64,000 nt of DNA from Squalus acanthias. Taxonomy: Eukaryota. Below the pieces are notes generated by a model. It was not told the DNA's origin, searched no databases, and was given only the letters and a program-made list of their open reading frames with translations. The stretch is from contig CM059431.1 of assembly GCA_030390025.1 (NCBI GenBank), positions 109,308,001 to 109,372,000 of the forward strand, in the 5' to 3' direction. A program made the position numbers and the translations under genes. This document shows positions 1 through 64,000 of the stretch, piece after piece; position 1 is the first letter of the stretch; every line of letters begins with the position of its first letter.

Positions 1-1099
1 AGCAGCCTTTTTGTATGAGCCAGATGGAAAGAATAGATCTTGACAGTGACAAAAAAATTATGAATTTATATATTTTTTTAAACTAGTCACGTGCCTACAG
101 GGTGATTTACAGATATTTTACCCCTGGTATTAAAGTGGGGGAAGAAAAATTAAAATAGTGGTTTTATGTTCTACAAATTGAATCTTCAATGGCACAATCG
201 TGTTTATCACACTCTGAAGAACAATCTTTGTAACTCGCTCAAGATTTTGTCACTCTTCAGTTCCACAGTATTCCTCGCTCACAGCATTCAAGTGGTATTT
301 CACAGTCATCCAGCCAAATAAGTAGGGAATGATGGAAAGCTGGGAGTCGTTACCAGGCTGTAAACTCATCAAAGTGTTCAGATAACACAATGGAGAGGTT
401 TTTGAGTGTTTTCCAACCACCATCTGAATTCGTGAAATGGCATTAAAGTCCTAAATCATGCCAGGGATGGTGTGTGCATGAGTGCTACAGCCACATCGCA
501 GTAATGGGGTTAAAGGGATATACATGGATGCTATTTTGAAAACGATAAATATTATTATATGGTATGAATGTCACAAAAGTGTCATTTGTATATTTTGTGC
601 CTCATATCATTGTGATGTGCCAACAGCAAAAAATGATACCAAGCTTTTCAAGCCCCTTTGTCTCTCCTAAAACAACAGCAATCTCCCTTTAAGCTGTTGT
701 TGGGATCAGGTTGCCTGCCTACCCTCCTTACGGGACAACCTTTGGAACTCATTCTAGCTTTCTCAAACTCATTCCTCTCACTCGGAGTCAGTGCTACACA
801 CGGCGCTTCCCTGAAACAAGCCAAGCGTAGGCAGAAGGAAACAAATGGTTTAAAATAACTCCACTCAACAATGAGCCAGTTTCTGTACACGCTGGGGAGC
901 TTAAGCAACTGAATTTATTTAGTTTATTTTACTATTTGGCAAGGAAATGAGAGTAGAATGGTCCATCGCAAACCCATGAATGGTCTAGGAATAAGTCAGC
1001 TGAGTTTTTGCTTTGCACATTTCCAGGACTGGAGCAGATTCTCAAAAGGTGCCCTACATTTTTCTGTAGCTATTTCTGAAGGTTTTCATACTGTTTTTA

Positions 1100-1557
1100 G
1101 CAGCCTGAACCACGGCTCAGTGGGTAGCACTGTCGCCTCTGAGTCAGAAGGTTGTAGGTTCATAGTCCCACTCCAGAGACTTAAACACAAAAATCTAGGT
1201 TAACATTCCAGTGCAGTGCTGAGGGAGTGCTGCACTGTCGGATGGTGCCATCTTTCGATTGAGATGTTAAGCTGAGGCCCCATCTCAGGTGGATGTAAAT
1301 AGATCCTATGGCACTATTTTGAAGAAGAGTTCTCCCCAGTGTCCTGGCCAATATTTATCCCTTAATCAACGTCACTAAAACAGATGATCTGGTCATTATC
1401 ACATTGCTGTTTGTGGGAGCTTGCTGTGCGCAGATTGGCTGCCGCGTTTCCTACATTACAACAGTGACTGCACTTCAAAAAGTACTTTGTTGGCTGTAAA
1501 GTGCTTTGGGACGTCCGGTGGTCGTGAAAGGCGCTATAGAAATGCAAATCTTTCTTC
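1100..1557 (+). mobile_element. SacSINE1-like Deu-domain SINE, near full length
   Basis: tRNA-like head (GGCTCAGTGGGTAGCAC..GGTTCA), central GATGAGACGTTAAACCGAGGCCCC-type body, and 3' tail AAAGGCGCTATAGAAATGCAA resembling the L2 tail. About ten more copies occur in the window. Confidence 0.85.
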
Positions 1558-1857
1558 TTACTTTTTTGGGTGTTAGGGAATTTTTGTGCACTCCAAAATG
1601 CCAACTAAAGGGTGTCGATGTGGAGGAATGGAACACTTTCTTGCTTTTGTCACCCAATGTTGGCATCAATGGCATGATCGGTTAAAGCATGGACAGATAG
1701 AGTAAAACTCTCTCAATCCGCCCCAACTAAATTTACCGCAATTAGAAAATAATATTCAGTAAGTTACTGGAGGGACAAGAAGCAACACATCCAATGATTA
1801 CGAGAATTCAGTGCCATACTGGAGCTTCTGTGAAGTACATCTTTCCAGTAAAGAGGC

Positions 1858-2180
1858 AACATAGTGTTTACAGCACTGAAACAGGCCATTCAGCCCAACA
1901 GGTCCATGCCGGTATTTATGCTCCACACGAGCCTCCTCCCACCCTGCTTGATCTAACCCCATCACCATATTCTTTTATACCTTTCTCCCTCATGTGCTCA
2001 TCTAGCTTCCCCTTAAATGCGTCAATGTTATTCGCCTCAACTGCTCCCTGTGGTAGCGAGTTCCACATTCTACCCACTCTCTGGATAAAGACGTTTCTTC
2101 TGAATTTCCTATTGGATTTATTAGTGACTATCTTATATTTATGGGCCCTAGTTCTGGTCTCACCCACAAGTGGAAACATT
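1858..2180 (-). mobile_element. CR1 LINE 3' fragment, split by the Harbinger-type element (resumes at 4231-4242)
   Basis: ORF 1916-2179 gives TRAHKYKI..RRNVFIQRVGRMWNSLP, typical of the CR1 ORF2 C-terminus. Uninterrupted GAAACATCTTCTCTACGT is seen in the copy near 56602. Confidence 0.9.
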
Positions 2181-2435
2181 GGCCGAGATTTTGCTCACCT
2201 CGGCGGGTCCAGTGTGGCCGGTGTCGGTGGCGGGTTGCGGCCACGCTGCTGGCTCCATCCTGCTGTACAACGTGAGCTTACCTCAGTGGGACTTGTTAAA
2301 CCCGCCCAGCGTGTTTCCTGGCCCAATTAGAGGAAGCGGGTCTGGTGACGTCATTCATGACACCCCTTGAGCCGGTTTCCTTAAAGGGACCATGGCCACC
2401 TTACTTTTGACATTTGTGCTGTCAGTGTTGTACAG

Positions 2436-2515
2436 AAATGAGAAGTCGCACAACACCAGGTTATAGTCCAACAGTTTTATTTGAAATCACAAGCTTTCGG
2501 AGCTGCTGCTCCTTC
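2436..2515 (-). mobile_element. PLE-derived family A short insertion, truncated inside the hammerhead core
   Basis: Near-identical to the arms at 2653, 30019 and 63050. Flanked by GTACAG (2430-2435 / 2516-2521). The related empty site CAGTGTTTGACAGCATTGAGG is seen near 37470. Confidence 0.8.
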
Positions 2516-2615
2516 GTACAGCATTGAGGTGCTGCAAACACTGACAATCACTGCACAGAGGTGCAGGGCTGCACCCAGGTTCTCCCATGACTCCCTCCAT
2601 GTGCTTATGGAGGGA

Positions 2616-2857
2616 TGCGGAGATGCCGGTGTTGGACTGGGGTGGACAAAATTGAGAGGTCGCACAACACCAGGTTATAGTCCAACAGTTTTATTTGAAA
2701 TCACAAGCTTTCGGAGCTATCGATTGCTCCTTCCTCAGGTGAAGTAAATTAGAGTATCTAATTTACTTCACCTGAGGAAGGAGCAATCGATAGCTCCGAA
2801 AGCTTGTGATTTCAAATAAAACTGTTGGACTATAACCTGGTGTTGTGCGACCTCTCA
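2616..2857. mobile_element. PLE-derived family A fold-back insertion
   Basis: Perfect 101-bp inverted arms (2653-2753 / 2757-2857) plus a ~37-nt tail. TSD CTTATGGAGGGA at 2604-2615 / 2858-2869. Confidence 0.85.
2768..2809 (+). ncRNA. Minimal type I hammerhead ribozyme motif, family A (mirror copy on minus strand 2701-2742)
   Basis: TCAC-CTGAGGA-A-GGAGC-aatcgata-GCTCC-GAAA-GC-TT-GTGA: stem I TCAC/GTGA, stem II GGAGC/GCTCC, CUGANGA and GAAA cores, palindromic stem III AAGCTT. Confidence 0.75.
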
Positions 2858-4589
2858 CTTATGGAGGGAGTCAGAGCACGCAGGGAAGTCCTCTTCCCTT
2901 CTGATGGGTGGAAGAGACCTCCTCAGGAGACCAATGCAGCCTGGTTGCACATTGCAGAGGAGGGCACAAGAAGGGATGTCATCAGGAGGACCTGGGTGCA
3001 GTGGCACAAACCTTTCAATGATCTCATTAGATCACGAAACGTTATTAAAAAGCCACACTCAACCTCATCCTGCTGTGCCTCTCATCACATCCCCATCACT
3101 CTGCCTTCCCTACCCTACTCCTGCACATCCTTACTCACACCAAATTACCTTGCATCTCCACCCATCCCTCTCTCTATCTCTACATTATCACTTCCCCATC
3201 TCACTAGCCACCACTCACACTCACCCTCATCCTAGTCCAATCATACCAACTAACAACACACAAGGGTAGGCACTTGGGTGTTTTATCTAATATTCATGTA
3301 AAGTTTCTGTTAATGTGCTGTCAAACATTGAAATCTTTATTTTCAACACTTTCCGTTCTTGGACAGATTTGTGTGCATCTTTGGAAGTGGCTTAGTGAGT
3401 TCCAGTGAATGGTGAGACATAACGGTACCCCCCGCAATGGTGATGAGTGTGAAAGGAATGGCTTGGGCATTGTAAGGATGCTTTATGGTGTTGGTGTGGG
3501 GTGGTGCCAACCTGGCACATCATGTGGTAGCCAGGGTGTAAAGTGTCAAGTAAACTAAATCTGGCCATGGTGAGGCCATTCCTGGCGTCCCGGGCAGCAA
3601 TGTGGTCGGGTGCTGATGCCCTGTGTCCTGTGCAGCATCAGGTGATTGTGAAGAAGGTTGGTGGTGTTGTTGGTGCTGCTGGTGTGCCTGGTGCTGCTGG
3701 TGTTGGGGCTGATCGTCGTCAGATTCTGAAGACCAAGGTGGGAGAGTATAAATGGTACCCAGGCTGATGTAATAGGTGTCAGGTGAAGTTGAGATGACAG
3801 AAGCGATCTGTCAGTGGTGAGAGAGGTTGTTCCAATGAGGTGACACTGGATAGAGAGTTTGCTCCAAATACTTGTAACCTGCATAAAGCTCAATCTGTCT
3901 TCCAAATGTGGTAAGCAACAGCTTTTGCACTTGGAAAGTGAATAGCTGTGAGGTGGGAGCTTTTATAGTACATTTCAAGCTGTCAAGTCATCAGCTGATT
4001 CAATCGCCATTCAACTCCCGCCTCAGGTAAACAGACATGGTCCATGAACAGTGTGGACCCCGTGGGCGAGCAGTTAAAGTTAAAAGGCAAGGTTAAAACC
4101 ATTATTAAGAGTCTGTCAACAAGCCAATAATTGCTTTAATTGGATCGCCCGCCTCTGCGGGTCAGGTCCGATCCGAGATCACAGACCCGCCACCGATCTC
4201 ACCCACTAACCCCCCCCGAAAATTCTGGCCATCTTCTCTACGTTTCTAGGTACTATAAAGTAAACATCGATCTTTATTCAGATCCTTCACAAATGGGGAC
4301 TTTCAGTTAGTATTTTGAAGGACATCTAGGTATTTAGATATGGGGAAAAACATCGTAGTACCTTCACATAGCGGATAAAACGGGTCGTGCTCATTGTACA
4401 GGGTCCATAGCAGGGACAGGCTTTTTGTATTCCATATTTTGTGTTCTTATTTGGGTCATTTTTGTATTGAATTTTTTTTTTTTTTAAAGCATAGCCAGGA
4501 AAGAATATTTCTTTTAGAAATAATGCCAGGTATCTGTGGGAACCTCGTCATTAACATCCAAACCACCTGACAAGAAGAAATTTGTCTCT

Positions 4590-5030
4590 CTCAGAACTTA
4601 AAAATGAAAGCCCCGACTTGTTACCGTGCAGCCATTTTAACTCCCAGGCCTCATTACCATAGTGCAGGTCCGACTCCCATGAGGCCGGTGGGCAGGAGCG
4701 GGACGAAAGCGGCAGGTGGCCTCCGCCAGCGGCCCACAGGAATGGTTTCCAGCAGTCAGGTGAGTGGTTTAGGAAGGCGGGGGGTGGGGGGGAGGGAGGG
4801 GGGGGAGGGTGTGATCGCGGTCAGGGGGATGGGTGCGGGGGCAGGGAGGAGAAGCCCAGGAGAAGGCCCGAGGTGTCCTGGTGGGGTCTGAGGAGCACTC
4901 CCGCTCCTCCTAGCCCACGGAAAACCTTAGAAAACAAAAAATATCTTAACTTCTCAGCCTTTCTTCTGGCCTGGATGCTCCCCAGTGCCCTACTTTCGCC
5001 CTATTCGCCTCAAGGGGTTAAAATCGGCCC
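4590..5030. mobile_element. Partial GC-rich MITE, Harbinger-like end
   Basis: Ends in GGGGTTAAAATCGGCCC, similar to the TIRs of other MITEs in this window. The left end was not resolved. Confidence 0.5.
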
Positions 5031-5115
5031 TTAACAGATTTCAGCAATAAGCCGCAGTGACAATAATCCATGAGTGGAATGAGTTTCACAGTTTAGACTC
5101 AGAAGACACTGGGGG

Positions 5116-5290
5116 AGGGTTTAATTTCCTCTGGTAGCATGTTATGCTCTGGTTAACACGTTTACGTAAAATTCCTTTGTGCACTATTTTAATGTAGCCA
5201 TTAAACAGTTTACTTTGATTTTAAAATAGCACACAAAGGAATTTTACTCAATCCCCTTAACCAGTGAGCAACCGGAGGAAATTAAACCCC
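5116..5290. mobile_element. Palindromic MITE
   Basis: GGGTTTAATTTCCTCTGGT / ACCGGAGGAAATTAAACCC ends, with further internal complementarity (GTAAAATTCCTTTGTG / CACAAAGGAATTTTAC). Confidence 0.75.
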
Positions 5291-6509
5291 AGAAACGTAA
5301 CTCTTTGTCCAACCAGTCAAACAAAATGCAATAATATATACAGTTGCTCCAAGCTAGACAGGGCAGTTATAAGGTCCTCAATACTTGCCCCCTGCTCGAG
5401 GCACTGTCTATTAATTGACTTTAGGTAGACTGATGGCGATCACTCCATGGATTCAAATTGATTCAACTTCACCCCACAGTGTCCACATAGTACAGATGCA
5501 GGAGTCGGTTACTGAGTGTTTCCCTCCAATGCTAGCAAAAACATAGGAGAATGAATACTGCTTTGTCTGAAATGTTCCTGAACGAGCATGCTCCCAGACA
5601 CCTCATGACTCCTATCTGTCCCCCCCAAGCTCCCTCCCATTGGCAACAGCTTTCCTCTTAACTGAGCCTCCGGCTTCCTCTACTCACTAACACTTACTAT
5701 CAATGCAGCTTTTTGTATTTTAAGTGAGAGAGCAAAAGCAAGCTTTATCAATAAAAAGTAATCAACAAGGTACAAAGCCCAGGTTAACCGAAATTGTGAT
5801 GCACTCCATTTGCTTGTAGTGTTGGAACGTCAACAAGCGACACATCTGAACATAGACACCAATCCTTGTAAAAAGAAAGATGTACGCACTTCTCACCCAA
5901 CTTTAAAACACATAGTTGAATTTTAAAGCTCTGTTTATCATTGTTTTCCCCAGATGTAGTGGCACTGTAATTGAAATAATTAAGCCGAGACAAAATTCAT
6001 TTCTGTCTGAATTTTAATTAAAGAAGATACCATCGAAGCACTTTAATGATTCCAGGAAACAGAGGAAACGTAGCTTAGATTGTGGGTAAGGATCTAACAG
6101 AATCAATCTGTCCCTAATCAATAAGGAAAACAAAATCACAAACTATATCTACCATCCGTTTTTGACTGATGATGCCTCTGAAGCGACTTGGGACGTATTT
6201 CTATGTTAAAGACACTGTATAAGTACAAGTTGTAGAGATTTGGAAACCAGCTATATAAATCAAAACAAGGGTTTGGAATTAACTGATTTTTGAAAAAATA
6301 TAAACTTGGAATAACGACTAATGTTATCATGTGAACACCTATCACCATTTACAGTAACCAGCATAACTCCTCAAATAAAATAAGTGCAAATGGAATTTGA
6401 TGTAAGTGTAGTCGGCATTCATACAATATTTCTCACTGTAATATCCAGCCTGCAGTTTCCCGCACCCACCCTCCGCCACGCCCGCCACATTTCTTGCCAA
6501 ATTTCCTTA

Positions 6510-7435
6510 ATTCCTGAAGGTGTCCTTGCAAGGATATAGTTCCACAGGCACTGGACACCCTACATATCCACTTCATGTGTGAGCCTCAATAGTGAGTGAG
6601 TGTAAGCAGGCTTGTTGGCAGCTTCTCCACCATCTACAAGGCACAAGTAAGGAATGTGATGGAATACTCTCCACTTGCCTGGATGAGTGCAGCTCCAACA
6701 ACACTCAAGAAGCTCGACACCATCCAGGACAAAGCAGCCCGCTTGATTGGCACCCCATCCACCACCTTAAACATTCACTCCCTCCACCACCGGCGCACCG
6801 TGGCTGCAGTGTGTAGCATCTACAAGATCCACTGCAGCAACTCGCCAAGGCTTCTTCAGCAGCACCTCCCAAACCCGCGACCTCTTCCACCTAGAAGACA
6901 AGGGCAGCAGGCGCATGGGAACACCATCACCTCCAAGTTCCCCTCCAAGTCACACACCATCCTGACTTAGAAATATATCGGCTGTTCCTTCATCGCCGCT
7001 GAGTCAAAATCCTGGAACTCCCTCCCTAACAGCACTGTGGGGGTACCTTCACCACCACGGACAGCAGCGGTTCAAGAAGGTGGCTCACCTCCACCTTCTC
7101 AAGGGCAATTAGGGATGGGCAATAAATGCTGGCCTTGCCAGCGACGTCCACATCCCATAAACAAATTTTTAAAAAATCACAGACAAGTCCAATCCTATCA
7201 GCACGCAGTGTGCACTCAAATGCACTTATACCAGGAGTTCCTAAGCAGTGATCAGGAGCAGGAACATTGGCCAATTTTGCTTCCCTAACCCAGGGCCACT
7301 GAAGCCAACTTTATCGTCCCTACTTCCACCCCAACTAGTATCAGCTAGCTCAACACTGACTGAGCACTGAAGCAGGGACTTCTCTGCTGTGCTTGGCTCA
7401 GCTTACTCACGGTTTAAACTCGTTGAGCCACCGAG
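6510..7435 (-). mobile_element. Old tRNA-headed SINE family copy, split by a LINE insertion at 6626-7165
   Basis: Both flanks match the reverse complement of the family seen at 25580 and 26030 (GTGCTGAGTTAGCTGATCTCAG..GCTCACACATGAAG). Confidence 0.55.
6626..7165 (+). mobile_element. Non-LTR retrotransposon 3' fragment (CR1-group, possibly Daphne/L2-related)
   Basis: TIYKAQVRNVMEYSPLAWMSAAPTTLKKLDTIQDKAARLIG is a post-RT LINE motif. A second copy lies at 61162-61480. Confidence 0.8.
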
Positions 7436-8321
7436 GGAGCATACAAATGAGATTTTAATAAAAGATATGAAAACATCTTAAATTGTTGACTTGCCGAATT
7501 GACACTTTAGGAGTAATGCGACATTATTGCACATTCTCTTATGGGCAGTTAAACAATGACATGTACAGAAACATTTCCCATCAGTGTTCTGGTATTCCTG
7601 GAAGAATAGAGCGAGAACTACAGGTTTATGCGGACGAGATCTTTGTAAACACACAAATAAAATCCCCCGATATATCTATGTCAGCACAGTCGGTGCACTT
7701 TACACAGCCATAATCATCATAGATTTCCGATACACTTTTCATTCACTCTGAATGAATGCTGTATCATAGCTCAACTGTTTCTTTCTTTGGATCAGAAAGG
7801 TTATCTATAGGGCAGCGGTGGATGAATGGAGAGGCAGCTGTGATAAAGCCAAGTCTGCGGGGGGGGGGGGTTGAGGGGAGTCCGGCGATCACTTTTCTAC
7901 GACACAATGCAGACGCCACATTCTCTGTGTGAAAGCTGCATCAGCACATCCCTGTCAGCCACGGCGTCTTGAGTCGATTTCTTAATAAACCTAAACATCT
8001 CTCCCCTGTCCTTCCTGCATGTCACTTGTCACAGGTTACAAGACAGATACAAAAAGTACCTGCCAATCTCAGGGCTGGCGCAGCTAAAATGAGATTCTGT
8101 GGACAAACTTAGCTTTACTTTTTAACCACTTTGTTGCTGAAATTGTGCTGAATCTGGGCGCCTCCTTTCCGGACACAAGTGTGCGGTTTGGATATTATTA
8201 AGTGGCATAATAGCCGGATACACTTGAAGACACCTGTAACAGGGACAAATGACTCATCAAATGAAACTGGCAGATGCTGAGAGTAAAGAAAGACTTGCGG
8301 AAATTGTACTGGAATGCAAAA

Positions 8322-8764
8322 ACAGAAAGATCTTGCATTCTATAGCGCCTTTCATGATTTGAGGATGTCCCAAAGCACTTTACAGCCAATGAAGTACTTT
8401 TTGAAGTGGAGTCACTGTTGTAATGTAGGAAACGCAGCAGCCAAATTGCACACAGCAAGCTCCCACAAACAGCAATGTGATAATGACCAGATCATCTGTT
8501 TTTTAGTGATGTTGGGTGAGGGATAAATATTGTCCAGGACACCCTCCTTGTCCTTGAAATAGTGCCATGGGATCTTTTACGTCCACCTGAGAGAGCAGAC
8601 GGAACTTCTGTTTAACGTCTCATCCAAAAGACGGCACCGCTGACAGTGCAGCACTCCCCTGGAGAGTCAGCCTAGATTTTTTGCTCAAGTCTCGGGAGTG
8701 GGACTTGAACCCACAACCTTCGGACTCAGCAGTGAGAGTGCTACCCACTGAGCCACAGCTGCCA
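8322..8764 (-). mobile_element. SacSINE1-like SINE
   Basis: Reverse complement of the 1100-1557 element. Confidence 0.85.
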
Positions 8765-9109
8765 CAACAAAGAAAAGGCAAAAGTTTCTTGTTGGGGCAG
8801 ATTCCCCAATTGAACGCTCCCGACAAGGAGTGGTACTTACAGGGAGCACTGGTCGGGAAACCATGGCTCCTCAGCCTCCGATCAAAGGGACAAATAAGGG
8901 GCTGTGGGGCCCACAATTTCCCAACTAGTGTTCACTGCAAGTGTCGCTTCTTGCCAGGAGCACCCGATCAGCTCTGTTATCTACCGCCCGATCCGTAACC
9001 CTTGTTCACCAAGAGATTGTTACTTTGCTGGTCATAACAATCGCATCTCCTTCATGTTGGACTGAAGACTGAACTGTAGCATGGAGCAAGTCATCTTATT
9101 CTAACTCCC

Positions 9110-9247
9110 GATACGATAGCAAAATACTGCGGATGCTGGAAATCCGAAATAACAACAGAAAACACTGGAAAAACTCAGCAGGCCAGGCAGCATCCGTGGA
9201 GAGAGAAAGAGAGTTAACGTTTCAGGTCGATGACCTTTCATCAGAAC
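9110..9247 (-). mobile_element. PLE-derived family B short insertion
   Basis: Matches the 3' end of the GIY-YIG-bearing fragment at 18438-20100. 13-bp TSD TATTCTAACTCCC at 9097-9109 / 9248-9260. Confidence 0.85.
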
Positions 9248-9248
9248 T
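9212..9248 (-). ncRNA. Minimal type I hammerhead ribozyme motif, family B
   Basis: Minus strand reads AGTT-CTGATGA-A-AGGTC-atc-GACCT-GAAA-CG-TT-AACT. Confidence 0.75.
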
Positions 9249-10012
9249 ATTCTAACTCCCATTGGTTTGCAGGGCTTTCGACTGTACTGAAGTCAAGAGA
9301 AAGAAATGGGGTTCCCTGCCTGCCTCATAAATAGGCTCCAGCACTCCCAAACTGAAGCAATCAAAGAGGGCTGATTCCTCCAATGGAAACCATCGTCCAG
9401 AAAGTTCTATGAAAGCTTTGGGGCAACATTGCCTTTTTTTTTAGTGTAACTGTAATTAATAAACCACCAGGAAAATAGTTGCTTAACTGGTTTATACATC
9501 AAAAACTTTATTAATTCAAATGTGGAGGGCAGAATTTTCAGTGAAAAGGCTTGAATGATAATACTAAAAATGCTATTTTAACCATGAGCCCCCACAAACG
9601 CTCGTAACTTCGGTTATGAAGTCAGACCCCAAATATGCGTCACAAATGGGCAAAAGAACAGCCATGCCTGGCAGTATGTCACTGATTATGTGAAGGACCT
9701 GGCTGAGATACAGAACAAGGTGAAGCATGAACATTACTGCAAAAGTGGCAGCACGGAACATATAAATGGACAAGACAGAAAGCACTAGTTGCTAAAGATA
9801 TATACAAAATATACTTGAATGGCCTCTCTGTGCATAAATACTGCAACATGGTGGCTTGAGATCGCGTTACATTTTTAAATATATTGCAATTGGTACATGG
9901 ATCAGGGTTTGGCGGGGGCAGGGGGGCCATTGAAAAATCCTATGTAAACATTCCTATGGAGATTCCCCATGTTAAAATGTCCACTGGTAGTGATTACACT
10001 TTTCCTGTAACG

Positions 10013-10026
10013 CCAGTAGATGGCAC
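10013..10026 (+). promoter_or_regulatory. CTCF core motif match
   Basis: CCAGTAGATGGCAC matches the consensus CCASYAGRKGGCRS at all 14 positions. Confidence 0.5.
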
Positions 10027-11199
10027 TCTAATAGGATTTCCATAGTTAATCTGACCTCTGGCCTGTAACACTCGCTGCAACATATCACTGAAAATGCTTT
10101 GAATCTTCACCACGCAGGTGGAGGCCTCTCCGCACTATTGGCACTGGGGCAAGAGTTACCCAGATCCACTCAGCCGTATTTTTATTTTTAGACAATTTTC
10201 CTGCAGGTAAGTTATATTTTCATTTCGGCCACTTCTTTTCATTTTAATTTACATTCAATTGCGTGTGTTTATTTTGACTCATTTCAGCCTTTTGCCACCT
10301 CTTGCCGTTGTTTCTGCCGCCTTACAGGTCTCCCTGGCATCTCCCAGGTTCGCCCTGGCTTTCTGCTGCTCCTGGGCTCCAGCACCTCATCCAGCATTCC
10401 CTGCCTCCCCCTGGGCTCTGCTCTGCTTCCCCAGCTCCTCCTTGCCCCCGATTCCCACTCCTCCCAATTCTCCATCTCACTCCTGCACCTACTACTCGTC
10501 CCTCTGCCACAGTTTAAAAAGTGCCCCCTCCAACCCGACTACTACCCACTGCCTCCAGCAGCTGCCAAAAAAATTAAAATTGGAAAGAAATGGCTCTCCC
10601 CCAGCCTTTTAACTTAATCCACGAGACTTATTTAGTTATTAACTTTCAGCAACTCTGCTACTCTCCACTTATTCATTTCAAACTGCTTCCGTTACTTCCC
10701 TTCCATCCTAAACTCTTGGTCCAGTCAGTTCCCCATCCCCTTCAGCTCCTACAACATACTACCACCCCAAGTCTCCCAGTACCCACTGCCAGCTCCCAAC
10801 TACCCACTAAAACCTAAATCTCCATTCCCTTCCCCTGACCACTACCCACCGTCTATACAGCCCACTCCACCCCCAACTAAGCACAGTCCCCACTACACCT
10901 CAATTATTCATTATCGCCCATATGCAGTCCCCTCCCTTAAATACTAAGTACTCCCTCCCCAACTACTCTCTCGCTCTAACCACCAAGACAAATTCTCACA
11001 TCTGCAATTTGCTCATCTCGAATGCTGTTCCAATTCCCCCAAACGCTGACGACCAACGATATACGCTGCTCCCCTCAGCTACTCACTGCGCCTTCCTACC
11101 TCTTCACTATTCCCCTCAAACACCCTGCACAACAACACATTGCCTACACTACTCCCATTGACCTCCTAAATAGTTACAAACCCAGCCGCACCTCCCACA

Positions 11200-11577
11200 T
11201 ATAAGATACTGAGGGGGCTCGACAAGGTAGATGCAGGGAGGACGTTTCCCCTCGTGGGGAAATCTAGAACTCGGGGGCACAGTTTCAGAATAGAGTGTCG
11301 CCCTTTTAGAACTGATACGAGGAGGAATTTCTTCTCTCAGCGGGTCGTAAATCTGTGGAATTCTCTGCCCCAGAGAGCCGTGGAGGCTGGGTCATTGATA
11401 CATTTAAGGTGGAGATAGACAGATTTTTGCAAGATTAGGGAGTGAAGGGTTATGGGGAGCGGGCAGGGAAGTGGCTTTGAGCCCGAGATCAGCCATGATC
11501 TCATTGAATGGCGGAGCAGGCTCCAGGGGCCAAGTGGCCTATTCCTGCTCTTATTTCTTATGTTCTTATGTTCTTAT
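11200..11577 (+). mobile_element. CR1 LINE 3' fragment
   Basis: GGGCTCGACAAGGTAGATGCAGGG..TGGAATTCTCTGCCC with a (TTCTTATG)n tail. Confidence 0.9.
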
Positions 11578-11682
11578 TCGCTCACTGACTGTGACCAATG
11601 CCACAACACATCCATTAACTGATCAAACATTGTACCCCTCTGACTTCCGGTGAATAATGCCGCGGAAGATTTACTATATATG

Positions 11683-11811
11683 CGCGCAAATTGGCTGCCG
11701 CGTTTCCTACATTACAACAGTGGATACACTTCAAAAGTACTTCATTGGCTGTAAAGTGCTTTGGGACGCCCAGTGGTCATGAAAGGTGCTATATAAATGC
11801 AAGTCTTTCTT

Positions 11812-11845
<34 letters not shown>
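11683..11845 (+). mobile_element. SacSINE1-like 3' fragment followed by a (TA)n(GA)n microsatellite
   Basis: AAATTGGCTGCCGCGTTTCCTACATTACAACAG..GCTATATAAATGCAAG, then dinucleotide repeats. Confidence 0.85.
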
Positions 11846-13763
11846 TATAGGCTTCTTCATGGTAATAGCAGTGATATCACCAAAGTGTGACAGCAAAGTG
11901 TTACAGGAAGTAAGTGTGATGCTGACAGGAAGTGCACCCAGAGGTAAGATTTTTAGTATATTAATAGATATATACACGTGTAGTTTTGTCATGCGAAACT
12001 TCTCGGAGAATTACAGTTTGTTTGACTGGAGTTTGTATCTTTCCATAAAACTGCCATGAAATCTGAGAATTGTTCCCACGCATGTCACACCAGGAGAGGG
12101 AGATATTACATCATGATGTCAGACCAGAATTATTATATGTTCAGCTGACAGGAAGCGAGGGTTTTAGTCACAAATAACACGCTTGTTTGCAAAAATGTAT
12201 AATATATATTTATATTCATCAAACCTTACAATATAAAATAATTTCACTCATTTTAAGAACTTTTTGATACTGAAAAGAGGGCAATGGGGTTCCTTTCCCA
12301 GCTAGTGTTCTGATCACCACAAATAACATTAATCTGGTGCGAGGCCTCCTCCACTGAACTGGCTAAAGCCATGTCACTGGTCTCCTTGCAGTTAGTCATG
12401 CGTTTCCTCGCCTCATGTTCCGACTGTGACTGTGGGGCGTAGTCATGGACAATACTTCATTTCAGCCCTTTTATCGCAGGCCCTTATCCCTCAAGACTGG
12501 GGGGGGGGGGGGAAATTCTCCTTCACAGAGCAGTACAGCTGAAAAACGAAGGCATCAGCAGGGGAGGTAAGACACTCCTTAGCCAGTCACTGTGAAAGAG
12601 CAGATGCAATTAAAGCTCCCACAGGGAAGCAAAGAAGAAAGGAAGAAAGGGGGAGGGGGGAACACTGCATTGTCACTTCTAGAACTGCTTAAACCTTGTT
12701 TGTCAAAATATTCAAATTTATGACATGCATTCGGATTTTCTCACAGTGCATTGGAGTGAATAATGCAAACACAGTGGAAAATGAAAGACAAGTCATGCTT
12801 GCAGCAAGATAAGAAAAGTTCAGCAACGATTGATTGTCAGATGTATCTTTTCAGAGGTTGCTTTGAGCAACAAGATTAGGCGGCCTGTAGATCTCTCAGT
12901 ATAACCTAATCACAGATTGAAAAAGCCACAGTTTAGGAGACATAGCTCTCGTCTGTGTGATAAGTAAACGTTTATCTTACATATAAAAATTAAAACTTAT
13001 AAATTACAGCATTCGGAGATAAGAATACCCAAGTTTGGAAATTATTTGCAGAAACGAGATGTAAAGCAGAGACAGTATTTTGTCCTCCCATTGACCTGTC
13101 TTGGGATGGGCGGTTTGCTGCTCACACCTCTTGGGTTTGTCGTGCATTTTTCCATTTAAGGCCCTACTTTGTAGATCCTCTTTCCATGGGGCAAGGTTTC
13201 CAAGCTCCTACCGGCATGAAGGACCGAATGGCCTCCTTCTGTGCTGTATGATTCTATGGTCAATTGTTGAATTGAGTTAGTATTGATCGATGCCCTGTAG
13301 TGAGGGCAAAAAGGAACCCTCAGCTTGGCAGCAGCTGGCAACTTGCTGTCTTTTTAAAGAGACGCCACACTTGAAATAATGGAAATTGCTGAATTCTTAC
13401 TATATTGGTACCATATACAGTTTGGCAATTCAGGTTACCCATGAGATTCTGTCACTGCTATATTGTGGACTGGCTTTGTATTTTTGGCAAACAGAAAAAG
13501 GAACGGTTTCTCTTAACTGGGATTGTTTTCACAGCTAGGAAGGAGACAAAATGACACATTTTGATGGCATTTACACCACGTCTTTTGTTTGACAAATCTT
13601 TTTTCATCAGTTGTCATAGATTTCTCCACGGTAGTAACAGCCTTTTGAAGGTGAGTTGTTTCCCTCACAAGTAGGTTAATAGTCGGTGGATTCTAAGTGA
13701 ATGTCCTGGTTATATTTTACAAAGTGTTATGTTAAGTGCTGCCCATATCCTAACTCGCACATA

Positions 13764-14568
13764 GGGCGCGATCTTGCCAGCCCTGGGGAGGCGGGTTTGG
13801 AGGTGGGACTGCTGGGAAAATGGCAGAATCTGGGGGCGGGTGCCCATCCCGCCCCCAACCCGCCTCCGTGCCATCTTCCCGGGAGGCGGGTAGACGACCC
13901 GCGCCGGGTCCTTTCTCCTGGAGACGGGAAGGGGATTAGTCTCAATTAACTGCCTGTTAACAGGCTGATAAAATGATTATCCCCATTTTACCCACACAAG
14001 TGCGGGCTTCCCGAAGGCTGCGAACCCCGCCAGGGTCACCGAGGCGAGTAGTGGGTCTGCGGGGGTCTGCGGGGTGCAAAAGTGCGCTGTGAAGGTAAGT
14101 GATGGGTGCAAGTGTGGCGAGCTAAGTATGTGAGGTGAGTGGAAAATGATAGAAAATGTTTACTTACCTTTGTTTCTTCCTGCAGGCTTCAAACGTTGGG
14201 GATGCGGAGAGTCTCGCATCTCACCGGCAGAGATGACAGATGGCTGCTGCATTCTCCAATGCAACAACCATCTAATTTCTGCTCACAAAACAGGTTTGAT
14301 GAGTCTTGACTACAAGGACTCATCATACAACAGAGAATGTCAGTGTTTGACAGCTTCACAGAGCTGTCAAACGATGACAATTCATCTGTCAAAAACGTTC
14401 TCTGTAACCGGCTTCCCCTTAATTGGCCTGCTAAGCCCGCTGGGCGGGCTTAACAAGGTCAATCAAGGGAAAATAGCGTGGGTTGGCCAGAAGTTGATGG
14501 AGGTGGGACTAAAGCGCGACAAGTGGGAGCCCCGCCTCCAAAAGCTCCCCATTGGCAAAGTCCAGCCC
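13764..14568 (+). mobile_element. Harbinger-type MITE (~0.8 kb family)
   Basis: TIRs GGGCGCGATCTTGCC / GGCAAAGTCCAGCCC. Homologous along its length to 19032-19867 and 59932-60733. Confidence 0.85.
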
Positions 14569-14571
14569 CAA

Positions 14572-15030
14572 GTCCCGTTCACCCATCACCCCTGTGCTTG
14601 CTCAATTACATTGACTCCTGGTCTGGCAACACCTCGACTTTAAAATTCTCATCTTCATTTTCAAATCCTTCCATGGCCTCGCCCCCCTTTTCTCTGTAGC
14701 CTCCTCCATTCCTACAACCTTCCAAGATATCTTCACTCCTCCAATTCTGGCCTCTTGCACATCCTCGATTTTAATCGCTCCACCATTGGTGGTTGTGCCT
14801 TCAGCATGCCTCGGCCCTACATCTGGAATTCCCTCCCGATATCTCTCCTGTTCTCTACCTCTCTTTCCTCCTTTAAGACACTCATTAAAAACCTACCTCT
14901 TTCCCTGTCCTAATATCTCCTTATGTGGCTCGGTGTCACATTTTGTCTGATAATTGCTTCTGTGAAGCGCCTTGGGACGTTTTACTACACTAGAAAGGCG
15001 CTATATAAATGCAAGTTGTTGCTGTTGTTG
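14572..15030 (+). mobile_element. L2 LINE 3' fragment
   Basis: LRSSNSGLL..GGRAFS..P.LWNSLP-type coding remnant and a GCGCTATATAAATGCAAG(TTG)n tail. Confidence 0.85.
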
Positions 15031-15629
15031 CACTCATAGAAAAATGAAGCAAAAATGTAAAATTAAGAGGTTTTGTTTTACCTGGCCAAATAACTATTGA
15101 AGGAAAGGAAGAGAGACTGGCCCATTTCAGGCAAAAAATGCACCCTGGATATATTCATCTAATAATTTTCACTACTTACTAAATCATCAGGCTGCTAATG
15201 TGTTGGATTAAAAATAAAAATCCGTATTAGCAATGAAGCAATGTTACAATTACTGCCTGATATGGCTAGATCCAGTGTCATCATTGGACATGTTTAGTGC
15301 ATTAGTATGAATACGCTATAAGTGAGAAAAGATCACGCCGATGCACCTTTAAGTGCGATACGCTTCTTGTGTGACATTCCTATTTTATCAACTCAATGAC
15401 TTCCACCACGCCCACCTCAGCAACAGACCTGCAACTACCGGTATGTTATCTTAGAGTTGGGTAGCTCAAAAGTGTTCTGTTCAGGCTCCACCACAGTTTG
15501 GCAGTGGCAAAATCTATGACTGTGCTGCTGCAGAGAGAATAGTGCAAGAATTTCACACGTCCATGATTGGCCTTTTCTTAGCCTTTTAAATTAAATCACT
15601 GGCCAAAAATCGGGAGCGCCACGAATCAG

Positions 15630-15799
15630 GATCACAGAATCACAGAATCCCCACAGTGCAGATAGAGGCCATTTCGGCCCATCGAGCCTGCACCGACACA
15701 TATCCCACCCTATCCCCATAACCCCATGTATTTAATCCCCCTAACACTAAGGGTCAATTTATCATAGCCAAATCAACCTAACCCGCACATCTTTGGACT
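15630..15799 (-). mobile_element. HE1-like elasmobranch SINE 3' fragment
   Basis: Minus strand AGTCCAAAGATGTGCGGGTTAGGTTGATTTGGC.. followed by a CR1-like tail GATGGGCCGAAATGGCCTC..(ATTCTGTG)n. Confidence 0.75.
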
Positions 15800-15800
15800 T

Positions 15801-16195
15801 TAGGCTTGCCAACTCTGATTGGACATATTCCCAGAGGCATCATCACATGACCTCCTGCCTCCAACCACCCCGCCCCCCCCCCCACACTCCCGCCATTGGT
15901 CGCCCGACACGTCCATACTTGTAGCGCCCCGCCTTCCCACGGCCAATTGGAAAGCGAACAGACTCTTCATCACCCGATTGGACGATTCTCGACTGTCAGT
16001 CAAACAGCCTTTTTATCCGAGTTCAACATTTTTATAGCTAATAAACAAAAGTGTTCAAAAGAACTTTTTTTTCCAAAAACGCAATTTTTTATCGCCGCGA
16101 TGATTTTTCTCCCCGGCTGCTTGCGACAGTGTCCCGGAGATGAGTCTTCAATTCCGGGGGGACTCCAGGGCAATCCAGGAGGGTTGGCGACCCTA
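15801..16195 (+). mobile_element. hAT-like MITE (TAGGGTTGCCA-type TIR)
   Basis: TAGGCTTGCCAAC / GTTGGCGACCCTA ends. A homologous copy lies at 44123-44487. Confidence 0.8.
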
Positions 16196-16670
16196 GCTGA
16201 ACTCCGCGCCTGATTCTCCAATCAGCAGCTCCACCACCTCCCCCCCCCCCCGCTCCCACCCCCACGCCGGAAGCACAGCCTCACACAATTTGCCCAAATG
16301 TCTCAACTGGGGAAGGGTTCCACTGTTTTGTTAATCACGGGAAAACAATCTTGCTACAAAAATAGAAAACAGAATGCCCTCCCCCAATAACATCTCATCT
16401 GCTGAACAGACGATTTGTATTGAGGCCACGTACACAAAATGAAACTATTTCTGTGTGCTGTGCGCTGTGCTGTCAGAATTGATTTTGCAAACAAATGCTG
16501 GCTAATAATAGTTTTGATAAATGATATCATTTTTCCATCAGCAGTGGGCCTGATAGCTCACCTGTGGCCTAACCGGGTAGCAGGTCAGAAATAAGAAGAA
16601 ATTTGAATAATGAACTTTCAAAGTGCATTTTTCCCTCAAATGTATCACAAAGATCAATTAAAACATCCTT

Positions 16671-17894
16671 GCCTAGAAATTTGGGTGCGCCTATATTTGG
16701 GCATTTTATCCGCACAGTGTTAACGGGGGAGGTCCGAGGAGCCCCGGATTTTGGGCCTCGGACCTAATCATAACGGAGATGGCGCTGCGGTCGGAGCCTG
16801 CACAGGTTAGCGCTCCAAGTTCCAGGTAAGTGATTGGGTTGGATCGCAGGGGGTCTGGAGAAGGGAGGGGTGGGCCTCGGAGTCCGTTATCGGGGGTTCA
16901 GTGGGGGCTCAGGCAGGAAGATCACAGGCCTCGGGAGTGCTGTTGTTGTGGGGGCGGGGGGCGGTGGTCAGGGGGTGATCGGGTGGGGGGGGCCTGGTGG
17001 TCAGAGTCGGGAGTGCAGTCGGAGATCTCGGGACCGGGAGCAGCGGTGATTATGGTAAGTACTTATGTGGTATTTAGCTTTGGTTTTCTCGGAGGCAATC
17101 GGCACTGGCACTGGCTGCCTCAGGGCAAATCAAAATTGCAGCATGGACCAGAAGCAGGAGTGAGGCCCCTTGCAAACAGACAAACGCCTACTTCAGCCGT
17201 GGCTCAGTGGGTAGCACTCTCGCCTCTGAGTCAGAAGGTTGTGGGTTCAAGTCCCACTCCAGAGACTTGAGCACATAAAGCTAGGCTGACACTCCAGTGC
17301 AGTGCTGAGGGAGTGCTACACTGTCGGAGGTGCCGTCTTTCGCATGAGACGTTAAACCGAGGCCCCGTCTACCCTCTCAGGTGGACGTAAAAGATCCCAT
17401 GGCACTATTTCAAAGAAGAGCAGCAGTGTGGCCCTGCAGGAGAGTATTGGTCCTGTTAACTTTTTCCACTCCCCTTCCCTTGCCCCAACTTGAAGGGTCT
17501 TGCTACCATTTCCAGCTCCCTGGTGTCCTGGCCAATATTTATCCCTCAACCAACATAACAAAAACAGATTATCTGGTCATTATCACATTGCTGTTTGTGG
17601 GAGCTTGCTGTGCGCAAATTAGCTGCTGTGTTTCCCACATTACAACAGTGACTACACTTCAAAAGTACTTCATTGGCTGTAAAGCACTTTGAGACGTCCG
17701 GTGGTCGTGAAAGGCGCCATATAAATGCAAGTCTTTCTTTTCTTTCTTTCTTTCTTTCAGACGTGGGTAAAGGACACCTCTAGTTTGTCCTTTCCCAAGA
17801 TGGCACCCGGCACGATTCACAGCAGAAGTGTGCGCATGTGCATCGGACGCCATTTTGATCCCCAAACGGCAACCATAGCGCCCAAACAACGGCC
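16671..17894. mobile_element. GC-rich MITE hosting a SINE insertion
   Basis: Begins GCCTAGAAATTTGGG; GC/CpG-rich body on both sides of the SINE at 17194-17760. Right end is approximate. Confidence 0.5.
17194..17760 (+). mobile_element. SacSINE1-like SINE with a 92-nt foreign insert
   Basis: Full SINE with (TTTC)n tail. 17424-17515 is absent from the other copies. Confidence 0.85.
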
Positions 17895-18059
17895 GCTACT
17901 GATCCTAATTACGCGCCCCTCTGATCTACTTGAGTAAGTCCCAATCATAAGCACCAATTAGCAATGTTGGTGTTATGAATCACTCATGATCATTTTGGGA
18001 ACTGAAGTAAACCGAGAAGTAAACACATTTCTTTAAGCTAGAAGCCAACCAGACAACTG

Positions 18060-18420
18060 CCCTGAAGGCTCAGCATGTTTATCTGATGAGTAGCTGAATC
18101 ACACTAACCAGGAAGTCCCAGGCACAATCCTCACTTTATGCTCTTAGCGGATCACAAGCAGGAGGGTGGGAGAGAAAGAGAAGAAGGAGGATACAATTCC
18201 TGTTCTTGCTCACTATCCAGCAAGCATTGCTGGAAGTGGGTGGGTATTAATTGGATCGAGTTCGATTGTGAAGGAAACCCAGTCAAATTGCCCCTCCTGA
18301 CACTCACTCTCAAGACACATATGCATAATGGCCACTTAGGAGAGATACTGATGGGTTCCCAGTGACTACGGGACTGTACCCCAGCAAGCAGTTAAAGCTC
18401 TCAGGTGAGAAGGGGAGGAA
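18060..18420 (+). mobile_element. Old tRNA-headed SINE family copy
   Basis: ACCAGGAAGTCCCAGG..ACACTCACT..AATGGCCACTT..GTACCCCAGCAAG, shared with the copies at 22375, 25580 and 26030. Confidence 0.55.
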
Positions 18421-19031
18421 CAAAAAACAGAAAACAAAATTCTCCATCCCACTCCCACACTGACCTCTCCGTCCTACACTGTTCCAATGAAGCTCAACGC
18501 AAGCTCAAGAAACAACGCTTTGTCTTTCTATGAGGCACTTTACAGCCTTCCGACCTTTTAACATTGAGTTTAACAACTTTAATCACTGCTCCCATTTTCT
18601 ATAATGGAGGATGGCTGCACCAGAGCCACTGGGAGTGGAGGAGGTGTGGGCTGGTATTCGGGGTAGGGATCCCCTACTAATACATGGCCGGCGGGGCGGT
18701 CCGCACCGCAGGTGTCTACCACCTTTCTTTAGACACGTTCTGGGGCCGCGGGAGCATTCTCTTTGCCAGATTTTGTGTACTTTCCCTCCTCACTTGCTTT
18801 TCTGCTGCAACCATTTACTCCTCTTCTGGACTTGTCTTTACTTGCCTCATTATCATCTCATTTTGCCTTGCACTTTTGTCATTTAATCATTCCTGCCCTC
18901 CACCCTATCATAGACCTTCCCCTTTGTTTTTTCCCCTTCCCACCCCCTTTTCCTTGGCTCTGCCCTTGATTAAAAGCTATGCATCTCGAACATCTTCCAG
19001 TTCTGATGAAAGGTCATTGAACTGAAACGTT

Positions 19032-19867
19032 GGGGGTGATCTTGCCAGCCCTGGGGAGGTGGGTATGGAGGGGGGACTACCGGGAAAATGGCAGAATCTG
19101 GGGGCGGGTACCCATCCCGCCCCCAACCTGCCTCCGTGCAATCTTCCCAGGAGGCGGGTAGCCGACCCGCGCCGGGTCCCGTCTCCTGGAGGTGGGAAGG
19201 GAATTAGTGCCACTTAACTGCCTGTTAACAGGTAGTTAACAGGCAGATAAGAGGATTATCCCCATTTTTCCACCAGAGGTGCGGGCTTCCCGACGTCGGG
19301 AAACCCCGCCAGGGTCACCGAGGCGAGCAGTGGGTCTGCAGGGGTCGGAGGGGTGCAAAGTGCGCTGTGGAGGTGAGTGATGGGTGCAAGTGTGGAGAGG
19401 TAAGTATGTGAGGTGAGTGGGAAGTGATAGAAAATGTTTACTTACCTTTGTTTCTTCCTGCAGGCTTCAACAGTTGGGGATGCGGAGACTCTCGCATCTC
19501 ACCGGCAGAGATGACAGATGGCTGCTGCATTCTCCGATGCAACAGCCATCTAATTTCTGCTCACAAAAGAGGTTTGATGAGTCTTGAATACAAGAAATCA
19601 TCAAATAACAGAGAGTGTCAGTGTTTGACAGCTTCACAGAGCTGTCAAACGATAACAATTCATCTGTCAAAAAGTTTTGACAGATGAAACGTCATACGCT
19701 GATGTTCTCTGTAACCGGCTTCCCCTTAATTGGCCTGCTAAGCCCACTGGGCGGGATTAACAAAGTCAATCAAGGGAAAATAGCATGGGTTGGCCACAAG
19801 TCAATGGACGCGGGACTGAAACCTGACAAGCAGCAGTCCCGCCTCCAACATTGACAAAATCGCTCCC
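19032..19867 (+). mobile_element. Harbinger-type MITE (~0.8 kb family)
   Basis: TIRs GGGGGTGATCTTG / CAAAATCGCTCCC with 3-bp TSD GTT (19029-19031 / 19868-19870). Confidence 0.9.
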
Positions 19868-19912
19868 GTTAACTCTGTTTCTCGATCCACAGATGCTGCC
19901 CGACCTGCTGAG

Positions 19913-20060
19913 CAATGTTCCCTCTAATATTTTTTTGGGCCACACGGCTCCTTTAAGGGGCTGCGCGGCCCATTCAAAATTCCACGCATGCGCGTTTCTT
20001 TTCCATTTTAAAGCCTGTGAGCGGGACTTCCAGAGCGCTGCACAGCCACGCGGCCACACA
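19913..20060 (+). mobile_element. hAT-like MITE, right end missing
   Basis: Starts CAATGTTCCCTCTAA, the TIR of the elements at 33630 and 59727. Confidence 0.7.
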
Positions 20061-21049
20061 TATTTCAGATCTCCAGCGTCCGCAGTATTTTGGTTTTATT
20101 GCTGCTAAAATAGATTCATTTAAAAAAAAAATTCTAATGAGAACTAGGCCCATTACAAAGAATCCACATCTCAATGAGTGCATTATCTTTCGCAGTGTAA
20201 ACTTTCCCACCAGCCAACGTGACAGGCTGCTGGCTTTTCTTGGAACAGATTCTGCCAAAGAATTCCTCAATTTCGGTGGCCATCTCTCTTTAAATAAGAA
20301 AACAATGAGACGCTAATTTTTTTGTTCCTGATCAAGTGAACAGTCCCCGTGAACATGTTCGAATACTTCAACCAGAGTTGAAATAGTTTGATGTACGTAG
20401 TGCAATGTGTGAATAGGAGAATTAGAAAACTTGTCCCTAAATGTCAAACACACAAACTATAAAATGGGCATCAACTGTAAACCAGTGAAAAATGTTAATA
20501 CTGTCGTATTCTGTAAAGCAGAAAAATCACAGTTGGAATCAGTCTAGTTATTTGTAAGTGTAAACATCCAAATGCAGTCTGTTTCAGAGGCGTTAGTACA
20601 ACATTTCCCCTGTAAAACTTGATCTGTTTGAAAAGATTGAGAGAACTGGAAAAGATGAGGCGACGGGTCATTAAATATGAAAAATGCTGAGCGAGTGACC
20701 AAGCACATATCTGAGCTATGGGAGGTATTCAATCGGTCCCAGTGCCAAATTATGGTGCCAATAAAAGTGAATGGTGCTTAAAGTCTGACTTCTGATAGAC
20801 TTTTCCAGTTGAGCCTATTTCACCCAGTTCAAAGGACATGACCTCTTTAAGGTAGGAAGCGAGACATTTGATTGGCTGACAGGTAGCAGATCACAAAACT
20901 AGGAGGTAGATTCCTCGATGTCCTGTTTGTAATATATTTTGAATAGTTTTGTTGGAATATTGTGCACTGTTGAATAAGAGGATGTTATTTCTGCTGAATT
21001 AATCAAAAGCTTTCGATAGCAAGCATAAGCAAATCTTTCAATCACAACG

Positions 21050-21420
21050 ACCGCCTACTTAGGCTTCCGTAACATCACCCAACTCCGCCCATCTGTTGCT
21101 GAATCTCTCATCCATGTCATTGTCACCTCCACACTCAACAATTCCAATGCTCTCCTGGCCAGCCTCTCATCCTCTATCCTCCATAAACCTCAGCTCATCC
21201 TAAACTCCTATCCAGCCCATCATTACTGTTCTCGTTGGCCTACACTGGCTGCCGGTCCTCACAATGCCTCAGATTTAAAATTCTCATCCTTGTGTTTAAA
21301 TTTCTTCTAATGGCCTCGCCCCTCGCTGTCTCTGTAACCTTCTCCGGTGCTACAACCCCATCCCCGATCTCTGTTTTCCCACTGACTTTGTGCATTCCCC
21401 CAATCCATCGTCCCACCAGT
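21050..21420 (+). mobile_element. L2 LINE fragment (older)
   Basis: AE.LIH..VTS.L..SNALLA.L..LHWLPV..RFKIL.LVFK-type coding remnant. Confidence 0.8.
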
Positions 21421-21550
21421 GGTAAACAAAGTAAAAAAAAGTGATGTTCAGGCATTTTACCAAAGTAGGTTAAAAAAATTGTGGTCTTGGATCTTGTTTG
21501 CACTATTTCATCAGAAATTTGTAAAAATGCAGAAACAAGTGGGACTTGTA

Positions 21551-22269
21551 GGGCTGGATTTTGATACTGGGGCGGGCTCAGGTCGTGTCATCCACTTTTC
21601 GTGTTATCCACCCGACTGCAATTGGATGTGGGAGATTGATGAGATTTTCACCTAATTGGGCAATTGAGTTCCAGCATGTGGGAACCCATGACCCAATTAG
21701 TGTTTTCAGTCTGAAAGTCGGCTCTGATGATGTCATCATTGCTGCTGCATTGAAGGTCTGCAAAGACTGCCTGGCCTTTGCTGTGAGAGGGCCTGGAGGC
21801 AAAATGAGCAGCAGCAGCCCTAAGTCTGCTCCCAGATATTTTTGTACCACCATCACCACCACTCCCAGATATTATTATTATTATTCCTCCTCCTCCTCCT
21901 ACTACTACTACTACAACATCACATCTCCGTTGTAATAGTGAACCTGCAGCTGATAGTCAGCTATCGAAATGTGCTACCGCCAGGTTTCACATTCGTGGCT
22001 CAGAACAGGCGTGCTTCATGTAGAAAAAGGGTTAAAATCACAAAGGCCTTTCAAAATGGCATTATAGAGGCAATTTAGTGCTTGTTAAGGACCTTAACAG
22101 CTTATCCCACCTCTTAGAGGCAGGACGGAGTTGGGACCAGCAGACACGATTTAATGAAAATTGCGTGGAGGTGGGATGGAGGCGGGCTTGTGCCGCCCGC
22201 CAGTTTTTGCAATTTTAACCCCCCACACGCCTCCAAACCCACCTCCACGGGTCAATGAAAATTCTGCCT
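21551..22269. mobile_element. Harbinger-type MITE with an internal compound (TAT)n(TCC)n(TAC)n microsatellite
   Basis: TIRs GGGCTGGATTTT / AAAATTCTGCCT; microsatellite at ~21868-21913. Confidence 0.7.
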
Positions 22270-22374
22270 GTTCTCTTCAACCAAGAATGACAATTCAATG
22301 GAAAATCCCCAATCACAATACAAGGTTAAGAAAATTCTTTAAATATATCATTTAAAACTAATTACTTTGTGGCT

Positions 22375-22760
22375 TTCCTGTTGGCTCAGTATGTATGTGG
22401 CGTTAATGAGCCATGCAGTTCAGGAAAGTCCCACATTCAATGCTTAGGTAGCAATGGAGGCCCTATAATTTACCTTAGTGTCGCTGGACTGATGAGGTGG
22501 GTGGGGTAAGTTTGCTGCTCTTCATGATTATTCTGTCATTGCCCCCAAGCTACAAAGTACACACAAGTGGATGTAAAATGGATGCAAAGTGAGGATAGGA
22601 TGGGGTGTCCCTGCAATGTTTCTCAGGGTCAAATGACCTGCCAACACTCCAGGGCTCCATCACCCATTATGAACGACCACTTGTGTCAGGCACTGGGAGG
22701 GCTGTCTCAGCCCAAGGAACCACGGGGTAAGTTTAATGAGTCAGGACCGCAAGCACTAAT
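22375..22760 (+). mobile_element. Old tRNA-headed SINE family copy
   Basis: TGGCTCAGT..GAGCCATGCAG..CAGGAAAGTCCC..GTGAGGATAGGAT..CCTGCCAACACTC. Confidence 0.5.
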
Positions 22761-22765
22761 GATGA

Positions 22766-22917
22766 GAGGGCAGATAGAGCAATCAAACATGGAGGGCAGC
22801 ACAGCCAATTCGCCGCCTTCCTGATTTTTCTGGCCATGAATATTTAAAAATTGGAAAATCGGAAGGCTGTGAATCAACCACGTTGACCTCTATGTCTGGT
22901 GGTTCGATTTACCCTCC
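22766..22917. mobile_element. Old palindromic MITE
   Basis: GAGGGCAGATAGAGC / GTTCGATTTACCCTC ends, with degenerate end-to-end self-complementarity (GCCTTCCTGATTTT / AAAATCGGAAGGC). Confidence 0.55.
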
Positions 22918-23764
22918 CATCAAGTGAGGCTCCACACTAGGAACAGTCAATCGCTAAATTTAATCTATATCCCAACACGATTCTGTGCTTTCAGAGGTTG
23001 AAAGAAAGGGAAAATATCATTCTGAAGTTCAACTCTTAAATTGAGTTTGTGGTGCAAAAGAAGATGGGACTTTAATGATTTTAAACCTTAAATAAGATAC
23101 CAGGCTGTAATAATAGACATCTCCGCACCAGGACATACAACCCACAAGTCTGAAGGGCTTTAATGTGCACTATCATTGGAACCAAAGCAAAATATTGGAA
23201 AAACAAAACAGCCACTAGTCAGTAAGTGCTTGTTGAAATTATTACACATTTGTTCCTCTTCAAATGATATTGTATCTGATCCTCTGCATGTTACTAACTA
23301 CCCCGGCCACTGAAAAAGATTCAGGATGACTTACATTTCTGTATTCGTGAAGGAAGCCATAGACTCTTGAATTTAATGACAGGTATTTGGCCAGTAATGC
23401 TACTATAATTGAGTCTGTGAGCCCTGAATGTTGGTGTCAGCATTAGAGCCACAGCAGGATTTAAACGTCTGAATATTTCTTCTGTAGAGAACAATGTTTT
23501 ACATGGGAGGGAATCCGCTCATTTATTGTGGTGACCTAAAAGCATCTCGTACATTAAAAGAATGGGACTGATTAAAAGATTTTACCCAACTGCAGGAGAG
23601 CCTGCTGTGATAGCAACACACACTTAAAGTATTACACTTTCATGATGCCTTAATGAAGAAAATGCTTAAATCTGAAGTGTCCCTTAATTGCACTTTTCCA
23701 CATGCATAGGTAGATGCTTAACAAGCCTGCTTGTGAAATAAAGATTGCTCATACTCAATCTGTA

Positions 23765-24120
23765 GCCCCTCCCCATCTCTGTAACTTGCTCCAGCCCTAC
23801 AACCTTCCGAGAGCTCTGCGTTCCTCCAATTCTGGCCTCTTGCGCATCCCCAATTTTCTTCGCTCCACCATTGGCGGCCGTGCCTTCAGCTGCTTAGGCC
23901 CTACGCTCTGAAATTAACCTCCCTAAAGCTCTCTGCCTCTCTACCGCTCTCTCCTTCTTTAAGACGCTCCTTAAAAACCTACCTCTGTGACTCATCCCCT
24001 GTCCTAATATCTCCTTATGTGGCTCGGTGTCAAACTTCTTTTGATAATCGCTCCTGTGAAGCGCCTTGGCACGTTTTAGTATGTTAAAGGTGCTATATAA
24101 ATGCCAGTTGTTGTTGTTGT
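23765..24120 (+). mobile_element. L2 LINE 3' fragment
   Basis: LCNLLQPYNLPRALRSSNSGLL..GGRAFSCLGP with a (TTG)n tail. Confidence 0.9.
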
Positions 24121-24205
24121 AGTAAAGCTATATTAAAAACATGAGTCTTGTGGAGAATAACCAAGGTGGGGGGAGGGACATGGCCACTGGAATGACAACA
24201 CAGCA

Positions 24206-25464
24206 ATAAGAACATAAGAACATAAGAAATAGGAGCAGGAGTCGGCCATTCGGCCCCTCGTGCCTGCTCCGCCATTCAATAAGATCATGGTCTTGGCCTC
24301 AACTCCACTTCCCTGCCCGCTCCCCATAACCCTAGACTCCCTTATCGTTCAAAAATCTGTCTATCTCCGCCTTAAATATATTCAATGACCCAGCCTCTAC
24401 AGCTCTCTGGGGTAGAGAATTCCAAAGATTCACGACCCTCTGAGAGAAGAAATTCCTCCCCATCTCCGTTTTAAATGGGCGACCCCTTATTCTGAAACTA
24501 TGCCCCCGAGTTCTAGATTCCCCACGAGGGGAAACATCCTCCCTGCATCAACCTTGTCGAGCCCCCTCAGAATCTTAGACGTTTCAATAAGATCACCTCT
24601 CATTCTTCTAAACTCCAATGAGTATAGGCCCAACCTGCTCAACCTTTCTTCATAAGACAACCCCCTCATCTCAGGAATCAACCTAGTGAACTGCCTCCAA
24701 TATAAGTGTATCCCTCCTTAAATAAGGAGACCAAAGCTGTACGCAGTACTCCAGGTGTGGTCTCACCAGCGCCCTGTACAGTTGTAGCAAGACTTCCCTA
24801 CTTTTATACTCCATCCCCCTTCCAATAAAGGTCAACATTCCAGTTGCCTTCCTAATTACTTGCTGTACCTGCATGCTAACTTTTTGTGTTTCATGTACAA
24901 GGATCCCCAGATCCCTCTGTACCGCAGCATTTTGTAGTCTCTCTCCATTTAAATAATAATTTGCTTTTTTATTTTTCCTACCAAAGTGGATAACCTCACA
25001 TTTTCCCACATTATACTCCATCTGCCAAATTTTTGCCCACTCACTTAATCTATCTATATCCCTTTTTCAGATTTGTGTGTCCTCTTCACAACTTGCTTTC
25101 CCACCTATCTTTGTATCATCAGCAAACTTGGCTACATTACACTCGGTCCCTTCATCGAAGTCATTAATATAGATTGTAAACAGCTGAGGCCCCAGCACTG
25201 ATCCCTGTGGCACCCCACTAGTTACAGTTTGCCAACCTGAAAATGACCCATTTATCCCGACTCTCTGTTTCCTGTTAGTTAGCCAATCCTCTATCCATGC
25301 TAATATATTACCCCCAACTCCATGAGCTCTTATCTTGTTCAGTAACCTTTTATGTGGCACCTTATCGAATGCCTTCTGGAAATCCAAATACACTACATCT
25401 ACTGGTTCCCCTTTATCCACCCTGCTCGTTACATCCTCAAAGAACTCCAGCAAATTTGTCAAAC
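24206..25464 (-). mobile_element. CR1 LINE, 5'-truncated, with frameshifted reverse transcriptase
   Basis: ORF pieces contain YLDFQKAFDKVPH, SGVPQGSVLGP, KFADDTK and RPHLEYC; (TTCTTATG)n tail. Confidence 0.95.
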
Positions 25465-25579
25465 ATGTCACACAATAAAGTAACACCAGAGAGAACTTTC
25501 AGCTAATTGTCTTTGGTCATAGGAAGAAAAAAATCAAATCTATAAAAAATTCTTCCCAGTCCCCAATTAAAGCTATAAC

Positions 25580-26400
25580 GCCTCAATGACTCAGGTGAGA
25601 AATATAGACCAGGATGACCCCAGGATGACCCCCAGTCTGTGCTGAGTTAGCTGATCTCAGATGGGGTGGCAGTATGGGTAGTGCAATTGTCCTTAATTCC
25701 CCAGGACTTGGGAAGATGGAATAAAAATACAGGCAGCATCTCCAATACTGATCACTATCCTGTGCCCCCTGTTGGAAGGTCTACGTGTATATGTGTGGAT
25801 GTGACGTGAGGACAGATTCATTCTCAACTGTGAAACATTCCCTGTCTGGACTCACGCTTGAAGAATGGTCACTTGGACAAGGTACTGAAGGCAATTGGTC
25901 CCCTGGGAATCGTTCTCCTGCAAGGAATCAATGAATTCAGTAAGGTAGCAGGGGAGGGGAGTATATTCGTAGAAGAAGAAAAGGAGGGGAAATATATATA
26001 CCACAAAGCTCTTCAAATACCGGAGTGAACAACAGTGCTCCCCACAGTTTGGTACTACGCAATAGGGAAAAGGTCCAAGGCTCAGTCTTTGGGTTGTGCT
26101 GAAATAGTTGATCTCAGTTGTGGCGATAATAAGGGTGCTACAATTGACTTCAGTTCCCGTGGACTATGGAAATGATAAATTAGCCCAGGTTTGACTTCCA
26201 GATTGGACAACGCAATTTATGGATATAAAATGACAATAAGCTCAGGCTTGGTGGGGGTCCAGTCTGATCAGTCAGGTAGCTTGCCTGCACTATCCTCACA
26301 CATGAAGAACGGCCATTTGCATGAAGTACCACATGCTGACCAGACCAGTAAAACCATTCGTCAACACAAGACACAGCCTTTGGAGAGAAATGGGGTTATA
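25580..26400 (+). mobile_element. Two tandem copies of the old tRNA-headed SINE family (~25580-25960 and ~26030-26400)
   Basis: GTGCTGAGTTAGCTGATCTCAG / GTGCTGAAATAGTTGATCTCAG and TGAAGAA(T/C)GG(T/C)CA(C/T)TTG occur in both. Confidence 0.6.
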
Positions 26401-27171
26401 AAATAATTTTAAAAGTGGAAATTAAAAAATACTACAAGTGCGATAAATAGAACAAGGTTGTCAGTAATGCCGTGTGAGCCTCATACGAGGCCTGACCCCT
26501 TAATCCTTTAAACCATTATCCACACAAATGAGGCCAACCAAATATCTGTCACATCTCGCTGCTGGGCCTAAAACAGTTTCTACATTTTAAACTCATTAAC
26601 AGGAGCTACATCATTGTGAAAAGTTAGGGTGGCCAAACTCCACTCATCATCTTCTCTGTAAGAAAAACACACCCCTGCACATTTCTCATCATCAATTCCT
26701 GCTTGAAAGAGAATTAAAAGCTGTAAAAACAGGAAAAAAAAATATTTTTGCAAACTGATGCAACTTTAGCAAAGTTAACCCGAATTAATTGTAGAGATGG
26801 GAATTTACCAACAATGCTGACCGAACCAAGACTAAACAATTTGAACAGTACCCTTTTCTCTTGCAGGGGCTGGTGATATATTTTATTACCTTTTTCAAAC
26901 AAACATACACCTCATCTATTAGTTTTAATTGTTAACAGTTCCTCCGATCAAGGATGATTGGTTTTAGGATTTTAGTTTTCATACTTCCTCAGGAAGACAA
27001 TGAAAACATTGTTTCATAGCTAGTTTACTGCAATGCCATTATCTTGCTCCTTCAGGTGGGGAAATTCATAAAGACAGAAATTAGTCATATTTAACTCTTT
27101 CACCAACACAACACAGTGCTTAGGGACTTCAACATAGAGGGGACAGGCCAGCAAAATTTTCATTCTTTTTA

Positions 27172-27890
27172 ACAACAACAACTTGCATTTATATAGTTCC
27201 TTTATAGCATAGGCGCTTCACAGGAGCGATTATCGAACAAAATTTGACACCGAGCCACATATGGAGATATTAGGACAGGTCAAAGAGGTAGGTTTTAAGG
27301 AGTGTCTTAAAGGAGAAGAGAGAGGTAGAGAGACAGGGAGGTTTAGGGAAGTAATTCCAGAGCTTAGGGCCTAGGTAACTGAACGCACGGCTGCCAATGG
27401 TGGAGCGATTAAAATTGGGGATGCGCAAGAGGCCAGAATTGGAGGAGCGCAGAGATCTCGGAGGGTTGTAGGGCTGGAGGAGGTTACAGAGATAGGGAAA
27501 TGACAACAACTTGCATTTCTGACTATACAAAACATCCCAAGGCACTTCACATTGAAAGAAAACAGATGCCGCGTGATATAGTGTAAGAGTTAGGAGAAGC
27601 TCTGTTGAAAAAAATAGGTTTTAAGGAGTCTGTTCAAATTGGGGAGAGAAGTAGCAAGGTGAAGGAGTTTAGGGAGGAAGTTCCAAGAGTGGAGTAGAGT
27701 AGGTTCAAGGAGCGTTTGGAGGAAGGGTCCAAACCTTCAGCCATTTAACTTCCATGCTCTGGAATTCCCTCCCCAAATCCCTCTGCCTCCGCTCCTTAAA
27801 ACCCAGCTCTTTACTCAAGCTTTTGGTTACTCCTTCTAATATCTCCTTCTTTGATGTAGCGTCCCTTTTCTGTCTGATTACGTTCAGAAA
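27172..27890. mobile_element. Cluster of L2 LINE 3' fragments (main one on minus strand, 27172-27500)
   Basis: Reverse complement of the L2 tail, followed by older fragments in both orientations. Confidence 0.8.
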
Positions 27891-28149
27891 GTTTGGGGCA
27901 CTGCCACCCCCGGACGCCCAACCCATCCCACCCTTCCCATCCACCGAACCCTCCATGCAACTTTATGCCTCCATGCCAGCTTGGAAGCCTCAGGCCGTCA
28001 GATCCTCATAGACCCAAAGCCAGCGAGCTGCCAATGGATGCTTATTTCAGACGGGCAGTTGGCTGGCACAATGTTAATGAGGTCTGGCCGTTAAAATGGA
28101 CCAGGCCTCCCATTGCTGCTTCCCACCTGGGAGTTAAAATTCCCTCTTT

Positions 28150-28520
28150 TGTAACTCATTGGTAAAGCCACATTGAGAATATTTTGGAGTCTCCTACTAT
28201 AAAGGCACCTTAATGCTGAATCACAAGTCAAGATTATTTAAGATGATTCAGGAAGTCACGGGTCCCAGTACAACACTTACTAGCAGTCTAAAGGTGAAGG
28301 AGAACATGATTCAGACTATCAAAACTATCAGATAATATAGATGTGAGTGAGTTCTAGCTTAGTGGACATGAATACAGTCGCAAACCTGAATAGAAACTGG
28401 AGATTAGAACTTATTCCCCTGGTTATGTGGAATAGATCCCAAGCTAAAACTTTTAACACTGATGATTAATTGATTTAAAGACTGAATAACTATGTAAAAA
28501 TGGGATTGAAGACTATAGAG
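28150..28520 (+). mobile_element. Highly degraded CR1 fragment
   Basis: CATTGGTAAAGCCACATTGAGAATA..TTTTGGAGTCTC..AGTGGACATGAATACA..TGTGGAATAG follows the CR1 LVRPHLEY..TRGH..WN order. Confidence 0.5.
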
Positions 28521-29102
28521 TTAAAGATAGCTGCAGATGATCGAATCCACTTTGAAATACGATGATTCATGGTGTCCTGGAGCCATGAATGAGTCACCTG
28601 TGGAATGCAACCAGTTAGAGATGTACAATCGGTTGTATTGTTGGATTAATATTCTGCAATTTTGGCGATTGTCTTTGTAGGGGGTTGGAAGAAATTCCAT
28701 AGACCTTCTTGTATGTCGATCTGTAGCAGCAGGCTGAGTGGGTTGGGAAGAATTCAAAAAAAGGACAGATTATGTATGATCTGTGGCGTGAACAAGGTTT
28801 ATGGACTGAATGATTTTTTCTTCCCCTGTAATTTACATCATTACAATTGAATCTTTGCGAACCAACATAAGGAATCCTCTGTCAATACTAACATCAACTA
28901 CAGCACTTCAGCTTGGTTCATTTTTATTGTTCTGGAGGCAAAGGGGCAATTAATGCAGGGAAAACAAAAACAACATCAACCACGCAAATTATTGTCGCAG
29001 AGAATAGTGGATCCCCACAAATGATTGTGAGGCAAAACTCATTGAGGAATTCAAGTGACATAAGCATAAGAGCAAACAGTTTTTAACCATCATTTGAACC
29101 TG

Positions 29103-29748
<646 letters not shown>

Positions 29749-30018
29749 TTTTAAATCTCAAAATGAGAGGACGACAGACATGAAACCACTGTTTAAGGGG
29801 ATATGTTTATTCCATTTTGTTTATTTTCTTTTCCTGGCACAAGGTATCATGATGGATGTCAACAGCCAATGCACTCCACGTCATAGATGTGTGCTGATGC
29901 ACATGATGCAAGATTCATTATTTTTAAATCACGCGATAATCAACAGCCAATTATCAGAGAGCATACGTTTGCCACAATTGTATATAAATACTAAAAAGTT
30001 CATGCCCATTTCAAAAAG

Positions 30019-30197
30019 TGAGAAGTCGCACAACACCAGGTTATAGTCCAACAGTTTTATTTGAAATCACAAGCTTTCGGAGCGCTGCTCCCTCGTCAGG
30101 TGAAGTGATTTCAAATAAAACTGTTGGACTATAACCTGGTGTTGTGCGACTTCTCACATTTGTCCACCCCAGTCCAACACCGGCATCTCCACATCAT
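30019..30197. mobile_element. PLE-derived family A inverted insertion
   Basis: Minus arm 30019-30104 and plus arm 30105-30197 including the tail. TSD ATTTCAAAAAG at 30008-30018 / 30198-30208. Confidence 0.85.
30067..30103 (-). ncRNA. Minimal hammerhead motif, family A
   Basis: Minus strand reads TCAC-CTGACGA-G-GGAGC-agc-GCTCC-GAAA-GC-TT-GTGA. Confidence 0.72.
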
Positions 30198-30335
30198 ATT
30201 TCAAAAAGGTCACTGCTTAAATGCAGACAGAATGGAAGAGGAGTTGACAGAGCCTGTGCAGTTAACTGACCCAGCCATGGATTGAGCTAATAAAGCTACT
30301 TGTTGAATCGCTGCCCATAAATATGTTTTTCAAAC

Positions 30336-30750
30336 ACAACAACTTGCATTTATATAGCATCCTTAGCATAGTAAAACGTCCCAAGGCGCTTCCCGAGAGC
30401 ATTATCAAGCAAAATTTGACACCGAGCCATAAAGGAGATATTAGGACAGGTGACCAAAAGCTTGGTCACAGAGGTAGGTTTTAAGGAGCTTATTAAAGAA
30501 GGAGAGAGAGGTGGAGAGGCGGAGAGGTTTAGGGAGGGAATTCCAGAATTATAGAGCCTAGGCAGCTAAAGGCACAACCGCCACGGGTGGAGCGATTAAA
30601 AGCGGGGATGCGCAAGTGGCCAGAATTGGAGGAGCGCAGAGATCTCAGACTGTTGTGGGGCTGAAGGGGGTTACAGAGATAGGGAGGGGCGAGGTCATGG
30701 AGGGACTTGAAAGCAAGGATGAGAACTTTTAAATCAAGGCGTTGCCTGAA
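30336..30750 (-). mobile_element. L2 LINE 3' fragment
   Basis: Reverse complement of the L2 tail family. Confidence 0.9.
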
Positions 30751-31985
30751 AATGGTATTTATCTGTCAGCAGAAAAGAAAGAAAATGGTCCTTCACAGTG
30801 CTGCCACCTCCCAGCAACCATTAACATTTACCCCATAATAAAGTGGGGAACCGTGTTGTTAGAAACAGGATAAAATTCCCAATTTCAGACATGGGCCTAG
30901 ACACGTTCCATTAGCTTCTGCGCTCTTCCGGTCCATTATGTCACAGCGGTTGACACAGCATGGGGTGAGATGGGTCAGTGGGGTACGCAAGACAGATTTA
31001 GCATTCCTCAAATTACTGTCAGACTCATTTATACCAAAGATGAGACCTACCCAATTTCAAAAAGATTCTGGTCAGAGAAGAAAAAAAAAATCTGCATTTG
31101 TCTTAATAAGCCAATACCTCTTCGTCTACTAAATGTCATCTCAACTTAAATCCTTTTATGAGACATTGCATATTATAATTTTACGGAGCCTGTATGAAGT
31201 ACTGTGAAGTACCTTTGCAGAAGGGAAAGAAAACCCACACACGAAAGGAACTGAACATTTGAGGTGGCAGTAACACACCAAGCCGGCCTAGTAAATTGAG
31301 ACATCAGTCCATTACAGCTCAGAGGGGTTAACAGCAAAGTAAACAGGCCATCACTTACAGTAAACATAGCTCCTTCAGTGGCTTTGTTGACGTAAATGAC
31401 TGGGCCCAGCGGGTGCCGATGTAGAAAGGCACAGAAACAGTTGCAGGAAAGAAGAATAGATGTACTCGGCACTGCCTTTGCGACCCACGTAAAAGTCATT
31501 TTAGAGCCTGGCAAATGAAAGGAATTATCTCTGAAAGGACAATGACACCATGGAGACGGGAGATTTGCCGAAAGCCATAATTTTCTTTTTCCCCTGAGGG
31601 GAGGAACCGTGCTGATTTTTTTTAGGCACTTGGCTTAGAATCATACAGCACAGAAGGAGGCCATTCGGCACATCCTGCTTGGCTGGCATGCTGATTTTGG
31701 CTCGATCTGGCGGCTTTCTCTTCCCCCTGCATCCTCCAGTAAATGATTGATTGTCGCGTTCCAGGATTTTCCACCAGTTTGCCACAGAATTTATATTAAA
31801 ATGTGCTTTTAAGTTAAAGTTTGATTTGCAGCTCAGCCACAATGCTGGGGCCAAAGATCAGAAGTCGGACTAAACATCTGTCCAGGTAGCCTGACGCAAT
31901 GGAGGTTCATTTAAAGCAACAACCCCGCAAACATTCACACTAATGAGGAAAAACTGATAAATGTGATGTAAATGTAAACTGCCCA

Positions 31986-32200
31986 TGGTTGGGATCTGGA
32001 ATGCACTGCCTGAGAGGGTGGTGGAGGAGGACTCAATCGTGGCTTTCAAAAGGGAGTTAGATAAGTACCTGAAAGAAAAAAATTGCAGGGCTACAGGGAA
32101 AGGGCGGGGGAGTGGGACTAGCTGAAGTGCTCATGCCATTCAGCCCGGGCTTGACGGGCCGAATGGCCTCCTTCTGTGCTGTAACCATTCTATAATTCTA
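31986..32200 (+). mobile_element. CR1 3' fragment
   Basis: TGGAATGCACTGCCTGAGAGGGTGGTGG..GGGCCGAATGGCCTCCTTCTGTGCTGTA. Confidence 0.85.
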
Positions 32201-32297
32201 GAGGGATTGGAATGTCTCATCCTTCTGAGATTTCCAAGGAGCTGTTTTCAAGAGGTCCATAACTGGACATAGGCAGGATCCAACTGGCCAACCTTCT

Positions 32298-32530
32298 GTT
32301 GCCGAGGCCCTAACCTCTGGAATTCCCTGCCTAAACCTGTCCGCCTCGCTACCTCTCTTTCCTCCTTTAAGATGCTCCTTAAAACCTACCTCTTTGACCA
32401 AGCTTTTGGTCACCTGCCCTAATTTATCCTTATGTGGATTGGTGTCAAATTTTTGTCTTAAAATACTCCTGTGCAGCGCTTTGGGGCTAAAGGGTTAAAG
32501 GGGCTATATAAATACAAGTTGTTGTTGTTG
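32298..32530 (+). mobile_element. L2 3' fragment
   Basis: CTCTGGAATTCCCT..GACCAAGCTTTTGGTCAC..(TTG)n. Confidence 0.85.
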
Positions 32531-33414
32531 GACAGGAACAGAGTCAGGTATCAAACTACCAAAGTTCCTACGGAGAAGGGCTAAAAAGGAACAAAGTCCC
32601 ACATGTTCATGGTCAGTTGGTAAGGTCCACTGAGAGAAGTGCGTAAGATCGACACTGATGTATCTTAAGAAGGGAACTAAGCATGTTCCAGGCAAGTCTG
32701 ATTCAGTAATAAGGCTGTCTAAAATAAAACGTTACTTAGACAGCGCTCTGCGACAGTGTAGCATTTATTTAAAAAAATCTTCTTATTTATCAGGAGGGAT
32801 TGAAGTACGGTAAAATTTCCTGTAATTGTTACTCTATATGTTCATTTACCGACTGTAAAATAAAGCAGCCTAATGATTCATATCAGAGTGCATCTCAGTG
32901 AAGTAGTATTCAGTCTACCTATCGAAAGATTGGAGAAGCGTGTGTGAGGGCGTGTGCGAGGACCATGCCATCCAGTTCATATAATAAAGGAGTCTCATTG
33001 TTGCACACCCAGCTTATGCTATTGTACATCTAGATTTTGTGAAGCAATAGTAAACTCCTGGTCATAAGGGATGCGGGTGAGACCAATGACATTAACCAGA
33101 GGGAATATCTAAGGCAGACCCAAAATTTGTAACACTGACACTCCAACATTTCACTGTGACGTTAATCACTCTATCAGCCCCCCACCCCCCCCACCCCCGC
33201 TCCACCATTGCCATCCTGACTGGTCTCAACACGCACTCCCTCCCAACACCGCCCCCACCCCCACTTTCCTCCAGATTTTGAATCCTTCCAGCATTACATA
33301 TTTCTTAAAACAAGTGTTCAAAATCTCCACCAAGATGGGGCAAATGGTGGGAAGTGGTGTTCCATAATGATCGGTGCTGGGACCACTGTTGTTCATCATA
33401 AATGCAAGCAGTTG

Positions 33415-34567
33415 TTGTTTACATAAATGATTCGAACTTGGGAACTGGAAGTACAATTTCCAAATTTGCAGATGACACCAAACTGGGGGGGCGGAGTTAA
33501 TACTGAAGGCGACACCGACAAAATACAAGAATACATGTATAAACTTGCAGAATGTAAGTGTATAATTGGCAAATGATCTTCAAAAGAGATAAGTGCGAGG
33601 TGGTGCATTTTCGTAGGAAGAATAAGGAGCAACGTTCCCGCTAAGGTGCGCGCGTGCGCGACCGCACAGCAATCTGGAATGTACCGCCCATTGAAATAAA
33701 CAGGCCGCTCACAAATCCATCAGTTGATAAATGTGATGTAAATGTAAACTGCCCATGGACAAAAAAAGTAGTGCTCAGAGGAGTTTGTAGCCTTCAGTAC
33801 AAAGAAAATTTAGAGGGAACATTGATAAGGAGGCCACACACTCCTTGGAAAATAAGAATCTAAATGGGGTACAGGAATAAAGGGATCTAGGGTTACAGAT
33901 TCACAAATCACTAAAAGTAATGATGCAGATTAATAAGGCTATTACAATAGAATACAAAGCAATGGGGTTCATTTTTAGAGGGATGGAATTGAAAAGCAGA
34001 GAAATTATGTTACACTTGCATAGAACCTTGGTTAGACCACACTTATAGTACTGTGGATATTTCTGGTCTCCATATTATAAAAAAGATATAGAGACACTGG
34101 TGAAGGTGCAAAAAAGATTTACAATGATTATACCAGAACTGAGAGGTTATACCTTTCAGGAAAGATTGAACAAGCTGGGGCTCTTTTCTCTAGAAAAGAG
34201 AAGGCTGAGGGGTGACCTGATGGAGCTCTTTAAGATTATGAAAGGGTAGATGTAGAGAAGATGTTTCCAACTATGGGGGAGACCAAAACTAGAGGCCAAA
34301 AATATAAGATCGTCACAAATAAATCCAATAGGGTATTCAGGAGAAACTTCTTTACCCAGAGAATGGTTAGAATGTGGAACTCAAGTAGTTGAGGCGAGTA
34401 GCATAGATTCATTTAAGGGGAAGTTAGATAAACATGCGGGAGAAAGGAATAGAAGGTTGTGCTGCTAGGGTTAGATGAAGAGGGGTGGGAGGAGGCTCGT
34501 GTGGAGCACAGAACCGTCGGGCCGAATGGCCTGTTTCTGTGCTGTACATTCTACGTAGTTCCATGTA
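33415..34567 (+). mobile_element. CR1 LINE 3' portion, interrupted by a hAT MITE
   Basis: ISKFADDTKLGG.., LVRPHL.Y and TRG.KYKI remnants, followed by a CR1 3' UTR. Confidence 0.9.
33630..33824. mobile_element. hAT-type MITE
   Basis: TIRs CAACGTTCCCGCTAA / TTAGAGGGAACATTG with a perfect 8-bp TSD ATAAGGAG (33622-33629 / 33825-33832). Confidence 0.9.
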
Positions 34568-34649
34568 AGCATTTTAAATAGTGAAATAAAATGGCCATTA
34601 CAAATGGAGTGATTACATAATCTGTTTTAAATGGAAACCACTTCCTGTC

Positions 34650-34726
34650 AAAAGCAATATTTAAAATTTATGATTTTAAAAGCAGTATTTAAAATTTATG
34701 ATTTTAAAAGCAATATTTAAAATTTA
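34650..34726 (+). repeat. 28-bp tandem repeat, about 2.7 copies
   Basis: Unit AAAAGCA(A/G)TATTTAAAATTTATGATTTT. Confidence 0.9.
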
Positions 34727-35194
34727 AGTACATGGAGTGACTTCATGCTTAGTTAAGCAACTCCACTAGAGCAATATTTGAAAAACATTTGCAGTATTGA
34801 TTCAGAATATTTATGACTACAGCATTTCAGTAAACAAAGTCAGACGGTGAGACAAGACTTTCGAGAAAAATATGGGAATACCACAGCACAAGGAGTCAAT
34901 GGAAAACCGAATGGTGCTAGTAAATGTTAAAAACCACCGTCAGCCCAACAGCTCAGAAATGTTAACCGGTAGATGGAGTCATTCAGAGCTATTTCAAACA
35001 ATGTCACTTATGCAACAACAACAAAATCAGCTTCTGTTAACGTGTGCGCAGTCACTGCTGCGAGCAGTGTATGATGCAGTCATCTGATTTTATCGCTAAT
35101 CGCACCAAGGTGTCCTTAAGTAAAAGGCACAGTGCTCAGCCAATCAGAACAGCATATTTTACTCTGCTATGAATGAAGTGTGAAGTATTAGGTG

Positions 35195-35606
35195 TCAGCC
35201 TTGGCGCAGTGATAGCACTCGTGCCTCTGAGTTAGAAGGCCGAGGGGTCAAGCGACAGTCGAGTACATAATCTATGCTGACATTTTAGTGCAGTACTGAG
35301 GGGGTACTGTACTGTCAGAAGTGCCGTTTTTCATTTGGGACATTAAACCAAGGCGGACGTAAACTATTCCTTGGCACTTTCCAAAGAAGAGCAGGGGAGA
35401 TCTCCCAGTCTCCTGGCCAACATTCATCTCTCAACCAACATTTATCTCATTGCTGTTTGTGGGGCCTTGCTGTGCACAAACTGGCTGACACATTTCCCTA
35501 CAATGACAAGAGTGAGTACACGTTCAAAGGTACTTAATTGTTTGTAAAGCACTTTGGGATGTCCTGGAGGTTGTGAAAGGCGCTATGTAAATGCAATTTC
35601 TTTCTT
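35195..35606 (+). mobile_element. SacSINE1-like SINE (diverged)
   Basis: Same head, body and tail as 1100-1557, with more substitutions and deletions. Confidence 0.8.
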
Positions 35607-37109
35607 TATTTCCATTAAACTCCCAGTTCATCCACTGCTTTAATGGGCAACTCCCAGAATCGACTGCTCTGTCAAGTACCCACAAGAAATAATCGTAACC
35701 CTGTTAGAATAATATCACCCATAGGCAAGACCTTGAATACATGTAATTTGCAAGCAAGCAGCAAATATCCTCTGTATTGTACAATGACGTAAATAAGTAA
35801 GTAAACACTGTACAAATCAAAATAATAATTTAACATCTTTTTCCCTTATTGGCCCTGAGTTTTTTTCCTTTTTTGCCCCTCCCTAGAGATGACATGGCTG
35901 CGGGTAGGGTGGGTGGAGGGAAGAAGTCTTTAGTCACGATAGTCCAGCCATCGTGGTGTGGGGCAGGCTTGAGCGACCAGCTGGTTTTTACCTGCCCGTC
36001 AATTTTATATGTTCGTAACAGTACATGCAATCTGCTCAAATGCATATTTTTTAAATGTTCCCAATCACTCAACAACAAAGAAGACGTTAACAAAAACAAA
36101 GGAAGGTGGCCTCAACGTTAAGTCCCAATCACAGTGCTCGCAGATGGGGAACATGCCTGGAACGACCTACAGCCCTTGACTAGTCCTATTTTCACATTTG
36201 TCATCTTTACAGGTTACAGCAGAAGGACAAGTTGATCATTTCAGTTATAAAAGATAAAACGGCAGTGCACTCACAACCAGTTCTCATTCCCGATTCTGAG
36301 CTCCTTCCCCACATGGATTTGGGAACCTGAGCTACTGCTTATACAAGAAGCCTGGGAAACATATGAATTGTACTTCCTCACGGCAAACTGCAACTGAATT
36401 GTGCAGACGTAAACAATGCAATCAAATTCTCTGGCTTTTTATTGAGCTCCTATTTAACTAATAATACATTCAGAAACACAAAAAAAATAGGGTTTCTCAG
36501 GGTCTGTGATACTGGGAACATTGAGAGAGGGAATTACTTATGATCCCAACAGCAAGTCAGATGAATTTAGGATGCCATAAAGTTTGACATTTCTTTATAC
36601 ACATGCCAAAAAGATGACAACGTATTTATTGAAAACTTAAAAGACATAGCAGCGAGTGTTTATCAGCTGCTCAATGTGGAGGCTGAAAGCATGAGGCAGC
36701 TTCACCCCTCGGCAGACAAGTAAGGCACAGCTCCCGATGAAGGATAACAAATGACTTCATGGCACAAGCTATTGAAATTCTTTCAGAACGCAATATTACA
36801 AACAACTGAGCAAACAGAGATAAGGGGCACGGTGCGCAAGACTTCGAAATGGGAATTTCTCCTGACCTCAGGAAAACAAGTGGGGCTGATCATGCCAGCT
36901 GTACCTCGCGTTCAGTGCCGTGCCCGTGCTTCATTAACTGCAACAAGGATGGCATGTGTCTTGTTAAAAAGCTAATTACTAAACGCAACACAGGCAATTT
37001 GGTCTGTCAGTTGGTTCCTCATTTCCCTTTGCCTTCCATAACATTGTTTGTCATTTGCCAATCACCAGACTGCCGGGGAGGCCTGTGCTCTGCTGAGTTT
37101 ATTTATATT

Positions 37110-38766
37110 GACCTGGATTTTGCGATAAAAGTAACAGTGAGACTATCAGCGCTCACCGGCATTAAAGTGTAAATTGGACAGCAACTTCCAGCGACCGCAC
37201 ACGCGCCGTTAAATGCAGACATCAGGAAGTTGGGGCTGGATTTTACCTTTCGGTGTGGCCTAGGGGCGGGACAACTTCCTTCCGGGTTCTGATCCCGCCC
37301 CCAACGAGGTCTGACGCTATTTTGCGTCAATTGGCCTTGTTAAGCCCGCCCTGTGGGCTTGCCGGCCAATTAGGAGAAAGCTGGTGTCAGATGACGTCAG
37401 TTGATGACGCGTCATCTGCCGGTTTTCTTAAAGGGGCCACGATCAATTTTTTTTTGACAGGTGATTTTTCAGTGTTTGACAGCATTGAGGGGCTGCAATC
37501 ACTGTACAAAGGTGAGCCCTTGCATCCAGGCTCTCCAGTGACTCCCTCCTTAGGCTAGAACAGATGGCAGTTGCAGGTGAGGTTACAGAAGCGATCTGTC
37601 ACTGGTGAGAGGTTCTCACAATGAGCTGGGACTACACAAACACTTCAAAACTTGTTACCTACAGAAAAGTCTAAATACATTAAAATTGATTTTCTCAACA
37701 TTTCCTACTTCTGAAACTCACCAGTGTACAATTGGATCCTTCACACCACTTCTGCAGTGGTCATCAATGAAGAAACATTACAGTAGACCCACAGCACACC
37801 ACACTTACCCTGGCATGGTGTCCGGATGTCAGGAAGCCCGCAGTAGACCTGTCAAAACTACAAAAAACCTCTTAACTGCCTGTTAACAACCTGTTAACAA
37901 GCAGTTAAGTGCCTATAATCCTCTTCCTGCAGCTAGATGTCGGGTCCCTGCGCAAATCGGGGACCTGACACCTGGGAAGATTGATTGGAGGCGGGATGAC
38001 AACGGGTTTCGAACCCGCTGTCAATCTTTGCGATTCTGACGGATGTCCCGCCTCCAAACCCGCCCCCTGAGCAAAATTCCGGCCTTGGTGTCCAAGTTGC
38101 CCTGCTCCTCTAGAAGCTCGGTATCTCGCCGAGAAACTCAACATTGAAACACAATAAACAGCGTGAATTTGCTGTACTTTTTTTAAATTTGTTTATGGGA
38201 TGTACTTATGTGATAGATACCCACTAACCTCGCCAGAAAAAGTTAGGGCTTGTCCATTCCAGGGTAAGTACTCTATTAACAGCGTGATATGTCTTAATTA
38301 CTGCCAAACAACCTATCTGGCACTGAAAATTAACTTTTACAGCTGTGGAGTCTCATTCCTTCAGCTTTTAATTATTGTTGGAAATTTTTTTTTAATTAAA
38401 AAAATGTAAATGTTTTTAACTTATTCTTTCCATCTCTTTTCTCTCTCTTTTAATCCTATCTTTCATTCCCTCCTTTATTTCTCTTTCTCTACAAGATTTG
38501 ACATTGAATTCACTATTCTAATTTGCACTTCCTAGTTCAGACTCTGCGCTGCCCAGTAACAATTCTTCAATCTGATTGATAAAGGAGATGCACCATTGCT
38601 TGCCCTGTTCACACAGGTCCCAGATCCCCTGTCGAGGTCCCCGCGCTGAAATGGCTTTCTAATCACAGCCAGTTCCAGTGCAAAAACCCCACAAAGTCTG
38701 TGGGGAAGTGTAAGTGTAATGAACAGCCGGTGCCATTCATTCCCCGCTAACGGCAAAATCAAGCCC
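37110..38766. mobile_element. Harbinger-type MITE (outer), hosting a second MITE
   Basis: TIRs GACCTGGATTTTGCG / CGGCAAAATCAAGCCC; TSD ATT (37107-37109 / 38767-38769). Confidence 0.8.
37233..38084. mobile_element. Harbinger-type MITE (inner), related to 2181-4230 and the 0.8 kb family
   Basis: TIRs GGGCTGGATTTT / AAAATTCCGGCC; TSD TTG (37230-37232 / 38085-38087). Shares CAGCATTGAGG and ACAGAAGCGATCTGTCA with 2181-4230. Confidence 0.85.
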
Positions 38767-38856
38767 ATTACAAAGTAGAGATTATAGAATGGTACTGGGG
38801 GCAGTGGGGGACTGTGTTCATTATTTTTTTCCTCTTCTTCTCCGCTCCTCTCCTGT

Positions 38857-39130
38857 CATAGGACACAGATTAAAGGCCATTGGCAAAAGAACCAGAGGCG
38901 ACATGAGGAAAATAAAATTGGCGCAGCGAGTTATTGCGATCTGGAATGTGCTGCCTGAAAGAGTAGTGGAAGCAGAGTCAATAATAACTTTCAAAAGAGA
39001 ATTGAAGGGGAAAAATTTGCAGGGCTATGGGGAAAGAGCAGGAGCGTTGGGCTAAGGATAGTTCTCAAAGAGCCGGCACAGGCACGATGGGCTGAAAGGC
39101 TTCCTTCTGTGCTGTATCATTCTATGATTA
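38857..39130 (+). mobile_element. CR1 3' fragment
   Basis: GHRLKAIGKRTRGDMRK..QRVIAIWNVLPERVVEA, then a CR1 tail. Confidence 0.88.
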
Positions 39131-39179
39131 TAAGATGCTGACTCATGCTTTGGTACGGTCCATGCATGCTGGCCTCTAT

Positions 39180-39430
39180 TTTATGCCTGTAAAGTGTGCA
39201 TCGATAGGCTATTCAGTCATTGGTGGGCGGGGGAGGGGGAAGCCACACAGCCATGTTCCACCCTATCCTCACCCAATGTCCACACATGCCCTTTCGGCAG
39301 GGATCACTGGTTTGTGGTCAGTAGCAGGAGCCCTGGTTGACCTTTCCCCTCCCGGCCTGGGGACACTGAAACTAATTTAGAAGCCTCTACCACCACCCAG
39401 CTGATGAGAGCTGACTCAGTGCAGATTGTT
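39180..39430 (-). mobile_element. Old tRNA-headed SINE family fragment
   Basis: CCTATCCTCACCCAATGTCCACACATG..GGGGACACTGA..AGCTGACTCAGTGCAGA is the reverse complement of the family body. Confidence 0.55.
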
Positions 39431-40569
39431 TCAGGGTTGCTCAGTATGAGAGTACATGCCAGTGGGCAAACTCAAAGGCTGTCATCGTAAACTATAGGAG
39501 TGAAAGTTGAATGGCCAATGGTCATCAACAAGACTATTATTAGCATGCATCCAAACCATTCCCTGCTCGAACCCTTGGGCCTTTTAAAAAAAAACCACAC
39601 ATTTTAGTTTGTAATCCTTCCAGTTTTGGGCTGTGGTTAACATTTTCATAGCATTCTAAGTTTGTGAAGTACACTGGAAGCAGAGCAGCACAGTGAGGGA
39701 GACATCAATACTGTTAATTGAGACAGAAACCATTTTAACAAGTTAGGATATAACATATGATCAGCACTAAATCTCAAGTACTTTCCTTCATCTCTGAATG
39801 AACATAGTCAACGGCTCACACCAGCACAAGCATGGATAATTGAAAACTTCAGTTGCTTATATCTAAGACCTAACTTCAGTAAAAAGGTTAAATGTACTTT
39901 TCACTAGGTTAGTTGGGGATGTGGATATGCTAATCTGAACTGGGCTAAGGTAGTCTGATGTGGTGTCTTTGGAAGAGTTAAAATCTGGCCCAGTTTGGAT
40001 CTGCTCAAACTTGGATACACTTCCGACTGATAAATCATCGGTTGAAAAGGTAATGGTGACGGGCACATATAATGCCATTTTCTGAATACAAATGAGCTAT
40101 CACAATTTAACAGGACCCGATTAATTAACCTGACTTGTGTCGATAGAATCATTTAAATTATTATCAGTAATAAGTAATAAAACTGGAACTCCAGCACATT
40201 GCATCATGGAAATGGCAGGACGCAGGCTAATTTTCATAATGTCCATCAACATAAGCTCCGAAACACCGAATACAAGGAGGCTCAAGGCAACTCAAGGCAT
40301 GTCACAGAAAGAAACCATTGCACCGTTACAAGTTTGGGGTCTGCTTTGGACATTCTCTCGGGTGCAGTAGTCCTGGTCACTCATGTAAGCAAGCCGAGCA
40401 CCTTATGTTCAGGAGTGTGCCTCTACTGCCCAATATTTAATCTTATGGAAGCGTAACTCTGGGGTGTAACAATCGGACCTCCTTGTGATCTGAACTAGCT
40501 ATCATTTCTCTTGCACCTGCCCTCACCTGTGCTTCTCCAATCCTTTTGAAAGCAGACTGAGAACATTTG

Positions 40570-41308
40570 GGGGGGAAAATTAGCTCGCCACCCTTTGGGG
40601 CGATAACTTCGCCGGGGCGCTACTTTTAGCGCCCTGAAAAAGTTAGCGCCCCCGCGCCCGAAATTCAATGGTAGCGCCCCAAGCAGGAGGCGGGGCACTA
40701 CTGGAAGTGCTCTCCCTCCCTCTTGGAGTGCTCCCATTGAATATCGCGGCGCTACGGGCAGGCAGCAGCGCCACGCATGCCGGCACGTGGCACCACGGTA
40801 CTACAGGCCTCCCTCCCCTGATTAAAGGGGAGGGGCCTAGCGCAGCGTGCACCAGGGGTCATGCTGGACCACCGGGGAGCGGGGTGCCGGGAAAACAGCC
40901 CGGCACTCGAGAGGAGTGCCAGGCTGACCGATCGCGGCCGACACCCCGTAGGTGGAGGCCAGAGGGGGCAGGTGCTCGCAGGAGGCCCCAAAAAAATGGC
41001 CCGCCCGGCACCTGCCCTTTAATTATCGCCGCCCCAGCCACAAACACAGCACCCTGACCCTGTCGGACATAGCGTCCAGCGGTAGGTCAGGGGACGCGAG
41101 CCAAGTTTGCGGCCGGGGCGCGAGCAGGGCATTGCGCACGACGATGACATCATCGCCGGAGGCGCAGCGCCACAGGGCGCTACTAGCTACCACCGCCGCT
41201 AACCTCCCGCTGAATTTCACGGGAGGCGTTAGCGGCGCTGCGCCCAGGCACTAGTTGCTTTGCGCCCCGTTAGCGCCGGGAGGCACAAAGCAACCGAATT
41301 TTCCCCCC
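40570..41308. mobile_element. Young, CpG-rich Harbinger-type MITE
   Basis: Perfect 12-bp TIRs GGGGGGAAAATT / AATTTTCCCCCC; TSD TTG (40567-40569 / 41309-41311); repeated subterminal TAGCGCC motifs. Confidence 0.88.
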
Positions 41309-42518
41309 TTGGCGATATAAGGCCAGATGCAAATTGTTAAACTCTTTTATTTCGCAAGTAGCAAGTGAATGTAGAATCAAAGAAAATTCCACTTACTTAA
41401 CTTAATCTCACTTCTCTTCTCATGCTAAATAAGAAAGTGCACACTCTGTTCCTTTCCTGGGCTGACTTGGTTTTTGGCACTACCTTTCTCTGTAGTTAAC
41501 TTCTATTTGCAGGACTCGACCTCCTGCATGTTCAGCTTTCAGCACCAGGCTGTGTCCTTGCAGCTCTTTGTTCAAAACCTGATTACTTCCCAAAAACTTA
41601 GGCTTCCCATTCTTTCCTGTCCCATCTGACCCACTGAAGCTGCTGGCAGTGCATCTGGCACCTTGCTGTACATGCATTCACCAGCAGGCCGTGTCAACCA
41701 AAACGACCGCCCCTTCCCCCAGGAATATATTCTCCGCAGACACCTCTTGCCGCACCCGCCAGAATAGAACTGTCCTCCCCACAAATGGCCTCAATATCGG
41801 TGAGCCACCGAGGTGACAAATTGCTTAATATCCCCGGTCTTCCTGGCTAATGGGCCTGGGATGAGATAACAGATCCTGGTCGCATCAGTTCGAAATAGAT
41901 GGTGAGTTATGGCATCCCCCAGTCTGCCTCATCTGGCTTTAATACACATTCTTCAATGCCTGCAGTCTGTGGCATTACTTTTTAAACCTGTGGGAATTCA
42001 CTTTGTTTTAAAACAAAACCCTTAAACATAACTCAAATCCTTTCCCGTGAAGAAAGAAAAAATGATCAAAAAATCCCGAAAAATCACCATTTCCAAAACT
42101 TCCTCTCCCAGAAAGGAAAAATTGCAACATAAAAATTATTCTTTTATACAAAATAGTTAAACAATTGGTGAAAATTACAAATATTCAGTGTCCTCTTCAT
42201 GGCATATTTTATATATAGCAACCTTTGTGATGCAGTGGGTTAGTTCTTGAAATGGTGCATTGTGCGTGGAACAACTAAAGACAGGGGAGAAAAAGGGGGA
42301 AAATACAATATAGAGAAGTGAGTAGTTGAACAGAGAAAAAAGCCATTTTATCCCATGAGCTAGTTCACATGTTGACAGATTTTCTTTGTATCCTGTAGTC
42401 CATTGTCCACCTGTCTTCATAGCACATTTTAAGAAAAATAAATTGTGGCTAGCAAATTTGCTCACTTGTCCCACCTCACAAATGCAGTGAATTCAAAATT
42501 GTAACATACAAATGAGAC

Positions 42519-42822
42519 GTGAAATCCGAGGCCCCGTCTACTCTCTCAGGTGGACGTAAAAGTTCCCGTGGCACTATTTTGAAGAAGAGCAGGGGAGTTC
42601 TCCCCGGTGTCCTGGCCAATATTTAATCAACATCACTAACACAGATTATCTGGTCATTATCACATTGCTGTGTGTGGGAGCTTGCTGTGCGCACATTGGC
42701 TGCCATGTTTCCTACATTACAACAGTGACTCCACTTCAAAAAGTACTTCATTGGCTATAAAGCGCTTTGGGATATCCAGTGGTCATGAAAGGCGCTATAT
42801 AAATGCAGCCTTTCTTTCTTTC
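42519..42822 (+). mobile_element. SacSINE1-like SINE, 5'-truncated
   Basis: CCGAGGCCCCGTC..AAGGCGCTATATAAATGCA. Confidence 0.85.
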
Positions 42823-42846
42823 TCTCTTACATGTTACAAACATAAT

Positions 42847-43577
42847 GGACTGGAAGTGAGGCATCACAAAGCATACGCCGTTACTTCGAATTTTTCCTGC
42901 ATCCTTCAGATTGAAATGTTTTTGCCCTGTAACCTGCTGGAAGTGCGAGCTGATAACGGCGCAACATGGGCAACAGGACATCTGCAACCTTGGTGAACGA
43001 TGGGACCAACGGTCTATCTCCTTATTGAGAAAGAGACAGAGGAATGACGGAGAAGCAGGGCGAATTAGAGTCAAATCAGGTACAGAAAGAAAAATAAAGA
43101 GAGGAAAAGAAAGATTGGATTAAGAGAGAGAAAAGAGACAGAATGGAAAAGTAACAAAAAAAAATTAAGTTTGACATTTGTAAAATCTCCAACAACAATT
43201 CACTACCTGAAGGAATGAGACCCCACAGTTTAAATTGTTCACTTTCTGGGCCAGAGAAGTTGATTTGCAATACATTAACAATCATCATGTTGTTAAAGGG
43301 TATTTACGCTATTAATTACCAGACTTAACTTTCTGTAGCGACTTTAATGGGCAACTAATGCATAAATCCAGCAAGTTCTTAAAAATAACAGGGAGGTTGA
43401 GGGCGAGCTGCCATTTGGGCGAGGCTAATGACAGAGCGGCGTAAGGCAACCAGCAAGTTTTAGAGATTCACAGCTCACAGTATATCTCTTAACCCCCCTG
43501 AACTTGCTGGCCGACTTGCGCATTACTAACGGTGCGTGTCGTTAACACGCCATTTTTATTCCAGCAAGCTCCGATCC
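42847..43577. mobile_element. Harbinger-type MITE, loosely related (inverted) to 37110-38766
   Basis: Degenerate TIRs GGACTGGAAGTG / CAAGCTCCGATCC with AAT on both flanks. Shares CCCCACAGTTTAAATTG-like internal sequence with the reverse complement of ~38300-38400. Confidence 0.6.
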
Positions 43578-43608
43578 AATATATTGTTTTTCAAAAGAAA
43601 CTATAATT

Positions 43609-44610
43609 GGTTGGCACAGTGAGTTTACCAGTGAGTGGCTAAGCCACAAAAACCAGAAAGGTTGAATCCCCAGTCCGTGGGGGTAATATTCAACTTCAGC
43701 AGGGGAGGGGGGGGGGGGAACTGGTGATAGCTGATTGGCTGCCCATTATTCACCCCCAAATGGATTTTCTTTTCCAATAACTTTAGTTTTACACCCCCAC
43801 TGAAGTTGAAAATTACCCCACCCCCCTACCCCGTGTCTCAGCAGGAGCAGCGATAGAAGTTCAATAATTCGTTACAGTATCATTGGGTAGAGAGTGGAAA
43901 AAGGAAACACTTGCATTTACATAGAACCTTATCACGATGTTGAAACGCCTCAAGGCACTTTACACAATGAACTACACTTGGAGTGCAGCGGAGGTTGCTC
44001 CCATGCAGGCCAATGGACCAGAGTTCCCACTTGGTTGCTGTCCAGCGACCCCTACTGGAACTATGCATATATGGACAGTTTTGAAAAAGAGCAGTGGTTG
44101 AATATCCTGCTAACGCTCACTGTAGGGTTGCCAACTCTGGTTGGACATATTCCTGGAGATGTCATCACATGATCTCCTGCCTCCAACCACCCCGTCCCCA
44201 CGCTCCCGCCATTGGTCGCCCAACATGTCCATCCTCACAGCGCCCCGCCTTCCCACGCCAATCGGAAAGCGAAAAGACTCTTCATTATCCAATTGGATGA
44301 TTCTTGACTCTCAGTCAATCAGCCTTTTTTTCCCCCATCTCCAACATTTTTATAACTAATAAACGGAAGTGTTCAAAGAAAATGGGAAAAAAAAACACTC
44401 AATTTGTTTTGCTGGCAGCAGTGTCATGGAGATCAACCTTCAATTCCTGAAGACTCCAGGCTAATCCTGGAGGGTTGGCAACCCCTACTCACCATCAAGG
44501 CCCACACCAAATAATGGCCAATTAGTTGCGATAACAGAGGGTAACTGGTGCCTGAGGAACCTTACTTCAGCAACATTTTATACCTTCAGGGGAGATGAGG
44601 AAATGGAGAG
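43609..44610 (+). mobile_element. Old tRNA-headed SINE copy fragmented by later insertions
   Basis: Family motifs continue on both sides of a small MITE (43679-43818, GGGGTAATATTCAACTTCAG / CTGAAGTTGAAAATTACCCC) and of the hAT MITE. Confidence 0.55.
44123..44487 (+). mobile_element. hAT-like MITE
   Basis: TAGGGTTGCCAAC / GTTGGCAACCCCTA ends. Flanks CTCACTGT / CTCACCAT are consistent with a decayed 8-bp TSD. Homologous to 15801-16195. Confidence 0.82.
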
Positions 44611-44873
44611 AAAGTAGGCAATCTGTTTTTTGCTAAATCGCAAATTCTACTGACACGAAAAGAACAAGTCGCAACATTTCTTGAGCTACCCATAAAAAAA
44701 AATTATTTCATTCAGAAAGGACTCAGAAGTACTATGCTTGGCACTGTTCTAGCTCCCTGGACTATCTGCCTCTAAGTGAGTAAAAAGTTGAAAGTATGAT
44801 TTGTTCTCAGCTGGTAGCAATTTCCCCTCTAAGTCAAACGGTTGAAGCCCCACTCCAAGACTTGAAGACATAA

Positions 44874-45167
44874 TATGGGGTCAGAATAAGGCATTGGCCA
44901 TTTAGGACTGAGATGAGGAGAAATTTCTTCACTCAGAGGGTGGTGAATCTTTGGAATTCTCTACCCCAGAGGGCTGTGGAGGCTCAGTTGTTGAGTATAT
45001 TCAAGACAGGGATCAATAGATTTTTGAATATTAAGGGAATCAAGGGATATGGGGCTAGTGCTGGAAAGTGGAGATGAGGTAGAAGATCAGCCATGATCTT
45101 ATTGAATGGTGGAGCAGGCTCGAGGGGCCGAATGGCCTACTCCAGCTCCTATTTCTTATCTTCTTAG
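44874..45167 (+). mobile_element. CR1 3' fragment inserted in a diverged SacSINE1-like copy (44805-45335)
   Basis: CR1 3' sequence flanked by GACATAA (44867-44873 / 45168-45174); the SINE continues with CTAGGCTGACACT. Confidence 0.85.
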
Positions 45168-48100
45168 GACATAAACTAGGCTGACACTCTTGTGCTGTTT
45201 TGTCAGAGGTGCTGTCCATTGGACAGAATGTTAAACTCAGGTTCCAGCAATTTAAGTGAACATTAAAGATGCCACTGCACCATTTGAAGATGAGCAGGGA
45301 GCTCTCCCAATGCCCTGCAAACATTCCTTCTATTCACAGTTAGAGTAAGGTCGCCCACCCTCTGGGATTGTCCTGGCGTCTCCAGGAATTGCAGATTAAT
45401 CTCCTAGACACTGTCGTGAGCAAAACCAGGAGAAAAATCACAGCACAAGTTGCATACAAAAGCATCATTGTGTCACCTTCATGCAACACCATCGTGCCGA
45501 AAATGATACACAATTCACTTCTTCCCCCCCTAAAATTTGCCAAACGCTGCTTTCGTGAAGACAAGGGCTCCGTTAAAAATTGTGTGTCCTCTAGTTATCG
45601 TGCAAGATACTGTAAATGGGTGAAGGATTGGGGAATGCGACGTGGCATTCAACTGCCCAATGAAGACAGCAGGTCACTGGTCGCAACGGTTGGTTTGAGA
45701 AAAAAAATATTTTGAATAATAAAACTAAACAACATGAAAGCCATGCTGAAGAAGTTAATTACTGCAACTGATAGACTCCTTGCTACTATGAGAGTGTTCC
45801 CGGTAGCCAGTGTGGTGCCAGTACAGCAGTATTACAGAGCAGGTTGATCTGGGAAGTAAGCCTTCCCTAATAACTCCCCAATGAGACAATACTGGTCCTT
45901 TAAGGAAATCTAGGTTAATGTATTTGCAGATTACCAGCAATACCGCAAAGTATTTAGATAACTTTGTCCCAGCTTTCAGTATTGATTTTTGTACATATTA
46001 ACGACAGAAATGGTTCAGTAGGGCAACAGAAGTCAACATTTTCATTGTAAATTAAATGATTCTTTTGCCACACAGGCTCCTTTTTGAAAATCACATGTGC
46101 AGTTTATTCCCGTTAACTGAATGAGTCCCATTTTAGCAAGGACTTTCTGTTACAAAAAAACCCCTCTTTGCCTGTGTCAACATGTGCGCGCAGGTCAGCT
46201 TAAGTGCGTGTGACTGAGACCAGCGTTATCAGAAATGTTTCAACTGGTGCCGTCGAAAAATCCCCATTTTTTTTTATATGACAAGAATATAAAAGGAACT
46301 CTTTTGCTCAAGCTCTTTCCAAAGATGTATTATTAAAAAAAAACATGTGAACAACTGAGCATCCAATAATTCGGTGCAGTGGAGGTTGTCTGAATCTGGA
46401 TCTCACCCTGGTGAACACTTGATCTGCTTAGTGCTGATACCGGAGACCAAAGAATGCAAAAAACGTTCCATTTTTCATCACTGACAGCCCTCCCCTTCAT
46501 CAGCAGTGATAAATAACCAGACGAATTTCTTTCCTGGAACTTAATAAATGTGTGACTGTACCAAATATGTAGAAATGCGCCCAACCTTGACGGAGTAAAT
46601 GGGCTGTAAATCTGAGTAAAGGTGAAATCTAAGCAACAGTTGCTTACTTACCAAGAATTTACGGCTAACTGCAAACACATTAATTGAACGAGAACAATTA
46701 GAATGAGCCTGGATTTCTGACGGACACACACAGGTGCGAGTAAAACTCTGCGCATGGCACAGGTGCAAAATGTGGCTTAGCGCCCAGCCCAAGGCCAAGT
46801 TGATCTTTGCTCCCCCTTGCAGTGTCAGTGCTGGCTGGGAGGATGCCTTGAGCGGTGACCATTTTCTGCGCTCAAATTTAGATTGCCGAGGTGACAGAAC
46901 AGAAAAGCTCAGGCCACCACTCTCCCAGTGTTTCATCCCTGCCGATATTTCTAATAGCAAAACTGACAAGAGATTGGAGAGGGTCAGGGAGACGTCTAGC
47001 GGACAGTCAGAATTTTAATCCGGTAAAAGGTTAGGAGAATAAAATCAAAGGCAAGAATTTGCTTCCCTGTCGGGCAGAGTTTTCAGGAATATTTTTTATA
47101 TTAACGATGTCACAGAGCAAACGCAGAGATCAGGCCTCGTCCTTGCTCTCAGAAACAAATACTGGGAGCACCTCATCAAAGGGGGTGTCATTGGCTAAGA
47201 TGGCACTTTCATCATCTATTAATACTGTCGTTTTTCATTCGGTCCAGAACTTGGTGAAAACAAATGCACCAACTTTTTCCTAATGTCAGCGGTTAACACG
47301 GATCATATTGGAAACTGCTTTCCTGCTGTGGTTGTAGGGTCCTACGATGCTGGTGAACGAATGTAACATGTGCATGGATTAAGGTGGGGGGTGGAAATTG
47401 ACTTTATTGTATCATTGCTTTTAACACATGTAAAAGCAGTCTCTCACTTTTAATTTTTCACCAAGTTCACAGGGTGTTTTACCCTGTCCTCCTCCTGCGA
47501 TAGCGCCGGTGCGCAGTACATGTCGTTCGACTGAACCGGTTACCTGGCACCAGAGAAGCTGCTCAGCGCTCAAAGGAGTCAAATGTCATTATCGTTTCAG
47601 CCTGTTTAACAACTGACGTCCTCGCAGAACAGAAACGGCTCTCAATAAATTCTCGCTGTGTTTCTGTGCTGATTTGATTTAGACGCCTGTAGGGACACAC
47701 CATTTGGCGGTGCACGTATAGAAACAGTAGGTACTGCTGGGAGGAGGCGGGGGGTGTAGGTAGGAGGGGGGGGGGAAGAGAGTCATGTGCCAGAAGTGTT
47801 ATTGTGTCAGTTTGATTTATTAAGTGAGCTTCATTTCACCGAATGTTCAGAGATATTTATTTCCCCAAAGGCTTCACAAAGATATGAACAGACCTGCATC
47901 CACAGATGTCATCATTGCTCATTTTACAGAGTCAGGAAATTTTCCCCGACTGCAATTTGTCCATCTAAAATTGCTGCAACAGAATAATGTCACTACCGCT
48001 TCCCACTACACCCTCTCGCTGTGAAAATTACTGCTCCCGACCACACCCCCTGCATCTTAACGCAGAGACGTTTTATTTTTAAATTGCTTCTTCTCTCGGA

Positions 48101-49289
48101 AATAACAAACTAATTTCTGGAAAAAAAATCCCTGCCAGATGCACATTGTATTTTTTTTTTAAATACACTATTTGTCTTATTTTGTGACCACTGCGACATC
48201 ATGGCTGCCCAGTGCCCCGGTCATGTGACCCTGAATATCTGCTAGGTCAGAAACTTTGGTCCAATCTTTAATGAATGCAGACAAAGAGGCTCATGTTTAT
48301 AGAAGGGGCAGAATCGCTAATGAAACTCTGCTGCTCCAGGCCTTTGGAGCTTGAAGCAAAGATCGGCTGCTATTGCTAGGCTTGTCTTTCAGGTTTCGCT
48401 TCTGCTGATTGTTTATACACTGTTAATTGATCTTTTTACTCCCAAAAAGCCTTCAAGGAAACAAACGCACTAGACTAATGAAAGACTTGCTGTTAATTCC
48501 TCTGTTCTGTGAAGACACTGTATTGCAGGCTGGCCTGTCAAACATATCAGACATGAAGCCAAACAGACCCTGTAAGATGGCAGTGCTTTCCGACACATTG
48601 CTACCCAAATTTAAACGAGCTCTGTACCACACGCAAGACATCGGGAACAGAGATTTGGAAAAAAAACAATAAACCAGTTGTTTGAATCTCCTCAGCAACA
48701 TCTGTCCTGTTTTACGTTCTGTCATCTCCAGGAAAAAAGTCAAGCACAAATGCTTCAAACAATGTACCTTTCGCCCTTTTCACTATCTTAAGCAACATAT
48801 CCAAATCTGCCATCCCTGAGTTTACACTGGGCGGTATGTCAGATCTCAGTGAGCTTTAGTCAGCCTCACAGTTTTTGACCTGCTCCCCCCCAACCACTGC
48901 TATGTACCCATTTCCAGAGCATTATTTTTTAATTTAATATAAATAATGCACCATTTCTGTCCGACAACTTAACGTTTCCTATGCAGCAATTTATTTTTTT
49001 CCGCTGCCTTTTTCTGTCTTTGCCTTTTCTTCCTGATTTCTGGTTAATGGGTCAGTTGGAAAGCGCAGAGGTGTTGCCGGAATTTAGCGAAATATTTGCA
49101 GCCTGTTTAATAATCCCAATGTTCTATACATTGGGCTGAATGCATTTTTTTTTTGTTGCATATTGTGGTTCAATCTAAAAAAAACATTTAATTCATTAAA
49201 ACATTTCATTATAAATGAAGCGATTTATTTGTAATAACACAAACAAGCGAGATTGGTGCCAAATATAATGGAGTGATATCTTTCCTTGT

Positions 49290-49668
49290 GCAGCCGTGGC
49301 TCAGTGGGCAGCACTCTTGCCTCTGAATCAGACTGAGGGAGTGCTGCACTGTCAGAGGTGCTGTCTTTCGGATGAGACATTAAACATGCTCTCTCAGCTG
49401 GGCCTAAAAGATCCCATGGCACTATTTGAAGAAGAGCAGGGGAGTTATCCCTGGTGTCCTGGCCAGTATTTACCTCTCAAACAACATCACTAAAAACAGA
49501 CTATCTGGTCGTGATCACATTTGCTGTTTGTGGGAGCTTGCTGTGTGCAAATTGGCTGCCGCGTTTACTACTTTACAACAGTAATGACGCTTCAAAAGTA
49601 CTTCACCGGCTGTAAAGCGCTTTGGGACGTCCTGAAAAGGTGCTATATAAATGCAAGTCTTTCTTTTT
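49290..49668 (+). mobile_element. SacSINE1-like SINE with an internal deletion
   Basis: CAGCCGTGGCTCAGTGGG head through the TATATAAATGCAAGTCTTTC tail. Confidence 0.85.
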
Positions 49669-51380
49669 CGGAATGAGGAAGAGGTGGTCCACCTAGCACT
49701 ATCATCAGACCGAAACGTGCGGGCGGAACTGGGCAACACTGCAGAATACATTCCTCTGTGCAATCTGTCCTCGGAACAATGACGGAAGCAAAAAATTGCA
49801 CTGGGGCACATTCAGAATGTGTGAGGAAAACATATTTATTTATTTCAATTGGCTGAGTGAGCTTCCATTATTTTGCTTACTGTTAAGCACAGCCTTGGCA
49901 GGCTTGGGAATTGTGGAGAGGAGCAGAAAATGGATACAGTCTCTTTGTAAGGTGACCTCCTTTGAAGCAGAAAACTGTACCACCAGGCAGGTTTTTAAGC
50001 TCATCCCACCACTTTTCCAGCTACTAATTCGATATAAATCAACACTTTGGAGTGGATAACATTCCTGCTCCATGTGCAATGCTCCGTACACAATAATTCT
50101 CTGCCCTTTCGAACATTCTCCCCTTCGGGGCAAACAGCGGTAATGAATACCTAGTCGTAAAGAATTACAGAGCGCTTTGTCTCACTTTGCATTGAAACTT
50201 CCAAGGTTTTTGGATCCAGAAACCTGTAAACGAAACACACGGAGCAGATAGAATTTTTAAACGGCGCAATGCAATTAGGCAGAATTCAATCTGAGCTCAC
50301 TCCATCCATCTGTCAGTGCGAACAAAACCTGAAGCACTCCATTATTACCCAATCCCCCCTCTTGTTAATTTGCTTGCAGAAAGCTTTGAACGTCTAGGAA
50401 CTGCACAAATTAAGCAGCCACAGTGTTCAATGAGCAAGGGTAGATCCTCCCTAAGTATCACCAGATGGTGGAAATCAGTCCTAATCAAGTGGCCAAACCA
50501 TTTCTATCTGATTAGAGAGCTTTTTAATCCCCTCGCACTGTCTGCTTTTTAAGTAAATATATTCTGCCTTCTTTTTTCTCCTCCTCGCACAAGACTCAAA
50601 ATAACTTGTTCTTTCTGTTGTAAATAAGGAAGCGTTAAGTTCATTTTCTATTTTTAAACAGTTTCCTTTTAAACTATTTTGACAAACCAGATGTCCAGCT
50701 TTGCCACAAATAAGCAGGGTCACGTGCGTCGCTTACATCTCAATGCAGCTGATTAAAGTGCTAGTGTGTGTAAGGCTAATTATTAATTTATGGGAATGGA
50801 TGTAGGAGCTATTGCAATAATGCAAGGCTTCACAGTGAGATGTTTCATGACAGTGCGGGGGTTAGGTTACACTGTGGTGCCCACCGTCATAACGCGGACC
50901 GCCGTACTCGAAACAACACTGCACTGCAAGCTTTAAATGTAAAGGACAGTTCCCTGATCTCTTGGCTTGTTGCAGGTCTACGAACTGCTCCCCTGTATTA
51001 TTAAAGATTAAATCTCCTCATAATACATCATTTTCTTCTCCCTCCCCCTCACCAGTGCTCATGCCTGCATTGCATGTCTTTACTTTGAAAAGCAAATTAG
51101 TTTGATTGCTACATGTTAATGTTTATAGAACCATAAATAAAGATGAGAGCTGATTTCAGCAGTACAACTGTCATCTCGACTGGATATAATTAAAATGCCT
51201 TGAACTTTATGACAGTTAAAGCAAAACTGAATATTGAGGAGGTTTGATTTATATTTCTTTTTAGCTCGCGGCCAACATAAAGGCTACTGTCTCTTTAACG
51301 GTCAGCCCAGGCCGCTGCTCTAACAGTCACAGAAAGAAATGTGCGAGATTTTAAAAGACTGAACGGGGTGCAGATATGGT

Positions 51381-51850
51381 AAGAAAGAAAGATTTGCATT
51401 TCTATAGCGCCTTTCACGACCACAGGACATCCCAAAGCGCTTTACAGCCAATGAAGTACTTTTTGAAGGGTAATCACTGTTGTAATGTGGGAAACAGACC
51501 AGCCAATTTGCGCACAGCAAGGTCCCACAAACAGCAATGTGACAGTGACCAGATAATCTGCTTTTTTTTTAGTGATGTTGGTTGAGGGATAAATGTCGGC
51601 CAGGATACCGGGCAGAACTCCCCTGCTCTTCTTCGAAGCAGTGCCAAGGGATCTTTTACATCCATCCAAGAGGGCAGACGGGGCCTCGGTTTTAACGTCT
51701 CATCTAAAAGACGGCACCTCCGACAGTGCAGCGCTCCCTCAGCACTGCACTGGGAGTGTCAGCCTAGATTTTTGTGCTCGAGTCTCTGGAGTGGAACTTG
51801 AACCCACAACCTTCCTGACTCAGAGGCGAGTGCGCTACCCACTGAGCCAT
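51381..51850 (-). mobile_element. SacSINE1-like SINE
   Basis: Full-length reverse complement of the family. Confidence 0.88.
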
Positions 51851-52292
51851 TCATTTATGAAAATGTAGGAAAAAAAGGCCTGCAGCACTTTCCACTGGAA
51901 TAGCGGCTTTTCTTGTCTCAAACAAGAGTGAGTACTGAAATGCCTTTAAATCTAGGTTGGCACTAATCACTTCAACGGGATCAGTCAGTAGGTTTCAGCA
52001 GGCACCTGACCTGTTCCAGGTAAGTACTATTTTAACTATAAAACCAGAGACTTAAGAGGACTGATTCCAAACCAAGATTTTTGAAAATGGAATCTAATCT
52101 ACATTTCGTCATTCAGAACGATTTTTAAAAATTTATCCCCATAAGAAATACAAACACCATTTTGCATGTGAAAATTCTCTGCTGTCCCCAGAGTCCAAAA
52201 CCATTTCTTTCATTTATATTTTGGAATCGGAATAGCTGCTGAATGTTGAAGAGGGGGGGAAAAAACCCTCAAAAGAAACCAGGAGAACAACC

Positions 52293-52428
52293 ATGTCGAT
52301 GAGGCAAACAAAGTCAAGCAGAAGGCAAATCCAGAAAGAACAGGACATCATGCACAAGCCTGGCTGGGCTGACCTCCTGTTTGGTTCTTTAATAAACCTG
52401 CTTTTTGCATTGCCTGGGGTCACGGAGG
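52293..52428 (+). CDS. Candidate first coding exon encoding a signal-peptide-like N-terminus; gene not identified
   Basis: MSMRQTKSSRRQIQKEQDIMHKPGWADLLFGSLINLLFALPGVTE(G). ACCATG context, in-frame TAG upstream at 52233, acceptor CTCTGCTGTCCCCAG ending 52191, phase-1 donor AGG/GTAGGA at 52429, and an upstream strong donor CAG/GTAAGT at 52020. Confidence 0.35.
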
Positions 52429-53239
52429 GTAGGAACAGGTCAAGTTACACCTCCCCTTAATGTAGGTCAATCCAAATTTGTTTTCACAGCGAGAGGGAGA
52501 AATGGAAACAGAACACCACTACTAAATGTCCGTGCCCATCAGCTCTTCAAGGACGTAATACATGATAATACAATCTTATGAATATCATAGGCAGGAAACC
52601 AATAGCCTCATCTTGATCTGAACAATGGGGGTGGGGGAACCTAAACATAACAAATGTGTGATTATAGCCCTTGATGTTTTCAATTCTGTGTCTTGCCACT
52701 AAAAGATCACTTCCTATAGTGAACAAAAAGTTTGTCAAACCTTTGTGGTTGAGCCGGGGTCGAGAAGCAAGAGTGATAAAATTGACATCTCGTGCAAGTC
52801 AAATGTTGATGTGCATAGGCAATTAAAAAATAAAAGGATTCCTTCTTATTTCTGGGAGACCTACACAGGAACATTAGACATTTTAGGAACAAGGGTATTT
52901 GGAACAAAAAGCCAGTCCTTTTTTGATAGATCTCGACCCCAGCTATCCACCTTCACATGCCATTCTTCAATCCCTTCTATCATTTAAAATGTCCATGTTC
53001 AGTGATCACACCTATAGCTTATTCCACATGTGAACAAGTTCTGCCTAACGTCACAAGACATCCCTTCTCATTCCTAACTTCCTAGTTTTTTAGATGTGTG
53101 TCCTGTGGTGTTTGAACTCTTCACCATAGCGAAATGTTTGCTTGCTCACCTTTCCTCAAAACGCAAAAAGCCTAATATCCAGAATCAGCTTTGTTGCTTG
53201 CCTATGTACCCTCTCAAAGGTGAGGGATACATAACAGAG

Positions 53240-53348
53240 AAAGAAAAAAAGAAAGACTTGCATTTATATAGCGCCTTTCACGACCAACGGACGTCTCAAA
53301 GCGCTTCACAGCCAATGAAGTACTTTTGGAGTGTAGTCACTGTTGTCA
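53240..53348 (-). mobile_element. SacSINE1-like 3' fragment
   Basis: GAAAGACTTGCATTTATATAGCGCCTTTCACGACC. Confidence 0.85.
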
Positions 53349-53494
53349 TGGAGTGGAGTAATAGATACATAAATGAAAGCTTTCTCTACAATCAGATTAC
53401 AAATTGTGATGTATGGTTTGCTTGGATATGTGCGGATTTCAGAGGGGTAGTACATACCCATTCGAGGATATGAAGGTATCAGAGCGCTTAGCTA

Positions 53495-53852
53495 TCCCCT
53501 CCCCATCTCTGTAATCTCCTCCAGCCCTACAACCCTCTGAGATCTCTGCGCCCCTCCAGTTCTGGCCTCTTAAGCATCTCCGATTTCAATCGCTCCACCA
53601 TTGGCGGCCGTGCCTTCAGCTGCCAAGGCCCTAAAGCTCTGGAATTCTCTCCCTAAACCTCTCCGTCTCTCTACCTCTCTTTCCTCCTTTAAGATGCTCC
53701 TTCAAACCTACCTCTTTGACCAAGCTTTTGGTCATCTGCCCCAATCTCTTATGTGGCTCGGTGTCAAATTTTGTCTGATAACGCTCCTGTGAAGCGCCTT
53801 GGGACATTTTACTATGTTAAAGGCGCTATATAAATACAAGTTGTTGTTGTTG
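53495..53852 (+). mobile_element. L2 3' fragment
   Basis: Same sequence family as 23765-24120. Confidence 0.9.
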
Positions 53853-55084
53853 TCAACAAGAGTCCAATACATATTACGAAGAACACTGGCTCAATGGTAC
53901 TGTATTTCATGAATGAGAGATATAGTGGAGAGTAAGTTATGTGGATCCACCTCCCTCATCAATGATGAGGCTGGAATTGGCCAACCAATATCTTATTATA
54001 AAGCAATCTAAACTGGATAAGGTCACACCTTTTAATATCACAAATTCTTTTTTATCACATCTCTAGAAGTCATTTTATCGCCACGCATCTTGATATAATG
54101 GAGGGACAATACTGATAAGATCGGATTTACTATACTGTATGATTATCTGAGCCTTTCACTGCACGATTTCTTTGTACTACTAGTCAACGTAATATTAAAG
54201 GGAGAGTCTTCGTGATTTTCTTTTGTAGTGGGGGAGGAATCAGAAGCATTGTGCATCATTACCATCGCAATGTTGTGAAGTAAAAGTCATCATTGTGTCA
54301 CTTGTACATCACTGTGTCGTGCATTTGCAACCACATGGAAAACTTTAACCAAACATGTTTTTTGTGTGCAGGGAATGATCCTTCAAAAATTTCATAAATT
54401 TATATATTTCTTAAATGGAAATTAAAATGCTGCTCATATCTAATAAGGATATTACCGCACTTTTTGTAGAATGCATATTATCACTTTACCCACATTACGC
54501 ATTCACGTCCGGCAAACACCGATTAAAAAGTACGTGTCCTCTAGGATATGTGACTAAATTACTAACCTGTCTCTTTTTATTTTATAAAAGAAAAGTGCGT
54601 GTGCTGCTGTTTAGAAATCTATCACGTGGTGCACAGTTGAATGCAATCTAGCAGAAGCAGTTTCTATATTCACATTTCACCCATCAAAAGGAAGAGATAG
54701 GAAGAAAATCTGCTTACCCATGAAGTACTTTTTTTATCTGATATTGACCAAGCAGACAGGGCTATTTTTAGACTAATTGTCAATCGCATTATTACCAGTT
54801 AAAGGGGAAGTACAGCCTACCAAGTTGTGCCGTAATCCTAAATATTATTAAAGGAGATAACTGCACACTTGTGGTGCCTCTCGGCCACCTCTTGTTCCCC
54901 TGCTTAATATTTTGGAAATACTAGCTGGAGGCAGCCTGGAAGCAGACATTTCGCGTGTAGCTGCTGAAACATTTCAAGGCCCTGCTTCATTGACGTCACG
55001 AATGAGAGCGCTGCCCATGATCCACTGTTCCATTCATGATGTCACTAGAGTTGAGCATCGATGTGTTTCTATGCGACTTCATGA

Positions 55085-55462
55085 AGTTACAACCCGGAAA
55101 CAGGCCATTCAGCCCAACCAGTCCGCGTTGGCATTCATCCGCCACGCACGTGGTCCTAACTCCTAATCGTACTTACCTGCCCTGTGGCCATATCCTTCCA
55201 TCTCCTCTCCTTCATCTACCTAGCCAATCTAATCTTGAATGGTGACATTCAAGCAGAAACAACCACCAACACCCTGGCAGTGAATTCCAGACACTTTAGA
55301 ACACATCAAGCTGTCCCTCGCAACTATTTGTGTAAAGAAGATTCTCTTGCTCTGTTCTTAATCTCTTACAATTAATCTTGTATTTATGTCTCCTCATTCT
55401 AAACTCCTCAACTACTGCAAGTAGTCTATTTCCATCTACCCTGTCCCATGCTTTCATAATTT
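55085..55462 (-). mobile_element. Old CR1 3' fragment
   Basis: GAAACAGGCCATTCAGCCCAAC..GTGAATTCCAGA..TCTACCCTGTCCCATGCTTTCATAATTT. Confidence 0.7.
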
Positions 55463-56011
55463 AATTTTCTTAAATGTTTAAAAATCTATCACGTGGTGCA
55501 CAGTTGAACGATGTATAAAATGCGTATACATATAAAAAAAAAGAGATATTCATTTAACTCTCGAGCTTCAGTACTGTCAATCACATTAACATCAAACTCG
55601 CAGAGCTACTCCCAGGGTCTGATTAAAAAAACACGGAGCCGACACTCAGATTCACTTCACTGTGCTTTCATTCTGCTTGTAAACAAATATGTCACGGTAT
55701 GAAAGTCTAAATCGTTTAAAATTTAAACATGTTCAAAATGTTCTTTGGTAATTAGCCAACCTTGCTGGTAAACTTTGAAAACAAAAACAAGTATTTACCT
55801 ACATCCTGGTTTGATTATGCGAAGGCATTTTTGAACGAAAGTTCATACATGCGAGCTGCCTTGCACTGAGCACAGTTCATATCGCCCTTTAACGAACACA
55901 GCATTAGCTTTGAACTGAAGTAACGAGTATGATTAGTTTTCAAGTAAGTCAAGTTAAGTAGCGTTAATAAAACTTTTATACAGTTCTGTACAACTTCTTT
56001 CTTATAGAGCT

Positions 56012-56655
56012 TATTACATAGAATTACATAGCATTTACAGCACAGAAACAGGCCATTCAGCCCAACAGATCTATGCTGGTGTTTATGCTCCACACGAGCC
56101 TCCTCCCACCCTACTTCATCTCACCCTATCAGCATAACCTTCTATTCCTTTCTCCTTCATGTCTTTATCTAGCTTCCCCTTAATGCATTTGTGCTATTCG
56201 CCTCAAGTACTCCTTGTAGGACTGAGATGAGGAAAAATGTCTTCACTCAAAGGGTTGTGAATCTTTGGAATTCTCTACCTCAGAGAACTGTGGATGCTCA
56301 GTCGTTGAGTATATTGAAGACAGAGATCGATAGATTTTTGGACATTCAGAGAATAAAGGGATATGGGGATCGTGTGGGAAGATGGAGTTGAGGTCAAAAA
56401 TCAGCCACGATCTTATTGAATGGCAGAGCAGGCTCGAAGGGCCATTGGGCCTACTCCTGCTCCTATTTCTTATGTTCTTGTGGTAGCGAGTTCCACATTC
56501 TAACCACTCTCTGGGTAAAGAAGTTTCTCCTGAATTCCCTATTGGATTAATTAGTGACAATCTTATATTAATGGCATCTAGTTTTGGTCTCCCCCGCAAG
56601 GAGAAACATCTTCTCTACGTCTACCCTATCAACCCTTTCATAATCTTAACGACCT
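56012..56655 (-). mobile_element. CR1 3' fragment containing an oppositely oriented CR1 fragment (56218-56476, plus strand)
   Basis: The host matches 1858-2180. The insert is flanked by CTTGT (56213-56217 / 56477-56481). Confidence 0.88.
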
Positions 56656-57263
56656 AAAGAATATAAAGCTTATATTCGCGCCCACTCCTATACTTGCATA
56701 GGTTCAGCGAGGAGCAAGCCAGTTTGAGCTGCAGACTTTCAATACCACTGCTGAAGTTGCTTTGCTATTGACCAGAATGAGATGTGTTTTTTATTAATTG
56801 GGATAGGTATACTTGCCATACTTTTCTCTCACCAATGAAGGCAGGCGAGTTTGAAAGTCTGTAAAGACAGAGTCCAGGAGAGACAGTTGAGTCCAATAAG
56901 AGCGACCACGTTTGAACATCAATCAAGACCGAGAGTGAAATTCTCGTGTGAGATCTTGCATTATGAATCCAATATTCCACAGGAGGCTGGGGTTCCTCTT
57001 AACAAAAAATGGGGGAAATGTTTTTGGTGGAGTGACCCCGCAAACAATGTTGCATTCTCAGAAATTGCACATCTCAAAGCTGCACGCTCCTCTGTGATTT
57101 AAGGCTCATTAATTACATACAAAATTCCCTATTTTTGTTCACAGAAATATTTTACCCTATCAAGACATCTCGTGTTTCTCTTCTGTTTGGAATAATCACA
57201 TGTCACAAGAACAAATCTGTATTATTTCTGAAGGTGTTTTTGTACACAAAAAGTTAAAAGAGA

Positions 57264-57969
57264 AGTCTGGAGTTTCCGCTAGGCAGTGCAATTTGCCCCA
57301 AATCATCCAAACCAGCACAAAAGATCAAAGAATTTCAAGCGTAAATTAGGTCCAGCGCAAATCTAGTTTCCATGATCTTTTGCACTCATTTAAAAAGCAT
57401 CGCGCTGGAGGCCGGCCCCGCCCACAAATGTGGCCACACCTCCAGATCTAATCACCATGGCGATTGCACCCGTTTGCGGGCCTTCGAGGTGGCTCTTAAA
57501 GCTAAGTTTTTTTTAGGCACAAGAATATAATTAGGCATGCTTTAAAAGCTTTTACCTTAAATTTACAAAGGAACTGACTACTGTGCACCAATGTAACTAG
57601 CAAATGGTTCTGTATAGTTTTTTTTTAAAGTCCTTTTCAGTTATTTAAAACCAGGTTATTCACAGGTGGTGGACTAGACACTCTGATTAAAATGCTTATT
57701 TTTGGTGATAACCCCATTCTCAGCTGTATTAATAAAACTGCAACAGGTTACCGCTCTTAAATATATCAAGGAATATTTTTTAATGCAAAAATAATTACGT
57801 TCTAAAACGCTACTCGATTGCGCTGATTCATGGAAGATTTTACGTTCAGCGATATGCAAATGAGTTTCAACAGAAACTTGAGCTAAAATTCAATTCGGAA
57901 AACTAGCGCAATTTTGAACGCAATTTGTGCCCGGATCGCCGATTGCGCCCAAAGCAGAAACTCTCGGCC
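57264..57969. mobile_element. Harbinger-like MITE
   Basis: AGTCTGGAGTTTCCGCT / AGCAGAAACTCTCGGCC imperfect TIRs, with GCGCAA-type subterminal motifs. Confidence 0.6.
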
Positions 57970-58999
57970 ATATATATCTTATTAAAATAAAAAACAGTCA
58001 CTGAGAGAAATTATTTTTCAGGTATCAGAAACAGAACATTGCACTGTAAGCTATCCAGTGGACAACAAGCCAAGGTAGCTTCCTGCCAAAGACTTTTGAC
58101 TGACATCAGTTTAATTAGCCTAATCTCCTTTTATTTAGCTTCCTTTCACAAAGTGACATCTCAGAATCTCCATACAGATTCAGAAGGCCAGTCAAGCAGC
58201 AAAAGCTCTTGTCAAATGAGACACTGCATGGACATCTTCGGAGAGGAGTCTGGACAAAGCCAGATCAGCACTTAGCAAATCTGTCCATATCATGCTTATC
58301 ACCGCACGGTTTCTAAATGACTACAAGAAGCCATAACAATCCATATAAATCTCTAAGCTGAATCCTATTGGGCCCTCAGATGCCCAGCAGACTAAGACCA
58401 AATGATGTAGAGCCGCATTTGCACGAGCTCCGATTATCATTTGCTTGCTGTCATCATTCATTCAGTTTTGCAATTGTGAGGAATCTCTTGAGTCGAAAGG
58501 AGCTAAGTAATTTTGACCGAAATTAGCTTTTAGAACAAAAACAACTGAAACCCTACTTTTGGTTTTGGTGTGCAAACCAAAAACGTTACTTCAAAAAAAA
58601 ATGTTAAATATATATCAGGGTCGTATAGCTCCAATGGATCAGTTTTACATGAAACAGAAAATCCATACCCTCAGGGGCATCAAATCACTCTGATCCTACC
58701 ACTCACCATACCTCATGTAGGGCCCAGCAATAAACTGTGGCATATTGGAAAACAATATTATAGTCTTAGTGATCTTTTAATTGAAGCATAGCTTTAGTGG
58801 GAACAAGAGCCGAGACTTGACAATCCATACTCCTCAACAAAAGTATCTGCGCAATAATTTAATCAGAAAGAAACATGGATGCTTCAGTGAACTTTGAAAT
58901 TGTAATCCATCAATACTGATCATCAGGAATGCATTTAGGAGATTGGAAAATGAGAACTGTACAGTGGTATCTATCAACTATTTAATTATTTTTTTAAAA

Positions 59000-59236
59000 A
59001 AGCAAAGCACTGCGGATGCTGGAAATCTGAAATAAACACAGAAAATGCTGGAAATGCTCAGCAGGTCGGGCAGCGTCTGTGGAGAGAGAAATAGCGTTAA
59101 TGTTTCAGGTCGATGACCTTTCGTCAGAGTTGAGTTCTGACTGAAGGTCATCGACCTGAAACGTTAACTCCATTTCTCTCTCCTCAGACGCTGCCTGACC
59201 TGCTGAATGTTTCCCAGCATTTTCTGTTTTTATTTT
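59000..59236. mobile_element. PLE-derived family B fold-back insertion (older)
   Basis: Minus arm with tail (59000-59130) and plus arm without tail (59132-59236). Decayed hammerhead in both arms, e.g. GAGTT-CTGACTGA-AGGTC-atc-GACCT-GAAA-CG-TT-AACTC at 59132-59170. Confidence 0.8.
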
Positions 59237-59726
59237 TATCAGTTTAATTATACTCTTATTCCAATGGGTCAGCCTCTGTGAAGGACAGTTATCCAAGTGT
59301 TGAACTTTTGCAGCTGTGCCCTGAACTACATATTTTGTGAAATGCCTGAGTGCAATGGTAATTGGGGGAGAAAGAGAAGAGACAACAGCAAGTTAACAAG
59401 AAATTAGCTTTTACAGTTATTTTTAGCCGAAAAGATATCAAAACCTTTTTAGGCATTTTCCTGCAAACCATCATGGAATTTCCTTCTGCAAAGCTCCAGA
59501 TTAATAAAGTATTTGAAAATCAATTGCTACACCATGAACTTTCCTTTCATGTTAATAATCTTCTCAAAATATTTTAATCAAAGAGTTAATGCAAAGGAGG
59601 CAGCATTTTAATACAACAATAAAATACTTCACTTAAGGGCTTTCAATTTTTAGAATATTTACATACTTGTGTCAGCACTTCCCTTCTGTTGATTTTTATT
59701 TATGTCTATTTATGACAAGAGCCAGT

Positions 59727-59883
59727 CAATGTTCCCTCTAATTTTCTTTTTTGGTGCACGGTCCCTTTAAATTTGCTGCGCGGCCGCGCGTGCGCAGTAT
59801 CTCTTCCAGCGGCAACAGCTCGTGAGCGGCCTGCGCGCGACCTCCCAATCGATGTGCGGCCGCGCCCCATAGGGGGAACATTG
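59727..59883. mobile_element. hAT-type MITE
   Basis: TIRs CAATGTTCCCTCTA / TAGGGGGAACATTG; 8-bp flanks GAGCCAGT / CAGCCAAT. Confidence 0.85.
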
Positions 59884-59931
59884 CAGCCAATGTGCGCTGA
59901 CACCATTGCTCAGAGACCACTGAGACTCTAT

Positions 59932-60733
59932 GGGCTGGATTTTCTCAGCCCCGAGGAGGCGGGTATGGAGGTGGGACTGCCGGTAAAGTAGCAGAAAGTG
60001 GGGGCGGATGGCAAACCCGCCCTTTTGCCAGGAGGCGGGAAGATGTGCTGCTTCGGGTCCCGTCTCCTCGAGGCGGGAAAGGGATTAAATCCTTTTAACT
60101 GCCTGTTAACAGGTAGTTAACAGGCAGAAAAAAGGATTAGTGCCATTTTACCTCGGAGAACCCCGTTGGGTTGGAGGAGTCGAGTAGGAGGTCTGCGGGG
60201 GTCGGAGGGGCCTGAAAGTAAGATGTAGAGGTGAGTGATGGGTGCAAGTGTGGAGTGGTAAGTATGTAAGGTGAGTGTTAAATGTTAAAAAATGTTCACT
60301 TACCTTGGTTTCTGCCTACAGCCTTCATCTGCTCTGGATCGGGAGTCCCGACATCTTCCTTGTCGATTTCACAGACTGGCTGTTGGATCCTCCGAACCAA
60401 CAGTCATCTGAAATCTACAAAGTTGAAAGGTTTGATGAGTCCTGAACACAAGGGCTCATCAAACTACAGAGAATGTCAGTGTTTGACAGCTTCACAGAGC
60501 TGTCAAACGCTGATATTTCTGCTTTCAAGAAGTCTTGAGAGATGGCACATCAGACGTTGACGTGCTCTGTCAGTGACTTCCCCCTAATTGGCCTGCTGAG
60601 CCCACAGGGCGGGCTTAACAAGGTCAATCAGGGGAAAATCCCGCTGGTTGGCCAGAAGATGATGGAGGCGGGACATAGACCCGACAAGCAGCAGTCCCGC
60701 CTCCAATTTGTCTCCATTCACAAAATCCAGCCC
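59932..60733 (+). mobile_element. Harbinger-type MITE (~0.8 kb family, diverged subfamily)
   Basis: TIRs GGGCTGGATTTT / AAAATCCAGCCC; colinear with the copies at 13764 and 19032. Confidence 0.88.
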
Positions 60734-61053
60734 TTAAAGTTCAGATGGTTAAAGTTTTTTAACAAGAATGTCCCAGGAGCAACTCTCCCTTCTCCCCACC
60801 ACTCACAACCTCAACCCCTCTCCCCAACTGAGTTTGCTGATCCTTAATGACATTAATCCATTCCGAACAAGTTGTAGACTCCTGAACCTCAATTATATTC
60901 ATGGGGTTCTTTTATTATAACCAATAAAAATCTGAGTTAGCGACACTTTAAAAAAAATATGGTGACCAGTAGCTATCACCCCATACTCTGAGGGACAGTA
61001 ATACATGAATGACCAAGCACTTTGATTAAAAATTGGAAGGATATACTGAGAGG

Positions 61054-61480
61054 GTTAGATGAAGAGAGGTGGGAGGAGGCGCATGTGGAGCATAAACACT
61101 GGCACGGACCAATTGGGCAAATGGCCTGTTTCTGTTCTGTAAATTCTATGTAGTTCTATGTAAGGCTTCTTCGGCAGCACCTCCCAAACCCGCGACCTCT
61201 TCCACCTAGAAGGACAAGGGCAGCAGGTGCATGGGAACACCACCACCTCCAATTTCCCCTCCAAGTCACACACCATCCTGACTTAGAAGTATATCACCGA
61301 TCCTTCATCATTGCTGGGTTAAAATCCTGGAACTCTCTACCTAACAGCACTGTGGGAGTACCTTCACCACATGGACTGCAGCGGTTCAAGAAGGCAGCTC
61401 ACCACCACCTTCTCAAGGGCAATTAGGGATGGACAATAAATGCTGGCCTTGCCAGCGACGCCCACATCCCATAAACAAAT
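61054..61480 (+). mobile_element. CR1 3' tail (61054-61160) abutting a second copy of the 6626-7165 LINE
   Basis: AAGGCTTCTTCGGCAGCACCTCCCAAACCCGCG..GACGCCCACATCCCATAAACAAAT matches 6847-7165. Confidence 0.88.
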
Positions 61481-61784
61481 TTTTTTTAAACTACCTTCTT
61501 CAATAATTTGTTGTCACAAACACTATGTAAATCAAAGATCGGAAATTTCCACATGATGCGATGTTGTCATGAACTGTACATGAAATTTCCAAGTGTGTGC
61601 ACGGATTCTTCCTTGGTGCACACTGATTTGTACACAATGAATTGGATTTCTGCCTTTTCTTCTTCAGTTGAAATTCTTCCAGAACATCTTGACCCAAAGC
61701 CATGAATTGGAATATCCTAGGACAATCTTCACATATTACTGAGAGTGCGCAAAAAAGGAATTCATTTTTTATATGCTGACAATC

Positions 61785-61905
61785 ATACACACGCACATAC
61801 ACACATGCTCACATACACACACGCACACATACACACACGCATGAACATGCACACATGAACTCACGCGCACATACAGAAGCACACACACACACACACGCAC
61901 GCATT
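61785..61905 (+). repeat. Imperfect (CA)n microsatellite
   Basis: CA/CG/TA alternating purine-pyrimidine tract. Confidence 0.9.
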
Positions 61906-62497
61906 TACATCCGCAAGTGCGCGTCCCTCCAATAATTTCATCCAAAAGGTGATTGTGAAAAATATTGCGAGAATAATTCTTCAACAGCCCAATAAAAACC
62001 TTAAAGAACAATAGCTGTAAGACCTGCCCAGAGGCATGTACATTTCTGAGGATGCTGCACAGATCTGATTTTTAATAACTATGAAATACTGTCTGTGTAA
62101 GCTAACAAACAGAAATACAGTCTCTTCAATTACAGCTTGTCTGGGATACCTATTTGCAGGCTGTTCATCCGTTACCTCATGAGCTGCATTTGCCCTCTGA
62201 AATGCAGCCCTGTGATTGAGGCCCATGGTTTTAATGGTACTTGCATCAGAATTTAATGGTTTGTTGCTAATAATCAAAGCAATGTTTACATCATTGTCCT
62301 TCGGCGCAGATGGGTTTTCATTTTGTTTCTAAGAGGGCAGCGTGGAGCATGCGGAAGTCACAGGTGATAAATCAAAGCTTCTGAGTTCCTCCCTAAATCA
62401 GCAGCTCTAATCTTTGCCTGTTCCTCCAGGGTTCACCTTATGGAATGCATAGAGGATAGATGCATGTCTGCAAAAACAGTGGGATACAGCTTCTTAG

Positions 62498-62807
62498 ATC
62501 TCACAACCTGCGCTCCTCTAATTCTGGCCTCTTGAGCATCCCCTGATTTTCATCGCCCTACCATTGGCGGCCGTGCCTTCAGCTGCCTCGGCCCCAAGCG
62601 CTGGAATTCCCTCCCTAAACCTCTCCGCCTCTCTCTCCTGCTTTGAGACGCTCCTTAAAACCGACCTCTTTGACCAAGCTTTTGGTCACCTGTCCGAATA
62701 TCTCCTTATGTGGCTCGGTGTCAAATTTTGTTTGGTAATCGCTCCTGCGTAGTGCCTTGGGATGTTAAAGGTGCTTATATAAATACAAGTTGTTGTTGTT
62801 GTTGTTG
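62498..62807 (+). mobile_element. L2 3' fragment
   Basis: L2 tail ending in (TTG)n. Confidence 0.9.
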
Positions 62808-63007
62808 TAGGTGACGACATCACAAGTGGAATAAACGTGGCATGCCACGCCTCTGTCATTGTGGATGCTGTTTAAACCAGAGGTACAAATGGAGGCCTAC
62901 AAATTACCACAAAATATATTACTTTGGCTTGGTACTATTTTGGCTTCTTTTCGATGTTTATTTTTTAGGATAGCATAGAAAGAGGAAGCTGTTATAAGGA
63001 ATTACAG

Positions 63008-63220
63008 TGACCATGATGCGGAGATGCCGGTGTTGGACTAGGGTGGACAAAAGTGAGAAGTCACACAACACCAGGTTATAGTCCAACAGCTTTATTTGAA
63101 ATCACAAGCTTTCGGAGCGCTGCTCCTTCGTCAGGTCACCTGACGAAGGAGCAGCCGCTCCGAAAGCTTGTGATTTCAAATAAAACTGTTGGACTATAAC
63201 CTGGTGTTGTGCGACTTCTC
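63008..63220. mobile_element. PLE-derived family A fold-back insertion
   Basis: Inverted arms meet at TCAGGT-C-ACCTGA (63131-63143). TSD AAGGAATTACAG at 62996-63007 / 63221-63232. Confidence 0.88.
63136..63173 (+). ncRNA. Minimal hammerhead motif, family A
   Basis: TCAC-CTGACGA-A-GGAGC-agcc-GCTCC-GAAA-GC-TT-GTGA. Confidence 0.75.
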
Positions 63221-63944
63221 AAGGAATTACAGGACAGATGTTTTTCAGCACTTTATATTCGGGGACCTGTGATATAAAAGTGAACACCTAATAAAAACAT
63301 TTCTGCTGAAGAAATAGGTTTAAAAAAGTAAATCCATTTTCTAACTGTAACTATGAAATGCATCCCTACTTCCGAAATATTTCCTCACACAATTGGCTTC
63401 TATTTTTGGTAAAAAAATACTTAATTTCTCTTCCCTGCCCCACACATCTCTGTCTCCAGGGCATCATGTGTAGACAAGCAACACACTCCAAAACTTAGAA
63501 ATAAAATTTAAAACAGAATGGCACACACTGGAAAAATCTCAAATGAGAACAGAAAATGATGGAACTAGGCAGCTGGGCAGTGGTAAAGAGACTAAACAGG
63601 ATATTGATGTTTTGGGTGTGTCTCCCTTCAGGGTACATACCCAATATATCAATAGCCGGTCTTTTCTCCTTACAGGTGCTGACTGACCTGCATGTCGTTC
63701 CAGTATTTTTGTTTTTATTCCAAGATTTATACTAATGTTGCTTTGTAACTGGTCACTGGGAGAGGTACAAGAGGAGTGTGAGTTGATTCTCTTTAAAATC
63801 ATCCTTCATCTTGAGAAGAAGCACTTGGTCTCCATGATGATATAGCTGAGATTCGTAACTCTGTGTGTGTGTGTGTGGGGGCGGGGTGGGGTGTTGGTGG
63901 GCGAATATGGGGAGTGGGGAACTCACAGATAGCATCCTATGTCA

Positions 63945-64000
63945 TCAACAACAACTTGCACTTACATAGCGCCTTTAACATAGCAAAAAGGTCACAAGGC
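63945..64000 (-). mobile_element. L2 3' tail running off the window end
   Basis: CAACAACAACTTGCACTTACATAGCGCCTTTAAC. Confidence 0.75.

What the first reader, a model, noticed from the sequence alone, without database searches (positions are those of the whole stretch)
2768..2809. Two Penelope-derived families carry covarying minimal hammerhead ribozymes
Seen in the sequence: family A (2768+, 2701-, 30067-, 63136+) reads TCAC-CTGANGA-R-GGAGC-loop-GCTCC-GAAA-GC-TT-GTGA. Family B (9212-, 18999+, 59132+) reads AGTT-CTGANGA-A-AGGTC-loop-GACCT-GAAA-CG-TT-AACT. Stems I and II differ between the families but still pair, position N7 and loop II vary, and the CUGA/GA/GAAA core is kept in all but the older decayed copies. 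Stem III is a palindrome in both (AAGCTT vs AACGTT). Established: PLEs encode minimal type I hammerheads, and palindromic stem III allows dimeric cleavage as in newt satellite 2. Inference: this genome is seeded with many short hammerhead cassettes (about seven insertions in 64 kb). Family B is tied to a GIY-YIG remnant here; family A is assigned to PLE only by shared architecture.
Basis: partly seen in the sequence, partly recalled or inferred. Interest (0 to 1): 0.78.

Follow-up and report, generated by a model that had tools for sequence, protein, structure and literature searches.

The report
Penelope stubs with known minimal hammerheads
These short repeats are real but ordinary: broken-off, likely dead ends of two Penelope-type jumping genes in a shark-like genome, each carrying an already described miniature hammerhead RNA motif that is predicted to cut only as a pair or with the element's protein, and their break points likely mark where the element's RNA starts.

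Summary
The motifs are real. Five copies fit a strict minimal-hammerhead descriptor, against 0 in each of 200 shuffles. They lie in seven insertions (11 arms). Eight of 11 stem pairs differ on both sides, all between family A and family B, none within a family: a two-sequence comparison. Both families fit the published consensus of Penelope-like element (PLE) minimal hammerheads (PMC4209133), except that B has A10.1-U11.1, which has precedent there. B is tied to a GIY-YIG remnant. A has PLE insertion anatomy (11-12-bp target duplications, head-to-head arms, one-sided tail, empty sites), but no ORF link was found. The copies are promoterless stubs, not a free cassette. The inverted ones fold into ~100-bp hairpins that lock the ribozyme. 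Five of 11 arms start at an Inr-like A 30 nt after a TATA-like box, and one starts at the predicted cut site. This suggests run-off copying to RNA 5' ends (inferred). This scan has reported the same in other shark DNA many times (404 findings). Known kind, low interest.

The parts
2768..2809 (+). Family A minimal hammerhead (right arm of insertion A2); 8-nt loop II; predicted cut between 2805 and 2806
2701..2742 (-). Family A minimal hammerhead (left arm of A2); arm identical to the right arm over 93 of 93 nt
2616..2857 (.). Insertion A2: long-tail arm 2616-2745 (-), 19-nt palindromic filler 2746-2764, short-tail arm 2765-2857 (+); both arms start at the Inr-like A
   Evidence: empty site joins 2603 to 2858 in 4 of 4 runs
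2604..2615 (+). 12-bp target-site duplication of A2, left copy (right copy 2858-2869)
2436..2517 (-). Insertion A1: solo short-tail family A arm, 5'-cut inside the core; 6-bp duplication 2430-2435 / 2516-2521
   Evidence: empty-site joints
30019..30197 (.). Insertion A3: short-tail arm 30019-30106 (-) with intact hammerhead 30067-30103; long-tail arm 30105-30197 (+) starting at the predicted cut site with 2-4 nt microhomology; 11-bp duplication 30008-30018 / 30198-30208
63008..63220 (.). Insertion A4: long-tail arm 63008-63136 (-, stem I 5' strand cut) and short-tail arm 63136-63220 (+, intact hammerhead 63136-63173); 12-bp duplication 62996-63007 / 63221-63232
9110..9248 (-). Insertion B1: solo long-tail family B arm with intact hammerhead 9212-9248, starting at the Inr-like A (shared with the duplication); 13-bp duplication 9097-9109 / 9248-9260
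18438..18548 (+). C-terminal half of a PLE GIY-YIG domain (one stop, small deletion), 5' end of insertion B2
18969..19031 (+). B2 pLTR: TATA-like ATTAAAA at -30, Inr-like A at 18999, damaged hammerhead up to the GUU triplet
19032..19867 (.). Nested 836-bp element with imperfect terminal inverted repeats and a 3-bp GTT duplication, splitting the B2 hammerhead at its cleavage triplet
19868..20092 (+). Rest of B2: stem I 3' strand and tail 19868-19914, a second ~145-bp insert, long-tail end 20061-20092
59001..59235 (.). Insertion B3: long-tail arm 59001-59128 (-, core kept, stems I and III damaged) and short-tail arm 59133-59235 (+, core broken); target duplication uncertain

Best explanation
These are 5'-truncated, likely dead ends of two Penelope-like retrotransposon families in a shark-like genome, each carrying the known minimal type I hammerhead motif of the element's pseudo-LTR, which is predicted to cut only as an RNA pair or with the element's protein. 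Shown: the motifs, target duplications, empty sites, head-to-head arms with one long and one short tail, family A's continuation upstream, and family B's GIY-YIG remnant. From the literature: PLE protein nicks and extends both target strands and starts reverse transcription at two internal RNA sites that define the tail (PMC11167929). Inferred: the element's RNA starts at an Inr-like A at or 3 nt before hammerhead stem I. When the enzyme primes in the tail of this first pseudo-LTR, it runs off the RNA's 5' end after only 90-140 nt. Priming on one strand gives a solo stub; priming on both strands, at the near and the far start site, gives two short cDNAs joined head to head. Ten of 11 arms reach past the cut site and so were copied from RNA uncut at that site; one starts at the cut site and may come from cut RNA. 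The stubs lack the TATA box and are passengers; the ribozyme would matter only in full-length source elements. Odds: PLE minimal hammerhead identity about 0.93; stubs inert about 0.9; run-off to RNA 5' ends about 0.55.
For: Strict descriptor 5 hits vs 0 in each of 200 shuffles. Fit to the published consensus CUGANGAH-stem II-GAAA-palindrome-U-H; a PLE-associated lamprey row has the same stem I as family A. GIY-YIG: window 18438-18548 hit P0002 at E 9e-4; 24 of 30 proteins hit this place by tblastn, best E 9.5e-9; P0008 (whale shark) carries GIY-YIG above the Pfam cut-off and a weak RVT_1 match below it. Duplications of 11-13 bp at the edges of 4 of 7 insertions; repeats of 11 nt or more occur in 8 of 500 random window pairs. 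Empty sites for A1 and A2. All 4 inverted pairs have one short and one long tail, differing by about 37-47 nt in A and 28 nt in B3; many contigs share the two tail ends (133, 349 and 28 contigs at 2614 in three runs; 389 at 2441 in one run). Family A continues upstream in a conserved sequence (loose ends at 30107-30108, agreement 0.83-0.91 in two runs, 0.52 in the third) with TATATAT at -30 of TCACTT; family B has ATTAAAA at -30 of 18999. Five of 11 arms start at that A and 3 more within 3-5 nt downstream. Whole inverted inserts A2 and A4: probability 0.00 for stems I and II.
Against: No cleavage or RNA end was observed: all listed runs are contigs. No ORF link for family A. The start site is predicted from motifs only. 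The 5 arms come from 4 insertions, and two of the starts have 1-2 nt of junction ambiguity. The cut-site arm is a single case whose 2-4 nt microhomology could give the same junction by resection. Only 4 inverted pairs were examined; all four being long/short has a 1 in 16 chance under coin flips. The active double-hammerhead fold is 7-13 kcal/mol above the minimum-energy dimer for the five intact copies in nearest-neighbour energies. No preferential core conservation within family A could be shown: 0 of 11 core vs 5 of 76 other sites vary at 1% or more, Fisher p = 1.0. The Pfam scan of the remnant itself found nothing. Frangieh et al. found no RNA reads ending at the cut site in Anolis.
Confidence: 0.75

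Rival explanations
1. Same PLE stubs, but the 5' ends cluster because reverse transcriptase stalls or switches template at the structured hammerhead, or because an antisense template folds back and self-primes (the model of Arkhipova et al. 2013), not because the RNA starts there.
For: The cluster coincides with the 5' edge of the hammerhead. A2 has identical arms and a palindromic filler at the hinge. Self-priming is proposed for hinge palindromes in PMC3846280.
Against: Both families put the modal end 30 nt after a TATA-like box although its distance to stem I differs (3 vs 0 nt). Solo arm B1 ends at the same place with no hinge. Fold-back alone does not explain one long and one short tail in 4 of 4 pairs.
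Confidence: 0.25
2. The short unit is itself a non-autonomous mobile element (mini-PLE, retrozyme-like or MITE-like cassette) that amplifies from short master copies, using the hammerhead to release its RNA.
For: Very high depth of the unit in read sets, seven insertions in 64 kb, and no family A ORF seen.
Against: Every hinge differs. The family continues upstream of the stubs. The TATA-like box is lost. No tandem arrays at these sites. B2 runs into GIY-YIG sequence. Duplication lengths vary from 6 to 13 bp.
Confidence: 0.07
3. Some copies act as host-level ribozymes that cut read-through transcripts.
For: Five copies keep an intact motif; solo B1 can form stem II (probability over 0.9); family sequence is present in runs guessed to be RNA.
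Against: Stem I probability is 0.31 or less in every context tested and 0.00 in the inverted inserts. No tandem partner. Low in vitro activity of this class. Copies decay by core and stem mutations and by nested insertions.
Confidence: 0.04

Closest known systems
Minimal type I hammerheads (min-HHR) in pLTRs of metazoan PLEs (Cervera and De la Pena 2014, PMC4209133)
   Same: CUGANGA/GAAA core, extra nucleotide between 9 and 10.1, 4-bp helix I, no loop 3, palindromic 15.2-16.2, U17 as in many published rows, mostly dispersed single motifs, and opposite-strand pairs; the lamprey row shares family A's stem I.
   Different: Host is shark-like; no shark term in the 2 supplement files searched (one file not searched). 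Family B has A10.1-U11.1, which is off the consensus but present in coelacanth and Drosophila willistoni rows.
EN+ PLE insertions with inverted 5'-truncated pLTR, one-sided 30-40-bp tail and TSD (PMC3846280; PMC8557442)
   Same: Head-to-head arms, one-sided tail, long TSDs, TATA-like box about 20 nt before a TCACT Inr-like motif as in Pen2a_Av.
   Different: Here most insertions are only the two ends, without the ORF body.
Poseidon element of Anolis (PAc; PMC11167929)
   Same: Tail defined by two end points; both-strand priming would explain the two arms; protein-assisted hammerhead; uncut RNA as main template.
   Different: In PAc the ORF starts inside the hammerhead and the tail lies inside the ORF; in family A the long tail ends near an ATG about 90 nt after the cut site (whether it opens the ORF was not shown).
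Animal non-LTR retrozymes (bioRxiv 10.64898/2026.07.22.740005; PMC7229834 listing only)
   Same: Type I hammerhead, proposed PLE pLTR origin, reported in one chondrichthyan.
   Different: Retrozymes are tandem repeats; these copies are dispersed and solo or inverted.

Membership tests
PLE minimal type I hammerhead (min-HHR) | CUGANGA and GAAA core with U-H triplet, open at helix I | tested here: met
   5 of 11 arms pass a strict descriptor; consensus
PLE minimal type I hammerhead (min-HHR) | [quoted passage not shown] | tested here: met
   Column 12 of alignment A3; A in about 99% of family A depth (place 30092)
PLE minimal type I hammerhead (min-HHR) | Palindromic 15.2-16.2 without loop 3 | tested here: met
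   GC in A, CG in B; 6 of 7 aligned copies pair
PLE minimal type I hammerhead (min-HHR) | G10.1-C11.1 pair (consensus above 80%, not universal) | tested here: inconclusive
   Met in family A; A-U in family B, with published A-U rows
PLE minimal type I hammerhead (min-HHR) | Self-cleavage as dimer or with protein | not testable with these tools
   No raw RNA reads; folding energies only
EN+ Penelope-like element, family B | C-terminal GIY-YIG ORF end upstream of the pLTR hammerhead | tested here: met
   18438-18548+, same strand, about 450 nt upstream of 18999; only the C-terminal half of the domain is present
EN+ Penelope-like element, family A | Linked RT/GIY-YIG ORF | tested here: inconclusive
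   No PLE-type protein hit near A copies; searches found no source element; no genome held
EN+ Penelope-like element, both families | Inverted 5'-truncated copy and 30-40-bp tail at one end only | tested here: met
   4 of 4 inverted pairs
EN+ Penelope-like element, both families | Target-site duplication | tested here: met
   11-13 bp in 4 of 7, 6 bp in 1, uncertain in 2; empty sites for A1 and A2
Non-LTR retrozyme | Tandem repeats with a hammerhead in each unit | tested here: not met
   No tandem array at any copy; definition
MITE / fold-back DNA transposon | Fixed ends, fixed-length TSD, constant internal sequence | tested here: not met
   TSDs 6-13 bp, unequal arms, hinges all different
Rfam hammerhead families | Covariance-model match | tested here: not met
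   No hammerhead hit up to E 1; likely because stem III is missing (inference)

The most novel reading that the evidence does not exclude
The stubs are a fossil map of the element's RNA 5' ends. The hammerhead sits at the very start of the transcript, most stubs are run-off copies of capped uncut RNA, and a minority start at the ribozyme cut, which would show cleavage in the germ line. Further, pairing of two RNAs through the palindromic stem III could deliver two templates to a dimeric PLE protein, so that the hammerhead dimer builds the head-to-head insertion and cleavage acts as a switch that removes the cap or the priming tail.
Probability: 0.25. Interest if true: 0.6.

Novelty: new member of a known kind. 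Interest (0 to 1): 0.22.

Why it matters
As a ribozyme finding it adds two shark-type sequences to a class described in 2014. Its use is indirect. The role of PLE hammerheads in vivo is still open (PMC8557442, PMC11167929), and a genome with about one stub per 9 kb (7 in this window) would allow a purely computational count of insertions that start at the predicted RNA start versus the predicted cut site. That count would test in vivo cleavage and the origin of inverted pLTRs. The scan's earlier notes already make this point for sharks.

Tried and rejected
Rfam scan: no hammerhead family; miRNA hits are palindrome artefacts below threshold. No own genome is held, so no genome-wide count. Search for a family A source element: 10 metagenome matches were chance hits without window similarity; none in viral contigs or prokaryote genomes; a protein search with the translated tail found nothing (weak test). 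Pfam on three stop-free pieces of the GIY-YIG remnant: no hit; first word-based protein search: none. P0001, the top hit, is a repetitive protein unrelated to PLEs and was dropped before the tblastn of 30 proteins. The two long tblastn hits at 24950-25447 are to an RT remnant of another type, not near any hammerhead. No RNA holder is on record; runs guessed to be RNA are contigs and cannot show ends or strand. Run X14 laid 0 contigs, which the tool says may be false. Summed depths were not used as copy numbers. No pile-up at the cut site appeared among the loose ends displayed, but most rows were not shown and contigs drop such signals. Literature: searches for Penelope + shark + hammerhead ribozyme, Penelope + twin priming, pLTR + hammerhead + cleavage site and shark genome + Penelope listed no paper that, by title, abstract start or the passages read, describes shark PLE hammerheads or run-off to the RNA start. 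Luense et al. (RNA Biol 14:1499) is not held; I know only its title and review passages, and its data or Repbase/Dfam may include these families. One search on triplet preference was seen as a listing only and not used.

Full report
Observation. The motif at 2768-2809+ is as described and is the right arm of a 107-nt inverted repeat. A loose core pattern gives 18 matches against 6.9 expected. A strict minimal-hammerhead descriptor (core, stem II of 4 bp or more, pairing 15.2/16.2, U-H, 3-bp stem I) gives 5 hits (2768+, 2701-, 30067-, 63136+, 9212-) against 0 in each of 200 dinucleotide shuffles. BLAST and alignment resolve seven insertions with 11 arms. Of the three family B copies only 9212- is: 18999+ has a stem II mismatch and is split at its GUU triplet by an 836-bp element with a 3-bp duplication, and 59133+ has a broken core. 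Rfam has no hammerhead hit here.

Covariation. On seven aligned copies, 8 of 11 pairs change on both sides and 93.5% of 77 cells pair; slid controls reach 16-44%. Every double change separates family A from family B; departures within a family are breaks. It is thus a comparison of two sequences: good evidence that the fold is kept across source lineages, none that these copies are under selection. Contigs of three runs laid on the 30022-30122 copy (a fourth run laid none) show five variable sites at 1% of depth or more: two in the tail, the bulged base, one stem I base without a visible partner change, and U17 to C17 (31% of depth in X1, 7% in X21, 0 in X6), which keeps the N-U-H rule (rule from established knowledge). 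No core site varies, but 0 of 11 against 5 of 76 is not significant (p = 1.0).

What carries the motifs. Family B: a 39-residue read-through of 18438-18554 found P0002 (E 9e-4), whose relatives include whale shark, zebra shark and skate proteins. Twenty-four of these 30 proteins hit 18438-18548, and P0008 has GIY-YIG above the Pfam cut-off plus a weak RT match. The remnant is the C-terminal half of the domain, on the hammerhead's strand, about 450 nt upstream. The shark-like host is inferred from these relatives. Family A: no ORF link was found. Its anatomy is that of PLE insertions. Duplications of 12, 11 and 12 bp flank A2, A3 and A4, 13 bp flank B1, 6 bp flank A1, and B2 and B3 are uncertain; 8 of 500 random window pairs share 11 nt or more. 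Other copies of the host repeat join 2603 to 2858 in 4 of 4 runs and skip A1 as well. All 4 inverted pairs are head to head with one short and one long tail, and hundreds of contigs end at the same two points with unrelated flanks. This matches the inverted 5'-truncated copy and one-sided 30-40-bp tail described for EN+ PLEs. A PLE-associated lamprey motif has the same stem I as family A.

Where the arms start. Loose ends show that family A continues upstream in a conserved sequence (30 and 10 contigs at agreement 0.83 in X6, 11 at 0.91 in X21, 24 at 0.52 in X1). It holds TATATAT at -30 of an Inr-like TCACTT whose A corresponds to 30106. In B2, the only long copy, ATTAAAA lies at -30 of the A at 18999. 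TATA at about -30 is established knowledge, and a TATA box 20 bp before TCACT is reported in a rotifer pLTR. Five of 11 arms start at that A (both A2 arms, A3 left, B1, B3 right), three start 3-5 nt downstream, one inside the core, one at the predicted cut site and one far upstream. The cut-site arm has 2-4 nt of microhomology with its partner, so it is a hint only.

Mechanism. In Anolis, purified PLE protein cuts and extends both target strands, starts reverse transcription at two internal sites that define the tail, needs no ribozyme cleavage for insertion, and is itself needed for cleavage. Applied here (inference): priming in the tail of the first pLTR of a transcript runs off the 5' end after 90-140 nt; priming on both strands gives the long and short arms, joined by microhomology or filler. 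Ten of 11 arms extend past the cut site, so their template was uncut there. The stubs lack the TATA-like box. Transcribed by read-through, A2 folds as one 101-bp hairpin (-193 kcal/mol), and stems I and II have probability 0.00 in A2 and A4; stem I is 0.31 or less in every context tested. B1 folds no better than its shuffles (z 0.10). The double-hammerhead fold lies 7-13 kcal/mol above the minimum-energy dimer for the five intact copies, and the 6-nt palindrome that would trap A14 and U17 is more stable than the 4-nt stem III. This fits the low or protein-dependent activity reported for the class. Cleavage was not observed; no raw RNA reads were available.

Comparison and novelty. Minimal hammerheads in PLE pLTRs, their dispersal as thousands of single motifs, opposite-strand pairs, covarying families within a genome and dimer dependence are all in Cervera and De la Pena 2014. 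Both families fit its consensus; B's A10.1-U11.1 has precedent. They are not retrozymes (no tandems). Searches listed no paper on shark PLE hammerheads or on run-off to the RNA start. Earlier notes of this scan report the same stubs and the same run-off idea in sharks, two of them in this genome; these are unchecked notes, not independent support. I had noted run-off to RNA 5' ends before reading them; the exact -30 test and the whole-insert fold came after.

Papers seen. PMC4209133: parts 1-2 of 4, a supplement search (2 files, one not searched) and part 2 of 3 of file 2. PMC11167929: parts 1-2 of 4. bioRxiv 10.64898/2026.07.22.740005: part 1 of 5 and passages; supplements closed, and its species table may bear on sharks. 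PMC8557442, PMC3846280, PMC2377424, PMC6765202, PMC6466107, PMC6155905: passages. Luense et al.: title only. Hammerhead numbering and the N-U-H rule are partly recalled.

Verdict. Real, correctly named, known kind. Interest 0.22; the residual value is as a genome-scale readout of PLE RNA ends.

Noticed in passing
window 2283-3030: A1 and A2 both sit in a high-copy host repeat whose reading frame has a Myb_DNA-bind_5 match just below the Pfam cut-off (E 6e-4), likely a Harbinger-type Myb gene remnant (inference); two family A hits lie 90 bp apart in it.
   Followed up: partly
window 19032-19867; related copies 13764-14568, 59932-60733, partial 37785-38067: About 800-bp element with imperfect GGG(C/G)-starting terminal inverted repeats and a 3-bp duplication, Harbinger-like by recall; one copy landed exactly in the GUU triplet of the B2 hammerhead.
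   Followed up: partly
window ~19915-20060: Second ~145-bp insert in the B2 tail, starting with a motif that resembles hAT termini (recalled); no clear duplication found.
   Followed up: partly
window 18978-18987 and loose ends: Both families share a 10-nt motif (TATGCATCTC) between the TATA-like box and the predicted start, in different register; could be homology, a promoter element or chance.
   Followed up: no
window 18426-18436: An 11-nt inverted match to the family B short-tail end abuts the GIY-YIG remnant (E 1.6), possibly a tiny inverted arm of B2.
   Followed up: partly
window 30071: A family A subfamily carries C17 instead of U17 (31% of depth in X1, 7% in X21, none in X6), the cleavage-favourable base by recall.
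   Followed up: partly
window 2785-2792: The 8-nt loop II of A2 holds a palindrome (ATCGAT); depth over this variant is high in X1 and near zero in X6, suggesting a young lineage-restricted subfamily.
   Followed up: partly
window 24683-25498 (-) and 6596-6970 (+): LINE-type reverse transcriptase remnants (RVT_1 E 3e-18 for the first; the second by eye).
   Followed up: partly
window 1114-1587, 17201-17770, 29103-29778, 42512-42848, 49298-49673 and others: A frequent dispersed repeat family of SINE-like length, at least six copies.
   Followed up: no
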